NCBI GenBank assembly: GCA_047967505.1
Contig: CM106538.1
Direction: 5' to 3' (one strand)
DNA length: 64,000 bases
DNA from: Dipteris shenzhenensis
Taxonomy: Eukaryota
The notes beneath the pieces are model-generated. The model was not told the DNA's origin. It ran no database searches and saw nothing but the letters and a program-made list of their open reading frames with translations. The number at the start of each line of letters is the position of its first letter. The first letter of the stretch is position 1. Below, piece by piece: positions 1-64,000 of the stretch. The translations under genes were made by a program, and so were the position numbers.

Positions 1-28
1 ACATCTCAATGTCCAAGTTAGAGATTAC

Positions 29-540
29 CATGTACTGTGTGAAATGATTATTTCCCCAACCTATCTCCATATTCCGACTAAAGTCATTCATAGCATTGAT
101 GAAACACTATGCATCATCTTCTTCGAATCTTTCTTTTGTAGTAAAGGTACCAAGCTATCAAGAGCTAACCACACTCGCGCCTTTTCTAGTCTTTTTTGTC
201 CCTTCCCCTCTCGTTCACAACAGGCATTGTGTAACTTTCTCCATACATCAAACTCATTAGCACATTTGAGCTTGTCATTCTTCTTCTTTGCAGAAAGGAA
301 TTTCAAAGCCTTGACACCACCAAAGCTTGGTTACAAGGAACATTGCTTGTTTTTCCAGATCTTTTCTCATCTTTTGTAATCTTTACTTGCCCAAAGTGTA
401 GTCCCATATCTAAAAGAACCTTTTCGATTCTTGCAATCATCCTCTCACTCTCTCGTTGGGGCTTCAAGTTATATTCATCAATGATGTACAAATACACACA
501 ATGAGTACAATTTGTGCACTTCTTGAAATTCCTCTTAAGG
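29..540 (-). pseudogene. C-terminal exon remnant of a RAG1/Transib-like DDE transposase
   Basis: Across frameshifts reads RIEKVLLDMGL...PSFGGVKALKFLS...WLALDSLVPLL...GWGNNHFTQYM, then a GTAATC donor at 28. Order resembles RAG1 LDKHLRKKMNL..MNGNFARKLM..ITNYFH (recalled, not aligned). Confidence 0.55.
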
Positions 541-570
541 GTTTTTATTAAAACATGTATTTTTAAAAAT

Positions 571-593
571 TAGGGTTTTGGGCCCTATATAAA
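571..593 (+). promoter_or_regulatory. Compact promoter: telo-box, site II and TATA box upstream of the H3-like gene
   Basis: TAGGGTTT (571-578, reverse AAACCCTA), TGGGCC (579-584) and TATATAAA (586-593), about 130 bp before the ATG at 726. Confidence 0.55.
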
Positions 594-725
594 ATAATGT
601 GCCCTCATTTTCATTTCATTATTTAAAGAGCTCTCCACTCCCACACCACCTCCCACTTGCCCCTAACATTTCCACCCTATCTCTCACACCCTCACCCTTT
701 CTCTCGCACACTCTCTCCATCCCCC

Positions 726-1463
726 ATGGCCAGGCCCAAGATCAAGGCACCACGGAGACTAGCACAGCCAGAACCACCTCCAGACTTAGAGACAGAGAGT
801 GAGAGCCTCCCCCCCTCTCCCCCCGATGATCCCCATCGAAGGGAGAAACTGCCAATCCAAAAGCCAGACAGGGAGCAAGAGGGACAGAGGAAGGCACAAG
901 AGGAGGGACAGAGGAAGGCACAAGAAGATACTTTGATAGAGATGGATGACTTAGAGAGCATAGAGGACGAGTGTGAGGAAGAGGAACAAAGGATAGAGTA
1001 GAGGAACAAGGCAAGAATAGACAATTAGGGTCCACGCCAACGGGGGAAGGGTGCCCGAGCTCCAAGTGCAGGTCAAAGAGGCCCTCAACATCCAGGAAGA
1101 GGCCCTCCACATCAAGGGCAAAGAGGCCTTCATCTAATGAGGCGGTACAGATTCAAGCCAAGGGTAGTGGCACTTTAGGAGATCATAAAGTTTCAGAAGT
1201 CCATTGTTTTTGCTCATCCCGATGGCCAGCTTCGCAAGGGTGGATGCGAGGTCATGTAGGACCTCAACCTTAGCCCAACGTCTTGATTTTATAGGCGCAG
1301 AGTTGTGGAGGCATCCTGGTGTATTTCTAGAGATGCCTTGCTTGCCCTGCAGCATGTAGGTGAGGCCTACCTAGTAGACCTCATGGATGACACCCAGCTG
1401 GTTGCCATCCATAGGAAAAGTGTTGCGGTGATCGCCATAGACATGCAATTTTGTATGTCCTAG
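726..1463 (+). pseudogene. Divergent histone H3/CENH3-like gene, intronless, with premature stops
   Basis: Starts MARPK. Histone fold: RRYRFKPRVVAL*EIIKFQKS, LLIPMASFARV (local +1 frame), EVM*D, ISRDALLALQHVGEAYLVDLMDDTQLVAIHRKSVAVIAIDMQF. In-frame TAG at 999, 1026, 1176. Confidence 0.9.
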
Positions 1464-2639
1464 GAAGCCCAAGGGCACTTAGGGATTTTATATGCTCCAC
1501 CTTGTACTCTACCTACAGGCATCTACCTTGTACTCTGCTACGGGCATCTACCTTGTACTCTGCCTATAAGCATCAATATAATAAAATGTCTTTTTTAGAA
1601 TTATCTTTGTATGTGCAATCTCAAATTTATTTTCAGTGTATTTCCAATCTATTAATTTACTTACATGCACTCTCAATTTACTTACGAAAGACTTTTTGAT
1701 GACGTATACAACATCAAAATGAAATAATAATTATCAAATCACAATAGAACATGCAAAAGGAAATAATACTCAATTTTACTTAACATAGAAAAGGAAAGAT
1801 CTGTAATGCCAGCTAGCCTGCAATAGCTATAATACTATGTAGCGGACCATATCATGTGTCCGAGAACAAAAACAAAGCTACACTATGCCTAATCAGAACA
1901 ACACAATCGGTAGTAGGACGGATGGGCCTCATCTTCACCATCTGACTGAGGACCCTGAACTTCATGATGTTCATCTTTCCATCTGGCGATAATTGTCTAT
2001 GGAACACCAAAATGTGTTGAGCCACTCTGTTGATGTAGTGGCTGATCGATGCCATCCCCCACCATAAGACTCTCTCGTTCCACCCTTGCATCTAGTATAC
2101 TCATCAACCCATAAGATATCCTGCAACCAACATATTACATAAAAACCCAAAGATTATATAAATTAATAAAATATTATTTTTCAAGAATTACTAAGAATAA
2201 GGGTTTTCATAGACAAAAAATCATATCTTTAAAAAATTTGATTTGGGAGGCCACTGGGACCCTAGCAACCATGCCCATCAATTTTATGCCAAAAAAACCC
2301 ATGCCAGCCCAAAATCTGACATCATGCCTGCAGTAGTAATCATCCATGTAAGCCTGGTGGTGGTAACTGGAAGTTGAGTAATGACAAGCCACTACGGTGT
2401 GGCTGGTAATTAATTACTAGCCCGATGGGTCTTAGCTATTGCCACCACAGATGTGGCTGGGAATCTTAGACGCCGCCACCTCTAATCATTCATTATCATG
2501 CAAGTCAATACTACTGCCTTGAATTATTCAAAATTCGGGCCAACCATCGCAATGGCTCTAACCTTGAGGGTAGTCGGGCTACAACCACTGCGGTGCTCTC
2601 ACCTTGATAGTGTAGTTAGGCTACAAACCGCTATTCCAT

Positions 2640-3110
2640 TCTCTTAATCGTTTCCTCTTCTATCCCTCTTGAATGTTTTGTTCTACCTTGCAATCTCAAG
2701 CCTCCACTATTCCATTTCCTTCACTGCTTCATCTTCTATCCCTCTTGACCATTTCTTTCTCCCTTGCAATCAAACTGCAAACTCAAGCCTCAACTATTCG
2801 ATTTCCTTCACTGTTTCATCTTCTATCCCTCTCAACCATTTCTATCTCCCTTGCACTCTTCTTGGGAGCTCCTCACACAATATTTCCTCCCCCTCTGTAG
2901 CACAATGCAAGAGCCCCTCCTCCCTTGGTCTTGAAATCGTGACATATGGGAACTCTGCTTCATCTTCTATCTCTTTTGACCATTTCTTTCTCCCTTGCAA
3001 TCGGACTGCAAACTCAAGCCTCAATTATTCCATTTCATTCACTGTTTCATCTTCTATCCCTCTCGACTATTTCTATCTCCCTTGCACTCTTCCTACAGCT
3101 TCTATCCCAT
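2640..3110 (-). repeat. Degenerate direct repeats with E/K/R-rich coiled-coil-like coding potential
   Basis: ~2727-2860 recurs at ~2957-3092 (CTTCATCTTCTATC...CCCTTGCACTCTT); minus strand reads like IEDEAVKEME*WRLEIAR. Confidence 0.6.
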
Positions 3111-4354
3111 ATCTCAAAGGTAGCCAACCACCAAATCTCCTGTTCTAATTACACACTGAACTGTCTTGCGTTATCAAGCTCAACTTCAAGGTCCAGTATT
3201 CTATTCATCATTGTCAAACTAACTCTTTCTAATTTTTTACTTTTGACCATCTCACTTTCATCAAGCTTTAGTACAATCTTCAGAGTACCATTCCATTCCT
3301 CCATAGGCATATCATAAAACTTCACCATGGCTTTCAAATCTCTTCGAACATCCTTCACAAAGTTATTGTTGAATGTCAATTCCAATTCTTTAGTCTCTCT
3401 AGCCTTTGTTTTCAAAGTTAGTGTACTACATACATGCTGAGGCTCACCGACTAAATCAAGTATGCCCAAATTGAGTGCATACCTGGCCTTATCAACATCA
3501 GTTGGTTTAGGAAGCGGGGCTTTAACTTTTGCTCCCAGAGAAAGACATGCTATTTTTAAGCTCTTAAATATGAGCCGATATGCCCTTGTACTTATCCCTG
3601 TAGTATTACAAACTCCCTGTGTACTAGTTGCATTGGAATGCTCCACAACTTTATTCATTGACTCGGATGTTATCTCTGATTTTAGACTTTTAAATTTTGG
3701 ATGGTGTATAATAGACTCCAAAATTTTTTTTGTGAACACTTCACCCATAGCACCATAGTGTTCATCATGGATAGACATATACAAGCTCTCACTCGATGCT
3801 TCCAGTGACCACTTTTCCTGGATATTTCATCCATTGGATGCAATTTGCTCTTACGTAGTCTTGGACCCATTGGAGTATCCTTCATTAGTGCTCTCTCCCA
3901 ATTGAGCATCTAATGTTTAAACCTTTACCTATAATTCTAGATTTTTCTTCTCTATGCCATTATATGCAGACATTTGAACACTTGTAGCTTGCATAGATGA
4001 TACCAAATGCTGATTCCAAGCCTCCAACATTGCGATCCTTTTGTCTCTTTCATGAAGCAAAGATTAATATTGGTTGTGAAGGCTACTTGCTCCATGACCA
4101 ATCAACCTTCAACAATATCCTAACAAACCATTCTCACCCTTACATAGGAACTTTATTAAGCTAGTCAATCCATAGAATTGAGGAGTCTGAAAAGTTTGTG
4201 GATCTACTAGATATATTTTCCCTTCTAACCACAAATCCATATGTGCTTTTCCTTGATTTTGAAGAGCTACTAAATCAATTTCCCTTGCTAAGGAGGATTC
4301 ATTCCTTTTTAAAAATGGTGCATTCTCTGCATTTATTTGAAAATGGATATCCAC
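3110..4354 (-). pseudogene. N-terminal and first-catalytic part of the RAG1/Transib-like transposase
   Basis: ORFs 4109-4354, 3682-3909 and 3149-3784: DEISRKSGHWKHRVR, TTGISTRAYRLIFKSLK..PKPTDVDKARYAL, LKIVLKLDES (candidate first Asp), FSV*LEQEIWWLATFE. Confidence 0.55.
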
Positions 4355-5042
4355 CTTTTTTTAATTCCGAGCAGCTTGCATGATTTCATGCACTTTCCAC
4401 CTAATATAATATAACATTGACATCAACAAATAATATAAAAACATGACATGTTTCAAAAAAAGTGTCAAACCAAGCAAAAATGAAAACCCCAATTGCATGC
4501 AAAATCTAACGATTGAAATCTACAAATTCAAAAAAACATAAACTTATCATTAAACACTGTTAAACTATGTGAATCAACAATACCTCACAGGGATCTTTGA
4601 AGAAAAAATGTGATCAAAATTGTCCTCCTCAATGGTCCCTCTTGTAATCCAGGATGTTGAAATTAATGGATTTTTCTCCAATACTAATTATATGCTTCAA
4701 AAAATCTCCAAATCTATTTCAAACCATCTTCTATAAAAAACCTCTATAGCAAGAGTGTATCTTTTAAAACCAAAAAAACTTTCTTCCTCTTTAAATCATG
4801 TATTAAAAGAAAATAAACTACAAATTAACTGCTTCTTCAAAGTTGCATCATAAAATCTCATTATTTTCATTGTCTTGCATTGTTCTAAAGGTTTTCTCAC
4901 CTGAATCTCCATGCAAGTTGCTCTGATAGACCCTGATTTGAGTTGAAAACTAAAAACATTCTAAAACTACATGAATGAACAGTACCTGATTCTTAGAGCA
5001 AGGTCCTTTGAAAGAAAAATGTGATCAAAATTGTCCCTCCCA

Positions 5043-7250
5043 TGTTGGGATATCTCAAGGTGTATGCCTCAGGCACACCTTATGTTTCTATGTGTGAGTG
5101 CTAGAGGCACAGTTAGGTGCCCACAAGCACAGTTAGGTGGTGGAAAAGCCACATAGGATGATTTAGTGAATCTAGGAGCAGATTAAGGAGATGATTGTGG
5201 AGCTTTGAGGTCATCAGTGATGTCAGTGAGCATGTATGAGGTGCCTACTAAGGACCTCACTCTTCTTCATTCTACAACCAAGTAATGCAAGTATTCTGAG
5301 TTTGTGTCCACTCTTTGCTTTCCTTTCAGCTTTCCAACATGGTATCAGAGCCATTTGATCCCCCTTGAGCCCATCTTCTTCTTCTTCTTCTTCTTCACCA
5401 TCTCTCCCTCTTCTCCCAAAAATTTGCTTGAGCTTGTTCTCCTTCAATCCTCAACCATTTCCCACGCCCTTTCTGCTGGAGATCCCTCTTGTTGGGGCGA
5501 ATTTCGGGCTGGAATGAATTAATGAAATATGCGCGCTGCTCGTCGCCATTGCACGAAAATCATCGATCCTTCTTCCTGCAAGTTCTCTGCACCTGCTCTG
5601 TCTTTGTCTAATTCCTTTTAGGGCAAGCTTCTCCATCCTAGAGCTACCTTGTGCTGAAATCTGAGCAGCAATGGCTGCATATTGAAGGAGAAAACAGAGA
5701 AAAACCAGTCGACTTTGTTCAAGAAGGTGAAGGCGACCTGACGCATATTTTCGCCTCTTCTTCCCAGAGGATCTACTATGGTATACCAGCTTTCTTTTGC
5801 CTCAGAAAGCCCCCTTTCTTTTGCTTTGAAGAGTGTGATATGAGCCCTCCAAGTTCAGCTCTCTAGTTTTGACAGTTTTGACATACTTTTGAAAATGATG
5901 CTACATAAAATGCTACTCTAGCATTTCTGATCTTTTGAAGTTTTCAATAACTTCACTACAAGTGTTGCTTCAGTTTTGTTTTGACTTGCTAGACCTAGTT
6001 GTGATTGGAAAGTGTTTATTTCATTCACTTCTATGAAGCATGCAAAAAGTAGCATCATTGTTTGAAAACTAGTCACTACTATTTACTACATCAAGTGCAT
6101 ATACTTTGGAAGTATTTCAGTTCTTTTTGCCTTGTAAGAGAGAAGACACTACCCAATACCTAGGTTAGAGCCTCTCATGGCTTGTTTATGCAAAATATGT
6201 GAAAAGCCAAAACATAAAGCAATGTCTTGTTATGCTACAAAGGATGAAAATGCCAACCTGACTTCCTTGTTGAAGATTGCCAAAACAATGGTTGCCAAAA
6301 AGGAAGCAACTACAGAGATCTACCCTCTCATGGCACTTTTATTTGACTCCAAGTACAAGAAAAAGATGAAGGTCAGATACCTAAGATATGCTTCTCTACA
6401 CAACTATGGAGATGACAAGATAATTGTTCTCTTGAAGGATATGACTTTCAGATCCACTTGTTCTATCATAGTACCATCTTATAAGGCACTAGACACTGCC
6501 CATGTGGTAAGACCTTGCCTTGACATGGATATTTTGCCTCCACAAGATGAGGCATCCCATGAAGATTATGCATTTTAAATCATCTCTATGTATGCTCCAG
6601 ATCTCTCTTTTTATGTCAAGGTACTCAGCCTGGATAGTCCTCCAAAATGAATGAAAATAAACTATTGTGTGTTGTGTGTTTTGTAAACACCTCTGGTCAC
6701 CTTATGATGTAGGCCATGTGTATGTTTGTTCCATGGTACCTCCTACAGACATTGTGTGCATGTACATGTAGGGGAGATAACCATTGGAATGTCTGTTTGT
6801 ATCCCTTTCCGTTTACCTTACACCCAAGGGAACCCTTGCTAGCATGAGAACCTAGCCATAGATTTATCCTTGACCACCATGAGATGGCATGAGAAACTAT
6901 GAGACTAGATGTATCCTTGACATAGCCTGAGGCATTTCCTTGAGGGGGGGTTTGTTGGGATATCTCAAGGTGTATGCCTTAGGCACACCTTATGTTTCTA
7001 TGTGTGAGTGCTAGAGGCACAGTTAGGTGCCCACAAGCACAGTTAGGTGGTGGAAAAGCCACATAGTATGATTGAGTGAATCTAGGAGCAGATTGAGGAG
7101 ATGATTGTGGAGCTTTGAGGTCATCAGTGATGTCAGTGAGCATGTATGAGGTGCCTACTTAAGGACCTCACTCTTCTTCATTCTACAACCAAGTAATGCA
7201 AGTATTCTGAGTTTGTGTCCACTCTTTGCTTTCCTTTCAGCTTTCCAACA
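5043..7250 (+). mobile_element. Complete non-autonomous LTR retrotransposon (2.2 kb)
   Basis: LTRs 5043-5339 and 6953-7250 (TG...CA; 4 substitutions and 1 indel by eye), PBS TGGTATCAGAGC 5340-5351, PPT GAGGGGGGG before 6953, 5-bp TSD TCCCA at 5038-5042 and 7251-7255. Confidence 0.97.
6177..6578 (+). CDS. 133-aa ORF with a CCHC zinc knuckle inside the LTR element (gag-derived?)
   Basis: CKICEKPKHKAMSC fits C-x2-C-x4-H-x4-C; open from ATG to TAA. Confidence 0.55.
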   Translation: MACLCKICEKPKHKAMSCYATKDENANLTSLLKIAKTMVAKKEATTEIYPLMALLFDSKYKKKMKVRYLRYASLHNYGDDKIIVLLKDMTFRSTCSIIVPSYKALDTAHVVRPCLDMDILPPQDEASHEDYAF

Positions 7251-8486
7251 TCCCAGTGGTCCCAAATGTGTCCCAGGATTGATGAAGTTGATGGTTCTTG
7301 CTTACAAATTATATGCTCCCAAACATCTCGAAATCTATTTCAAGCAATATTTTGTAGAAAACCATTGATAGTAAGAGTGAAAAAGACTCATTTCTCATGG
7401 AATTTCTTACAAAACAAACAAATTTTTCAATGTTTTCAAACCATGAAATAAAACAAAACAACACAACTACACAAAATAAACTACAAACTAACTATCCCTT
7501 CAAAGTTACATCATTAACAAACAAATCTCGTCATAATTACTGTGTTGTTTTGTTCCAAAGATTATCTCACCTGAACCTCCATAGAAGCTGTCTGGATGGA
7601 CCCCAAACCCTCACAAATGGTTCAAAATCATGCACCCTTGAGATGGCAGCAGGGAAAGTAACTAGTATTGAGAGATTGGCAAAAGAAAATTTGGTTCTCA
7701 TGCATCAGCAACTGCAATGCCTGAAAGTCAATCTTATTTGATCCTTTCTCAAAGAATCTCATCCAATAGCTCCTTCTAAGCTCCAAACACCTTACATCAT
7801 TCATGGCTCGCTTAGAACATTGATTGCCTTGTCTTCTTATATGAAATGATTTCATATCGTGGGAGAATCTCATATGAGATAGGAAGTGCCGCGATTTGAA
7901 GGAGAAGCACCCAAAATAGAGAAAGAAGAAGGTAGGTTGAATCTCATTCAAAAACCTTGAACGTTTTGAAAGAATGAGAGTGAAATGGGAGGGAAATGTA
8001 GGTAGAGAAGAGAAGTGACGAGATTTTGGCATGAGAGTCCATCCCATGAGAGGGAGAATAGAGAAAGAAGCCTCCTGCTCAAGAGCCAATAGGAAATTGG
8101 AAAAGAGGATTGGAGCAAAGAAAAATTCGAAATGGTGCTCAAAAATGAGGGGGAAGCAAGAGGAATGAGAGAGAATGAAAGGGTGTCGTAGTTGGATGGG
8201 AGGATTTGGTTTCACGTCAAAGTTTGGTTGAGAAACTAGGTTTCTCAGTTTGGTTACAATTTAAAAATGTGAGGGGAGAGTTGAGGCTCAGTTGAGGTAG
8301 CAAGTGGGAGCTCCACCTCATTGTTTGGGCCATTGAATAAAGAAATAGAGAAGTCATGCCACTTCCAATATTCTATTGCCCTCCATCAGCCAATATTGTA
8401 TTGTGCTTTATTCACCTTATTCTTCCATGTCATCAGCCCAAGGGCTTCCTTACAGGGCCCTTTTTGAGTCCAAATTTTTTGTAATG

Positions 8487-8592
8487 ATTCTCCGTTTACT
8501 AAACATTTCAACTATATGAGTGCCCATGTGATGTTGATCGAGAGGCAAAGATTTCTCACAAAATCTCCCCCCCCTCCTCACACACACACACA

Positions 8593-8646
<54 letters not shown>

Positions 8647-8770
8647 CTCAGTGGGCCATTGCCTTCTCCTCTTGGCCTAGGCTATAAAATGGAAATCAAT
8701 TTCATTCAAAATGTCCATTAAGCGTAACACAAATGTGATTGCACGTGTTGTGATAGATTGCTTGGTCATT
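8487..8770 (+). repeat. Interspersed repeat with (CA)n(CT)n core, copy 1
   Basis: ATTCTCCGTTTACTAAA...GAGTGCCCATGTGATGTTGATCGAG...(CT)n...CAGTGGGCCATTGCC, shared with 15311-15610. Confidence 0.85.
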
Positions 8771-10679
8771 ATATTTATGAAACCCGACCACCATCACTTA
8801 AGTGAGCAGACTTCATGGTTTTTAGAGGCATTGGCCAATTGATCAGAGGGTAGATTGCACATCATTTGATTTTACACACACATGCCACCATTGTAAAGCC
8901 TATTGGCTATTTTCGAGCACTATGCACTTCATTTAAGCCTTGTAAAGCCTCTTGTCTATTATCAGCATCATTTTCCACAAGCTTTGTAATAGATTGGATT
9001 ATATATTGCAGTTCTATCTTTACCAACAGTTCAGATTGCACTTGATACTCTTCCAAGGCTCAATGTTGCCTTAGTTGGAGCCTTGGTGCCTCCATGATGG
9101 GCATCACAGCTCTGTCTACTAACTCAAATCATTAGTCATGCCTTCTAATAGAACACCATTGTAACACATAAAATTAAGCATACTAATCAAACCATCCTAA
9201 ATGACATGCCAAAATCCCTTATAAAATTCAACAATGAGCCCATCTTGTTTTAGAACGTTCTCACAAGTCCTCTCCCATTCACTATCAACCATAGGAGAAG
9301 AATTGTCGAGGATGCAATCGCAAAATCAATCCAACCATGATGTCTAGGCAATATTGTGAGAATATTCTTGAAATATGGAATAAAATGATATATGGTTGTA
9401 AGCTCTCTACAAGTTGTGAAGGTGATAGCTCATGCAATCTTATCTTAATCTTGCTAAATATTGCTATCAAAATTTAATGGCCCTTTAATGGGCCGCCACT
9501 TTTGAAATCCCCTCCTAATCCTCTTCCATCTTCCTCGTCATCTCCTTCTCCCCCATCCTCCATGATCCCCTCTTGCTAAATCAACACCCTCTCCACTTCT
9601 TCCTCTTCAAACCCTGATGTGGATCTACCAAAGGCTTCCCCTTCCCTAGATTCCTTGAGCATGCAACGCTTTACCTTCCTCGATTAAGGCTTCCCTGGAT
9701 TCCTTTTGATCTCTTGCAGGTTGTAGATTACTGCCCAACTCTCTAGGACTGCTATTGGACCTGTTGTAATCTTGGTTGCTTTGGGCTACAGCACTGTGAT
9801 CGTTGCATGCATGAGACATTGGTCTGGTGTAGTCGTTGCCATTGGTTGTCAAAGGTCTCCATCTCCAGGATCGCATTCAGGTTCTTGTTGATTTTGCAAT
9901 TGGCCCTGTGGCTCACCGGGATGGAAGGGAGTGCTAATTGTAAGGCAAAAAGAAAGAATTCTTTTTCTTTACCATTCTAGGATCGTCACACATTTCAATG
10001 TCTGGCTTTGTTTCGTCAAATTCTGCTCCTGTTTGGGGTCGGATTCTACCCTCATCTTGATCTTCCATTTTCGGTGAGAAAGACCTTAGTGCATTAGCAA
10101 TTCTGTTATAGCTCCTTGCTGCTTGCTTGATGAGGCCTTTGCTTTAAGTTGGCTGACATTGAGTAGTTGTGGCGATGGTCTCAGCGACCACTCTGAATGT
10201 ATTGAACAACACCACCTCAACACTGTGTGTCAAATACTGAGAACCAAATGAGGAGATCGGGGGCACGTGCAGGGAGCTTCTAGCTCTACAATGGCTGGAA
10301 TCACTGTGGAGAGTGGGAACCATGCCTATGTGGGAAGGAGCAACCATGTGGGCGATTCAAGGAGGGTGCGCTTGACAGGCCTGCAACACAGGGCCTCCAA
10401 GCAGGGTGACACAGTTCGAGATCACAGTCGCAGGCTCTGGCATGTGCCCTTCTTTTTGTCTTTGCCCTTCAGTGAGGGGATGGAGATCTATGTCTACTGC
10501 AGCATCGTTGGCTGCTTTACTATTTGCCTGGTCCTTTCTTTTTGCCAGCTCTTGCTGGGTCTTTCCCGTAGGAGAATTAGCATTTGTAGGCTATAGGTTG
10601 CCTTTGTTTTGCAGGTCTATGTTTGCTCCATATTGACTTTGCCCTTTGATTTTGGGTTGGCAAAGCCACATAGCCTACT

Positions 10680-11290
10680 GCAAAGGTCTGCTTCAAAGGT
10701 GACTAAAGGTAGAGGCCTTTGCTGATTTCACTTGAGCGAGTGTGCATTGATCAAGAGAGATTTGCAATGAGTGCAAAGGATTCAAGGTTGACGGAAACTT
10801 TAGGGAAGCTACACAAGTATCCATGGCACCTCATTTGGTGTGTCAAAAGGTTGACATCAGTCAGCTTGCCAGGCTATTCAAAAGCAAGCTTCCACGTAGC
10901 TTCAATGGGCTGGTTACTACCCTAATGGCTAGAGTAAAGTTGAAACCTCTCACCTTTAAGGAGGTTTGTCCTCTGTTGCTCCAGGAGGAAGCTAGGTTGA
11001 AGTTGCAGGGTAAGATGGCAACAACAAAGCATTTACTGCTTTTACAAATGCAAACCCAGTAAGGCTTAAGTATTTTTTTAGGTGATGGCAAGTCTTCAAA
11101 CAATGAGAGTAAGAGGAGGAAATTTGTACTATTGTGATCATCCTCAACATCTTGTGTGAGATTGTAGGAAGAAAGAAGGTAGATCAGAAAAAGGAGGCAA
11201 AGCCCAAGAAGAAAGAGTCAGTGTCAGTTTCAGCAGAGGAGAATTGTTCCAGGCAGGACAAAGTCAGCCAAAGAGCCCACTTACGGGCTT
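10680..11290 (+). mobile_element. Degenerate Copia-type gag fragment
   Basis: KLPRSFNGLVTTL...LTFKEVCPLLLQEEARLK followed by a decayed zinc knuckle (YYCDHPQHLV*DCRKK); lies between ~140-bp direct repeats at 10521-10662 and 11353-11495. Confidence 0.7.
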
Positions 11291-11590
11291 TTTTGCCTAC
11301 TCTTGCATAAATATATATGTTTTTGAATCCTACTAACGGGAAGATGCTTTAATATTTGCCTGGTCCTTTCTTTTTGCCAGGTCTTGCTGGGTCTTTCCCG
11401 TAGGATCATCTGCATTTGTAGGCTGCAGGTCGCCTTTGTTTTGCAGGTCTATGTTTGCTGCATATTGACTTTGCCCTTTGATTTTGGGCTAGCGCAAGAC
11501 TATGTTCTCTGCTCGATCGTCTTCCTCAATTAGGAGAATTAGGAGACCTGTGGGTCGCAGAAGTCCATGGCTAGTTTGGGTCCATGCCTA

Positions 11591-11601
11591 GCTTGATACC
11601 A
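11591..11601 (-). promoter_or_regulatory. Primer-binding site of a minus-strand LTR retroelement
   Basis: Minus strand reads ...TCTACA|TGGTATCAAGC, an LTR end CA followed by an iMet-type PBS. Confidence 0.6.
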
Positions 11602-13549
11602 TGTAGAAATCTGAGTCCTGCGCATAGACATAGAATTGATTGTATTGAATCTTTGGAATGTGTCGATTACATAGGTGTTGATACGACGGTTACAAGAGTT
11701 GCGACCTCTTGGATCTTCCGTGTGTGCATGAGACCTTAATGGTCTTAGTTCCAATAGAAATGCTCTTGATATCCTAGACTAATGAACATAAGTGATGACA
11801 TCGCGGCCCATAAGCTCGTTTGAAATGTGCTTACAGGGCATATTCATTCTCGATAATGGATTCTTTCATCCACCTCATGATACTCCGAAACCCTTTTAAA
11901 GATACCCACTTTCATTCATGGCTTTTCACATGTATGCAAATCAGTTTCATGGGATCCTCATCACTCCGTGGACGTTGGTTCAATTTTGTTCAGTCACTGG
12001 TTGACTATAAGATTATGTTGGATGTTTAAAATGCATGAAAGAAGGGAAAGAGATAGGAGCAATGGAAAGGGGATAGAAAGGATAAATAGGGGAAAGGCAT
12101 AAGTAGGATAAGAGACCTCTTCCTCTTGTAACAAAATGCGGACCCCCTCTCTCAGAGTCCATGACTGGGCTGCTCTCAGTGCATCCTATTTGTGGAGTGA
12201 TCTGACATTGTTGTCACTGCCAAAAGACCTATGGCTCCCCCTCTGTGCATCGCTCAGCCCCCCACAAAATCTGTCAAATCTCTTGAGTAAACCATGAATA
12301 TGATGCTAACCGAAGCAGTAGCAAAGACTACTGGGGAGCGTGGACATCTACACCTCCCTCTAGGGGTCATGGCCACTGGTTGCAAAATGAACTGCTCCCA
12401 AGTACTTCGTTCGGTAGACGGCATCGCTAAGGAGGAGGCTTCACCCTACCTCTTCTCAAACTCTAGATTGTTGAAGTCTCCTCCAACAATCCAAGAGTCT
12501 ACAGCTAGGGGGCTCTCTATAATCTAACCCTAGAAAGAGGGGCGATGCTTGCCATCGACAACCAAGATCTCTATCATGGAGTCTCCCGTTTGTAGGCAAA
12601 TCCAAACCACAACCCCTACTAGGAGCTTACTCAACCTCTATGTAGGAAATGAGTAGTAGCATGCACAACTTACTCAACCTCTACTGTTTCTATTGCAATC
12701 TAGAGCTCCAAAATGTGATATCGTAAATGCCCATTCAGCATCAAGAATAGTGTAATCAAAACATGAGCGATTCCCAACGCACAATTCCACTCATGTAATG
12801 GTTGGTTGCTTCAAGATGTAGCTACAAAATTATAGATAGTGCAATTGATTATGATAAAGAGAGGATGGCTACAAGATCATCTTGCTCAAGGCTCATTGAC
12901 AATTGTTTAGGGGTATACCATGCAATTTTGAAGGCCAAGAAAGCGTACGTAAAATTGACCATCCCATTGCATATGTAGACTTTTCCCCCGATGGAAATAG
13001 CATAGCTCCATGCATTTTTGTCTTTCAGCGACAAGTGAGCATTAGGCTCCAACATGCACAAAAACTTGAAGAGTTTCATGGAATGCTCTCCTGTATCTCT
13101 CTATGAAGGCCAAGTCTTTAAATCTCTTTGACAGATCTTTTGGAAGCCATGGGGACAGACAAGCAATATAATCTAGCAAATAAATTAGATATTTTGGGGT
13201 TGACAAGTGGAATAATTTATGATTAGAAATATTTTAATCTCAGTAACCATCTTCACATGCTAGGTCAATTGTGCATGGATCCTTCTTTACAAGTGTCACA
13301 ATGCTTGTCAAAATCTATAATAAAAAGCAAAGCTTCATAAGAAATGCTTACAATCCATTTAATAGTATGACCTTTTCATTCTAGACTGTCATTTTGAGGT
13401 TACCATTGCGAGGCATGTTATTACAGTTGCCTGTTGCGCCAGTTATGCTAGTTTTTTGGAAGCTGTCTAAATAGAATTCTAGCATGTTTTCAAAATCCTA
13501 GTAAAAGTATCCTTTTATCTTCATGGAAGTTTTACTCTTTTTTTTGCAG

Positions 13550-13667
13550 GGCACCCATTGGACAGGGTTATGGTCTCACTGAAACTTGTGCTGGAGCAAC
13601 CTTTTCAGAATGGGATGTTATTTCTATTGGTCGGGTTGGCCCACTAGTCCCGCATTGCTACAGTAAG
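13550..13667 (+). pseudogene. LACS: Isolated exon of a long-chain acyl-CoA synthetase (LACS8/9-like)
   Basis: TTTTGCAG acceptor, APIGQGYGLTETCAGATFSEWDVISIGRVGPLVPHCYSK, GTATGG donor; carries the GYGLTET AMP-binding motif. Confidence 0.85.
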
Positions 13668-14289
13668 GTATGGTGATGGGAAATCAATGAGTGTTCCCCT
13701 TTGGGACATATTAATTACATGGAACATTTTTGGTCTTGGGGTTCATTGGGGATGGGATACATGTTGATGTCCAAGGACATTACAAATACTGATAGAGCTT
13801 CTGGTAATGTTGAAAAGATTATGTTGGATGTTTAAAATGCTGGAATTATTCAGAATATCTTTGTCTAACATTTAATAGTTACTTGTTCAGCTCATTAGAC
13901 CCATAGATCCATCATGGAACATCTGGAATTGTTAGTAAGCCCCTCATTTGTACATCCTGTATTTGAAACCTTGTATGGTCAGTGTTTGTAAATATATCCC
14001 AATTTTATCATCTATACGGCAACTAAGTTGTGGATTTGATAAGAATTTGCAGATCAGTATTCTAAGAAAAAGTCTTCCACAGAGGAGGGGTCTTTGTTTT
14101 GCTGTGTTCCTCTCTAGCTCCTCTCTTAACTGAATATAGACATCCTCTCAAAGGGTGCTAAAAAAATCCTACTCAAATTGACCAACCTCTCCCCATCTCT
14201 ATGTTGAGGGTTCACAAGCTGCAACGCAAAGTGCTACACGGGAAGATCTCACATTTCTGAGCATCACACTGTGTGATGCAATGATTATT

Positions 14290-14628
14290 AGTGGGTGATG
14301 AGTGAGAATGAGCACCTACAAGCTGAAGTCAGTCATCTAAATGCCATTCTCCAACAAGCCGTCCAAAGGCAAGACCTCAAAAATGCCTACGAGGAGCAAT
14401 GCCGCATCACCGTTGCATATTCTTAGCAAGCGCAAGATGCACAAGCTACTCTCTAACACATTGAAGATGGCAGCCATGTTCACAACTTGGATCCATATTT
14501 TGTGGGCTTGGCAGCCAGAAAACCATCCATCCTTCCATTGCGTATCACTTTTGTGGATGCAGATGGGCCTTTATGTCCAATATGCCAAGATCATTTTGAT
14601 ATGACAACTAGATATTATGCCCTAGGGG
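14290..14628 (+). pseudogene. Truncated coiled-coil plus RING-start fragment
   Basis: ENEHLQAEVSHLNAILQQ...; LCPICQDHFDMTTRYYALG, cut at the junction with a Copia fragment; resembles TCVLCHKDFDTIGWFGLGC in ORF 53205-53510. Confidence 0.5.
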
Positions 14629-14629
14629 G

Positions 14630-15300
14630 AAGTCCCAAGAAAGAGGGAAGTCTCGTAGCAAATCCAGGGCACAGAACATTGAGTGTTACCATTGTGGCAA
14701 GAAGGGCCATATGAAAAAGGATTGCTACAAGCTAAAAAGAGAGCAAAAGGATAAGAAAAAGAATGCAAATTGGGGTGCAAATCAAAAGGAAGAGAGTCCA
14801 AGGGAGGACAAAGGAAAAGTGAAGATCGAGGAGATCAATACAGTCACACATCATAGTGACAATGACGTTCTCTTCATGTCTAGTTTATCTGCAGAGTTGC
14901 TTACCACTTCAGATGATGCATACCTAGGATTGGATTTTGGATTCTGGTGCTTCATTCCATGTTACTCCCCATAGGGAATGGTTCTCCACTTATGACAGTG
15001 GAAAGACAGGTTGTGTGCATCTTGGAAATGACTATGCATGTGACATAGTGGGAGTAGGTGACATAAAATTTTCTTTTGCAAATGGGTTTGCATTTATTTT
15101 GAAAAATGTGAGACATGTGCCTAAGTTGACCAAGAGTCTTATTTCAGTGGGTTAGCTAGATGATGCTGGTTTTCACACCACTTTTGGCTTTCAGAGTTGG
15201 AAAATTCAGAAGGGCTCTATGCTTTTGGCCAGGGGTGCCAAGTGTGGGACTTTGTATCCCTTACAAGTTTCAAGACTCCCTCCACCGTAAGCACCGCTTG
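14630..15300 (+). mobile_element. Ty1/Copia gag-protease fragment
   Basis: ECYHCGKKGHMKKDC zinc knuckle, WILDSGASFHVTP protease motif, LKNVRHVPKLTKSLISVG*LDDAG. Confidence 0.92.
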
Positions 15301-15310
15301 GTTTGGCTGA

Positions 15311-15404
15311 ATTCTCCGTTTACTAAATAATTCAGCTAGATGAGTGCCCATGTGATGTTGATCGAGGGGCAAAGATTTCTCACAAAATCTCCCCCGCCCA
15401 CACA

Positions 15405-15440
<36 letters not shown>

Positions 15441-15610
15441 GGGCCATTGCCTTCTCCTCTTGACCTTGGTTGTAAAATGGAAATCTATCTTATTCAAAAC
15501 GTCCATTAAGTGAAACACAAATGGCATACAAAGATGGAAAGTGGGCCATTAACATTTTCAGATAGCAAGTGATTGAACAATGTGTCGTGATAGATTGCTT
15601 GGTCATTATA
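15311..15610 (+). repeat. Interspersed repeat with (CA)n(CT)n core, copy 2
   Basis: Homologous to 8487-8770; directly truncates the Copia fragment. Confidence 0.85.
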
Positions 15611-18197
15611 GTTGGGAAGCACTTGGAGCTTCCTTTTGTAGATATCTATGTTGTGATAGTATTCTAACATATTGCAACTTACAACATCAATAAGTGCTTT
15701 CTGCGTGCCATTTAGAACTGCTAGGTTTTGTTTTTTGTTAAACTATTCATGAAATGCGAGTCCATCTCTCTTCTACTTCTGGTGGTTTTTTGATCGCAGA
15801 CATTGTGATCGCAGGTTAGAGCAGCTTTTGCCTTCGAGAATTTACTACCCAAACTCTACTCACAAACTGCAGGTCTCGCCCCCTTGCTCTTGTGATAGTA
15901 TTCAAACATACATCCATTCATTCCTCGAATTGGAGCAACAAAGTTCACAAAAATTAGTTCTAAAATAAGGGAGTACAAGCCATAGCTCTACACGTCGATT
16001 AGTAAAATATAACCACCGATTTCACTTCATTCCAAGTGCTAGGTTGAGGCTGTCGCAATGGATCAGGAGGTGTTTCCAAAGAAGAAAGTGTGTGTGAAAA
16101 ATGTTGTATGAATCAACTGCAATACTAGTCCAAAATCTCTTCATTCAAGCTACAACTGCTTGTGAAGTCTAAACATTTTCATTTTAGTCTCTCCCCAACG
16201 AGCATCTAAATCTAAATAGCAGTTTGATGGTGAAAAGTACAGTGCACCAATGCATATTTTCCATAGTTTCCATGCACACCAAATATTTATGCATATAACC
16301 ATGGTGGCTGCCCCTTGGCCTCCTTTGCCCCACTCTCTCCCAGTCCTCCTAGCAATGCCTTGTGCCTCCCCTTGCCTCGTGGAAATAGTAGCCCTCCTGG
16401 CAAGCATTTGCTCTCTGCTGCACACCGACCTCTGCTCATCCATTGCTTCAACTTGCCTAGCCATGTGGTTGCCCTGCTATCCGCCAAAATTCCTAGCTAT
16501 GGTGAAAGGGAGGTGGCTCAATGGGTTTCTTTGTGCCCCCCTCAACCCTATGTACATTAGGTTAGCTACTTCTTGTTAAATTATGCTAGGTTTCATTATT
16601 ACTGTACATTGTGTTAATTGGAATAGCTTATGTTAGCTTCTGTTAAGTAGAAGTGCCAATACCTTAATGCCAATTTATGAAATTTAATGTGGATTGGTTT
16701 TATGCATGTGAATTTTCTACTTAGAAAATGAAAAATATAGGTGCTCGAATCACTCTCATATCATCTAGATTACAAGAGTTACAAATTCTCAACAAAACGC
16801 TCACAAAATGGTGCTTATTATGTCTGAGATACACTATGCAAAATAGTGCAAAACTACAATTAGGCCCATTAAACAGATTTCTATAGCTTTGCAATCCGGA
16901 AACAAGATTTCTCTTCATGCCATGTTATGAATTGTAGTCATCTATACGTTCTATAAGTTGTACCGTGAGATGCTCTTGGAAAGATATTAGTCACCAAAAA
17001 ATGTAGCCTTAATGTCATACCACACTCTTATACACTCCACCTATGTCAAGAAGATGTAGAATTCTTCACAATTGTTTAGACCAAAAGTAATGGAAAATAA
17101 GTTGCCCAAGAAGAATGCAACTCAGAAAACAATCGAGTAGCCACATCTTCCTGTCTTCTATGTCCCTTCATCACAAAATCAACATCTAATACCTCTCTAA
17201 TACATGACAATAATATAAATTATATCTCAATTATATATGCACATAGCTTATTGCATCACTGCATGTATGACTATAATATAACTGCATTTAGGACCTATGC
17301 TCCAATGCCATGCTAACACCTATGTGTAACCACATCCATGACAACTCGGGGAGATTTTAGCATTGTCCTTCTAATAACTAATCCACCACTAGATGCCACA
17401 ATCAACAAGATGCCATTTCTAGGCATTTTTAGGCATTGTGTAGCATATGCCGCAAATAACAAGATGACATTTCTAGGCATTGTGTAGCATATATAATACC
17501 TCAAGAAAAGATATGGTCTAAGAAGCTAGAAAGGGTCTTCTTTAATCTTTGAAGATACCATTTATAAGAGCCTTCTTTAGCTCTCAATGTAGTAGACACA
17601 AGGGCTTATGTTCTCCTAACCTAGAAATAGTTTTATTCTTTCATTTACTTTAAATTGATCATGTTTACCATATTCTAGTTCAAACTGTAACTGGTAGTGA
17701 TGCTCATGGTACTTGCTAATCTACAACTCTAGGAAAAAGTGCGTGAAAAACCCTCAAACATAATGGGATTCTCACTCAATGACAATTTTCCTTTTGCTTT
17801 GATCCCTTGTTGCTATATGGGTACTATATTTTCCCAAGTGGGAGAATCCTTTTGAATAGGGCTATCTAAAAATAAATACCTTACTTCTTTACTCTCACAG
17901 GTTTTATCCGATGGATTTAATTATAGAAGTGTTTCTCCCCTATCTATCCATTTTCAAATAATAGATCAATTGTTTGAGAGCCTGAAGGATCTTTACAAAG
18001 GCAGTGCTAAATAGACTGAGTAGAACCAAAGAAAATCAAGTATAAGAGGCATCAACTTCAAAAATACTCCTCCACCATTGATTCAGTGCAATCCCTCTGT
18101 GGATAGAAAGAAAAAGAAAGAGAGTGACGAGATAAAAAAACTTCAAAAAATGAATTCAAAATTAATGGTGTTCATCAAGATTAGAGATCAATGTATG

Positions 18198-18441
18198 CAA
18201 GAAAGCATAGCATCCTAATCTCATCCTAATGAAAAGGCCAAAAAAGAGCAATAAAGAGAGAAAATCATAGCATCATAATCTCATCCTAATGCAAAGGCCA
18301 AAAAGAGCAATAAAGAGAGAAAAGGTTTTTAGAATTCTCTAGAATTCAAGAAAGCATAGTATCCTAATCTCATCCTAATGCAAAGGCCAAAAAGAGCAAT
18401 AAAGAGAGAAAAGGTTTTTAGAATTCTCTAGAATTCAAGAA
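18198..18441 (+). repeat. Short tandem repeat, about 3 copies
   Basis: CATAGCATCCTAATCTCATCCTAATGCAAAGGCCAAAAAGAGCAATAAAGAGAGAAAA repeated. Confidence 0.85.
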
Positions 18442-18569
18442 AATGCAAGAGGAGTGCTTACTCATTTCAAAAGGAAAATGCCAGTAATAGCATTTCAAAA
18501 TGTCCCATGACATAAGCCACTCTATGCAAATATCCATGTCACATGTTGCAAGCTTCTGGACAAATTTTA

Positions 18570-18713
18570 ATATAAAACGCCCTTTTGTATATTAACCTTT
18601 GGGTATTAAATTACTTCCTTATGTATATATAAATCTGTAAGTAATTGAATTAATAAAAACCCATCTGTTGAACTCACGTGATAGGGTTACATATGATGAG
18701 TGACCCCCCCGAG
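18570..18713 (-). mobile_element. Partial CTCGGGGG-family MITE (one arm)
   Basis: TTGAACTCACGTGATAGGGTTACATATGATGAGTGACCCCCCCGAG is the near-exact reverse complement of the left arm at 37203. Confidence 0.8.
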
Positions 18714-18717
18714 TTTG

Positions 18718-18821
18718 CAATGCAGATGCACTAATTGATGCACTCGTATTTTCACTATTCTAATAGTGCCTATAGACGTGCCCACTATTTTGCGTGTCTA
18801 TAGTTGCTTTGTCTTGTTGTG
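18718..18821 (+). mobile_element. Orphan right terminus of the CACAA-ended CACTA family
   Basis: GCCTATAGACGTGCCCACTATTTTG...GCTTTGTCTTGTTGTG matches 44620-44688. Confidence 0.85.
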
Positions 18822-19349
18822 GCATGCATGCCTATTGAAAAAGTATATCTATTGAAATCAAAATATCTTGGAAGGACAAAGGTAATCCACTTCTAAAGAT
18901 ATCTTTGGTTAGTATGACAAGTGTCTTCCCTTGCTTCAAAAGATTCCCAACAAACCTTTGACCTATGATGGTTTGTACCATAGGAAATTTTTTATTTGTT
19001 TTTTATTTGGTAAACGTCACTATATAGCGACGATTAATAGAACAAAAAAAAAAGGGTTAGTGGGGCTAAACAGGGCTTGCTATGGCCCTATTTAGCCCCA
19101 CTAATCCTTTTTTTGGGTAATTACAAAACAAAGTTTTTTTATAACAAAATTTCCCTTGCGAAAAGGGTGATACAAAATCGCTCAAATGAAATGATCGAGC
19201 AACAAAAGCATATACATGTCGGACATATATAACATTGTTTGTAACAAAATTACCCTTTTGAAAGGGCGATACAAAATTGCTCAAACGAGCGGATATACAA
19301 AATGGCATACAGGGCGAAGAAAATGCTACTACCACTACTACTACTACTA

Positions 19350-22300
19350 CTACTCATCCGAATCCAAATCGTCCTCATCTTGTTGGCCTGTTCCTTAGTC
19401 CTCGTCAGCTGCGTCTTCTCCCGCATCCTCGTCACGTGCGTTTGATCCCTGGCCCTATTGATTGCTCGCCTCTGATGATGGGACACTTGAGCTTTGACCC
19501 TCAGAGTGAACCATATAAATCAAAAATTAGATTGGAACTTAAAGAATAAAACAATTTAAAAAGTGAGATTACAAGTAGGAGTAAACTTATATCGTGCGAG
19601 CAGCCACCTCAGCCCAATCGACTGTCGCTCCCATTGCCTCTTGCTCAATAAACCACAGCTTTGTTCCTATCCGAAATGCATGTCGCGTCTTTGCATTTGT
19701 AGGAAGATGACCCATCACAGCTTGCTATGGATCCAATTTACGAGAGTTAGAGTTAGCTAAAGTGCATGTAATATGTAGTAAAACAAATAGAACAATACAT
19801 TAAATGAGAAGAAGTAGACTTACCACGGTTGCCTCGAACGCCAACCGTCTGCCTGCACCAAAGTGTGAAGTACCTACGACATCCAGCCGTCTCTTTGCAG
19901 CCCTCCTCTGACCCTCAAACAATTCGAGATGGTCCCTATTTTGCTTCTTGAAGAACTTCCAATCAGCTTTGTCTGCCCAGCTGGGTTTAGCCAACCCCTT
20001 TGTGATGGAAGTATGCAAGGTTGATCTACGATCCTTCAAGACCAAACCCATGTGCTCTCGCATATAATCCTCGTTAAACTCCCACTTTGGTGGGTTAGGG
20101 TATTTTTGTTTTAACTCATCGATGACCGCCTGCTTCTTTTGGCCATCTTGATACCGCCAATCGGTAGTAATGCTGCTCTTAAAGTGATGGCTCATCAACC
20201 TCCTCATGGTGGCAATCACTGCTTTGCCCTTTCTATCTTCTATTATCTCTCCGGCAGCTGTGATTTGATAGGAGAGATCCCCTCATGAGTAAGGAAGACT
20301 GACAGTAGCAGAGTTAGAAGGAGTGGAAGCTGCGCGAGCGCTTCCGGAGTGAGGAGTAGCAGTGGGAGTAGGAGAGGGAAAGGGACCTGACTGATACTGT
20401 GTCTCCGGACCAAGTGGAAACCTGTAGGAACGTGAGTGTGTTGACTCGTCTACATCTCCCGAGTCAGCACAACATAAGCTACCCTTCCTACTCTTCCTTC
20501 CCTTACGAGAGGCATGCACAGGTGATGACCCCTTGGTCAAAGGGGCACGAGGGGATGGCTGGGCAGTACGTCCACCCATCGATGTAGGGAAGGGAATTGC
20601 TGAGGTCCTCTGAGATAGTAGAGAGAAGCATCTCGCTGCCTCCTCATCACTCATCTATGCTACAAATTCATCGAGACTCCCGATAAAGCCATGCACGGCT
20701 AGCAAAGGAGTTTCCTGAGGGGTAGTCGTAGTGCTACATGGAAGAGGAGTTAGACCAGGGGTAGTCGTAGTGCTAGGTCCGAGAGGAGTCAGACCAGGGG
20801 TAGTCCTCAGGGTAGTCACTTGAGAAGAATCAAAGTCCTCTGGAGCATAAAGATCATGAGCTCTTCTCCTGCGAGGCTGTCCGTACTCATCGGATGAGCG
20901 ACGTGATCCCATGTCTAACATAGACACAAACACAAAAACAAAAAACAAAAAAACAAACATAAGCATAGGCATAGGCATAGGCATAGCCAACGAGGGAAAG
21001 AAGAGGAAGAAGAGGAAGTGAAAGAGGAAGAAGAGGAAGAGGAATCTGAAGAGGGAGAGAAGAGGGAAAAGAGAAGGGGGAGGAGAAGAGGAAGAAGAGG
21101 GAAAGGAAAGAGGGAAAGAAGAGGAGAGAAGAGGGAAAGGAAGAGGAAGAAGAGAAAGAAGAGGGAGAGAAGAGGAAGAAGAGAGAAAGAAGAGAGAAAG
21201 AAGAGGGGAAGGAGAGGGAAAGGAGAGGGGAAGAGAGCAAAAGAGAGAAGAGCATAAGAGAAGAGGAATCTCTTATGCTCATGCATAAGCATAAGCATTC
21301 TTATGTTTATGCATGAGCATAAGAGAAGGGGGAAAGAGAGAAGAGGAAGAGAAGAAGAGGAAGAGAGAAGGGGGAAATAGAGAAGAGCATAAGAGAAGAG
21401 GAATCTCTTATGCTCATGCATAAGCATAAGCATTCTTATGCTCATGCTTATGTTTATGCATGAGCATAAGAGAAGGGGGAAAGAGAGAAGAAGAGGAAGA
21501 GAAGAAGAGGAAGAGAAGAGGAATCTGAAGAAGAGGGAAGAGAAGAGGGAAATGAGAGAAGAGCATAAGAGAAGAGGAATCTCTTATGCTCATGCATAAG
21601 CATAAGCATTCTTATGCTCATGCTTATGTTTATGCATGAGCATAAAAGAAGGGGGAAAGAGAGAAGAGGAAGAGAATAAGAAAAAGAGAGCATAAGAGCA
21701 GAGGGAAATGAGAGAAGAGCATAAGAGGAAGAGAAGGGGGAAAAAAGAGCATAAGAGAAGAGCATAAGAGAAGAGGGAAATGAGAGAAGAGCATAAGAGA
21801 AGGGGGAAATAGAGAATAAGAGGGAAAGGAAAGAGGGAAAGGAAAGAGAGAAGGGGGAAAGAGAGAATAAGAGAAGGGGGAAAAAAGAGAGCATATGTCT
21901 ACAAGTTCGCTTATGCTCATGCATAAGCATAAGCATGAGCATATGTCTCATTTTCTTATGCTCATGCTTATGCTTAAGCATAAGCATAAGCATAAGCTCA
22001 TGCTTATGCTTATGCATGAGCATAAGAGAAGGGGGAAATAGAGAATAAGAGCGAAAGGAAAGGGGAAAGGAAAGCGAGAAGGGGGAAAGAGAGAATAAGA
22101 GAAGGGAGGAAAAAGAGACATATGCTCATGCTTATGCATGAGCATATGTCTACTTCTCTTATGCTCATGCACAAGCATAAGCATGAGCATATGTCTCATT
22201 TTCTTATGCTCATGCTTATGCTTAAGCATAAGCATAAGCATAAGCATAAGCTCATGCTTATGCTTATGCATGAACATAAGAGAAGGGGGAAATAGAGAAT

Positions 22301-22990
22301 AAGAGGGAAAGGAAAGGGGAAAGGAAAGCGAGAAGGGGGAAAGAGAGAATAAGAGAAGGGAGGAAAAAGAGACATATGCTCATGCTTATGCATGAGCATA
22401 TGTCTACTTCTCTTATGCTCATGCACAAGCATAAGCATGAGCAAATGTCTCATTTTCTTATGCTGATGCTTATGCTTAAGCATAAGCATAAGCATAAGCT
22501 CATGCTTATGCTTATGCATGAGCATAAGAGAAGGGGGAAATAGAGAACAAGAGGGAAAGGAAAGGGGAAAGGAAAGCGAGAAGGGGGAAAGAGAGAATAA
22601 GAGAAGGGGGAAAAAAGAGACATATGCTTATGCATGAACATAAGAGAAGGAGGAAATAGAGAATAAGAGGGAAAGGAAAGAGGGAAAGGAAAGAGGGGGA
22701 AAGGAAAGAGAGAAGGGGGAAAGAGAGAATAAGAGAAGGGGGAAAAAGAAGACATAAGGAAAGAGGGAAAAAGAGGAAAAGAAAGAGAGAAGAAGAGGAA
22801 AAGGAAAGAGAGAAAAAGAGGAGGAAATAGATTGAAGGAGGGAAGAAAGAAAGAGTTTGAGGGGAAGAGAGGGTTCCTACACCCATCAGTGCAGCTAGCG
22901 CTTAAGGCGCTAGCTGCAAGCCGATGCAAATAACAAAAATAATAAATGGAAAAAGAGGAAGCACTTACCTGAAATAGTACGTCCCGCTTG
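19350..22990 (-). pseudogene. TnpA/Ptta-like accessory gene of family 1, spliced and disrupted
   Basis: ATG at 20912 after a 5' intron; Ser/Pro-rich N-terminus; KYPNPPKWEF...KPSWADKADWKFFKK...SHFGAG; GTAAGT donor near 19823; acidic C-terminal tail; stops at 20655 and 20283. Confidence 0.7.
20915..22968 (-). repeat. 2-kb intron filled with (GCATAA)n and GA-rich repeats, ~248-bp higher-order unit
   Basis: Minus-strand CAG|GTAAG donor at 22968 and TTAG|AC acceptor at 20915; near-identical ORFs at 21948 and 22196 are offset by 248 bp. Confidence 0.8.
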
Positions 22991-24470
22991 GTGTTGTGGA
23001 CTGGCCCTACAAAAGAGAGGAAACAACCAATTTTTTCAAATAAGATGTTAGAGGAAGGAGGAGATTACAAAAGTAACTTCTTGAAAGGAGGAGATTAAGG
23101 AGACAAGGAAAGGAGGAGATTGAGGAGACAAGGAGAAAGAGAAGGAAGAGAAATACAAAAAAAAGAGGTGAGTCTTCTTTCTTTCTTGAAATCTCGTTTT
23201 TTGTTTCAATCCTTTGAAAACAAGCATGAAAACTAGTTTACAGGTTTAGCAATACAAGGAGAAGCACTCACAAAACTAAAGCTAACAGACAAACAACCTA
23301 CATTGTTGAAACAAACTCACCTCTTGAAGAACTTCCTTTCAAGAAACCAAAGAGGGAAAAGGGTAGAGAGGGAGTACAAGAGCTAGGAGAAGGGTGAGGA
23401 GTGGAGAATAGAGTGGGAGGTTGTCGGAAATAGGTGGGAGATCGTCAAAAATAGGTGGGAGGAGAGATTGGCTTGCTTACTTAAGAGATTAGAGAAGAGG
23501 ATAAAGAAAGCACCACGCGACAAGAGTCTCGGGTTTTAACCCACAGCGTCGCTATATAGCGACACTTATCCGTCGCCATATAGCGACGTTTTTAATTAAA
23601 AACGTCACTATATAGCGATGGAATAGAGCAAAAAGTCGCTATATAGCGACACTTACAGTCACTTTTTTGTTGTAGCATGAAAAAAAGCTCATAGATGCTA
23701 TTTTATAACTGTTAATATCTCTTCTTCATACTTATGTTGTGATTTTATAAGTGTAGATGGAAGGGACGAGTGGAAGCTCGTCCGATGATGCGCCCAACGC
23801 CCGAGAGCACGAAGTGGCTTACGGAGAGGTTATACTATCATTGCACTCATTGCAAGCGAGAAGTACTATCATGCGCCACTTGCGGATGTATGGGGAGGAG
23901 CCGGAACCAGTACCCACTGTTGGTGTTGCACGTGTTGATGGACCATCGGTAAGTCAAAGCTATTTAAGTTCGTAGTCTTATTGTATAATAGGAAATACAA
24001 GATCTTATATTTACACGAAATCTTAAAACAGGATGAGGAGGCTGACGAGGGTACGCATATACCTTCTCACTTTCAGCAAGACTATAGTCTCCCGGATGAT
24101 GACGAGGGTATGGTCGACATGATGGATTCCATTTTTAGGGGCACTACATCCCATGTACATGTGATGTCAGAGTCTGAGGTCAAAATGCAAGAGTTGCAAT
24201 CAACACAATTGTATGAGGGTGCTACGATGTCTAAACTACATGCTTGTCTCTCAATCTTGAATCTACAAGTAAAGTATGGGTGGTCGGATACAAGTGTCTC
24301 GGCCTTAATGAGGTTAGCTCTTGCATTAATTTGACTCATTATTTGGATATTGTTTGTTTTGAGAATCATCATTTGGATAGTGTATACCGAATCATCATTG
24401 TTCGAAGCCTATGTATGTTTTAAATTGTAACAGGTTGCTCCAGAAGATGTTGCCTGCACCAAATACCATG

Positions 24471-25133
24471 CCCACATCAAGAGATGAAGTGAAAAAGATG
24501 CTAACAATGGTGGGTATGGATTATGATACCATCCATGCTTGCTGTAATGATTGTATTCTCTTTCGTCGTGAGCATGGAGATTTGGCTAGTTGTCCAAAGT
24601 GTGGGGAACAACGATATAGAGATGACTCGCTGAGCGGATATTAGTAAAGGTCTTGAGACACTTTCCCATCATTGCAAGAATACAACACATGTTCCGATGC
24701 AAATCCATAGCAGAGTTGATGACATCGCATGCATTTCATCGGTCCACTGATGACACATTGAGGATTCCCGTAGATTATGCAGCTTGGAAGCACATAGATA
24801 GCCCACATCAAGAGATGAAGCAAAAAAGATGCTAACAACGGTGGGTATGGATTATGATACCATCCATGCTTGCCGTAATGATTGTATTCTCTTTCGTCGT
24901 GAGCGTGGAGATTTGGCTAGTTGTCCAAAGTGTGGGGAACAACGATATAGAGATGACTTGCAGGGTGAGCGGATACCAGTAAAGGTCTTGAGACACTTTC
25001 CCATCATTGCAAGAATACAACACATGCTTCGATGCAAATCCATAGCGGAGTTGATGACATGGCTTGCATCTCATCGGTCCACTGATGACACATTGAGGAT
25101 TCCTGCAGATTGTGCAGCTTGGAAGCACATAGA
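24471..25133 (+). repeat. 331-bp tandem duplication within a TNP2 exon
   Basis: CCCACATCAAGAGATGAAG begins at 24471 and 24802; both units end ...GGAAGCACATAGATA. Confidence 0.95.
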
Positions 25134-26957
25134 TAATCAGTGGCCGGACTTTGTGAGGGAGCCACGCAACTTACATCTTGGGCTAGACATGGACGGCGTG
25201 AATCCTTTTGGGTTACGCTCGACATCTTGGTCGACATGGCCCATAGTCATGGTGAATTACAATATCCCACCATGGCTAACAATAAAAAAGGGACACCTCA
25301 TGCTTGCACTACTTGTGCTAGGAAAGTACAAGACAAAAAACATGGACGTGTACATGGCACCTTTGATAGAGGAGTTACAGATATTATGGAGAGGAGTGCA
25401 GACCTTTGATATTTCCAGAGCTCCTAGACATACCAATGATATTTTGGTTAACGGTATCTTGATGTGGACCATGCATGACTACCCAGGATATGGAGAGTGT
25501 GCAGGTATGTGGTTGTGTCTTTACATGTACAATGAGAGATTATGCTTTTTTGACTCTCTTTTGCACGCATGTCTTGTACTAACACATTCATGCACGCGTG
25601 CAAGACTTGTTACAAGTGGGTACCATGCTTGTCCTGTTTGTGAACCGGCTCTGAAATTGCTTGCACGACGCTACTCCAAACATATGAGGAAAAATGTTTA
25701 TGAAGGTCATGCTCGATACCTTCCGCTCGACCATCTCGCATGTGAAGGTCAGCTTGATCCACCACCATCATATTTGAAGGCAAGTGACTGGATTCAAGCT
25801 TGGAGGGTGAATGGAGAGGAACCTCCTCCTAGTATGAAGAGGCTATCGATCTTTCACGAGATTCCTTATTGGGGTCAGTTACAAATCAATCATCTCTTGG
25901 ATCCCATGCATATCTTCAAGAATGTGGGGGCTACTATTTGGGCACACTTGGTTGGTTCCAAGGACTCGAGAGGAGTGCAACAAGACTTGCGTGTTATGAA
26001 TAGGATGTCTCATTTGTGGCCCCAAGTGCATGCTTCGGGAAAAGTTATCCTCTCGAAAGCAACGTGGATCCTCTCTACGAGGGAGAAGGCAGTGGTCAAG
26101 GCAGACATTGCCTCTTTTCAAACACCGACAGGGTACATGCATTGCTTGAAAGGAGAATTTTCAAAGGACAATAAGCTTAGTGGGCTCAAGTCCCATGATT
26201 GGCACAAGGTCTTATAGGTATTCTAAGTAGAATTAGTGTACTGATAATCGTGATGCGTTAGCGTAATTATCATTATGTTATATTGTTGACATGACTTCAT
26301 TGTTGCTTTGATAGTTCATCCTCCCAATTACAATAAAAGGGTGCTTACAAGAAGATGTTAGAAATGCTATATTCAAGATCTGTGGTATTGTGAGGTATGC
26401 TTACTATCAAATCGCATTGAATGTATTTTCTTCAATTTAAGCTAATTAATTTGTAGACTAATTATGAAAATATCTTACATGGACATGTGAAATAGGTGGA
26501 TATCTCAAAAAGAGATCTCCATATCAAGCATCGAGAAGGCTAGGGTGGAATCCATCGAAGCCGTATGCTTGCTTGAGAAGCACTTTCCCTCGAGCATTAT
26601 GATAACTCAAGTCCACTTACTTGTGCACATAGTTGATGAGGTGGCTATAGCAGGTACCGTTCATAGTCGATGGATGTTTTTTCTCGAGGGTTTATGAAAA
26701 CTTTAAAGGGATTTGTAAGACAAAGAGCAAGACCGGAAGCAAGCATGGCAGAGGGATGGCTTGTGCAAGAGTCATTAGTATATATCACAGAGTTTCTTGC
26801 ATCCACCGATCCTGATATGCCGCAAGCTTGGAATAACAAGGATGATGATCGCATGGTTGGTGAGGTTCCCCAAGGAAAAGGGATTGAAAGAAAGATGAGC
26901 GAAGAGCAAATGGAGAAATTCAATAAGTTTTGTATCCTCAATAGCCCTGAGATGCAG

Positions 26958-27272
26958 TACTGCCAGAAGAACCTATTTCTAAAAATGCGATAGCCACACA
27001 AGAACTTGTTGAGATGGCCAGGTGCATGTTGAAAGGCAAACGTTTGCCTAAGAATTTGTGGTTAGATGCAGTCATTGTCCTAATTACATCTTTAATAGAT
27101 GTCCCACAAAGGCATTGCAGACTATCACACCTTATGAGGCTTGGATAGGTCGTAAGCCTCACATTTCTCACATGAGGACTTTTGGATGGTTAGCTTATGC
27201 TCATGTGCCTTCACAGACATGCACTAAGTTGGATGATAAAGATATCAAGTGCATTTTTATTGGGTATAGCTC
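26958..27272 (+). mobile_element. 315-bp Copia integrase fragment inserted in TNP2
   Basis: LVEMARCMLKGKRLPKNLW..NRCPTKAL..TPYEAWIGRKP..KCIFIGYS splits TNP2 LNSPEMQ|KWIERYE. Confidence 0.9.
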
Positions 27273-30200
27273 AAGTGGATTGAGAGATATGAAGTGGCCA
27301 ATGCAGAAGGAATAAATGCAAGGACGAGATTCAGAGTAATGTATAGGTGATCACAACCATATCCATGGGATCTGGCTCTTCTCCCTACTCACATGTCACT
27401 TGATTGGCTACAACTGGCTCTACATAAAGCCGAACATGATGGAGAGACAATAAACGAGCACGAGTGAGAGTTATCATCTGGATGTATGGTGCATGTAAGT
27501 TTCTTACCTCTTAACGTAATTAAGTAATTATTTGTGGCAATATATGCTATAAAATAGATGCATCTTCATTGTTTTAATGATGCTCTTTTACAGGACAAAA
27601 AGTACAGTGCATTATGGTCATATGGATGACATTTTCACGTGGAACGCATCGATTCAAAGAGAGTCATGTATGATTGTGGAGTCATGGCTAACTTCACACA
27701 AGATAGCCGAGCAAGTGCTTCAGATACCAATCTTCTCTCCTCACAGTTGGATTATTGTGGAACCATACGTGACATTTATGAAGTTGATTTCAGACGATTT
27801 AGTATTTTCATTCTTGATGTAAAATGGTTTAGAACTATTTACAACGGTCCCCATGCGACAGTGAGAAAAGATAGTAGCGGTCTCTTTGCAATAGACTCCA
27901 CCAAACATTGGACCGATGAAAGTGATACTTTTGTTCTTCCCGAGCACTGTGAGCAGGTGCATACTAATGATTTAATTAATCGAAGCTTTCGTTTTTAAAG
28001 TCCATTGATACATGTACTTGAGCATAATTTCATATATATAATTGACGACATTTGGCACCCATCTTCAATATAGGCGGTTTTTCATCCGGATCGTTCTGAT
28101 CCAAGATGGTGGTACATAATCCAAGTTGCACCACGAAGTAAGCAAATTTTTGAAGATCGAGATGTGGATATGGAGATGCCACTACCAATGCCGGATCCAA
28201 TTGATGAATCTAGCGAAGAAGATGTAGATCACCATATGAGCCAAGAGGAAGATGCGCATAGTGACATCGCACAGGAGGAAGATGGAGATCACGATATTGA
28301 GGAAGAAGACAATGATCATCAAGAATCACCACACTTTATTGAAGAAGATGATCAAATACTTTTAGGTGAATGTACGATGCTAGAGTATGATGATGATATA
28401 GGAGATCAACTCGGTATAGAGTTGGAGATAGACTTGTTTGGCGCCTAAAACTTGGCTCAAGATGAAACAGTTGATGTAAATGCTCTTAATTGATTTTTCT
28501 CATCTCAAACTTGGACATGAATATATGAGCTTGAAAGGCTTGATGTACATGCTCTCATTTTTTTATTCTCTATGAGATCAAACATGTATGAAAATATAAA
28601 AAAATTTATCATTGGAAAAAACTAACTTTTAAGGCCTATATTAAAAAAAAAACCTCTCCAGAAAACATCGCTATAAATTAGTATATCAGTATCGCTATAT
28701 AGCAACACTTAAAAGTCGCTATATAGCGACCTTTATAATAGTCGCTATATAGTGACTTTTAGCAAGAGTCGCTATATAGTGATGCTTTATAAAACCCGCT
28801 TTTTATACCGATGATTAATGCTAAGCGGGCGCTAAACATCGGTACGTAAACGTCGCAATAGGATCCATGTGTAGTAGTGACGTCCCACTATAAGGACTTA
28901 GAAAATGGACGAGTTTCAAATATATGCTTAGCCTCTAAATGAAACGAATTCCGATGTGACAAGGGTTACCCATTTTAAACACATTTCTCATTAGTGTGAC
29001 AAGGATCTCCCCTTGCTTTGTAAAATTCCCTAAGGTCCTAACAAATCTTTGACCTATGATGGATTTGTTCTTTTTACTTCTACTTATTAACCAATGTCCA
29101 ATTATAAGGATTTGAATGCAACGGTGGTCTATACATATGGATGTAGAGTGAGGCTTATGTGAATGGGGCTTATTTGGCAACTAATAGATTATGGCACCAA
29201 TTGAGGCAATTGTTTTTTATTGTATGGAGCTAGCTAATTCACTAGTTATATTTCTTTGACCGGGTTGCATATTCACATGGATAGTTAGACTAAATAAGAT
29301 TTGTTCCGTGGACCTACTTCCACAGTACATCTTGACACTCAAAAAAAAAAAAGGTGTTACAAAATAGCTCTTTTACCAAGTCTTGCAGTGTGTGCAAATG
29401 CCACTGGTCGATGCTATTAGCAATAGCTGGAGTTTTTAGGAATTAATGATGAGAAGGACATGGATTAGGAAACGATGGGCATCCAAATGCTAGCATGGGG
29501 TAGGCTTGGATCTTCTTGTGTACTAATGCCTACACAAGAAGGGCAAGGTTATGGGTAGGTGAGGAGACCGCTTGGTGACCGAGCATTGTTTTACAGACTT
29601 CCCATTGTGCAGCCTTGGAATTGCTATCACTCAAGATGGGTAGTGTGCACACAAGAACTATTGATGTTTGCTATATGTACACATGTATGCTATAAATGCT
29701 TGAGCGCCGAAAATACAAGGTATGGCACCGACCACAAATTCGTTGCAGGAAGGGCATGGAATGCGTCACTTGTGACTGTAAGTGCTCTAAGGCTTCAGGC
29801 ATCTTATAGAACGTCATCCTGCATCGCCTCGCTCGACGATCTTCTGCTGCTTGTCTCACTTCCATGCCCGCTTTGCTTGCCCCCCCAGGATGTGCACACT
29901 TTCCGAGCAAAAACCTACGAGCAGAAAAGTCCGAGTGATAATTTTTGACACCAACCATGCTTGTATATTTCTCAAAGGAATATATAATTATTTCTTAATT
30001 TCTCATTTATGGAACCATATACTTATTTATTTTTCATTATAACCCTCATTTTAGAGAACATCATCTACATATGAACAAATAGTGAACACTTTAGAAACTC
30101 TTATAAATACCTCCCTACCATACTCTCTTTTGAGGATTATGGTAATTAAATCAATTTAAAAGAGTTTCCCTAATCTTTAGCAATCCCATATTTGAAGCTC

Positions 30201-31011
30201 TCATATAACAATGTATACCATATTCCTTGGATGAGTAGGAAAAAGATATTGGAAACCTCATACTTGCGGCCATTATAATCGATCATAAATTAATCTCTTA
30301 TACATTATCAAATATGGGAAGGCAAGGAACGAATTTTCAAAATATTCCCAATTCTCCAAACCTAAGTGCTTTTAAGGAAATGTGGTCTCTATTGAACTCC
30401 TTCCTACCATAATATGAATTAGGGAGAAGTTGTAACTCTCATATACATCTTGAAATTTTTACTTTTTATCTTTTATAACTATCAAAAGTATAATTTTAAG
30501 CCTACCATTGCATAGATCATGAAATTTTGAACATTTTTCCTTTTAATAGCTCCTCAATCTGAGATAAGGAGCAAAAGTTATGACCCCTTCTACGTGGGCT
30601 CTCCAAGGGTATTCCGCCGGCGGAATAGGGTTGGGGGGCAAGTTCTTCAAACCATATTCCTCTAGAAAAATACACTTAGAGGGTCTATTAAAAAAGTATT
30701 ATATTATTTTCTTAGGTCATCCTGAGGAACTATAAAGAGGATATTTGCTCAAAATTTCATGATCCAACCAATGGTGAAAGGAAAAGAAAGGATTTTTGAA
30801 AGTGATAAAATAAGTCACCACTTGGACATTATATATGTATATTATATAAAGGTACATTTATATCTATATCTATTTATTAGTATTTCATATTTACTTACAT
30901 ATTCCTTGAAATAATTTGGATTTTTTTGCTCCCAAAAAATGACTTGAGCCTATATATTTTGACCCCTCCTACCTTTTGTCCGCTCGTCACTCGGGGGTTT
31001 TTGCTCGGTAA

Positions 31012-32206
31012 ATGGAAACCCCCCCCCACATATCGCCCATGTTCAGCTTCAGCCCACTTCCTCTCCTTCCACCCTACCCCCCTTTAGTCCTTCCCCTTCC
31101 CCTCATGCCGTCTTTCAAGCTTCCTCGCCCTCAGACTTCGATCCCAGCGGCCCTCTCCTTCCACAATTTAGTGCAGCCGGCTCCGTCCCCCACCTTGGGC
31201 TCAGTTCTTTGCATCCTACCCATCGGTAAATTTTAAAAGGCGGTAGGCTGCACGGGAACGGACAACCTGTGATCCCCGCTGCTCCATTGACCAAGGGAAA
31301 GGACTCTTGAGCTCTCATAGGCCGGAGCGTGTAGTCAAGGAAAGATTGCAACGCAAAACAATGAGCAGATGGTTCTCGAGGTTGCAGCTACTGCTGCCGC
31401 CACAAGAATTATGCAAGGTATGAAGGTCTTCCATGTTCTGATAAGCTTGCAGTCCAAGATTATATCGATAAGCCGAGGTTCACATAGACTTATAACTTTT
31501 CGTTTTATGTGATGGCAAAATTTTTACAGGTGCAGCCTGTTAGACGCCACAATTACTTACATACGGTCCTTACAGAAATCCGCTGCAAAAATTTTCGAGA
31601 CGATTAATGCCATGAAAGCTTCAAGAAAACGCCAGGAACTTGTCACGATATCCGATCCTGGCAGCTCCACAACTAACACTGTTGCGCAGCAGCAAATTCC
31701 AGTTGTTGAAGTAAATTCCGATTTGACAGACGTTTTTGTAAATGCCGTATGCAACAACAGAGATCCCTTGCAATTTTCATGCTTGCTATCGGTGGTGCAA
31801 ACTCAAGAACTCGAAGTCCTGAATGCACGCGTTCACAAAATAAGGAAACAGTCATATACACCATCCATGTGAAGGTAATTATTTGTTGCTATCATCCAAC
31901 ACGATGCTCGTGCTCGTTCGGATCAAAAGCAGATTAGCATAGCAGTTTACAATATTTCGACCTAGCTGTGGGATACTATCATCGATGGTTGTGGGTTGGG
32001 TGCAGATCCCAGAGACGGTTAAGCTGCGCGAGCAACTCCTCAAGGATCAGCTCTACGATCTAATAGGTCCAAGCCCTCGGGATTTGAGAGGTGGGTTGGG
32101 AAAGAAAGGCTCCAGTGCCAATACTCCAAGCCAGTTTCTGTGGCAGCGGACAATGAAAATGACAGACAGCCTGGGCACATGTATGACGCAGGTTGAAATC
32201 CGGTAA
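31012..32206 (+). pseudogene. bHLH transcription factor with C-terminal ACT-like domain, decayed
   Basis: Exon 1 ERVVKERLQRKTMSRWFSRLQLLLP..K|GT; exon 2 RCSLLDATITYIRSLQK...LLSVVQTQELEVLNA (frameshift) VIYTIHVK|GT; exon 3 IPETVKLREQLLKDQL. Confidence 0.8.
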
Positions 32207-33084
32207 GCTTCGATGTTATCAGAATCAAGGGCACATGGTTGCTTGAAGGTGTCGAACCTTATCGGAGTTATGGGCACATGCTCAGGCTGAAGTCTGAGGT
32301 GTGTTTTTATTGGCTATCTAACTCTCGCTAGACCTTGCCTGCCTATGTAGTCTGATTGTGCCCGTCAGGCATCGGATTGCCTTCCGTCAGGCATCCAGCT
32401 ACATTAGCTTCTTGAACCTTGCAAAACAAGGTACATGTGCCCAGGCTGAGAGGCTGAGGCGACTGAGACACTCAGCTACAATATTCCACGAATAAAGTCT
32501 CGACAACAGCAACAGTCTCTCCGTTGGTCCGTGCTTGAAAAGACAACGTCGATTGCTAATCTCTAAAGCCTTGGACATGGAGCTAGTTGTACAATGGATT
32601 ATATTAAGTGTTTTGACCCCTTGAGGTTCTTTGTCAACTAAGAGTGGAAACCAGTGCCATCTTCTTTCCCAACCAATCAAAACAAAGAGACTCCTAATTC
32701 ACTGAGTACATGTGCTAGATTTCACACTAAATTTTTTGAAATCTTAACCCGTATTTTAAAGACAGGTAGAAATTTGAGCTAATTTCTCTAAATTTCAACT
32801 GGTGTAAAATACACTAAAGGGTGGAGAGTTGTTTTCTAGCACTGCTAGAAAGCAGCTCTCAAGAGTAAAGATATTAATGCATGATACCTTATGGCTATAA
32901 CTACACTAATACTCTATGTCTTCACCATTGTTTTAAAAAAACATTGTAAAAAAAATACAAAACGCCCTAATATTGATAAGAAATCTAAATATTGATATTC
33001 TAAAATTAGAATTCAAAAACCCTTTGTGTGAATGCATCATATACTGCCACATGTCATAGTGAAGCAAGTGCATCATATACTGCC

Positions 33085-33342
33085 CTCGGGGGGTTCACTA
33101 CTATGAAACCTTATATATCACGTGTATTTTAGGGGTATTTTAGAAAACCCTTAACTAAAATTTTCCCCCTAATAGAAACCTCCCTCTTTACTTATAAAAT
33201 AAATGGGTTTCTTCTGAAGTTGAATTAAAAACTCCCTTTTGTTATTGTAATTCTATTCAATTTTCCCAAAGAGTTGAATTAAAATACCCCTCCTTTTGAA
33301 TGCACGTGGTACACTAAAATTTTATAAGGTGAACACCCCGAG
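33085..33342. mobile_element. MITE, CTCGGGGG family
   Basis: TIR CTCGGGGGGTTCAC...GTGAACACCCCGAG; perfect 8-bp TSD ATACTGCC at 33077-33084 and 33343-33350. Confidence 0.93.
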
Positions 33343-33687
33343 ATACTGCCACATGGAAGGATCAACATTGAAAACCCATTTAAAATGCAAAATCATCATA
33401 CTAAAGTAAGGTAGGATCATGCAACCATTGATTTGATAGGACCCCTAGTTGTGCATATTTGGGTCAACTACATTTGGTTAGGGACTCTACTGCTCAACCT
33501 CACTTGAAAATTCAATATACTGTTGTTTTCACATTGATGTTGTCATCCTCATTAGCCATAGCAATCCCTCAGCAATCCTTTCTCTATTCTTGCTTATTGC
33601 AATCCTCATATTTTTTTTCGCCCTTTCTAAGTTACCTATCTCTGTTGTGCCAATCTACTCCTTTTCCTACCCAACCTTTTCACTAGT

Positions 33688-34526
33688 CCTCCCTTATGCT
33701 TGCGGAATCTTGTGTCCCATTCAAATATTACCAAATGATAGATGTCACGTTCTTGAAGATATGCATGGGATCAAGCAAGTGATTGATCTTGATGTGGGAC
33801 CAATATGGTAAACGATAAAAGATGGAGTATCTAAACAAAAGCTGGTGTTAGCGGGCAATCTTTATTTCCATTCAATATAGCACATAATAGTTTACAAACC
33901 CTTACCAGCTCATGCCATTGGCTTGGCTTCGTGGCTCTCCTGTATATACAGTCCTCTTATTTTTTGTACTTGAAGCCACATGACGTGGCTTGGCTTCATG
34001 CTATATGTACATACAAGCACTTTTTGGGCTATGAATTAATATACACTCCTTTTATTTTTTTGGCTTTCAATTTCCTTGTGCAACGTTTTATCAATGAATG
34101 CCTTGTGAACTAAACGTTTTGGAGTTGTAATGTTTTATTCGAAATTGTAATCGTCGGCTATAGACATGCTTGGAATCGTGCTAATTAAAATGCGGTTGGT
34201 TGTAAGAATTGAATTGCACAATGTGGAAATGGGATTCTTGTAACTACATAGCATACACAGCATTTTGTTCAACCACATAAAATTCTGCTTTTATTAAAAA
34301 AAAGATTCTATAGCGCATCTGTAAGCACATCTATGTACGCATCTTTTTGTTTTTTTTTAAATTTCTACAGAGCATCTAAAAGCATGTCTATAGGCGCATC
34401 TGTTTGTTATATAGACATGCCTATAGACGTGGGTCTGTAGACATGCAAATAGACACGCTCGTAAGTTTTTTTTTAAACTTAAGGAAATGCGTCTGTGCAT
34501 GTTTGTGGGTGCTTTGTCTTGTTATG
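33688..34526 (-). mobile_element. Internally deleted, truncated copy of the CACAA family
   Basis: ~33915-34526 is the reverse complement of 37906-38525 (end GCTTTGTCTTGTTATG), fused to ~33688-33910, the reverse complement of ~41945-42165 (TNP2 HLLDPMHIFKNV). Confidence 0.88.
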
Positions 34527-37202
34527 AAGGTGATGCCGAGCATTTGCACTCTTACTTTGCCTCCACCTCCTTTGCCTTAGCCCATGTGGAGCCATTCCCT
34601 TAGATCCCCTTCTTACAACAAAAAATCATCAGGGTCGCATTGCCTCTAAGAGTTAGTGGTGGTAGGTGTTAAGGGAGAATATGTTGCATGTGGCATATGA
34701 CTTAAACTTTTTGGCCAACCACTAGATCCCTCCTTAGGTACTAGGACACAACCTATTTCTTTAGATGAAGTATTGAGAGGAGGTGATTGGTTCTTTTAGA
34801 ACAAATGACTAAACTATGTTGATCCGATGCTCATCCGCCGATGTGGATTTGTGAGTGGAATACAAGTCACTACAGGAGCAGCACCTAGAGGATAGGAATG
34901 CAATCTATGAAGAGATGCTTTAGAATTACTCACAACTGTAGTAGGCTCACACCAAATTGAAGACAGACTATGGCAACATGCTAGTGGAAGATAGAAAGAC
35001 CGAAAACACTCTCGAGCAAGGCTAAAGGAGATGTAATGAACCTTGCTGGAAAGAACATAAAGTTGCAACATGCCTTGCTATTCTTGTAATAGAAAACCTC
35101 AAAGGCTTGGTAGTAGTAGGTGCCTCAGACCCAATTTGAGGTCTCAGAATAGCAAAATGTGAGCCTAAGGAAGGCTGCTGGCAAAAATCTAGGCACTACA
35201 GTATATTATCTTAGGATTGATGCCTTGGGACTTAAATGCAATTCAAAAAATGAGTATAATAGAAAATTTCATTCATTGAAAAACTGGGAATCTTCAATTA
35301 GAGGTGAACTCTCAAAATCATCAATTATTCAAATGTAAATCCACTTTTCACAATAATAGGCTAACTTTCTAAAAGTTAACATGGCATTACTTTTTAGAAA
35401 GCCTTATTAAAGTTAAAATACAAATATTGGGAAATATCTACCCACCTTGAAAGTGCTCATCTCCCCTGAAAATCCTCTTAGGGTATGATATAAACTTGTA
35501 TTTATGATAAGCAATAAAAGGGAAGCCATAAGAGCTATCTTATTTGAAAGGGTGGCCATGTGATGGTGCCTTGCGTTAAAAAGGGAAACCATGAAATTTT
35601 CTATTTATTTCCTTATGTCCAAAAGGGTAGCTAGAGCTTGCCCTATTTCTACTCTTAATTACCATTTGCATGAATTATAGGACAATTTTGTACTCTTTTA
35701 AAAAATGGAATTTTGTGCACAGTGGTCATTGGTGAAGACCAAGAGTACCGACATAGTTATATCACAAGGTATCATGCAGTAATATCTTCACTCTTGAGGG
35801 ATGCATCACGAGTGTGGACAAAAAACCACAAATGACCCAAACCCTCGATGCAAATAATTCATTGTACAACTAGATCAATGTTCGAATGGAGAAACTTCAT
35901 TATAGATGAGAGTTTGTAACAAAATAAAACATTTAGGAATTTTCGAATGATAGAGATAAATGTCTCACACAAATTGAAAGCTAGATGCTTCACTGTACAT
36001 TGTTTGGCATTGAGAGTTAGTACACATGCATGAACCTACACACAACTACCAAAGCGTCACTGGTCATGCACGCAATTTGTGCACACATCTAATTGAAGAG
36101 GGCACATAAGTGCACCCTTAAGTGCTCAAACTAGCACCTTAGTTTTGAAAGTTGCAAAACTTGGCACCACTTGTAGACTTTTTTTCTGTGTCATTGGATG
36201 AGTACACAGCTGTGGATACTACATCGTGGTTGGGAATGCATTTGTAGATGGTAGAAAACAATAAGACAAAGCCATATTTTTTACATGTACACAAACTTAA
36301 TTCAGAATCCAATGCTAATAACTTAGTGCAAGTTTTGATCCAAGCTTTAAAAGAGTATGGAGGCATGACAGAGTCTGAGATGGTCAAGAAACTTGTTTGT
36401 TTTGTATGTGATGGTGCTTCAGTCTTGCAAGGTTGTCGAAATAGTGTCTCTATATAAATAGAAACAAAATATGCTCCTTACTATGTTGGGATACATTGTA
36501 TGGCTCATCGCACAAATCTAGCTTACAAAGTTATGTCTACATTTCCATCAGTACAACGAATCGAGATGTTGGTTAAAAAAAGCTACTCTTACTTTTGCAA
36601 GAGTCCAAAAGGATACAATCAATTTAGAGTTATTGCAGAAGCACTGGGTACAAAAGGGAGGAAGATTTTGAAAAATGTGGATACTAGATGGATATCTTTG
36701 GTTCAGCCAGTGAAAAGATTATGGGATGAACTCGGGATGAATACAAGACTTTGGTCTATTTAATGCACATGGAGGCAGAAGAAGAGGTTGAAAAGGCAGA
36801 TATTTTGTATCATAAACTGACCAATGTAGATTCCATATTGGGATTGTGTGGAATTATTCCACTTTTAGACAAAATGAATATGTTGAGTAAAATGTCGCAA
36901 TCGAAGGATATTTATATCAACGAATATGTCAAGGCAATAAAACTCACTAATTTGAGTATAACAACAGCATACGATAAGAAGTCAAGCTCCAGTTTTCAAG
37001 ACAAGAAATTGTTTAAAGATTGGAAAAGTTTAATAGACCTAGATGGGGATTCCTCACTTTTAACATGCACTGACCAGGAAGGATATGTTTGCCTTCGTGC
37101 AAACAATCAAGTTTTCAGGATGACAAGAGAAAACAAATGACACAATAGACTACAATACATTAAAAAAGAGGCTTTTTAAAAGAAAGTACAAATAGTGAAA
37201 AA

Positions 37203-37448
37203 CTCGGGGGGGTCACTCATTATATGTAACCCTATCACGTGAGTTCAACAGAAGGATGTTTTTAATATCTAAATTTAACAAAAGTTAATTTACATAAGGG
37301 AGTATTTAAAACAATTTTCAAAAAAATTTACAGATTTGTATAGAAAAAGGGTACATTTTATTAATGAAAAATTTACAGATAAGGGATTTTAGAAATATGC
37401 CTTGAACGAACGTGATATAGAGGGTTTATACATAGTGACCCCCCTGAG
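37203..37448. mobile_element. MITE, CTCGGGGG family, inserted in the hAT CDS
   Basis: TIR CTCGGGGGGGTCACT...AGTGACCCCCCTGAG; perfect 8-bp TSD GTGAAAAA at 37195-37202 and 37449-37456. Confidence 0.95.
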
Positions 37449-38569
37449 GTGAAAAATGCCCTTAGTGAAGTTGCAAGTGCAGTGTAGATGAGATTAGAAG
37501 TAGGTTTCCATGAAATGACCTAATGGAAGCATTTACCATCATATTTTCACATTTTTGGGTCAATGGATCTTATGAAAGTATCAAAGCAGGTCTAAAGAAT
37601 CATTTGGATGCTCTCAAAAAACACTTTGGACGGGACATTGACATGGACAATATAAAGTACAATGGTTTATTCGATTTTGGAAAGCTTTATTCACAGTCTT
37701 CCCTTTTTGGAGAAGTCATGCACCAGCAAAGTAATTTAATGGAAAATGTTCAAATGCAAGGTTCGATGGTTCGGCTTTGGAACGAGCTCTCTCGCAGTAC
37801 ATTCCTACAAGATAACATTTCTAAGTACTTCAAGCTTGCAAATTTATTTCAAACCTTTATTCTTGGCTCAGTTGAGGATGAAAGGTGTTTTAGTACTCTC
37901 GGTTACACAACAAGACAAAGCGCCCATAGATGCGCACACAGACGCATTTATTGAACTTAAAAAAAAACCCATGGGCGCATCTATTTGCATGTCTATTTGC
38001 ACGTCTAGAGACCCGCGTCTAACAACACGTCTATATAGCAGACATACACGCATATAGATGTGCATCTAGATGCCTAAATAAACGCTTTGCTAAAAAATTT
38101 AAAAAACAGACAGACGCATCGTTAAACATGTGTATAGACGCATTTATAAACGGTCTTATAGACGCTTTTATAGACGCGCAAATAGATGCTTCCCGAACAC
38201 ATAGACGCGTATATAGATGCATTTATAGATGCACTGATAGACGTGCTACATAATATGTATTTTTTAATTTACAGAATGCTGTGTATGTTGTGTATGCTAT
38301 ATAGTTACAAGAATCCCATTTCCACATTGTGTAATTCAATTCTTACAGCCAACCGCATTTTAATTACAATTCCAAATAAAACATTACAACTCCAAAACGC
38401 AATAAAATTGAAAGCTCAAAAAGTGCTTGTATGTACATATAGCACGAAGCTAAGCCATGTCATGTGGCTTCAAGTACAAAAAATAAGAGGAGTGTATATA
38501 CAAGAGGCACGAAGCCAAGCCAGTGGCTTTAAGTACAAAAAAGAGTAGCTAGCACTACTTCTACAACTA

Positions 38570-40330
38570 ATCTATGTTCTCCATGTCCTCGCTCCCTTCC
38601 ATGCTCCCTTCTGCGCTCCCTTCTGCGCTCCCTTCTCTGCCTCCTTCCTCGTCTTCTTCCTTGTCTTCTTGTGCAGGGACCTGTAAACAAGGGACAACAT
38701 ATATCAATGTATGAAAAATTAAATCCTTACTTATAATATTGACATTATTTAATTACTTTCAAATACCTCGAGGGCCGCTCCAGTAGCCTGGATATACTGC
38801 TCCTCAGTAATGAACCCATCATGATAGAAGTGCTTCCATGTATCTCCTCTGCGATGGTATCAGTGGTAGGCTATCTCAACAGGAGTAGGGTATCTGCGCA
38901 CGATCTCAAGCTGCAAGACGACACAATTTGCAAAGGGGTTAGTACAAAGAAACAACCTCCTAATAAACTACATAAGCAATATAATTTGAGATCGATACTT
39001 ACAAATTGGGCCTCCCATGATTTAACACCCCCTGTTGCAAAATGCACGCTTTCATATTGCTCCATCTGGATCTTTCGTGCCTCCACGTGCTGCAGACTGG
39101 GGTCCTCCCTCGCTGACTTCATTGCTTTCTTCCACTCATGCTTGTGAGCGGTGTGGGGCGGGCCTCTTGGCGGTTGACCTCCCTCGAGCCTGGCAAGCTT
39201 CGCTAGTGCTTGCCTCTTAAGCGAAGATCTTTTATTGCCAAGTATCGTAACAATCTTTGACTTGGCCCATTTATCTGTGAACTGATGATTGGGGGGGTTA
39301 GGATACCTAGAGTGAATAGCAGTGAGGGTCTCATCAGCCAACCTCTTTGGATGGTCTTTGTAGTGGATAAAGCAATCTCTGTAATTAGTAGCAATTACAG
39401 AGTGCATGAAGGCCATGATGTCCTTTCCTCGTGCATCAACCAACCTCGTAGTTGGAGACTGCACGGGACTACGTGGACCACTCATAGCTGGAGAACCGAG
39501 TCTCGACTGCACAGGAGTACACCGACGGCTCTATGAGACAGAAGGACCTCCTAACGGCATGGGGAAGGGGTATAAGATAGCATGGGGGAAGGGGCATAAG
39601 ACAACATGGGGGAAGGGGCATAAGACGGCATGGGAGAAGGGCCTCTACTGTGTAGCCGACTGGGCTGTGCTGACTCTGCTGGGGTAATCTCAGCTGGTGT
39701 GGGGTGGTTTGGAGTCTATAGTGCTGACTCCTGGGGGGTGTTTAGAGTACCCATCATATACCCATATAACTCCACAGAACTAGGAGGGTGCCCTAAAAGG
39801 TTATATAAGTCTCTAAAAATAGACTCCCGGAGATCAGGTGAGCCCAAAGAGCTTCCTGGCCACATGATGAACTGGAAAAAAGAAAAAAAGACGATCACTG
39901 ATGAGCTGAGAAGAAAGGGGAATGGAAGAAAAGATTACTATCGGAAAAGATTACTGTCGAAGTGCATCTGTAGATGCGTCTGAGAAGCACGTCTCTTTTT
40001 GCGTATAATAGCGCATCTATAGATGCGGCTGTCTATGTCTGTAAACAGGCTAGACACACCTGTAGATGCGGTTTTAGATGCGCTCTCAAACACGTCTATA
40101 AACGCGCTCCGATAGATGGACTTCTAAAAGTAGAAAAGGACATGCGGTCGACGCAAAAACGTAACACTGATACCAAAATCATTCGTTTCTTGGATACGAC
40201 AAAGGACAAATCCAAAGAGAGCAACTTCCAAAAAAGATCAACTGTAAAGAGACTTACCTTGGATAGAGGTATGGAAGCTTCTTCTCCTTCTTCAAAGTTG
40301 CTTCTCTTCCTTGTTCACCCTCTTCTCTTG
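38570..40330 (-). pseudogene. TnpA/Ptta-like accessory gene of family 2
   Basis: SRYPNPPNHQFTDKW...HKHEWKKAMK...VHFATGG parallels the family-1 minus-strand gene; GT-AG introns; acidic tail. Confidence 0.7.
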
Positions 40331-40729
40331 TAAGCCTGGAAGTAAGTGTGGGTGCCTTCCTCCTAAGTGTAAGCTTGGAAGTAAGTGTGGGTGCCTTCCT
40401 CTTAAGCATCGAAACTGTGGATCTATTAATAGCAAAGCAAGCAAGCCATGCAAAGTATAAGTAATGTGAAGAAAAGCAAAGCGAGCGCCTTAAAAGTAGA
40501 TTTGAAAACCACATCTATAAGCATGTTTAATAGCACGTCTAAATACGCATGTAATTACGCATCTACGTACATAGAGCAGATGCGGTTTTAGACGCACCTA
40601 TAGATGCACACCACAAAATAGACAGATGCAGTTTTAGACGCGTCTTTAGATGCGCCACAGAGTTTTAAAATTAAATATTTGAAGAAAAGCAAAATTTTAT
40701 GGGTTGTTTGTTTGTAGGATGTATTCATC

Positions 40730-43700
40730 TTCAACAAGTAGCTCCACTGAGGATGAATCCCTCTGTATCCACCATTGCGAAATGTGGTTGGAGCAAAAAA
40801 TCCAATGTATGTGTGATCAATGTCGAGGAAACATGTATCGTGCACGTAGGATTACACTCAATCACATCTCAAAGTATGGAGAATGGGATGCGACCGTAAA
40901 CATGATAAGTGTTAAAGAGTTAAGGTTGATTGAGATACCTATGGGTGTTCATATGTTTGAGTTATGATTCCGTTTTAATTTGATACAGGATGTAGTGCCA
41001 CACCCGCATATGTTGCCCTATGTTCCATGCATGCGTCAATGATTGCGTTTTGTTTCGTGGACTACATAAGGATGCAAGAGAGTGCCCTACTTGTGGAGAG
41101 GCAAGATATAGAGTAGATCTCAAAACTTTGGACGTGCCTCGTAAGGTTCTGCGACATTTTCCCATAATCCCTCACATCCAACATATGTTCAAGTGCAAAT
41201 CCATTGCAGAGCTCATGTCATGGCATTCCTCCCATCGATCAACCGATGGCAAGCGAAGAACTCCCACAGACTCTCCTGCGTGGAAGCATATTGAAGACAC
41301 ATGGCCAAGCTTCAAGGAAGAACCTAGGAGCTTGAGACTTGGATTGGGTATGGATGGTGTGAACCCATTTGGTCTCAAAAGCACCTCTTACAGTGTATGG
41401 CCAGTGATATTGGTGAATTACAATCTTCCACCCTCTATGGCTATTAAGAAAGGACATGTTATGCTGTCCCTTCTAATTCTAGGGAAACATAAAGTCAAAA
41501 ATACTGATGTTTATTTGGAGCCTTTGATTGACGAGCTAGAGATACTTTGGAGAGGTATCGAGGTGCATGATGTGAGTAGGCCTCCCTCATCACGAGACTT
41601 CAACTGCAAAGCAGTCTTGATGTGGATGATGCATGACTTCCCAGGCTATGGCAAGTGTTCAAGTAAGCATTGCACTTCTAATTATGAATAGGCAAAGGAT
41701 GTGGCACCCTAAACCCACCTTCAACTCTAAATTGCATCTATTGTTTAGATCTCACTACATCAGGTTACCATGTATGTCCTGTTTGTGGTCCTTCGCTAGT
41801 TGCCTCGTGGGCAGACGCATTGAATAAGGTCATCTATGAGAATTACCATCGATTTTTCCCACCTGATCATCCTAGATATGTTGCCCCTTGGAATGAAGTC
41901 CTCCCACAATCACTCACTGTGGGAGATTGGATGAGAATTTGGGACAGTGGAAGGGTTTGTAACTATTGTGTGCTATATTGGCTGGAAATAAAGATTACCT
42001 GCTAACACCAGCTTTTGTTTAGATACTCCATCTTTTATCGTTCACCATATTGGTCCCACCTCAAGATCAATTATCTGCTTGATCCCATGTATATCTTCAA
42101 GAATGTGGCATCTACCATTTGGGAGCATTTGAATGGGACACAAGATTCCATAGGCATGAGGGAGGATCTACGTATCACAGGGAGGATGCGTGAAGCTTGG
42201 CCACAAGAGAGACCAAATGGGCATGTTTTTTTACCTCGTGCACCGTGGAGGTTATCAAAGCTAGAGATGGCAGCGGTGAAGCGTGCTATTACTACGATTC
42301 ATACTCCCACTGGATGTATGAGGTGTTTGAAGGGAGCCTTTACAAAGAGCAAGAAAAGAGGTGTAGAGTAATTATATGGCTTGAAATCTCATGATTGGCA
42401 CAAGATGCTCCAAGTAAGTATTTTATGTGCATAATATCTTTTTCCTTTCAAAATTTTGAGTGAACAATTATAAGCAACTAATCAACCACCTCCTCGTGGG
42501 TTCAATTCATACTACCTACTAGCATTTCTCGTAGTGCATCAAAGGATGTGAAGGATTGTATTTACAAGATGGGCGAGCTTGTGAGGTACTTTACATGATA
42601 CAAAATATGATGCGTATCAATGCTCCATGCAAGGTGTTCATATTGCTAATATGGTGTACTTTTTCATTTCTAGGTATGTGAGCTCAAAGGAAATAGATCC
42701 CACCACGCTTGAGAATGCTCGAGTTATGTCAGTGGAGGTGGTTTGTTTAGTGGAGGAGACATTTCCACGTTCTATTCTCACAAGCCAACTACATCTTATA
42801 GTGCATTTGGTGGATGACATAGCTATATGCAGTACTATACATGCACGATGGTTGTTCTTCCTTGAGCACTACATGAAGACCTTGAAGGGCTTCGTGAGAC
42901 AAAATGCAAGACCCGAAGGTAGCATGGTCAAGGGTTAGTTGGTACAAGAGTCACTTGTATATATTTTTGAGTTTCTTATTGATGTGGATAGCTCTCTCCC
43001 ACGACTATGGAGAGATGATAAAGAGCTAAGGATGACCTCTATTGTGCCTCAAGGAAAAGGACGCAACAACTTTAATAGACACAAGGTTGCATAATCGTAT
43101 CAACCTCTATTGTGTGCTTAATAGTGATGTGATGAAAAGATGGGTGACAAGATACGAGGATGCAAAGGCAAGAAGACAAGAAGAAAGGGCCCTCTTTCGT
43201 ACACACCACGGATCTCGTGTGCCATACCCTCAGTATCTAAGAGCACTTCCAAAGGATATTCATATGGATTGGCTACTTGATGAAATGGAGAAAGCAGAGA
43301 AAGACGAGGGGATGCATATCACAATGGAAGAATGGGAGTATGCTAGGGGATGCATGCGGTATATAGAATGTTATGCATAAGTTAGGACCTTTTAGTAATT
43401 TAGATTGCTTATTTAATTGATTTTTTCTTGGTGTAGTGCACTATGTTCAATGCTATATGGTGTGAGGGCAAGCATTTTTGAACACAACGGATTGATGATA
43501 AGGGAAACACACAAGACTGTGGCATCATTGCTAGCTTTGAGGGAGCCAATGGAGCCATGGATGATTAATGTAGCATAATCCAAGATATTATTAAGCTTGA
43601 CTTTCGAAGCTTCTTTGCATATGTTTTGGATGTAAAGTGGTTTAAGGATGTGGACGTGGAAAGAGGCCCTAATGCAACAATCAAATGCCATGCAAGTGGC

Positions 43701-44227
43701 TTTGTAACTATTGACTCCACAAAGTTTTGGCAAAGTAGGAAGGACAGACTAGTACTACCGCAACAATGTGAATAGGTATTGTGCACACATATAAAAATAC
43801 TCTCTTTTAAATATTTGATACCTTCGATGTAAGGAAAATAACATGATTGTATTTGTGTTTGAATTATGTTGTCTATCAACCAATGGTGGATAATAATAGA
43901 TGGTGGCATGTCATACCTTTTATGCCACATTCCAAAGTGATGTATAGTATATTTACTAATATGGAGCATATGGAGGATGATCATGGCCATGGACGTGATG
44001 ATGACCGTGATACAAGAGAGGAGGATGATCATGAGATAGGAGATATAGATACTGAGGCCATTACCTGTGAGGATGAGCCTACCATTAGTGATGCTGATTT
44101 CGATGAGCACATGAGTAGCACAAGTAGTAGTGGATTGAATGTATTTGTAGATCTAAACACTTGTTTGGATTTTGAAGTAGATAGTTTGGCAAGGGTTGAT
44201 CTCATTGAGGATGAGATTGAACCGTAG
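40730..44227 (+). pseudogene. CACTA TNP2/TnpD transposase, family 2, disrupted
   Basis: HACVNDCVLF, CPTCGEARY, LGLGMDGVNPFG, WMMHDFPG, LLDPMYIFKNV, GLKSHDWHK, EHYMKTLKGFVRQNARPEGSM. Confidence 0.95.
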
Positions 44228-45197
44228 CCCATCATTGATATTGGCAAAACTATTTTACATATTGTCTCATTCTCCTCACCTCACTTAATTCTTGTATATG
44301 TGGGCTTGCAAAAAAACATTGATGTTTTTGTTAAAATTATGTGCTTTGGTAATCATGGGCAATGTTTGGAAAAGAAGTGATGTACACCAAAATCTCTTTC
44401 TGTATTCTCTATTTTGCATCTAAATATGCGTCTAATTCTCAGTGTAAACGTGCTAATAGACATGCTAATATACATGCAAATAGACATGTTGACAAATGCA
44501 GTGTTAGATGGGCCCGTATTTTCTCAGTGTAGACATGCAAATAGATGTGTCAATACATGCACAAATAGATGAGCTGTTAGATGCGCTATTAGATGCGCCC
44601 GTAATTCTCTATTCAAGCAACGCCTATAGACGCGCCCACTATTTTGCACGTCTATCAAGCGCATCTATAGTTGCTTTGTGTTGTTGTGTTACTTGAAGAA
44701 TAAGCTTTGTAATAAGCTAGATGATAACTTAGATCTTAGCTTGAGATTATACTCTTGTTCTTATGATGTTAGTAGCTTTCCGTATGATATAGCATTAGCA
44801 CTCTGGAAGTCAAGCTGTAAAAGAAAAGGCTATAATTAGCTTTTTTGGACTATTTAAACTTGACTTTCTTCCCCCATTGGACTTGAAGGATATTCATTAT
44901 CCTTAAACAATTTTATGTTTTGCATACTCTACAGTATCCTAAATGCTAGCTATTTCATGTATTTTGAGATTATGTAAAATGAAAAGACAGAGTTTTCCAT
45001 ATAACTAGTTTTTAGTATATTTGTGAAAATTGAAAGTTTTTTTAAATGCCCTAGAATATTTAGCCAAGTTTTGAAACAAAAATTATAACAAAAGATATAA
45101 TTTTCCAATTCTTTGAAACTTTTAAAAATAATTTATAAAAAAATTTGCCAGTATATTATAATACTATATTTCTATACCTTCGATAAAAACGTCCCTG

Positions 45198-45372
45198 ATG
45201 TGGACTTGCCATGATACCTCGATCGAGGTATAGGTGTCTTGCCAGGATACCTCGATCGAGGTATAGGCTCAGTTTGGTGGAGTAAAGTGGAGGACCTCGA
45301 TTGAGGTATTCGCTTGGTTCAGTTGTCCTCATCTGCGAATTTCATTGGAGACAATACCTTGATCGAGGTATT
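45198..45372. repeat. Array of 18-bp palindromes ATACCTCGATCGAGGTAT, part 2
   Basis: Four exact or near copies directly after the hAT right terminus. Confidence 0.9.
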
Positions 45373-45469
45373 TCACACCAAAGCAAAACCTTTGTATTTT
45401 CACTCGAGGGGGTGTCACACTCCCTCGCAAGTGGTCTAGAAGTGGACATCCTTGGCTTGCTACCTCCTT

Positions 45470-46699
45470 GGGCACAATTTACGAGAGTTAGATAAAGTGC
45501 ATGCAATATGTAGTAAAACAAATAGAACAATAGATTAAATGAGAAGAAGTAGACTTACCATGGTTGCCTCGAATGCCAACCGTTTGCCTGCACCAAAGTG
45601 CGAAGTACCTATGGAGTCCAGCCATCTCCTCGCAACCCTCCTCTAACCCTTGAATATTTTGAGATGGTCCCTGTTCCGCTTCTTGAAAAACTTCCAATTA
45701 GCTTTGTCTACCCAGCTGGGTTTAGCCTTCCCCTTTGCAATGGAAGTACCCAAGGTTGACCTACGATGCTTCAAGACCAAACCCATGCACTCTCACATGT
45801 AATTCTCATTGAACTACCAATTTGGGGGGTTAGGGTATTTTCTTTTCAATTCATCGATGACTGCCTGCTTCTTTTGGTCATCTTGGTACTGCCAGTCAGT
45901 AGTTATGCTGCTCTTGAAGTAGTGGCTCATCAACTGCCTCATGGTGGCCATCACTGTTGCACCCTTTTTTATCTTCTATTATCTCTCTAGTAGCCGTGAT
46001 TTGATAGGACAGGTCCTCGATCGGGTAAGGAGGACTCATGACATCATATAGGAGGAAGATGGAGATCACAATATTAAGGAAGAAGATGATGATAATCAAG
46101 AATCACCACACTTTATTGAAGAAGATGATCAAGTACTCTTAGGTGAACATATGATGCTAGAGTATGATGATGATATAGGGGATCAACTCGGTATAGAGTT
46201 AGAGATAGACTTGTTTGGCACGTTAGACTTGGCTCTGAAACTATTGATGTAAATGCTCTTCATTGATTTTTTTCATCTCAAACTTAGACATGAATATATG
46301 AGCTTCAAAGGCTTGATGTATATGCTCTTGTACTTTTATTCTCTCAAAGGCTCAAACATATATGAAAAGGAAAAAAAAATTGTCATTGGGAAAAGCTATC
46401 TTTTAAGGTCGGTATGGGAGAAAACACTCTCTATAAAACATCGCTATAGGAAACTATCTCAGTGTCGCTATATAGCGACCATTCACAAGTCTAATAAGTG
46501 TCGCTATATAGTGACCATTTACAAGTCTAATAAGTGTCACTATATATAGTGATGCTCTTTAAACGTCGCGATATAGCGATGTTTGCCTAAAGTCGCTATA
46601 TAGCAATACTTAACAAATCCCGATTTGGTTATCAGATGATTAGCATGCATGCTAAACGTCAGTGCTTAAGAATCAGAATAGGGCCCGTGTGTAGTAGTG
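45470..46699 (+). mobile_element. Family-1 CACTA deletion derivative, right portion
   Basis: Homologous to ~19729-20295 fused to ~28262-28879; ends GTGTAGTAGTG at 46699. Confidence 0.9.
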
Positions 46700-49600
46700 T
46701 ATTGGTGGTGATAATGGAGAAGTTGTAGAAGGTGGTGGAGATGATAGAGTTAAAGGAGAAGGTTATGGAGTCATGTTGGTGATAGTGAGAGTAGTGTCTT
46801 TTTTCTTTGTATGTAAAGAATCATCCTATTACTAAAAGAAGAAAATAGTCATACCAATGCATATAATAAACAGTCTCAAATATGGCTCAAACTACAAAAA
46901 GAATCGAAGAGCAAAGTTGGAAGAATTTACAAGAGATAAGATCTTACAAGTAGAAAAAACACTTTCAAATGGGAAATCCCCATGCTCCACCTTCAAATCT
47001 CATAGAGATAACATCATGCTAGCATTGAACACTTTCCTTGTTGTCTCTCTTGCAAATCTAGCTAAGAATTACTTATGATAATCTACTTTTTAAATATGGA
47101 ATGTGCTCTCTAGACTTTGAAACTGATGATACCTTTAACTTCCCATACTCGTGCCATTCATGACAATTATTATGAGAATCAAGTCTAGATATGTAGATCA
47201 TACCATTAGTTTACATAATAAACAATAATTTCTAGCTAGTAGTTTCTCTCTATCCTTCACGTGCCATTACCAGTCTCCATGGTTAAAGTCTCTTTTAAAT
47301 CATCAATTATGACTTGGTTCATGTTGTTAGCCATATCTATTGCACTATAATGTGGAAACAACGATGTGGGTCTCGGAAAGCATGCAAAGTTTGTGAGCTC
47401 AGGAGGTCCTCGCTGTCGATGCCATTATAGTGGGGATTGTTGTGAAACATGAGATGGGTAGGGCAAAATCTACCACCACATATGAGAGTAATTCTTCACT
47501 CACTCAATTGAGGCTCTTTACAGACTGCCACAAAACAATTGCTACATGAATTGTTAACACGTGCTAACAATTTCCCACTCCATAGCAACCACACAAACTT
47601 GCCAGTCTAAAACGCACTTCCTACCGTGATTTTGCCCTTACCAAGATAGAGTTTCCTCCCCTCTGTCCTGCCCACTCAGCCCCTCTCTCCCTCTCCTCTC
47701 CCTCCTCTTTTGAGAGATGTGAGCAGTTTTCTAATTTTGTTGGAGGACCATGCGCCCGGCACATTGTTCATTCATTAGGTGCTCGGTGTGTAATGGGCTG
47801 CCCGCATTGCTCAAGAGATGCTGAAATAGCTTATGTTCTCCCAAGCTAAGGACTCTTCCCAAGCCATCCATGTAGGAAGCAAGGTTTGCAATCTAGGCAT
47901 TCTATGGTGTAATGGGTTGGCCACCCGCTTTCCCATTGTTACAATGGCCGCCTAGTGACAAGCACAATTCAATTTATAAACAACTTTAGGTAGGATTCAC
48001 AAACAATTGCCCATGGCTCTGGAATATGACCGTACTTCCACATGGTAATCTTTAATAGGCCATTCCTTTTGATGTCACTAGAGAATTTAATGGGCAACCT
48101 TCCCATGCTGCCCAAGGTGCGCACATCTAAAAAAGTGGGCCATTGAACAAAGAATCCTTTATTAGCTCAAGAAACAATGTTCATAGTTCATCAAACACTA
48201 TGTAAAGCAAATAGTGCCCAATGGCTATAACGTCAGGAGGATGTGCAGACATTTGTGAATCCTACCCTGATTTGGTTTGCAAAACCCTTTCACACCTTAA
48301 CAAGGCTTGCCATGGAGCAACAACATCTCATGGGATTTTTGCGTTCACCCATGTGAGCTAGTTATCCAAGTGGTATGCCCCTCATAGATTGTCATGTGTG
48401 TGAGAGGTAGAATCTTTTTTATATGTTGCTATTCATGAGATCGTCAACACATGGCCACCTTAGTCAACCAAGTGGGTTCCCAACCTGTGGCATGAATCTC
48501 ACAAAGAAACATTTCTTGAAGCTCCGGAGGCAAATTTCAAAGTCCAAGGTTGATTATGAGGTGCACATCTGGAACAAGGTTCTAAAAATAGAGCAATCAC
48601 TTGAGTTTAGCTCAATCACTCAGAAGCTTAAGGTTCAATAGAGGTGGTCAGACACTCGATCAATAAATAAGAGTGCAAGCTGCAATGAGATAATTGTGCA
48701 TGCATACATAGTCTATTATTGTGCATGAGTGCAAGTAGAGCATGTCTACTTGTATAAAGTTTACAGGTCACAATGCCCAAGAATATACATGAGAAATCAA
48801 TATAGGATGTATTTTCTTGATTTCTCGCATTCAATTGTAAGTTGCACACAATTATCCCACACATGGAAATCTTTCATACGCTTTTGCATCTATTTGATAG
48901 CATGAACAAGTATTTACATTGACGTCTATTCCTCCCCATGAGTGCATGAGGTTCTATCACATATGAGAAGCTTGAATGAGTTAGGTTTGTACTCATGCTG
49001 AGAGAACATGAGGACAATTCCATCAATATTGCTCCCCACCCTCAGGACCATGATGTGGCCACAAGCTCCCAGGCATAGCGCTCAAGTTCAAATTGAGTGT
49101 TGATCCTTGTGCAATGAGCAACCTCACATCAACTGAGCTATAGCTCTATGGGAACCAAACAACAAGCACCCTTGTAGAGCCTACAATTTAGTGCTTCCAA
49201 AAGATCCCCCTAGAACACATCATCTCCAACTCTAAGCAAGTGAAATTTGAGCCAGCAAAACTTGACTCCCTAAGGATGGAGTTCCTCAAGAAGTAAGCAC
49301 AACCAACCAGATGCCAAGCCACTTCCCTTAGCCTTGGATGTGCTCTTACATGAAGCACTGCCCCTCTCTAAGCTAAGGCACGATTCCTACATTTTGGACA
49401 CCAAGTTTTTGTGGCCCCCACCAACCAAATTGCATCCCAAATAGAAGGGTTGATGGGGGGTTGGATGGCTAATGTGGGTATGGTATTGGGTTGGGAACGT
49501 TGGCAGATTAGGGGGTTGCTTGATTCATCCTTTCTTCCACTATCACCTTTTGCTCATTCATCAATGTGCATCCCTAAAGTGAGCTAGGAGAGAGGGGATT

Positions 49601-50399
49601 ACAACATGTTATGTATCCCCACAAACATTGGATTATATTAGGACAATCTCTAGGGACATATCTTACCTTCCTTAGCACTCCACAATGACATCTAGAGGTG
49701 CATGTAGCTAGGAGAGGTCTTGCTCATATGGGACTTCAATGCCAAGACCAACGATGTGTGTGTGTGTGTGTGTGTAAAAATAGCAAGAGATTATGTCCCC
49801 CTATACATTGATACATACATTTAAGTATTTGCATGTGGCATTTTAGTTTAGTTCATTTCTTCTTATTTCTTGTCATAAATCTGTAGAATCTTCCACTATA
49901 CAAGATTGTAAGACTGGATACATGGCTTAAGTGTACTAAATGTATGAGAATGCTTGAGGGGTAGATTTATATTTAAAGCCTCTATTGACTAGCAAGTTCG
50001 TTGCATTGTGATAACTTTCTAAATTTCTAAAGGTATGGAAGTAGATGATGAAATTAAAGTTAGATTTTCACACACACACACAACTAAATATGTGACTTAC
50101 TGCATATTCACTACTCTAGCTCTATTCATTAATTTAGTTGAATTTTTACCTACTTTTTGCCATTTTAATCATTTGATTCTTCTTGCTAAGAATCTACTTG
50201 TTGCTTATGTTTACCTATGTATGTAGTGTCCTTCCTTGTCCTTGTTGAAGATAGAAGCATGAAGAGATATATCCCTATTATATATGACTTGATGAGGGGT
50301 AGACATAGTGCTGGTGATGGGCCTACCATAGGCTTAAGTTAGCCAAATGTACGTTGGATATAAGGGCATAAGTCTTCTTGATTGCACGTCTACTTTTGG

Positions 50400-50680
50400 T
50401 GCTTAATTTTATAGATCTAGCCAAATTTTTAAATTGTATAAATAATATGTTGGCGAAAGTTTCCAAATATATTTATTTATTATATAAAACTTTGGCGAAT
50501 TTTCATGGACTTTATTTATAATTTTATAATCTTAAAGGCTAAACCTAGCTCTTTTTTTAATTTTAGTTTCAAATTGTGGCGAATATACTAAGCTTTTATT
50601 TTTATAAAAGCATATAAACTTTCACAAGCCATATAAAACTTTTGCTTATTAACGAAACTAACTTGAAAAAATCATCCTTG
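50400..50680 (-). mobile_element. Probable left end of the hAT element, inverted
   Basis: Minus strand CAAGGATGATTTTTTCAAG resembles the right-end TIR CAGGGACGTTTTTATCGAAG; TTCGCCA-like subterminal motifs; flank GTCCACAT is the reverse complement of ATGTGGAC at 45198. Confidence 0.7.
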
Positions 50681-51200
50681 GTCCACATACCTCGATCAAG
50701 GTATCGTGGATAGATGGCATGGGTCATGTCAAATACCACGATCGAGGTATCTGCTGGTGTCTGACATGGCAGTTGACATACCTCGATCGAGGTACCATGG
50801 CAAGTCCACATACCTCGATCGTGGTATGCTCGATCCATGACATGGCCATACATCAAATACCACGATCGAGGTATGTGGCATCCGACATGTACTACGCTGG
50901 CAGCTGATATACCTCGATCGAGGTATGCTGGGCTAATGTGTATGTGGCATGCCAAATACCACGATCGAGGTATGTGGCATCCGACATGTATTGTGCTGGA
51001 AACTGAGATACCTCGATTGAGGTATCGTGGCATGTCTATACCTCGATCGAGGTATGATGTACCGATGTGTATGTGGCATGTGAAATACCACAATCGAGGT
51101 ATATGGCATCACAAGTGGTATGCTAGACCGATGATGTATGTGGCATGTTCAATACCACGATCGAGGTACGTGGCATCCCAATACCTTGATCGTGGTATTG
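50681..51200. repeat. Array of 18-bp palindromes ATACC(T/A)CGATCGAGGTAT, part 1
   Basis: About a dozen copies separated by short, mutually related spacers (GTGGCATCCGACATGTA etc.). Confidence 0.93.
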
Positions 51201-51339
51201 AAACCCTAAATTTTTGTATATAAAGAGAGGGACCCCCTCATTCTTCAAACCTCGATCTATAGGAATATCTAATTTAATTATAAAATATTTCAAAATTTAA
51301 AATGCATTTTAAAGTTTTTTAAAATTATTTTTTAATTAC

Positions 51340-51880
51340 GTAAGTTTTTATTTAAAATGCGAAAACATATATATTTTGTTTTTTAAAATCATCTATTAAA
51401 AAAAAAGAGATAAAAGTAGTTTTTCTGTTATTTTTTGAATTAGTGATTTTTTTATTTAAATAAAAAAACGTTTAAATTTTAGTTTTTAAAATTATCTTTA
51501 AAAAAAAACTAAAATAAGAGTTTAAAGTAGCTTTTATATTATTTAAGTTAGTGAAGTTTTTATTTAAATGTCAAAACGTATATATTTTGTTTTTTAAAAT
51601 CATCTATTAAAAAAAAAAGAGATTAAAGTAGTTTTTATGTTATTTTTTAAAATAGTGAAGTTTTGAATTAAATATAAAAACGTTTAAATTTTCTTTTTAG
51701 AAATCATCTATTAAAAAAAAGAAAATAAGAGTTTAAAGTAGCTTTTATATTATTTTTCAAGTTAGTGAAGTTTTTATTTAAATGTCAAGACATATATATT
51801 TTGTTTTTTAAAATTATCTATTTCGTTTATTTTAAAAAAGAGATTAAAGTAGTTTTTATATTATTTTTCAAATTAGGGAA
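51340..51880. repeat. AT-rich tandem repeat, ~215-bp unit of two related halves
   Basis: TTAGTGAAGTTTT...AAAATCATCTATTAAAAAAAA...AAAGTAG recurs. Confidence 0.8.
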
Positions 51881-52039
51881 GTGTAAATACCAAGACTTAT
51901 GTGATTCCATGAAACCTTGTCATGAGCTTTTGCAAAAATGCAATCAAAATTGGCTAGCTAAAAGTTTTCATTACACAAATAGATTATTAAGTCCCATTGA
52001 ATATAATATTAATTTTCATTACCCAAATAGAATATTAAT

Positions 52040-53720
52040 TTCCATGTGTTCTCTTGTGCATGTGCCAGCAAGCGCACAGGTCCTGGCACCACTGTTCATA
52101 TGCAGATAGCGATTTTGAGAGCTGAGATGAGGGCACTATAGGATGCTAGGGCACCCCCTCACTTGGCTGCGAGTCTCCATTTAGTCATTGATGCTCTAGG
52201 TTGATTAGACATAGTTGAGGACATTTTGGATACCTTTCAAGCACATGTTGAGGCATAGATCGGTGGTCATGGCTTGGATTGGAGAGCCATTCGAGAGTTA
52301 TTTGAGCATGAGTCACCTCACAGGTAGGCCTTAGAGGATATGTTTTGGGATGGTCACACTGAGGCGATGCGACCACGATCAAGGCAGCCATTTTATATTT
52401 TATGTTGTAGGCACCCCGTCATAGTAGCATACATTTATCTGAGATATCTCACTGTGAATGGTGGTCGATTGCCTCACAACTGTCAGATAGCCAAGTCATT
52501 TGCCATGTAGCTATATGCCAAGTTTGTGCTTGGTCATTGGGTAGACTACCTTAGTACCTATCCAGGATCAGGAGCGGGACATGGTAGGATGGGGCGTCAG
52601 GAGTGTCAAATTGTAGGTATTCGACGTCGATGCGAAACACCAGAGCTACACACTATCCTTGCACCGGCATTGTGAGCTGTTGGAGGACGGATTAGGGGGG
52701 ATGTTCATTCAGTGGCCTCATCCTTGCACGACATGGTCTCTGCCCTATCGAGATCACTTTCGATTCCACCTCCCCCACCTCCCACATATATGGAGCCTCC
52801 CACATCTACACCACCTCCCATATCTACACCGCCTCAGCATGAGTTGGATACTTGAGACGCATGGATTGCAGAGTTGGAGGCATTGTTGGCTGAGTCTAGG
52901 GTCAAGGTTAGTTATTTTGATTATTTTAGTTCATTTTTTTGTTGAGTGTTTTGAACTGAAGTTTTTTGGTTCATTCTCACCATGTACGCGACATGTTTGC
53001 TTGGCAGGCACATCTATTGTGATAGGATATGGAGTCTCGTGTACGACAGTTGGAGGCAGATTTGGAGGAGCACAGGATACGGACACGCAGAGCCTACCAT
53101 CGAGCGGAGCACTATATTTTGTAGTTGAGACATATTAGTCATGATCCATCTCACCATAGGATCCACCCTAGTGTGGCCCTGTACCTTGCTCCTCCCCTGT
53201 AGATGTGTCGACTAGGACACCCATAGACACACCAATCATAGCTAGGCTTCCTACCGCCACTTGCGTTCTTTGCCACAAGGATTTTGACACCATAGGGTGG
53301 TTTGGACTAGGGTGCAACCACATCGCACATCTCCATTGCATGACCCGCCACATGGTGGTACGATCAGTGTGCCTTGTATGCTTTGCTGACATTGATGTGG
53401 CCACATACAGAGGACTAGGCGTGGATGATCTGTATCTTGGTCATCGTCAGGCCATTGTTCCATATGCTCCTATGGTCTTGATAGAGCACTACAAGAAGGA
53501 GGCGAGGTGAGAGAGGCAGAGATGGTAGCAGTGACTCGTGCAACATGCCCTCCTCTTCATCAGGATGAGGCTAGCCCATGTGATCTAGGAGATGAGGCTG
53601 GCCCATCTAATCCGGCTTTGCCTGAGGGCACACAGTGGATGGTTGGGTAGCGAGTCATACAGGAGCCATGTTAGAGGATGACTAGAGGATCATATGAGGA
53701 GTTATCAAATTCTGATTCAT
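52040..53720 (+). pseudogene. Decayed gene with Pro-rich segment, coiled coil and RING-H2 finger
   Basis: Intron 52907-53007 (GTTAGT...GGCAG); IAELEALLAESR, VRQLEADLEE; CVLC...CNHIAHLHC...CLVC (C3H2C3 spacing) in ORF 53205-53510. Confidence 0.7.
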
Positions 53721-54049
53721 GATGATTGTTTAGGCTTCACACATATCTTATTTAGGGATGCACTTCTGCACGATGATGATGATGATGATGTACACATTCA
53801 TTTTGGTACTTTCATGATGTTGTTCTTACTTTTATGATGTATGAGCATTTTGGTACTTTCATGATGTTCTTCTTACTTTGTTTATCTCAATTTATAGTTT
53901 GTTCAAATCTAACATAAACATTTAAAATTAGGAGTATCGCTTTAAATTTCAAATATCTCAATTCACACATCTAATACATAAAGTATTTTAAAAATAATGC
54001 CGTGTGAAGTAATTGTAAACATTAAGCATTGAAAAGGTGTTCAAGGATA

Positions 54050-54083
<34 letters not shown>

Positions 54084-54269
54084 CTATGAACTTTATCATT
54101 TTGAATATCATATTGAATTTTGTATATATCAATGCTTGCAATTATTACACTAATATTGTCACTAATTTTTGTAAATTATAGATTAAGAAAAAAAAGTCAA
54201 TGTTTAGCATGGAATGGTGCTCATTGGTAGTAAAATGTGTTAAATATTAATACATGATTATGTACGATT

Positions 54270-57200
54270 GGTCCCAAATCATCCCCAATAGATAAGTCCA
54301 CATGCGTATTTGGTTAGTTCGTGCACCATTTTTCATACGTAGTCACAAGTAGGGATTGTAAAAATATACACATTATACCTTCCACGTGGCACATGCCAAA
54401 TTAGTTGGAGACCAAATCTTGCATGGGTGCACCATTTTTCATACATAGTCGCTAGTAGGGATTGTAAAAATGTACACATTATACCTTCCACGTGGCACAT
54501 ACCAAATCCGTTGGAGACCAAATCTTGCATGGATGTAGGTCTAGGGTAGCCTAAGAGCTGTGCAAAGTTTCATGCACAACAGATAAGTCCATTGGCATAT
54601 TTGGTTAGTATGTTTGCCATTTTTTGTACGTAGTGACTAGTAGGGAGTGCATGCAAAAATGTATGCATTATACCTTCCACGTGGCACATACGAAAATCAT
54701 TGGCAACCAAATCTTGCATGGATGTATTTCTAGGGTAGCTTAAGAGCCGTGCCAAGTTTCATCCCAAACAGATAAGTCCACATGCATATTTGGTTAGTAC
54801 GTGCACCATTTTTCATATGTAGTCACTAGTAGGGAGTGCATGCAAAAATGTATGCATTATACCTTCCATGTAGCACATACCAAATCATTTGGAGAAAAAA
54901 TCTTGCATGGATGTAGGTCTAGGATAGCCTAAGAGCTGTGCAAAGTTTCATCTCCAACAGATAAGTCCACATGCATATTTGGTTAGTACGTGCACTATTT
55001 TTCATACATAGTCACTAGTAGGGATTGTAAAAATGTACGCATTATACCTTCCACGTGGCACATACCAAATCAGTTGGAGACTAAATCTTGCATGGATGTA
55101 GGTCTAGGGAGCCTAAGAGCCGCGCAAAGTTTCATCCCCAACAGATAAGTCCACATGCATATTTGGATAGTATGTGCACCATTTTTCATACGTAGTCACT
55201 AGTAGGGATTGTAAAAATGTACGCATTATACCTTCCATGTGGCACATACCAAATCAGTTTGAAACCAAATCTTGCATGGATGTAGGTATAGGGTAGCCTA
55301 AGAGCCACACAAGGTTTCATACCCAACAGATAAGTCCACATGCGTATTTGGTTAGTACGTGTGCCATTTTTCATACCTAGTCACTAGTAGGGATTGTAAA
55401 AATGTACACATTATACCTTCCACATGGCACATACCAAATGAGTTGGAGACCAAGTCTTGTGTGGATGTAGGTCTAGGGTAGCTTGAGAGCCGTGCAAAGT
55501 TTCATCCCCAACATATAAGTCCACATGCATGTTTGGTTAGTACGTGCACCATTTTTCATACGTAGTCACTACCAGGGATTGTAAAAATGTATACATTATA
55601 CCTTCCACATGGCAGATAACAAATTAGTTGGAGACCAAATCTTGCATGGATGTACGTCTAGGGTAGCCTAAGAGCTGTGCAAAGTTTCATCCCTAACAGA
55701 TAAGTCCACATGCATATTTGGTTAGTACGTGTGCCATTTTTCATACCTAGTCACTAGTAGGGATTGTAAAAATCTCGTAAAAATGTACACATTATACCTT
55801 CCACATGGCACATACCAAATGAGTTGGAGACCAAATCTTGTGTGGATGTAGGTCTAGAGTAGCTTGAGAGTCGTGCAAAGTTTCATCCCCAACAGATAAG
55901 TCCACATGCGTGTTTGGTTAGTACGTGCACCATTTTTCATACGTAGTCACTACCAGGGATTGTAAAAATGTATACATTATACCTTCCATGTGGTAGATAC
56001 CAAATTAGTTGGAGACCAAATCTTGCATGGATGTACGTCTAGGATAGCCTAAGAGCTGTGCAAAGTTTCATCCCCAACAGATAAGTCCACATGCATATTT
56101 GGTTAGTACATGTGCCATTTTTCATACGTAGTCACTAGTAGGGATTGTAAAAATGTATGCATTATACCTTCCACGTGGCATATACAAACTCAGTTAGAGA
56201 CCAAATCTTGCATGGATGTAGGTCTAGGGTAGCCTAAGAGCTGTGCAAAGTTTTATCCCCAACAGATAAGTCCACATGCGTATTTGGCTAGTACATGTGC
56301 CATTTTTCATACGTAGTCACTAGTAGGGATTGTAGAAATGTACCTTCCACGTGGCACATACCAAATCAGTTAGAGAACAAATCCTGCATGGATGTAGGTC
56401 TAGGGTAGCCTAAGAGCTGTGCAACGTTTCATCCCCAATAGATAAGTCCACATGCATATTTGGTTAGTACGTGCGCCATTTTCCATACGTAGTCACTAGT
56501 GGGGAGTGGATGTAAAAATGTACGCATTATACCTTCCGCGTGACACATACTTTGTCATTTGGAGACCAAATCTTGCATGGATGTAGGTCTAGGTAGCCTA
56601 AGAGTTGTGCAAAGTTTCATCCCCAACAGATAATTCCACATGCGTATTTGGTTAGTACATGTGCCATTTTCCATACGTAGTCACTAGTAGGGAGTGCTTG
56701 CAAAAATGTATGCATTATACCTTCCACGTGGCACATACCAAATCAGTTGGAAAACCAAATCTTGCATGGATGTAGGTCTAGGGTAGCCTAAGAGCCGTGC
56801 CAAGTTTCATCCCCAACGGATAAGTCCACATGCGTATTTGGTTAGTACGCGCGCCATTTTTTATACGTAGTCACTAGTAGGGATTGTAAAAATGTACGCA
56901 TTATACCTTCCACGTAGCACATACAAATCATTTGGAGACCAAATCTTGCATGGATGTAGGTCTAAGGAGCCTAAGAGCTGTGCAAAGTTTCATCCCCAAT
57001 AGATAAGTCCACATGCATATTTGGTTAGTACGTGCGCCATTTTCCATACGGTCACTAGTAGGGCGTGCTTGGAAAAATGTAAACATTATACCTTCCATGT
57101 GGAACATACTAAATCAGTTGGAGACCAAATCTTGCATGGATGTAGGTCTAGGGTAGCCTAAGAGCGGCGCAAAGTTTCATCCCCAACAGATAAGTCCACA

Positions 57201-57420
57201 TGTGTATTTGGTTGGTACATGTGCCATTTTCCATACGTAGTCACTAGTAGGGAGTGCTTGCAAAAATGTACGCATTATACCTTCCATGTGGCACATACCA
57301 AATCATTTGGAGAACAAATCTTGCATGGATTTAGGTCTAGGGTAGCCTAAGAGCCATGCAGAGTTTCATCCCCAATAGATAAGTCCACATGCGTATTTGG
57401 TTAGTATGTGCACAAATTTT
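54270..57420. repeat. Satellite-like tandem array, ~185-bp monomer, about 17 copies
   Basis: ATAAGTCCAC anchors at 54961, 55145, 55330, 55515, 55700, 55896 and 56081. Confidence 0.97.
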
Positions 57421-57699
57421 CTTAGTCACATTTTTGAAATGTCCTAAAGCACAAAACGCAATTACAACATTACTACTAATTAACAATTTTTTGTTTTACA
57501 AAAACAACAAATCCCATTGAGGAGACAACCGGACATCATGTATAAAATAGAATCTAATACAATGATGTGTATGTATAAAACCATCATAGTGAAATACAAA
57601 GTATGAGTCCATGAAAATTACAATGGTACAGTCACACAGTGAGCCTATACATATCGATTACAAAAATATGTAATCAACTAGTGATACCTAATAAAAATC

Positions 57700-60215
57700 T
57701 ATCTGATCAACTAATGATCCCAAAACTATGATATGTAATGTGCTACTCCTCAGGATCGGCTCTCATGCCAATAGTTGCAAGTATGCTCTCATGATCCTCC
57801 ACTGCAAGCCACCATCATGGAGTGGACGTCGCCTTGTGAGTGCAAATATGACTCAAAGTAATATTGATCGCAACAACAAGATGAGAATACATGTATGCCT
57901 CCTGATCCGCCATGTACTCCTGGAACTCAATATAATGACCACACCTCTATATCTGCTGAAAATAGTGGCCACCTATGATCATGCTATGAAAATACCGGCT
58001 CACCACCCTATCATCACACGATTGAAACGATGAGATAGCACTAGTGGATAAGTGCTGTGGCTGCACCACCGCACCACATCATGTGCATCCTTGAAGCGAT
58101 CGCAAAACACACTTCATGCAAGCACCTGCACCATTGTGCTCTCCGTTACCGTGCCCTATCTCGAAGTAGCTCCATGCGATCGGAATGCCTATCTCATGAT
58201 GCCATATACAGAACCAATAAAACTGTCTAGCAGATTTGAACTGACCACCACAGCCGTCTGACGAGATCCAGTGCCGCTGCCATGTGACACCATGATCCCT
58301 CAAGAAACTATCATGCAAAGTGAAGCAATGCTGCACAAAATGGGCATCATGCGATCGATCATCACTAATGTAGAAGTGATACTCTCGCACAATGACGCGT
58401 GAGTCCATGGTGCTATCAATGCCATCCACATGAGCCTGTGCATGACGATAGCTAGTGTGCACAAATATAGCAACCTGCAATATGGCATTGAAAAAAAATA
58501 TGACTATTGAAATAATTCAATATAATGAGGCCATAAAAAAACCAATAACTCAATCACACGTCACCTGTTCGGAGAAATAATACTCCGATTGGATCTCATG
58601 CTATGGTGCAAAGGTATAATTCTCCGCAAAGTCCACCACTGAGACAACCACCCCTATAGGAAACGTCCTCAAACATGCATGGAACTGATGATCCTCCCAC
58701 TTTGTAGTGTGCGAGTGGCATATGTAGTGGTATAGCTTCCCTTGAAAACTGTCAATGAATAAAACACGTGGTGTCTCCTTCCCCACAAGCTCCAACCTCC
58801 TCGACTGTGCACCACCATCTAATGTCAGGGTACTGTACTCATATTGCTTCCAACGAACCATCTACACATCACAAGTATCTAGTGCAACTCGTGGCACTCT
58901 AGCAAAGTCACCACACAAAGTACACCTCCCTTCCACACATCAAGGGAGTGGAATAAAGCATTGCCATCTCGTGTACACAATATGGAATGAATGAAGTTGC
59001 GAGGGCTAGCAGGAACCACTCCCTAATGACCATCAAGGGAATGGAATATGTCATACATCGATCCAAAATCCACATGGTAGCAACAACAGCACGTGTCACA
59101 CTCCTAAGAGCATCACACAAACCATGGCCTACATCACTCAAATGAACTCTGCCCAATCTTGAACTCCGAGTGCGCCTCTACAAACTGAGTGTACAACTCA
59201 GTCTGGGTACAGTCCAAAAAACATGCACCATGCTCAATGTACACACCGCGTGACACCCTCTTCCGCAATGCCTTCTTGAACACCAGGGATGCTCTACAAT
59301 GCTCCTCCCAAAACTGTTGTATGAAGGACCTAGTGGAATCATCCAACAATCGATCGCTGTGAGGTACATGACCACTCGAAGCCCAAAGAGCATCAGTCTC
59401 ACTATCCTCTAGACTCTACCTCCTAATCATGCCTGCTCGCAATGTGCACGGTGAAGACGTGAAGTGGTACACTCATGGCCTATCATATGAGGTCTACTAA
59501 TGGTAGCCACAATAGCACGACGTGCTGCCAAGGCATCAATGGAGTTCCTATGCTTAATATAAGCATAGGGACGTCGAACACTACTAAGGACCTCACTACA
59601 TACAACCCTATCTCTACGTGCACCAAGACCACCCAGCAAGCCTCCTACACTCTACCAAGTCAAGGTGATCAATCAGGGACGTGATAAGCACAGACTGCGA
59701 AGCTAGCATAAGGTCACTAAAAAAAGACTGCACAATCTTGCTAGTACGACGATGGATAGTGGACTTCGGCAAGTCACATCGTGAAGCAACACTGCTACTG
59801 CAAGTTGGGGCAAGAGGATCAATGGGAGTTGGTAGGGTGGAGGGGGAAAGGGAGGCACCAAGGGGAAGGGGGGGAGGGGGAGGGGGAGGGGGAGGGGGGA
59901 GGGTGGAGGGGGAAGAGGTAGAGGTGGAGGGCAAAATGTAGGTGGCTAGGGGAAGGGCAGAGGCTGGAGGTAGGGGAGCAAATGTGGATGTGGAGGGGGA
60001 GACAATGGAGGTGGGGGTGGGGGTGGGGGTGGGGTTGGAAGTGGAGGTGGAGGTGGGATGTAGAGGTGGATGTGGATCGGTGGTGGCAGCGCAAGCTCTA
60101 GATCTAGAGGCTCTCTTGTGCTCACGAACCTTCCGCTTGCTCTCCTCGTCAATGAGATTTGGGGGGGTTCCTACATCTTTCACATCTACTAGCTCTACAA
60201 CTTTGAGAACCCATG
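57700..60215 (-). pseudogene. Sola2-like DDE transposase, spliced and disrupted
   Basis: VVDFAENYTFAP*HEIQSEYY, FYISDDRSHD, SDGCGGQFKS, WSYFEIGHGNGEHNGAGACMK; GT-AG intron 58475-58564; Pro-rich N-terminus. Confidence 0.8.
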
Positions 60216-61186
60216 ACAGCAAGTTGCAATGGGTCGCCTTCTTATAGACACAGAAACGAGATGCACATTTCGCATAGGAACAAAGCCATGGTTTATTGAG
60301 CAAGAGGCACTAGGAGCGACGGTCGATTGGGCTGAGGTGGTTGCTCGCCTGATATAAGTCTACTCCTACTTGTAATCTCACCTTTTAAACTCTTTTATTC
60401 TTTAAGTTCCAATCTAATTTCCAATTAATATGGTTTCACTCTTAGAATCAAAGCTCGAACGTCCCATTAGTGGAGGTGAGCGGTGATGATGAGGGATTAG
60501 GCCTACATGGCTTACCAGGGCCAGGGATCAGGTGTAGCTCACGAGGGCCAGGGATCTCAGGCACAGCTCACGAGGGCCAAGGATTAGGCTAGGAAGACGA
60601 GGACAAGGACGACGACGATGATTCGGATGAGCAGTAGTGGTAGTAGTAGTAGTATTAGTAGTAGTTTGCATATACTTTGCCATATATATGCTTTTGTATA
60701 TCGGCTCATTTGAGAGATTTTGTATCACCCTTTTTGAAAGGGTAATTTTGTAACAAATAATGTTGTATATCTTCGACATGTATATGCTTTTGTTGCTTGG
60801 TTCACTTGAGCGATTTTGTATCACCCTTTCCACAAGGGAAATTTTGCAATAAAAAACATTCTTTTGTAATTACTAAATAAAAAACATTAGTAGGGCAAAA
60901 TAGGGCTTGCTGTGGCCCTATTTAGCCCCAGTAATGTTTTTTTTAAGCTTCTGTTAATTGTCGCTATATAGCAACGTTTACCAGTGTCGCTATATAGCGA
61001 CGTTTACCAATGTCACAATATAGCGACATTTATTAGTGTCGCTATATAGCGACTCTTATATAGCAATTGTTCTTTTTCGACGCTTATTGCGAGGTAAATA
61101 ACGACCTTTGCGCTTGTCAAAAAAAAAACTTTTTACTGTAAAAAAGGTCGGTATTTCCGTCGGAAAAGGACCTATTCCTTGTAGTG
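60216..61186 (-). mobile_element. Family-1 CACTA left end, inverted
   Basis: Minus strand begins CACTACAAGGAATAGG; GTCGCTATATAGCGAC repeats; homologous to ~19009-19728. Confidence 0.92.
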
Positions 61187-61400
61187 ACATAAACCAAAAT
61201 AGATGTGTATGCATGTGTATGTGTGTGTATATATGTGTGTATGTGTATGTGTACCTCATGTGTATGTGTATATTTTTTGTATATGTATATGCATATGTAC
61301 ATGTGTATATGGGCATATGTAGGATAAGGTGGTACACATTTTAAAATTTAAAGTGGTCAGCACATAGGTGGGTGGGATTTAAACCATGTATGCTTCTGAC

Positions 61401-61630
61401 CTTAGGGGTTTCACTATACTTAAATCCTCTATATCATGTGCATTAAAAAAATAATTTAAAACTCCCTTATCTATGAATTTTTCATGACTAAGAGAACCCT
61501 TTTTCTATTCAATGTATGAATATTCCCTTTAAATGGTACCCCTCTATATGTAGAAAATGTGCAAGATTTTTAGAACCCCTTCTATTGAATGTGCATGCTA
61601 TGCCTACATATTTATAAGTGACCCCTCGAG
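61401..61630. mobile_element. Older MITE, CTCGGGGG family
   Basis: CTTAGGGGTTTCACT...AGTGACCCCTCGAG; degenerate TSD CTTCTGAC / CTTGGGAC (6/8). Confidence 0.75.
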
Positions 61631-62857
61631 CTTGGGACCCATGTAATAGGTGTTTGCAATAATATTCTGCATCTAGATTGCCTGTAAGCCCATTGTTAAT
61701 CATCATTCAAAGCCACTTCAAGACACACTTCATCCTTCAAAAAATTCAAACGCACTTTGCCAAAAGTATTTTTCAAATGCGATTCACCCCCCCATCAACT
61801 TTGTGCATATGCATAGCTTCACATCCAACAAAATTGAATTGCCACTATCTCAAAGAAGTGCTCAAAAGCTATGGTCTCCATCTGCTCTATGTGTCTATGT
61901 GGGTTCACCTCTTCTGAGGTTTCCTACAAAGATATATAACATTTTACTAAAAAATGTGTGTGTGTGTGTGTGTGTGTGTCTGTGTGTAAGATCTGCATGG
62001 AAGATACAAACTTATGTAAAAAGGCTCTTGCTATATTATTGGTGCTACAAAGTGCTTTGAAGCTTCCTATGTGTGTTCATTTCATTGATTGTCAAGAGCT
62101 TGTATTTTAGGCACATCTCTTTGGCACACACATGGCATAGAGTGCCTCAGTTGGTGCAATTCTATTGATTCAAGGAGGAATTCCATAAGGAGTATCGACT
62201 AAGGTTCATCAAGAAAACCCTTGGTATTTATTAGACGTTGATGTTCTTGAAATGGTTTGGCTCCCTGTATTCACAAAATCTCATTCTAGGTAAGGTACGG
62301 TACACTTAAGTACTTTAAGGATAGATTTGTATAAGGAGCTGGTATTGATATACAATTATGTGTATGAATGCCCACTCTCAAACAATGAAGTCTCCATCAC
62401 TTTTTCATGTCATTTTCTCGTCATTTTATGTTGAAGAAATGTAGAAAAGTGGATAGTCCTTCCAACAAGGAAAACTATATGGTGGCATGGGTAGAGTTTG
62501 CAGAGAGCATCGTGAAAATTATGGAGGGACATAGTAAGCTACTAAAGAAGATGGATCAGTGGAGGTAGGATAATGATGCATTATACATTGTTTCTCATAG
62601 ATTACATCTAGTACATGAGATGATATTATCATTTGTAGATCCTAGAGGGTGGAGTGCAATCAAATAAGGGAGCAATAATGCTTGAAAGGTAGCAACAATG
62701 CTTGATATGTAGCAAGAGTTGTATTGAATGAAAAGAAGCTGTATAGAACGTAGCTACTACATTGGAGTATGAAAAGAAAAGAAAACAACAAGACCAAGGC
62801 GTGTCACATGCTATTCATGCTCTACAAAAGGAATTAGAAAGTTCAAAATGATATTTT

Positions 62858-63035
62858 TGTTAGAGCTATATATAGCTTTTCCTAACTCAACCTAGTCCTC
62901 AACTATATATATGCCTATGATCTATGAATATAATCACTTTTTTGGGAGAAATTCTTGTGTCTGTCTCTCTCCTCTTTCTCTTCCTTTCAATACTTCTCTC
63001 TCCTCTTTCTCTTCCTTTCAACATGGTATCAGAGC
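62858..63035 (+). mobile_element. LTR 3' end and PBS of a plus-strand LTR element (LTR start uncertain)
   Basis: ...CTTTCAACA|TGGTATCAGAGC (PBS 63024-63035). Confidence 0.75.
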
Positions 63036-63559
63036 CTGAGGCTCTTGCATGACTGTGAGAAGAAAGAAACATGATTTTTGTCAATCTGACAACAAAATCA
63101 TTCACAGAATGTTCTTTTGGATCGTTTGGACTACTTGATCGCTAGGTTTTGAGTTGATATGAAAAAGTTATCAAAGATGCATCGTAAATCAGCGCTGTGA
63201 TCATGATTGAAGAAAACGGCCCACAATGGCTTGTTCAAAGCATATGTGCCGGTTATTTTGACTAGCTGGATCACTATATTGCATCCAATGTTCAGCCCAA
63301 ATTAAACAATCAGAACACAAATGACGAGCAAATGACTTTATCCACAACAAAAACACTTAATTTTGGATGGATCTCTTTTCTCTTTACCATTATTACATTT
63401 TTCCTTTTACTGGAGATGTGGTGGCTTGGTTGCCAAGCATCAGTCGTGACTTGGTTTATTGATACTTGGATATCTTTTATTTTCATACTCAACCAACATT
63501 CTGCTCAAGTCATCATGCCCAAACTTAGTATAGGTATTCTAATATTTGGTTTTGCATTG

Positions 63560-64000
63560 TGTGAAGATAGTGGGAGAGAAGGAAGGAGTATCACTTGCAG
63601 CTTTGTCACATACACAATGGGGGAATACACACAAAGGTGCAGGCTGAAAATAGTTTTCCTCTTCTTAGTTGTGAAAGCCAAAAGAACTCTAGTACAAAGA
63701 AATAGGAGAACCCTATATGTGGGTCTCAAACCAAACTCAGCTAACTAAGGTGGCATACTAACTGAGCCATGAACTAGAGTACATAAGGATAGCTGTCATC
63801 CAGCTATTTTTCATGGGCAGTGCACCAACCGCATCTGTAGCTAACAAGTCGGTGACATAAATGCACAACGGTTACCCTGGCATATCGCGAGTGGAGCTCA
63901 ATATCTCAACACTCCCCCTTGAGCTCAATCCCAATTCCTACACACCAAGCAGGTCTATGAACTTGCGTAGCTTCTCTATGCCCAATGCCTTCGTGAATAT
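63560..64000 (-). mobile_element. Ty1/Copia 3' end: RNase H C-terminus, PPT and 3' LTR
   Basis: Minus strand IFTKALGIEKLRKFIDLLGV*, PPT AAGGGGGAG, LTR TGTTGAGA (63911) ... TCTTCACA (63560). Confidence 0.9.

Follow-up and report, generated by a model that had tools for sequence, protein, structure and literature searches.

A probable dead gene copy of a DDE transposase from a large unnamed protein family with a RAG1-type core

RAG1 and Transib enzymes stand behind antibody-gene rearrangement, and RAG1 itself is traced back to transposons of the Transib type, a group that animals and a small number of fungi are known to carry. Chapaev transposons have been described from animals and carry an N-terminal Chapa zinc finger and a 3-bp target-site duplication (TSD). 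The commonest relative in a plant host is CACTA/EnSpm. Passages of Kapitonov and Jurka (2005) give a 5-bp TSD and terminal inverted repeats (TIRs) of the form CACAATG-spacer-nonamer as the hallmarks of Transib, and describe plant genomes as seemingly free of recognizable Transibs. Chapaev is placed inside the Transib superfamily in passages of Kapitonov and Koonin (2015), and its transposase, DUF1280, is grouped with RAG1 in those of Majorek et al. (2014). According to passages of a survey from 2025 that covered 1007 plant genomes, 17 superfamilies including Transib were screened with Pfam models, and the seven superfamilies with active clusters did not include Transib. Our own literature search, with Repbase entries and subscription journals outside it, found no description of a plant Transib or RAG1-like lineage, and where Transib and plant terms occurred together, the text was a repeat-masker table or a review. 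The view of an earlier note on this DNA that such elements are little characterised in plants agrees with these passages and with the search.

We analysed a stretch of 64,000 nucleotides, hereafter the window, and conclude that its positions 26–4375 (minus strand) are likely to be a dead gene copy of a DDE cut-and-paste transposase from a large unnamed family with a RAG1-type core. All six motifs claimed to be collinear on the minus strand were placed there: KHRVR at 3787–3801 (in a shifted frame, in a basic GxWKxRxRA patch), TTGISTRAYRLIFKSLK at 3554–3604 (in a DDBD-like segment), LKIVLKLD at 3260–3283, IEKVLLDMGL at 399–428, FGGVKALKFL at 295–324, and FTQYM at 29–43 with GTAATC directly after it. 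By tblastn, HMM and BLASTP, the N-terminal two thirds of the pseudogene (approximately residues 18–461 of the family protein P0002) occupy 3110..4375 and its C-terminal part (approximately residues 574–753 of P0001) occupies 26..569, both on the minus strand. The former comprises an N-terminal domain, a coiled-coil region, the basic patch, the DDBD-like segment and an RNase H strand; DLWLEGKIY (4211–4237, minus strand) lies in the conserved N-terminal domain, and the first catalytic Asp belongs to KLDESE (3251–3268, minus strand), in the RNase H strand.

P0002 matched the window by tblastn at 4375..3110, with an E value of 5e-72 and 36% identity across 451 columns; family proteins gave more collinear segments at 569..333, 330..37 and 136..26. 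The family HMM matched 3826..3152 (E 7e-47), 569..306 (2e-15), 330..91 (1e-13) and 106..2 (2e-4). The KHRVR piece is homologous despite its shifted frame, because it matched residues 132–171 of P0004 in BLASTP (45% identity over 40 residues, E 5e-9). The piece ending in FTQYM aligned to residues 728–756 of the same protein. GTAATC is a canonical splice donor at the start of an intron conserved in the family, and the exon encoding H-x4-H and the catalytic Glu falls beyond the window start. Seven window ORFs gave no Pfam match above the cut-offs. No tool result favours a chance likeness of the motifs and no gene remnant at all; this explanation is refuted by the collinear tblastn segments and by the tblastn and HMM E values, and its probability is next to nil. 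By sequence comparison, the segments 4375..3110 and 569..26 are one decayed gene copy from a family of proteins of 750–900 amino acids.

The decay of this copy is extensive. The segment 4375..3110 alone contains 8 in-frame stops in the alignment with P0002, and the last 570 bases of the coding sequence are spread over three frames. Family HMM positions 224–353, which hold the second Asp, the CxxC and an HxCxxH motif, had no HMM or tblastn match anywhere in the window; a candidate for them elsewhere in the window (E 0.5, from an HMM search with E values up to 50) was rejected. A block of 2.5 kb (570..3109), delimited by tblastn, HMM and intron comparison, stands in their place. The coding similarity ends exactly after ..TFE (3113), at a phase-0 intron site of the related loci L016, L019 and L013. 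With at least 8 stops, several frameshifts, the loss of the second Asp/CxxC segment, and the 2.5-kb interruption including a histone H3-like pseudogene, the window copy cannot work and is a dead, functionless relic.

At E values of ≤1e-3, ≤1e-10 and ≤1e-30, the family to which the copy belongs comprises 521, 231 and 35 cluster representatives, respectively. It carries neither a Pfam nor a database name, and the one named member is from the fern Adiantum nelumboides. Its intact members measure 750–900 amino acids; P0003, P0004, P0069 and P0134 provide intact long ORFs and spliced forms. As modelled, an intact member has a complete core of the RAG1 type, preceded by a conserved N-terminal domain and a coiled coil; the modules of this core are DDBD-like, pre-RNase H, RNase H, ZnC2-like, ZnH2-like and C-terminal. 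Residue conservation was counted from motif anchors in 178 family proteins, the columns of alignment A2 being contaminated by misaligned N-terminal fragments. The first Asp was kept in 70 of 74 proteins and the second in 54 of 69, about a fifth having no second Asp, and of the CxxC cysteines, one was kept in 52 of 66 proteins and the other in 53 of 59. The residue after YM was V in 38 of 46 proteins, which represents intron read-through, and H in 5 of 46, which represents the spliced form.

The comparison with the RAG1 core and Transib by structure prediction that the earlier note had proposed was carried out on the intact relative P0004. The AF2 model, built with 150 sequences, had a pLDDT of 77.3 with core blocks mostly >90; the training set of AF2 consists of PDB entries including RAG1. 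All 48 Foldseek matches of the model at E ≤1e-3 were RAG1, BbRAGL or HzTransib (best 1.4e-11), and the next ones were the P element (4.8e-3) and Hermes (7.7e-3). The VIA comparison with RAG1 (4wwx_B) gave a Z score of 18.9 over 456 aligned residues at an rmsd of 4.5, pairing residues 219–837 of the model with 460–1008 of RAG1. The Z scores for BbRAGL and HzTransib were 17.3 and 16.9 (the latter over 406 residues at an rmsd of 4.0), and those for the P element, ISCth4 and Hermes were lower, at 9.5, 8.4 and 7.3. Of the RAG1 parallels that the earlier note proposed for the six motifs, that of FTQYM is seen in the sequence alignment, where it aligns to ITNYFH of RAG1, and the others are compatible with the range of the structural alignment.

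The model of a plant CACTA transposase, P0312, served as a control and matched RAG1 with a Z score of 16.6 (468 aligned residues), BbRAGL with 14.8 and HzTransib with 14.3; its Foldseek values were 1.2e-8 and 1.8e-5. The whole-core fold of RAG1 and HzTransib is therefore present in the P0004 model and is not exclusive to it, and since the control is nearly equal in its fold match, the fold alone fails to place the family in Transib.

A direct sequence link to RAG1 was obtained with two members. In phmmer searches of the PDB with P0134 and P0069, RAG1 chains made up 15 of 15 matches each (E 0.0024–0.019). The ungapped alignment with the full-length chain 9jpu_A sets the H, H and E of the family on RAG1 residues 937, 942 and 962, so that the family Glu motif GSLGxWxxQGMEKS aligns to that of RAG1; the alignable stretch is short (38–70 residues, E 0.002–0.02). 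Searches of the PDB with P0001, which is without the last exon, and with the profiles A1 and A3 yielded chance matches alone, none of them a RAG1 chain. Pfam PF12940 (RAG1) was matched by 2 of 5 members with the last exon (E 0.003–0.004), with scores of 15.8 and 16.1 bits where the cut-off is 25, and no family member scanned reached this curated cut-off. Among 31 members scanned at E ≤0.1 there was no RAG1 match, only noise of the coiled-coil type from 23 families with one member each. The closest language-model neighbour of the family was DUF1280 (0.93, 178 of 256 features in common), and RAG1 clusters followed at 0.83–0.86. The description of the remnant as RAG1/Transib-like is supported by the fold of the intact relative and by the RAG1-only PDB matches of these two members.

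The putative catalytic and zinc-binding residues occur in RAG1 order. We take D600, D708, C727, C730, H937 and H942 to be the catalytic and zinc positions of RAG1 (E962 is given in PDB titles), and the CxxC of the family presumably corresponds to C727 and C730. The Glu of the DDE triad was assigned by alignment to E962, and both Asp residues by motif, model strand and conservation, with a RAG1-like spacing. The proposed C2/H2 zinc ligands are the His pair aligned to H937 and H942 and the CxxC located 20 residues past the second Asp. The spacings in P0004 (D-97-D, D-20-C-x2-C and H-x4-H-19-E) are close to those of RAG1 at the positions just given. In its model, D404 lies in strand 396–409, D501 follows strand 490–500, and E779 opens helix 778–793, the model being poor (pLDDT <50) at 775–780 around this proposed Glu. 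By analogy with RAG1 and Transib, a dimer of the intact enzyme would bind the ends of the element; Asp404, Asp501 and Glu779 with Mg2+ would nick the DNA, a hairpin would then form on the flanking DNA, and the excised element would be integrated. Cys521, Cys524, His755 and His760 would, on the same analogy, hold a structural zinc.

The likeness to the RAG1 core and BbRAGL (ProtoRAG) covers the entire core fold, DDBD through C-terminal domain, and a second gene lies tail-to-tail in several family loci, as RAG2L does in ProtoRAG. Unlike RAG1 and RAGL, with which its sequence identity is only 13–15%, the family has neither a RING nor a Chapa zinc-finger N-terminus but its own N-terminal domain and coiled coil; Pfam gave no sign of RAG2 or Kelch in the partner ORF, and the host is likely a plant. 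HzTransib shares the core fold (chain residues 21–478) and is likewise of the DDE type, combining an RNase H fold with a zinc module, but its Foldseek E value (5.9e-7) is weaker than that of RAG1 and there was no sequence match. The family proteins are also longer than Transib, and they have introns and additions at the N-terminus. In the language-model comparison Chapaev comes closest, yet 34 distinct members gave no Pfam DUF1280 match, and no Cys-rich Chapa/PHD N-terminus was seen by eye; the N-terminus was modelled as a small domain and a long helix. A Chapaev affinity would not contradict our main reading, given the placement of Chapaev in the Transib superfamily in the passages of Kapitonov and Koonin (2015).

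CACTA elements are abundant in the window itself, and their named relatives are all land plants. Together with the family member from Adiantum nelumboides, this indirectly makes a plant genome the likely source of the window. Their ORFs matched Pfam Transposase_21 at 2e-49 and 2e-47, which served as a positive control. CACTA/EnSpm (Transposase_21 + DUF4218) resembles the family in its RAG1-like overall fold and in a CxxC and an H-x3-H before the Glu, but its Glu motif is WMYPFER where the family has QGMEKS, and no profile similarity was found. The family could be a divergent branch of CMC (CACTA/EnSpm, Mirage and Chapaev) rather than of Transib/RAG, its RAG1 likeness being ancestral to a CACTA–Transib assemblage. 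The near-equal RAG1 match of the control (16.6 vs 18.9), the DUF1280 neighbour, the plentiful CACTA elements of the window, and the CxxC and H-x(3–4)-H that precede the Glu also in the CACTA alignment (FFDIMVHLTVHL..GP..WMYPFER) are in line with this placement. It is opposed by the Pfam result, in which none of the 34 distinct members scanned matched Transposase_21, DUF4218 or DUF1280, and by hhalign, which gave a probability of 0.2% (A3) and 0.15% (A2) against the 60-sequence CACTA alignment A4. Furthermore, the family Glu motif aligns to RAG1, whereas the CACTA control P0312 had 0 matches to PDB sequences at E ≤10, and we consider the CMC placement unlikely. On these sequence comparisons, RAG1, Transib and Chapaev appear to be closer to the family than plant CACTA transposases are, but we regard it as a separate lineage.

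Transib membership, with its terminal repeats and target duplications, is unproven. The window copy continues past the window at its 3′ end, and no element ends were definable in nine related loci with flanks, where a repeat search (six loci) and a 16-mer scan (all nine) gave only chance-level TIR candidates. The 16-mer scan yielded 0–8 candidates per locus at 13/16 matches, approximately the chance expectation. The sole pair with a CAC start (L004, 170/4608, CACT[G/A]CAACAGG) had 12 matching bases and no TSD and was rejected. The upstream flanks scanned were 210–740 bases only, and TIRs may therefore sit outside the scanned sequence.

That no TIRs were detected in these loci would also suit a family of domesticated, immobile host genes derived from such a transposase, the window copy being an ordinary pseudogene of it. 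The intron sites conserved after YM and after FE/FK (the latter in L016, L019 and L013), the intact long ORFs and spliced forms of four members, and the conserved neighbouring genes agree with domestication. Hundreds of divergent clusters, ten divergent loci with the common contig-name prefix JAEIGA01, and decayed copies such as that in the window argue against it, and so do companions that vary by clade, either H3-like or ORF2, which is a common pattern in transposon cargo; the short upstream flanks weaken the TIR result. We judge domestication to be quite improbable, and prefer the reading of the window copy as a remnant of a transposase that would have been mobile.

A broader proposal, which we offer tentatively and hold somewhat short of an even chance, is that an undescribed superfamily-level lineage of RAG1/Transib/Chapaev type exists in plants, probably in ferns and other groups without seeds. 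Some of its members would be intact and expressed, accompanied by a divergent H3 variant in one clade or, as with RAG2L, by a tail-to-tail protein in another. Such a lineage would bridge CACTA and Transib/RAG and extend the RAG1-type recombinase beyond animals and fungi. A plant family that aligns to the Glu and zinc-His motif of RAG1 and is unrecognised by Pfam would broaden the range over which this type of enzyme is known, would serve as an outgroup for the divergence of the RAG1, Transib, Chapaev and CACTA cores, and would explain why annotation pipelines miss such elements.

The 2.5-kb block contains an H3-like companion gene and possibly a trace of the other companion. A histone H3-like pseudogene was found at 1032..1451 (plus strand) by tblastn and Pfam Histone, with an N-terminal tail ORF from approximately 740 and a fold region reaching 1463 (Pfam Histone E 3.9e-7 for 1287–1463). 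The H3-like protein of locus L003 (1675–2226) matched it with an E value of 1.6e-15 and 37% identity (tblastn). In L001 and L003, an intact H3-like gene (Pfam Histone 6e-26 and 7e-34) lies downstream of the RAG1-like gene, and the H3-like pseudogene is therefore probably cargo of the element family. Parts of a report on Pyrenophora (Mob DNA 2019, PMC6710886) describe the amplification of a hAT-borne histone H3-like gene. A DNA transposon is tied to an H3-like gene in both cases, but the transposon is a fungal hAT there, whereas a RAG1-like transposase gene is concerned here, in two related loci and the window.

The other companion, ORF2, converges on the RAG1-like gene, tail-to-tail, in a number of related loci, among them L019 (3467–5347, minus strand), and a complete RAG1-like protein and an unsplit ORF2 never occurred together in any one of them. 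ORF2 belonged to no Pfam family (one match at E 0.046 was ignored), with no RAG2 or Kelch signal, and its PDB matches were chance ones alone, such as ferritin at E 0.075, with no usable atlas match. A weak fragment resembling its C-terminal domain lies at 1855..2091 (minus strand; tblastn E 7e-5, 27% identity; HMM E 0.0011). The recurrence of H3-like and ORF2 companions raises the questions of how the elements handle chromatin or recruit partner subunits. Tandem or dispersed repeats of approximately 140–230 bp (2628..3092; self-BLAST pairs with 77–93% identity) adjoin the break in the coding sequence.

We confirmed the observation of the earlier note: all six collinear minus-strand motifs, from KHRVR to FTQYM, were found in the order given there (3787-3801, 3554-3604, 3260-3283, 399-428, 295-324, and 29-43). 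A search of a 5.8-billion-protein collection with the ORF at 3149-3826 (225 aa) retrieved a single relative, P0001 (754 aa), with an E value of 2.3e-31. When P0001 and seven further relatives were used as tblastn queries, two collinear minus-strand blocks were obtained: 4375..3110, covering family residues ~18-461 (E 5e-72 and 36% identity with the member P0002), and 569..26, covering residues ~574-753. The first block contained 8 in-frame stops, the KHRVR piece was shifted in frame yet homologous to the family (45% identity over 40 residues, E 5e-9), and the final 570 bases of the copy read in three frames. The object in the window is a dead pseudogene, an inactive relic.

The window copy ended with ..GWGNNHFTQYM followed by GTAATC. 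The residue after YM in the family proteins was V, corresponding to an unspliced GT, in 38/46 and H, corresponding to a spliced or intron-less form, in 5/46. These frequencies indicate that the window ends 28 bases inside a conserved intron and that the last exon lies beyond it. The family HMM matched the window at positions 12-223 and 354-513, and positions 224-353 had no match anywhere in the window, which indicates that this copy has lost the segment bearing both the second catalytic Asp and the CxxC and HxCxxH motifs. The similarity broke off exactly past ..TFE, at 3113; at this point, where the window reads ATATGG, three related loci (L016, L019, and L013) carry a GT-AG intron of phase 0. 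The introns varied by clade: that after FE/FK was present in these three loci and missing from L004, and that after YM was missing from L016, L001, and L003, unlike most of the family.

In an exhaustive HMMER scan, P0001 matched 521 cluster representatives at E<=1e-3, of which 231 reached <=1e-10 and 35 reached <=1e-30; many of the 521 were fragments. An organism name was attached to one of 31 relatives, a fragmentary gene model of the fern Adiantum nelumboides, and two more were annotated just as "hypothetical protein"; a CACTA query taken from this window, by contrast, retrieved dozens of named land-plant proteins. None of the family members scanned reached a Pfam cut-off. Conservation was determined by motif-anchored counts over 178 family proteins, with the member P0004 as the reference for numbering. 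The first Asp (..VIKLD404ESE..) was conserved in 70/74 and the second (..WHLAGD501LKTLKC..) in 54/69, the others having N, Y, S, G, E, or H. The cysteines of the CxxC pair (..PC521xxC524..) were conserved in 52/66 and 53/59. The post-intron motif was ..YMH755ILxxH760GPW..GSLxIWxxQGME779KSH... A second conserved Cys/His cluster was formed by residues 507, 580, 582, and 585 (GDLKTLKC and ..RVH580xC582TLH585..), with H, C, and H each present in 52 of 52-55 motif matches. The cluster may be an extra zinc site, and we know of no RAG1 counterpart.

An AlphaFold2 model of P0004, built from a 150-sequence alignment, had a mean pLDDT of 77.3 and a pTM of 0.68; over residues 360-770, most core blocks exceeded 90, and residues 775-780 were below 50. 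A Foldseek search of the PDB returned 48 hits at E<=1e-3, every one of them RAG1, amphioxus RAGL, or HzTransib (1.4e-11 for the best and 5.9e-7 for Transib); P element (4.8e-3) and Hermes (7.7e-3) came next. VIA-align gave a Z of 18.9 against RAG1 (4wwx_B; 456 residues, rmsd 4.5), 17.3 against BbRAGL, and 16.9 against HzTransib (6pqx_A; 406 residues, rmsd 4.0), with weaker matches to P element (9.5), ISCth4 (8.4), and Hermes (7.3). Residues 219-837 of the model were placed on RAG1 460-1008, from the DDBD through the C-terminal domain.

Two CACTA/EnSpm transposase ORFs on the plus strand of the window (24802-26217 and 40996-41691; Pfam Transposase_21, E 2e-49 and 2e-47) served as in-window controls, and a compact plant CACTA transposase, P0312, was modeled as a control from a 60-sequence alignment (pLDDT 86.6). 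This model also matched RAG1 (Z 16.6, 468 residues, rmsd 4.8), BbRAGL (14.8), HzTransib (14.3), and P element (11.7), with Foldseek values of 1.2e-8 and 1.8e-5. These results indicate that the CACTA-Transib assemblage has in common a core fold of the RAG1 type, which alone does not prove Transib membership. Compared with CACTA, the family scored nearer to RAG1 and Transib by just 2-3 Z units and ~30-1000-fold in Foldseek E value. Two minus-strand ORFs with a common "..YPNPP.." motif (19800-20282 and 38871-39530), each lying ~1.5-5 kb upstream of an ORF for a CACTA transposase, had no Pfam match and may encode CACTA accessory proteins.

In regards to sequence, phmmer searches of all PDB sequences with P0134 and P0069, two members in which the last exon is present, gave 15/15 matches each to RAG1 chains (E 0.0024-0.019). 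In Pfam, both matched PF12940 (RAG1) with E 0.003-0.004, which does not reach the curated cut-off. The family segment GEGHVTHYMHILYAHGPWLIKEHGSLGVWQCQGMEKSH aligned without gaps to residues 928-965 of a full-length RAG1 chain (9jpu_A), an alignment in which the family H, H, and E correspond to RAG1 937, 942, and 962. H937 and H942 are zinc ligands, and E962 is the catalytic Glu, as indicated by PDB titles that read "RAG1(E962Q)". The link was limited to this one motif block; RAG1 chains were absent from the PDB sequence matches of the family profiles A1 and A3 and of P0001, which is without the last exon. P0312 had no PDB sequence matches at E<=10, no profile similarity was found between the family and CACTA (hhalign, 0.15-0.2%), and the motif around the Glu, WMYPFER in CACTA, differs from that of the family. 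At the level of sequence, not fold, the family does separate from CACTA. The language-model neighbors of P0001 were DUF1280 clusters (0.93) and several RAG1 clusters (0.83-0.86); Majorek et al. (2014) describe DUF1280 as Chapaev transposases, grouped with RAG1 and separate from Transposase_21/Mirage, and Kapitonov & Koonin (2015) describe Chapaev as a clade within the Transib superfamily.

We place the family as a separate lineage on the RAG1/Transib/Chapaev side, with membership of the superfamily unproven. The reading of the window copy as a RAG1/Transib-like remnant is supported, with the cautions that CACTA has the fold too and that the link by sequence is both short and weak. What makes the copy interesting is the family that it revealed rather than the relic itself. 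Kapitonov & Jurka (2005) state that recognizable Transibs seem absent from plant genomes, a 2021 preprint reports only 35 Transib transposases recovered across eukaryotes, and a 2025 survey that screened 1007 plant genomes with Pfam models including Transib reports active clusters in seven other superfamilies. Our searches of the open literature, Repbase excepted, yielded no account of a plant lineage of this type.

Scanning metagenome contigs, we recovered 27 related loci, ten of which bear one common contig-name prefix. A companion gene, ORF2 (conserved, up to 627 aa, with an intron in some copies), lay downstream of the RAG1-like gene, tail-to-tail, in L004, L012, L013, L016, L019, and L025; its presence in L018 was weaker. 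It was on the minus strand, convergent with the RAG1-like gene, at L019:3467-5347, L016:3290-5120, L004:3261-4884, and L013:3105-4572, and a weak ORF2-like fragment was present on the minus strand of the window at 1855-2091 (tblastn 7e-5, HMM 1e-3). ORF2 had no match in Pfam, the atlas, or the PDB. Its convergent layout resembles that of RAG1L-RAG2L in ProtoRAG as described in PMC7204232, a likeness of layout only, no resemblance between ORF2 and RAG2 being found. In L001 and L003, an intact histone H3-like gene followed directly downstream on the same strand (L001:2375-2704, +, and L003:1675-2226, +; Pfam Histone, E 6e-26 and 7e-34). This gene was divergent: loop 1 bears a long insertion, and the tail is rich in Pro. 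An H3-like pseudogene (~740-1463, +; 37% identity to the L003 protein, E 1.6e-15) lay within the 2.5-kb gap of the remnant. The intact genes together with this pseudogene indicate that the H3-like sequence is probably cargo of the element family, not a random insertion, and the internal position and opposite orientation of the pseudogene imply rearrangement. Amplification of an H3-like gene borne by hAT is reported in a fungus (PMC6710886).

The hallmarks of Transib are a 5-bp TSD, a 38-bp TIR containing a CACAATG heptamer as well as a nonamer, and the same DDE triad as RAG1 (Kapitonov & Jurka 2005). No convincing TIRs or TSDs were found in the nine loci with flanks, where the upstream flanks were short (210-740 bases) and TIRs may lie beyond them. 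A domesticated host gene family is kept as a rival explanation; the many divergent copies, the decayed copies, and the companion genes differing between clades argue against it, and we favor a mobile element for these reasons. Elsewhere in the window, a small LTR element (5043-7251) had TG..CA ends and 299-bp LTRs with 98% identity and was flanked by a perfect 5-bp TSD (TCCCA). The ORF inside it (6138-6578) contained a zinc-knuckle-like CxxC..H..C and had no Pfam match. A low-complexity, strongly strand-skewed repeat block at 20600-23100 (GC skew +0.34, AT skew +0.3) yielded long spurious minus-strand ORFs.
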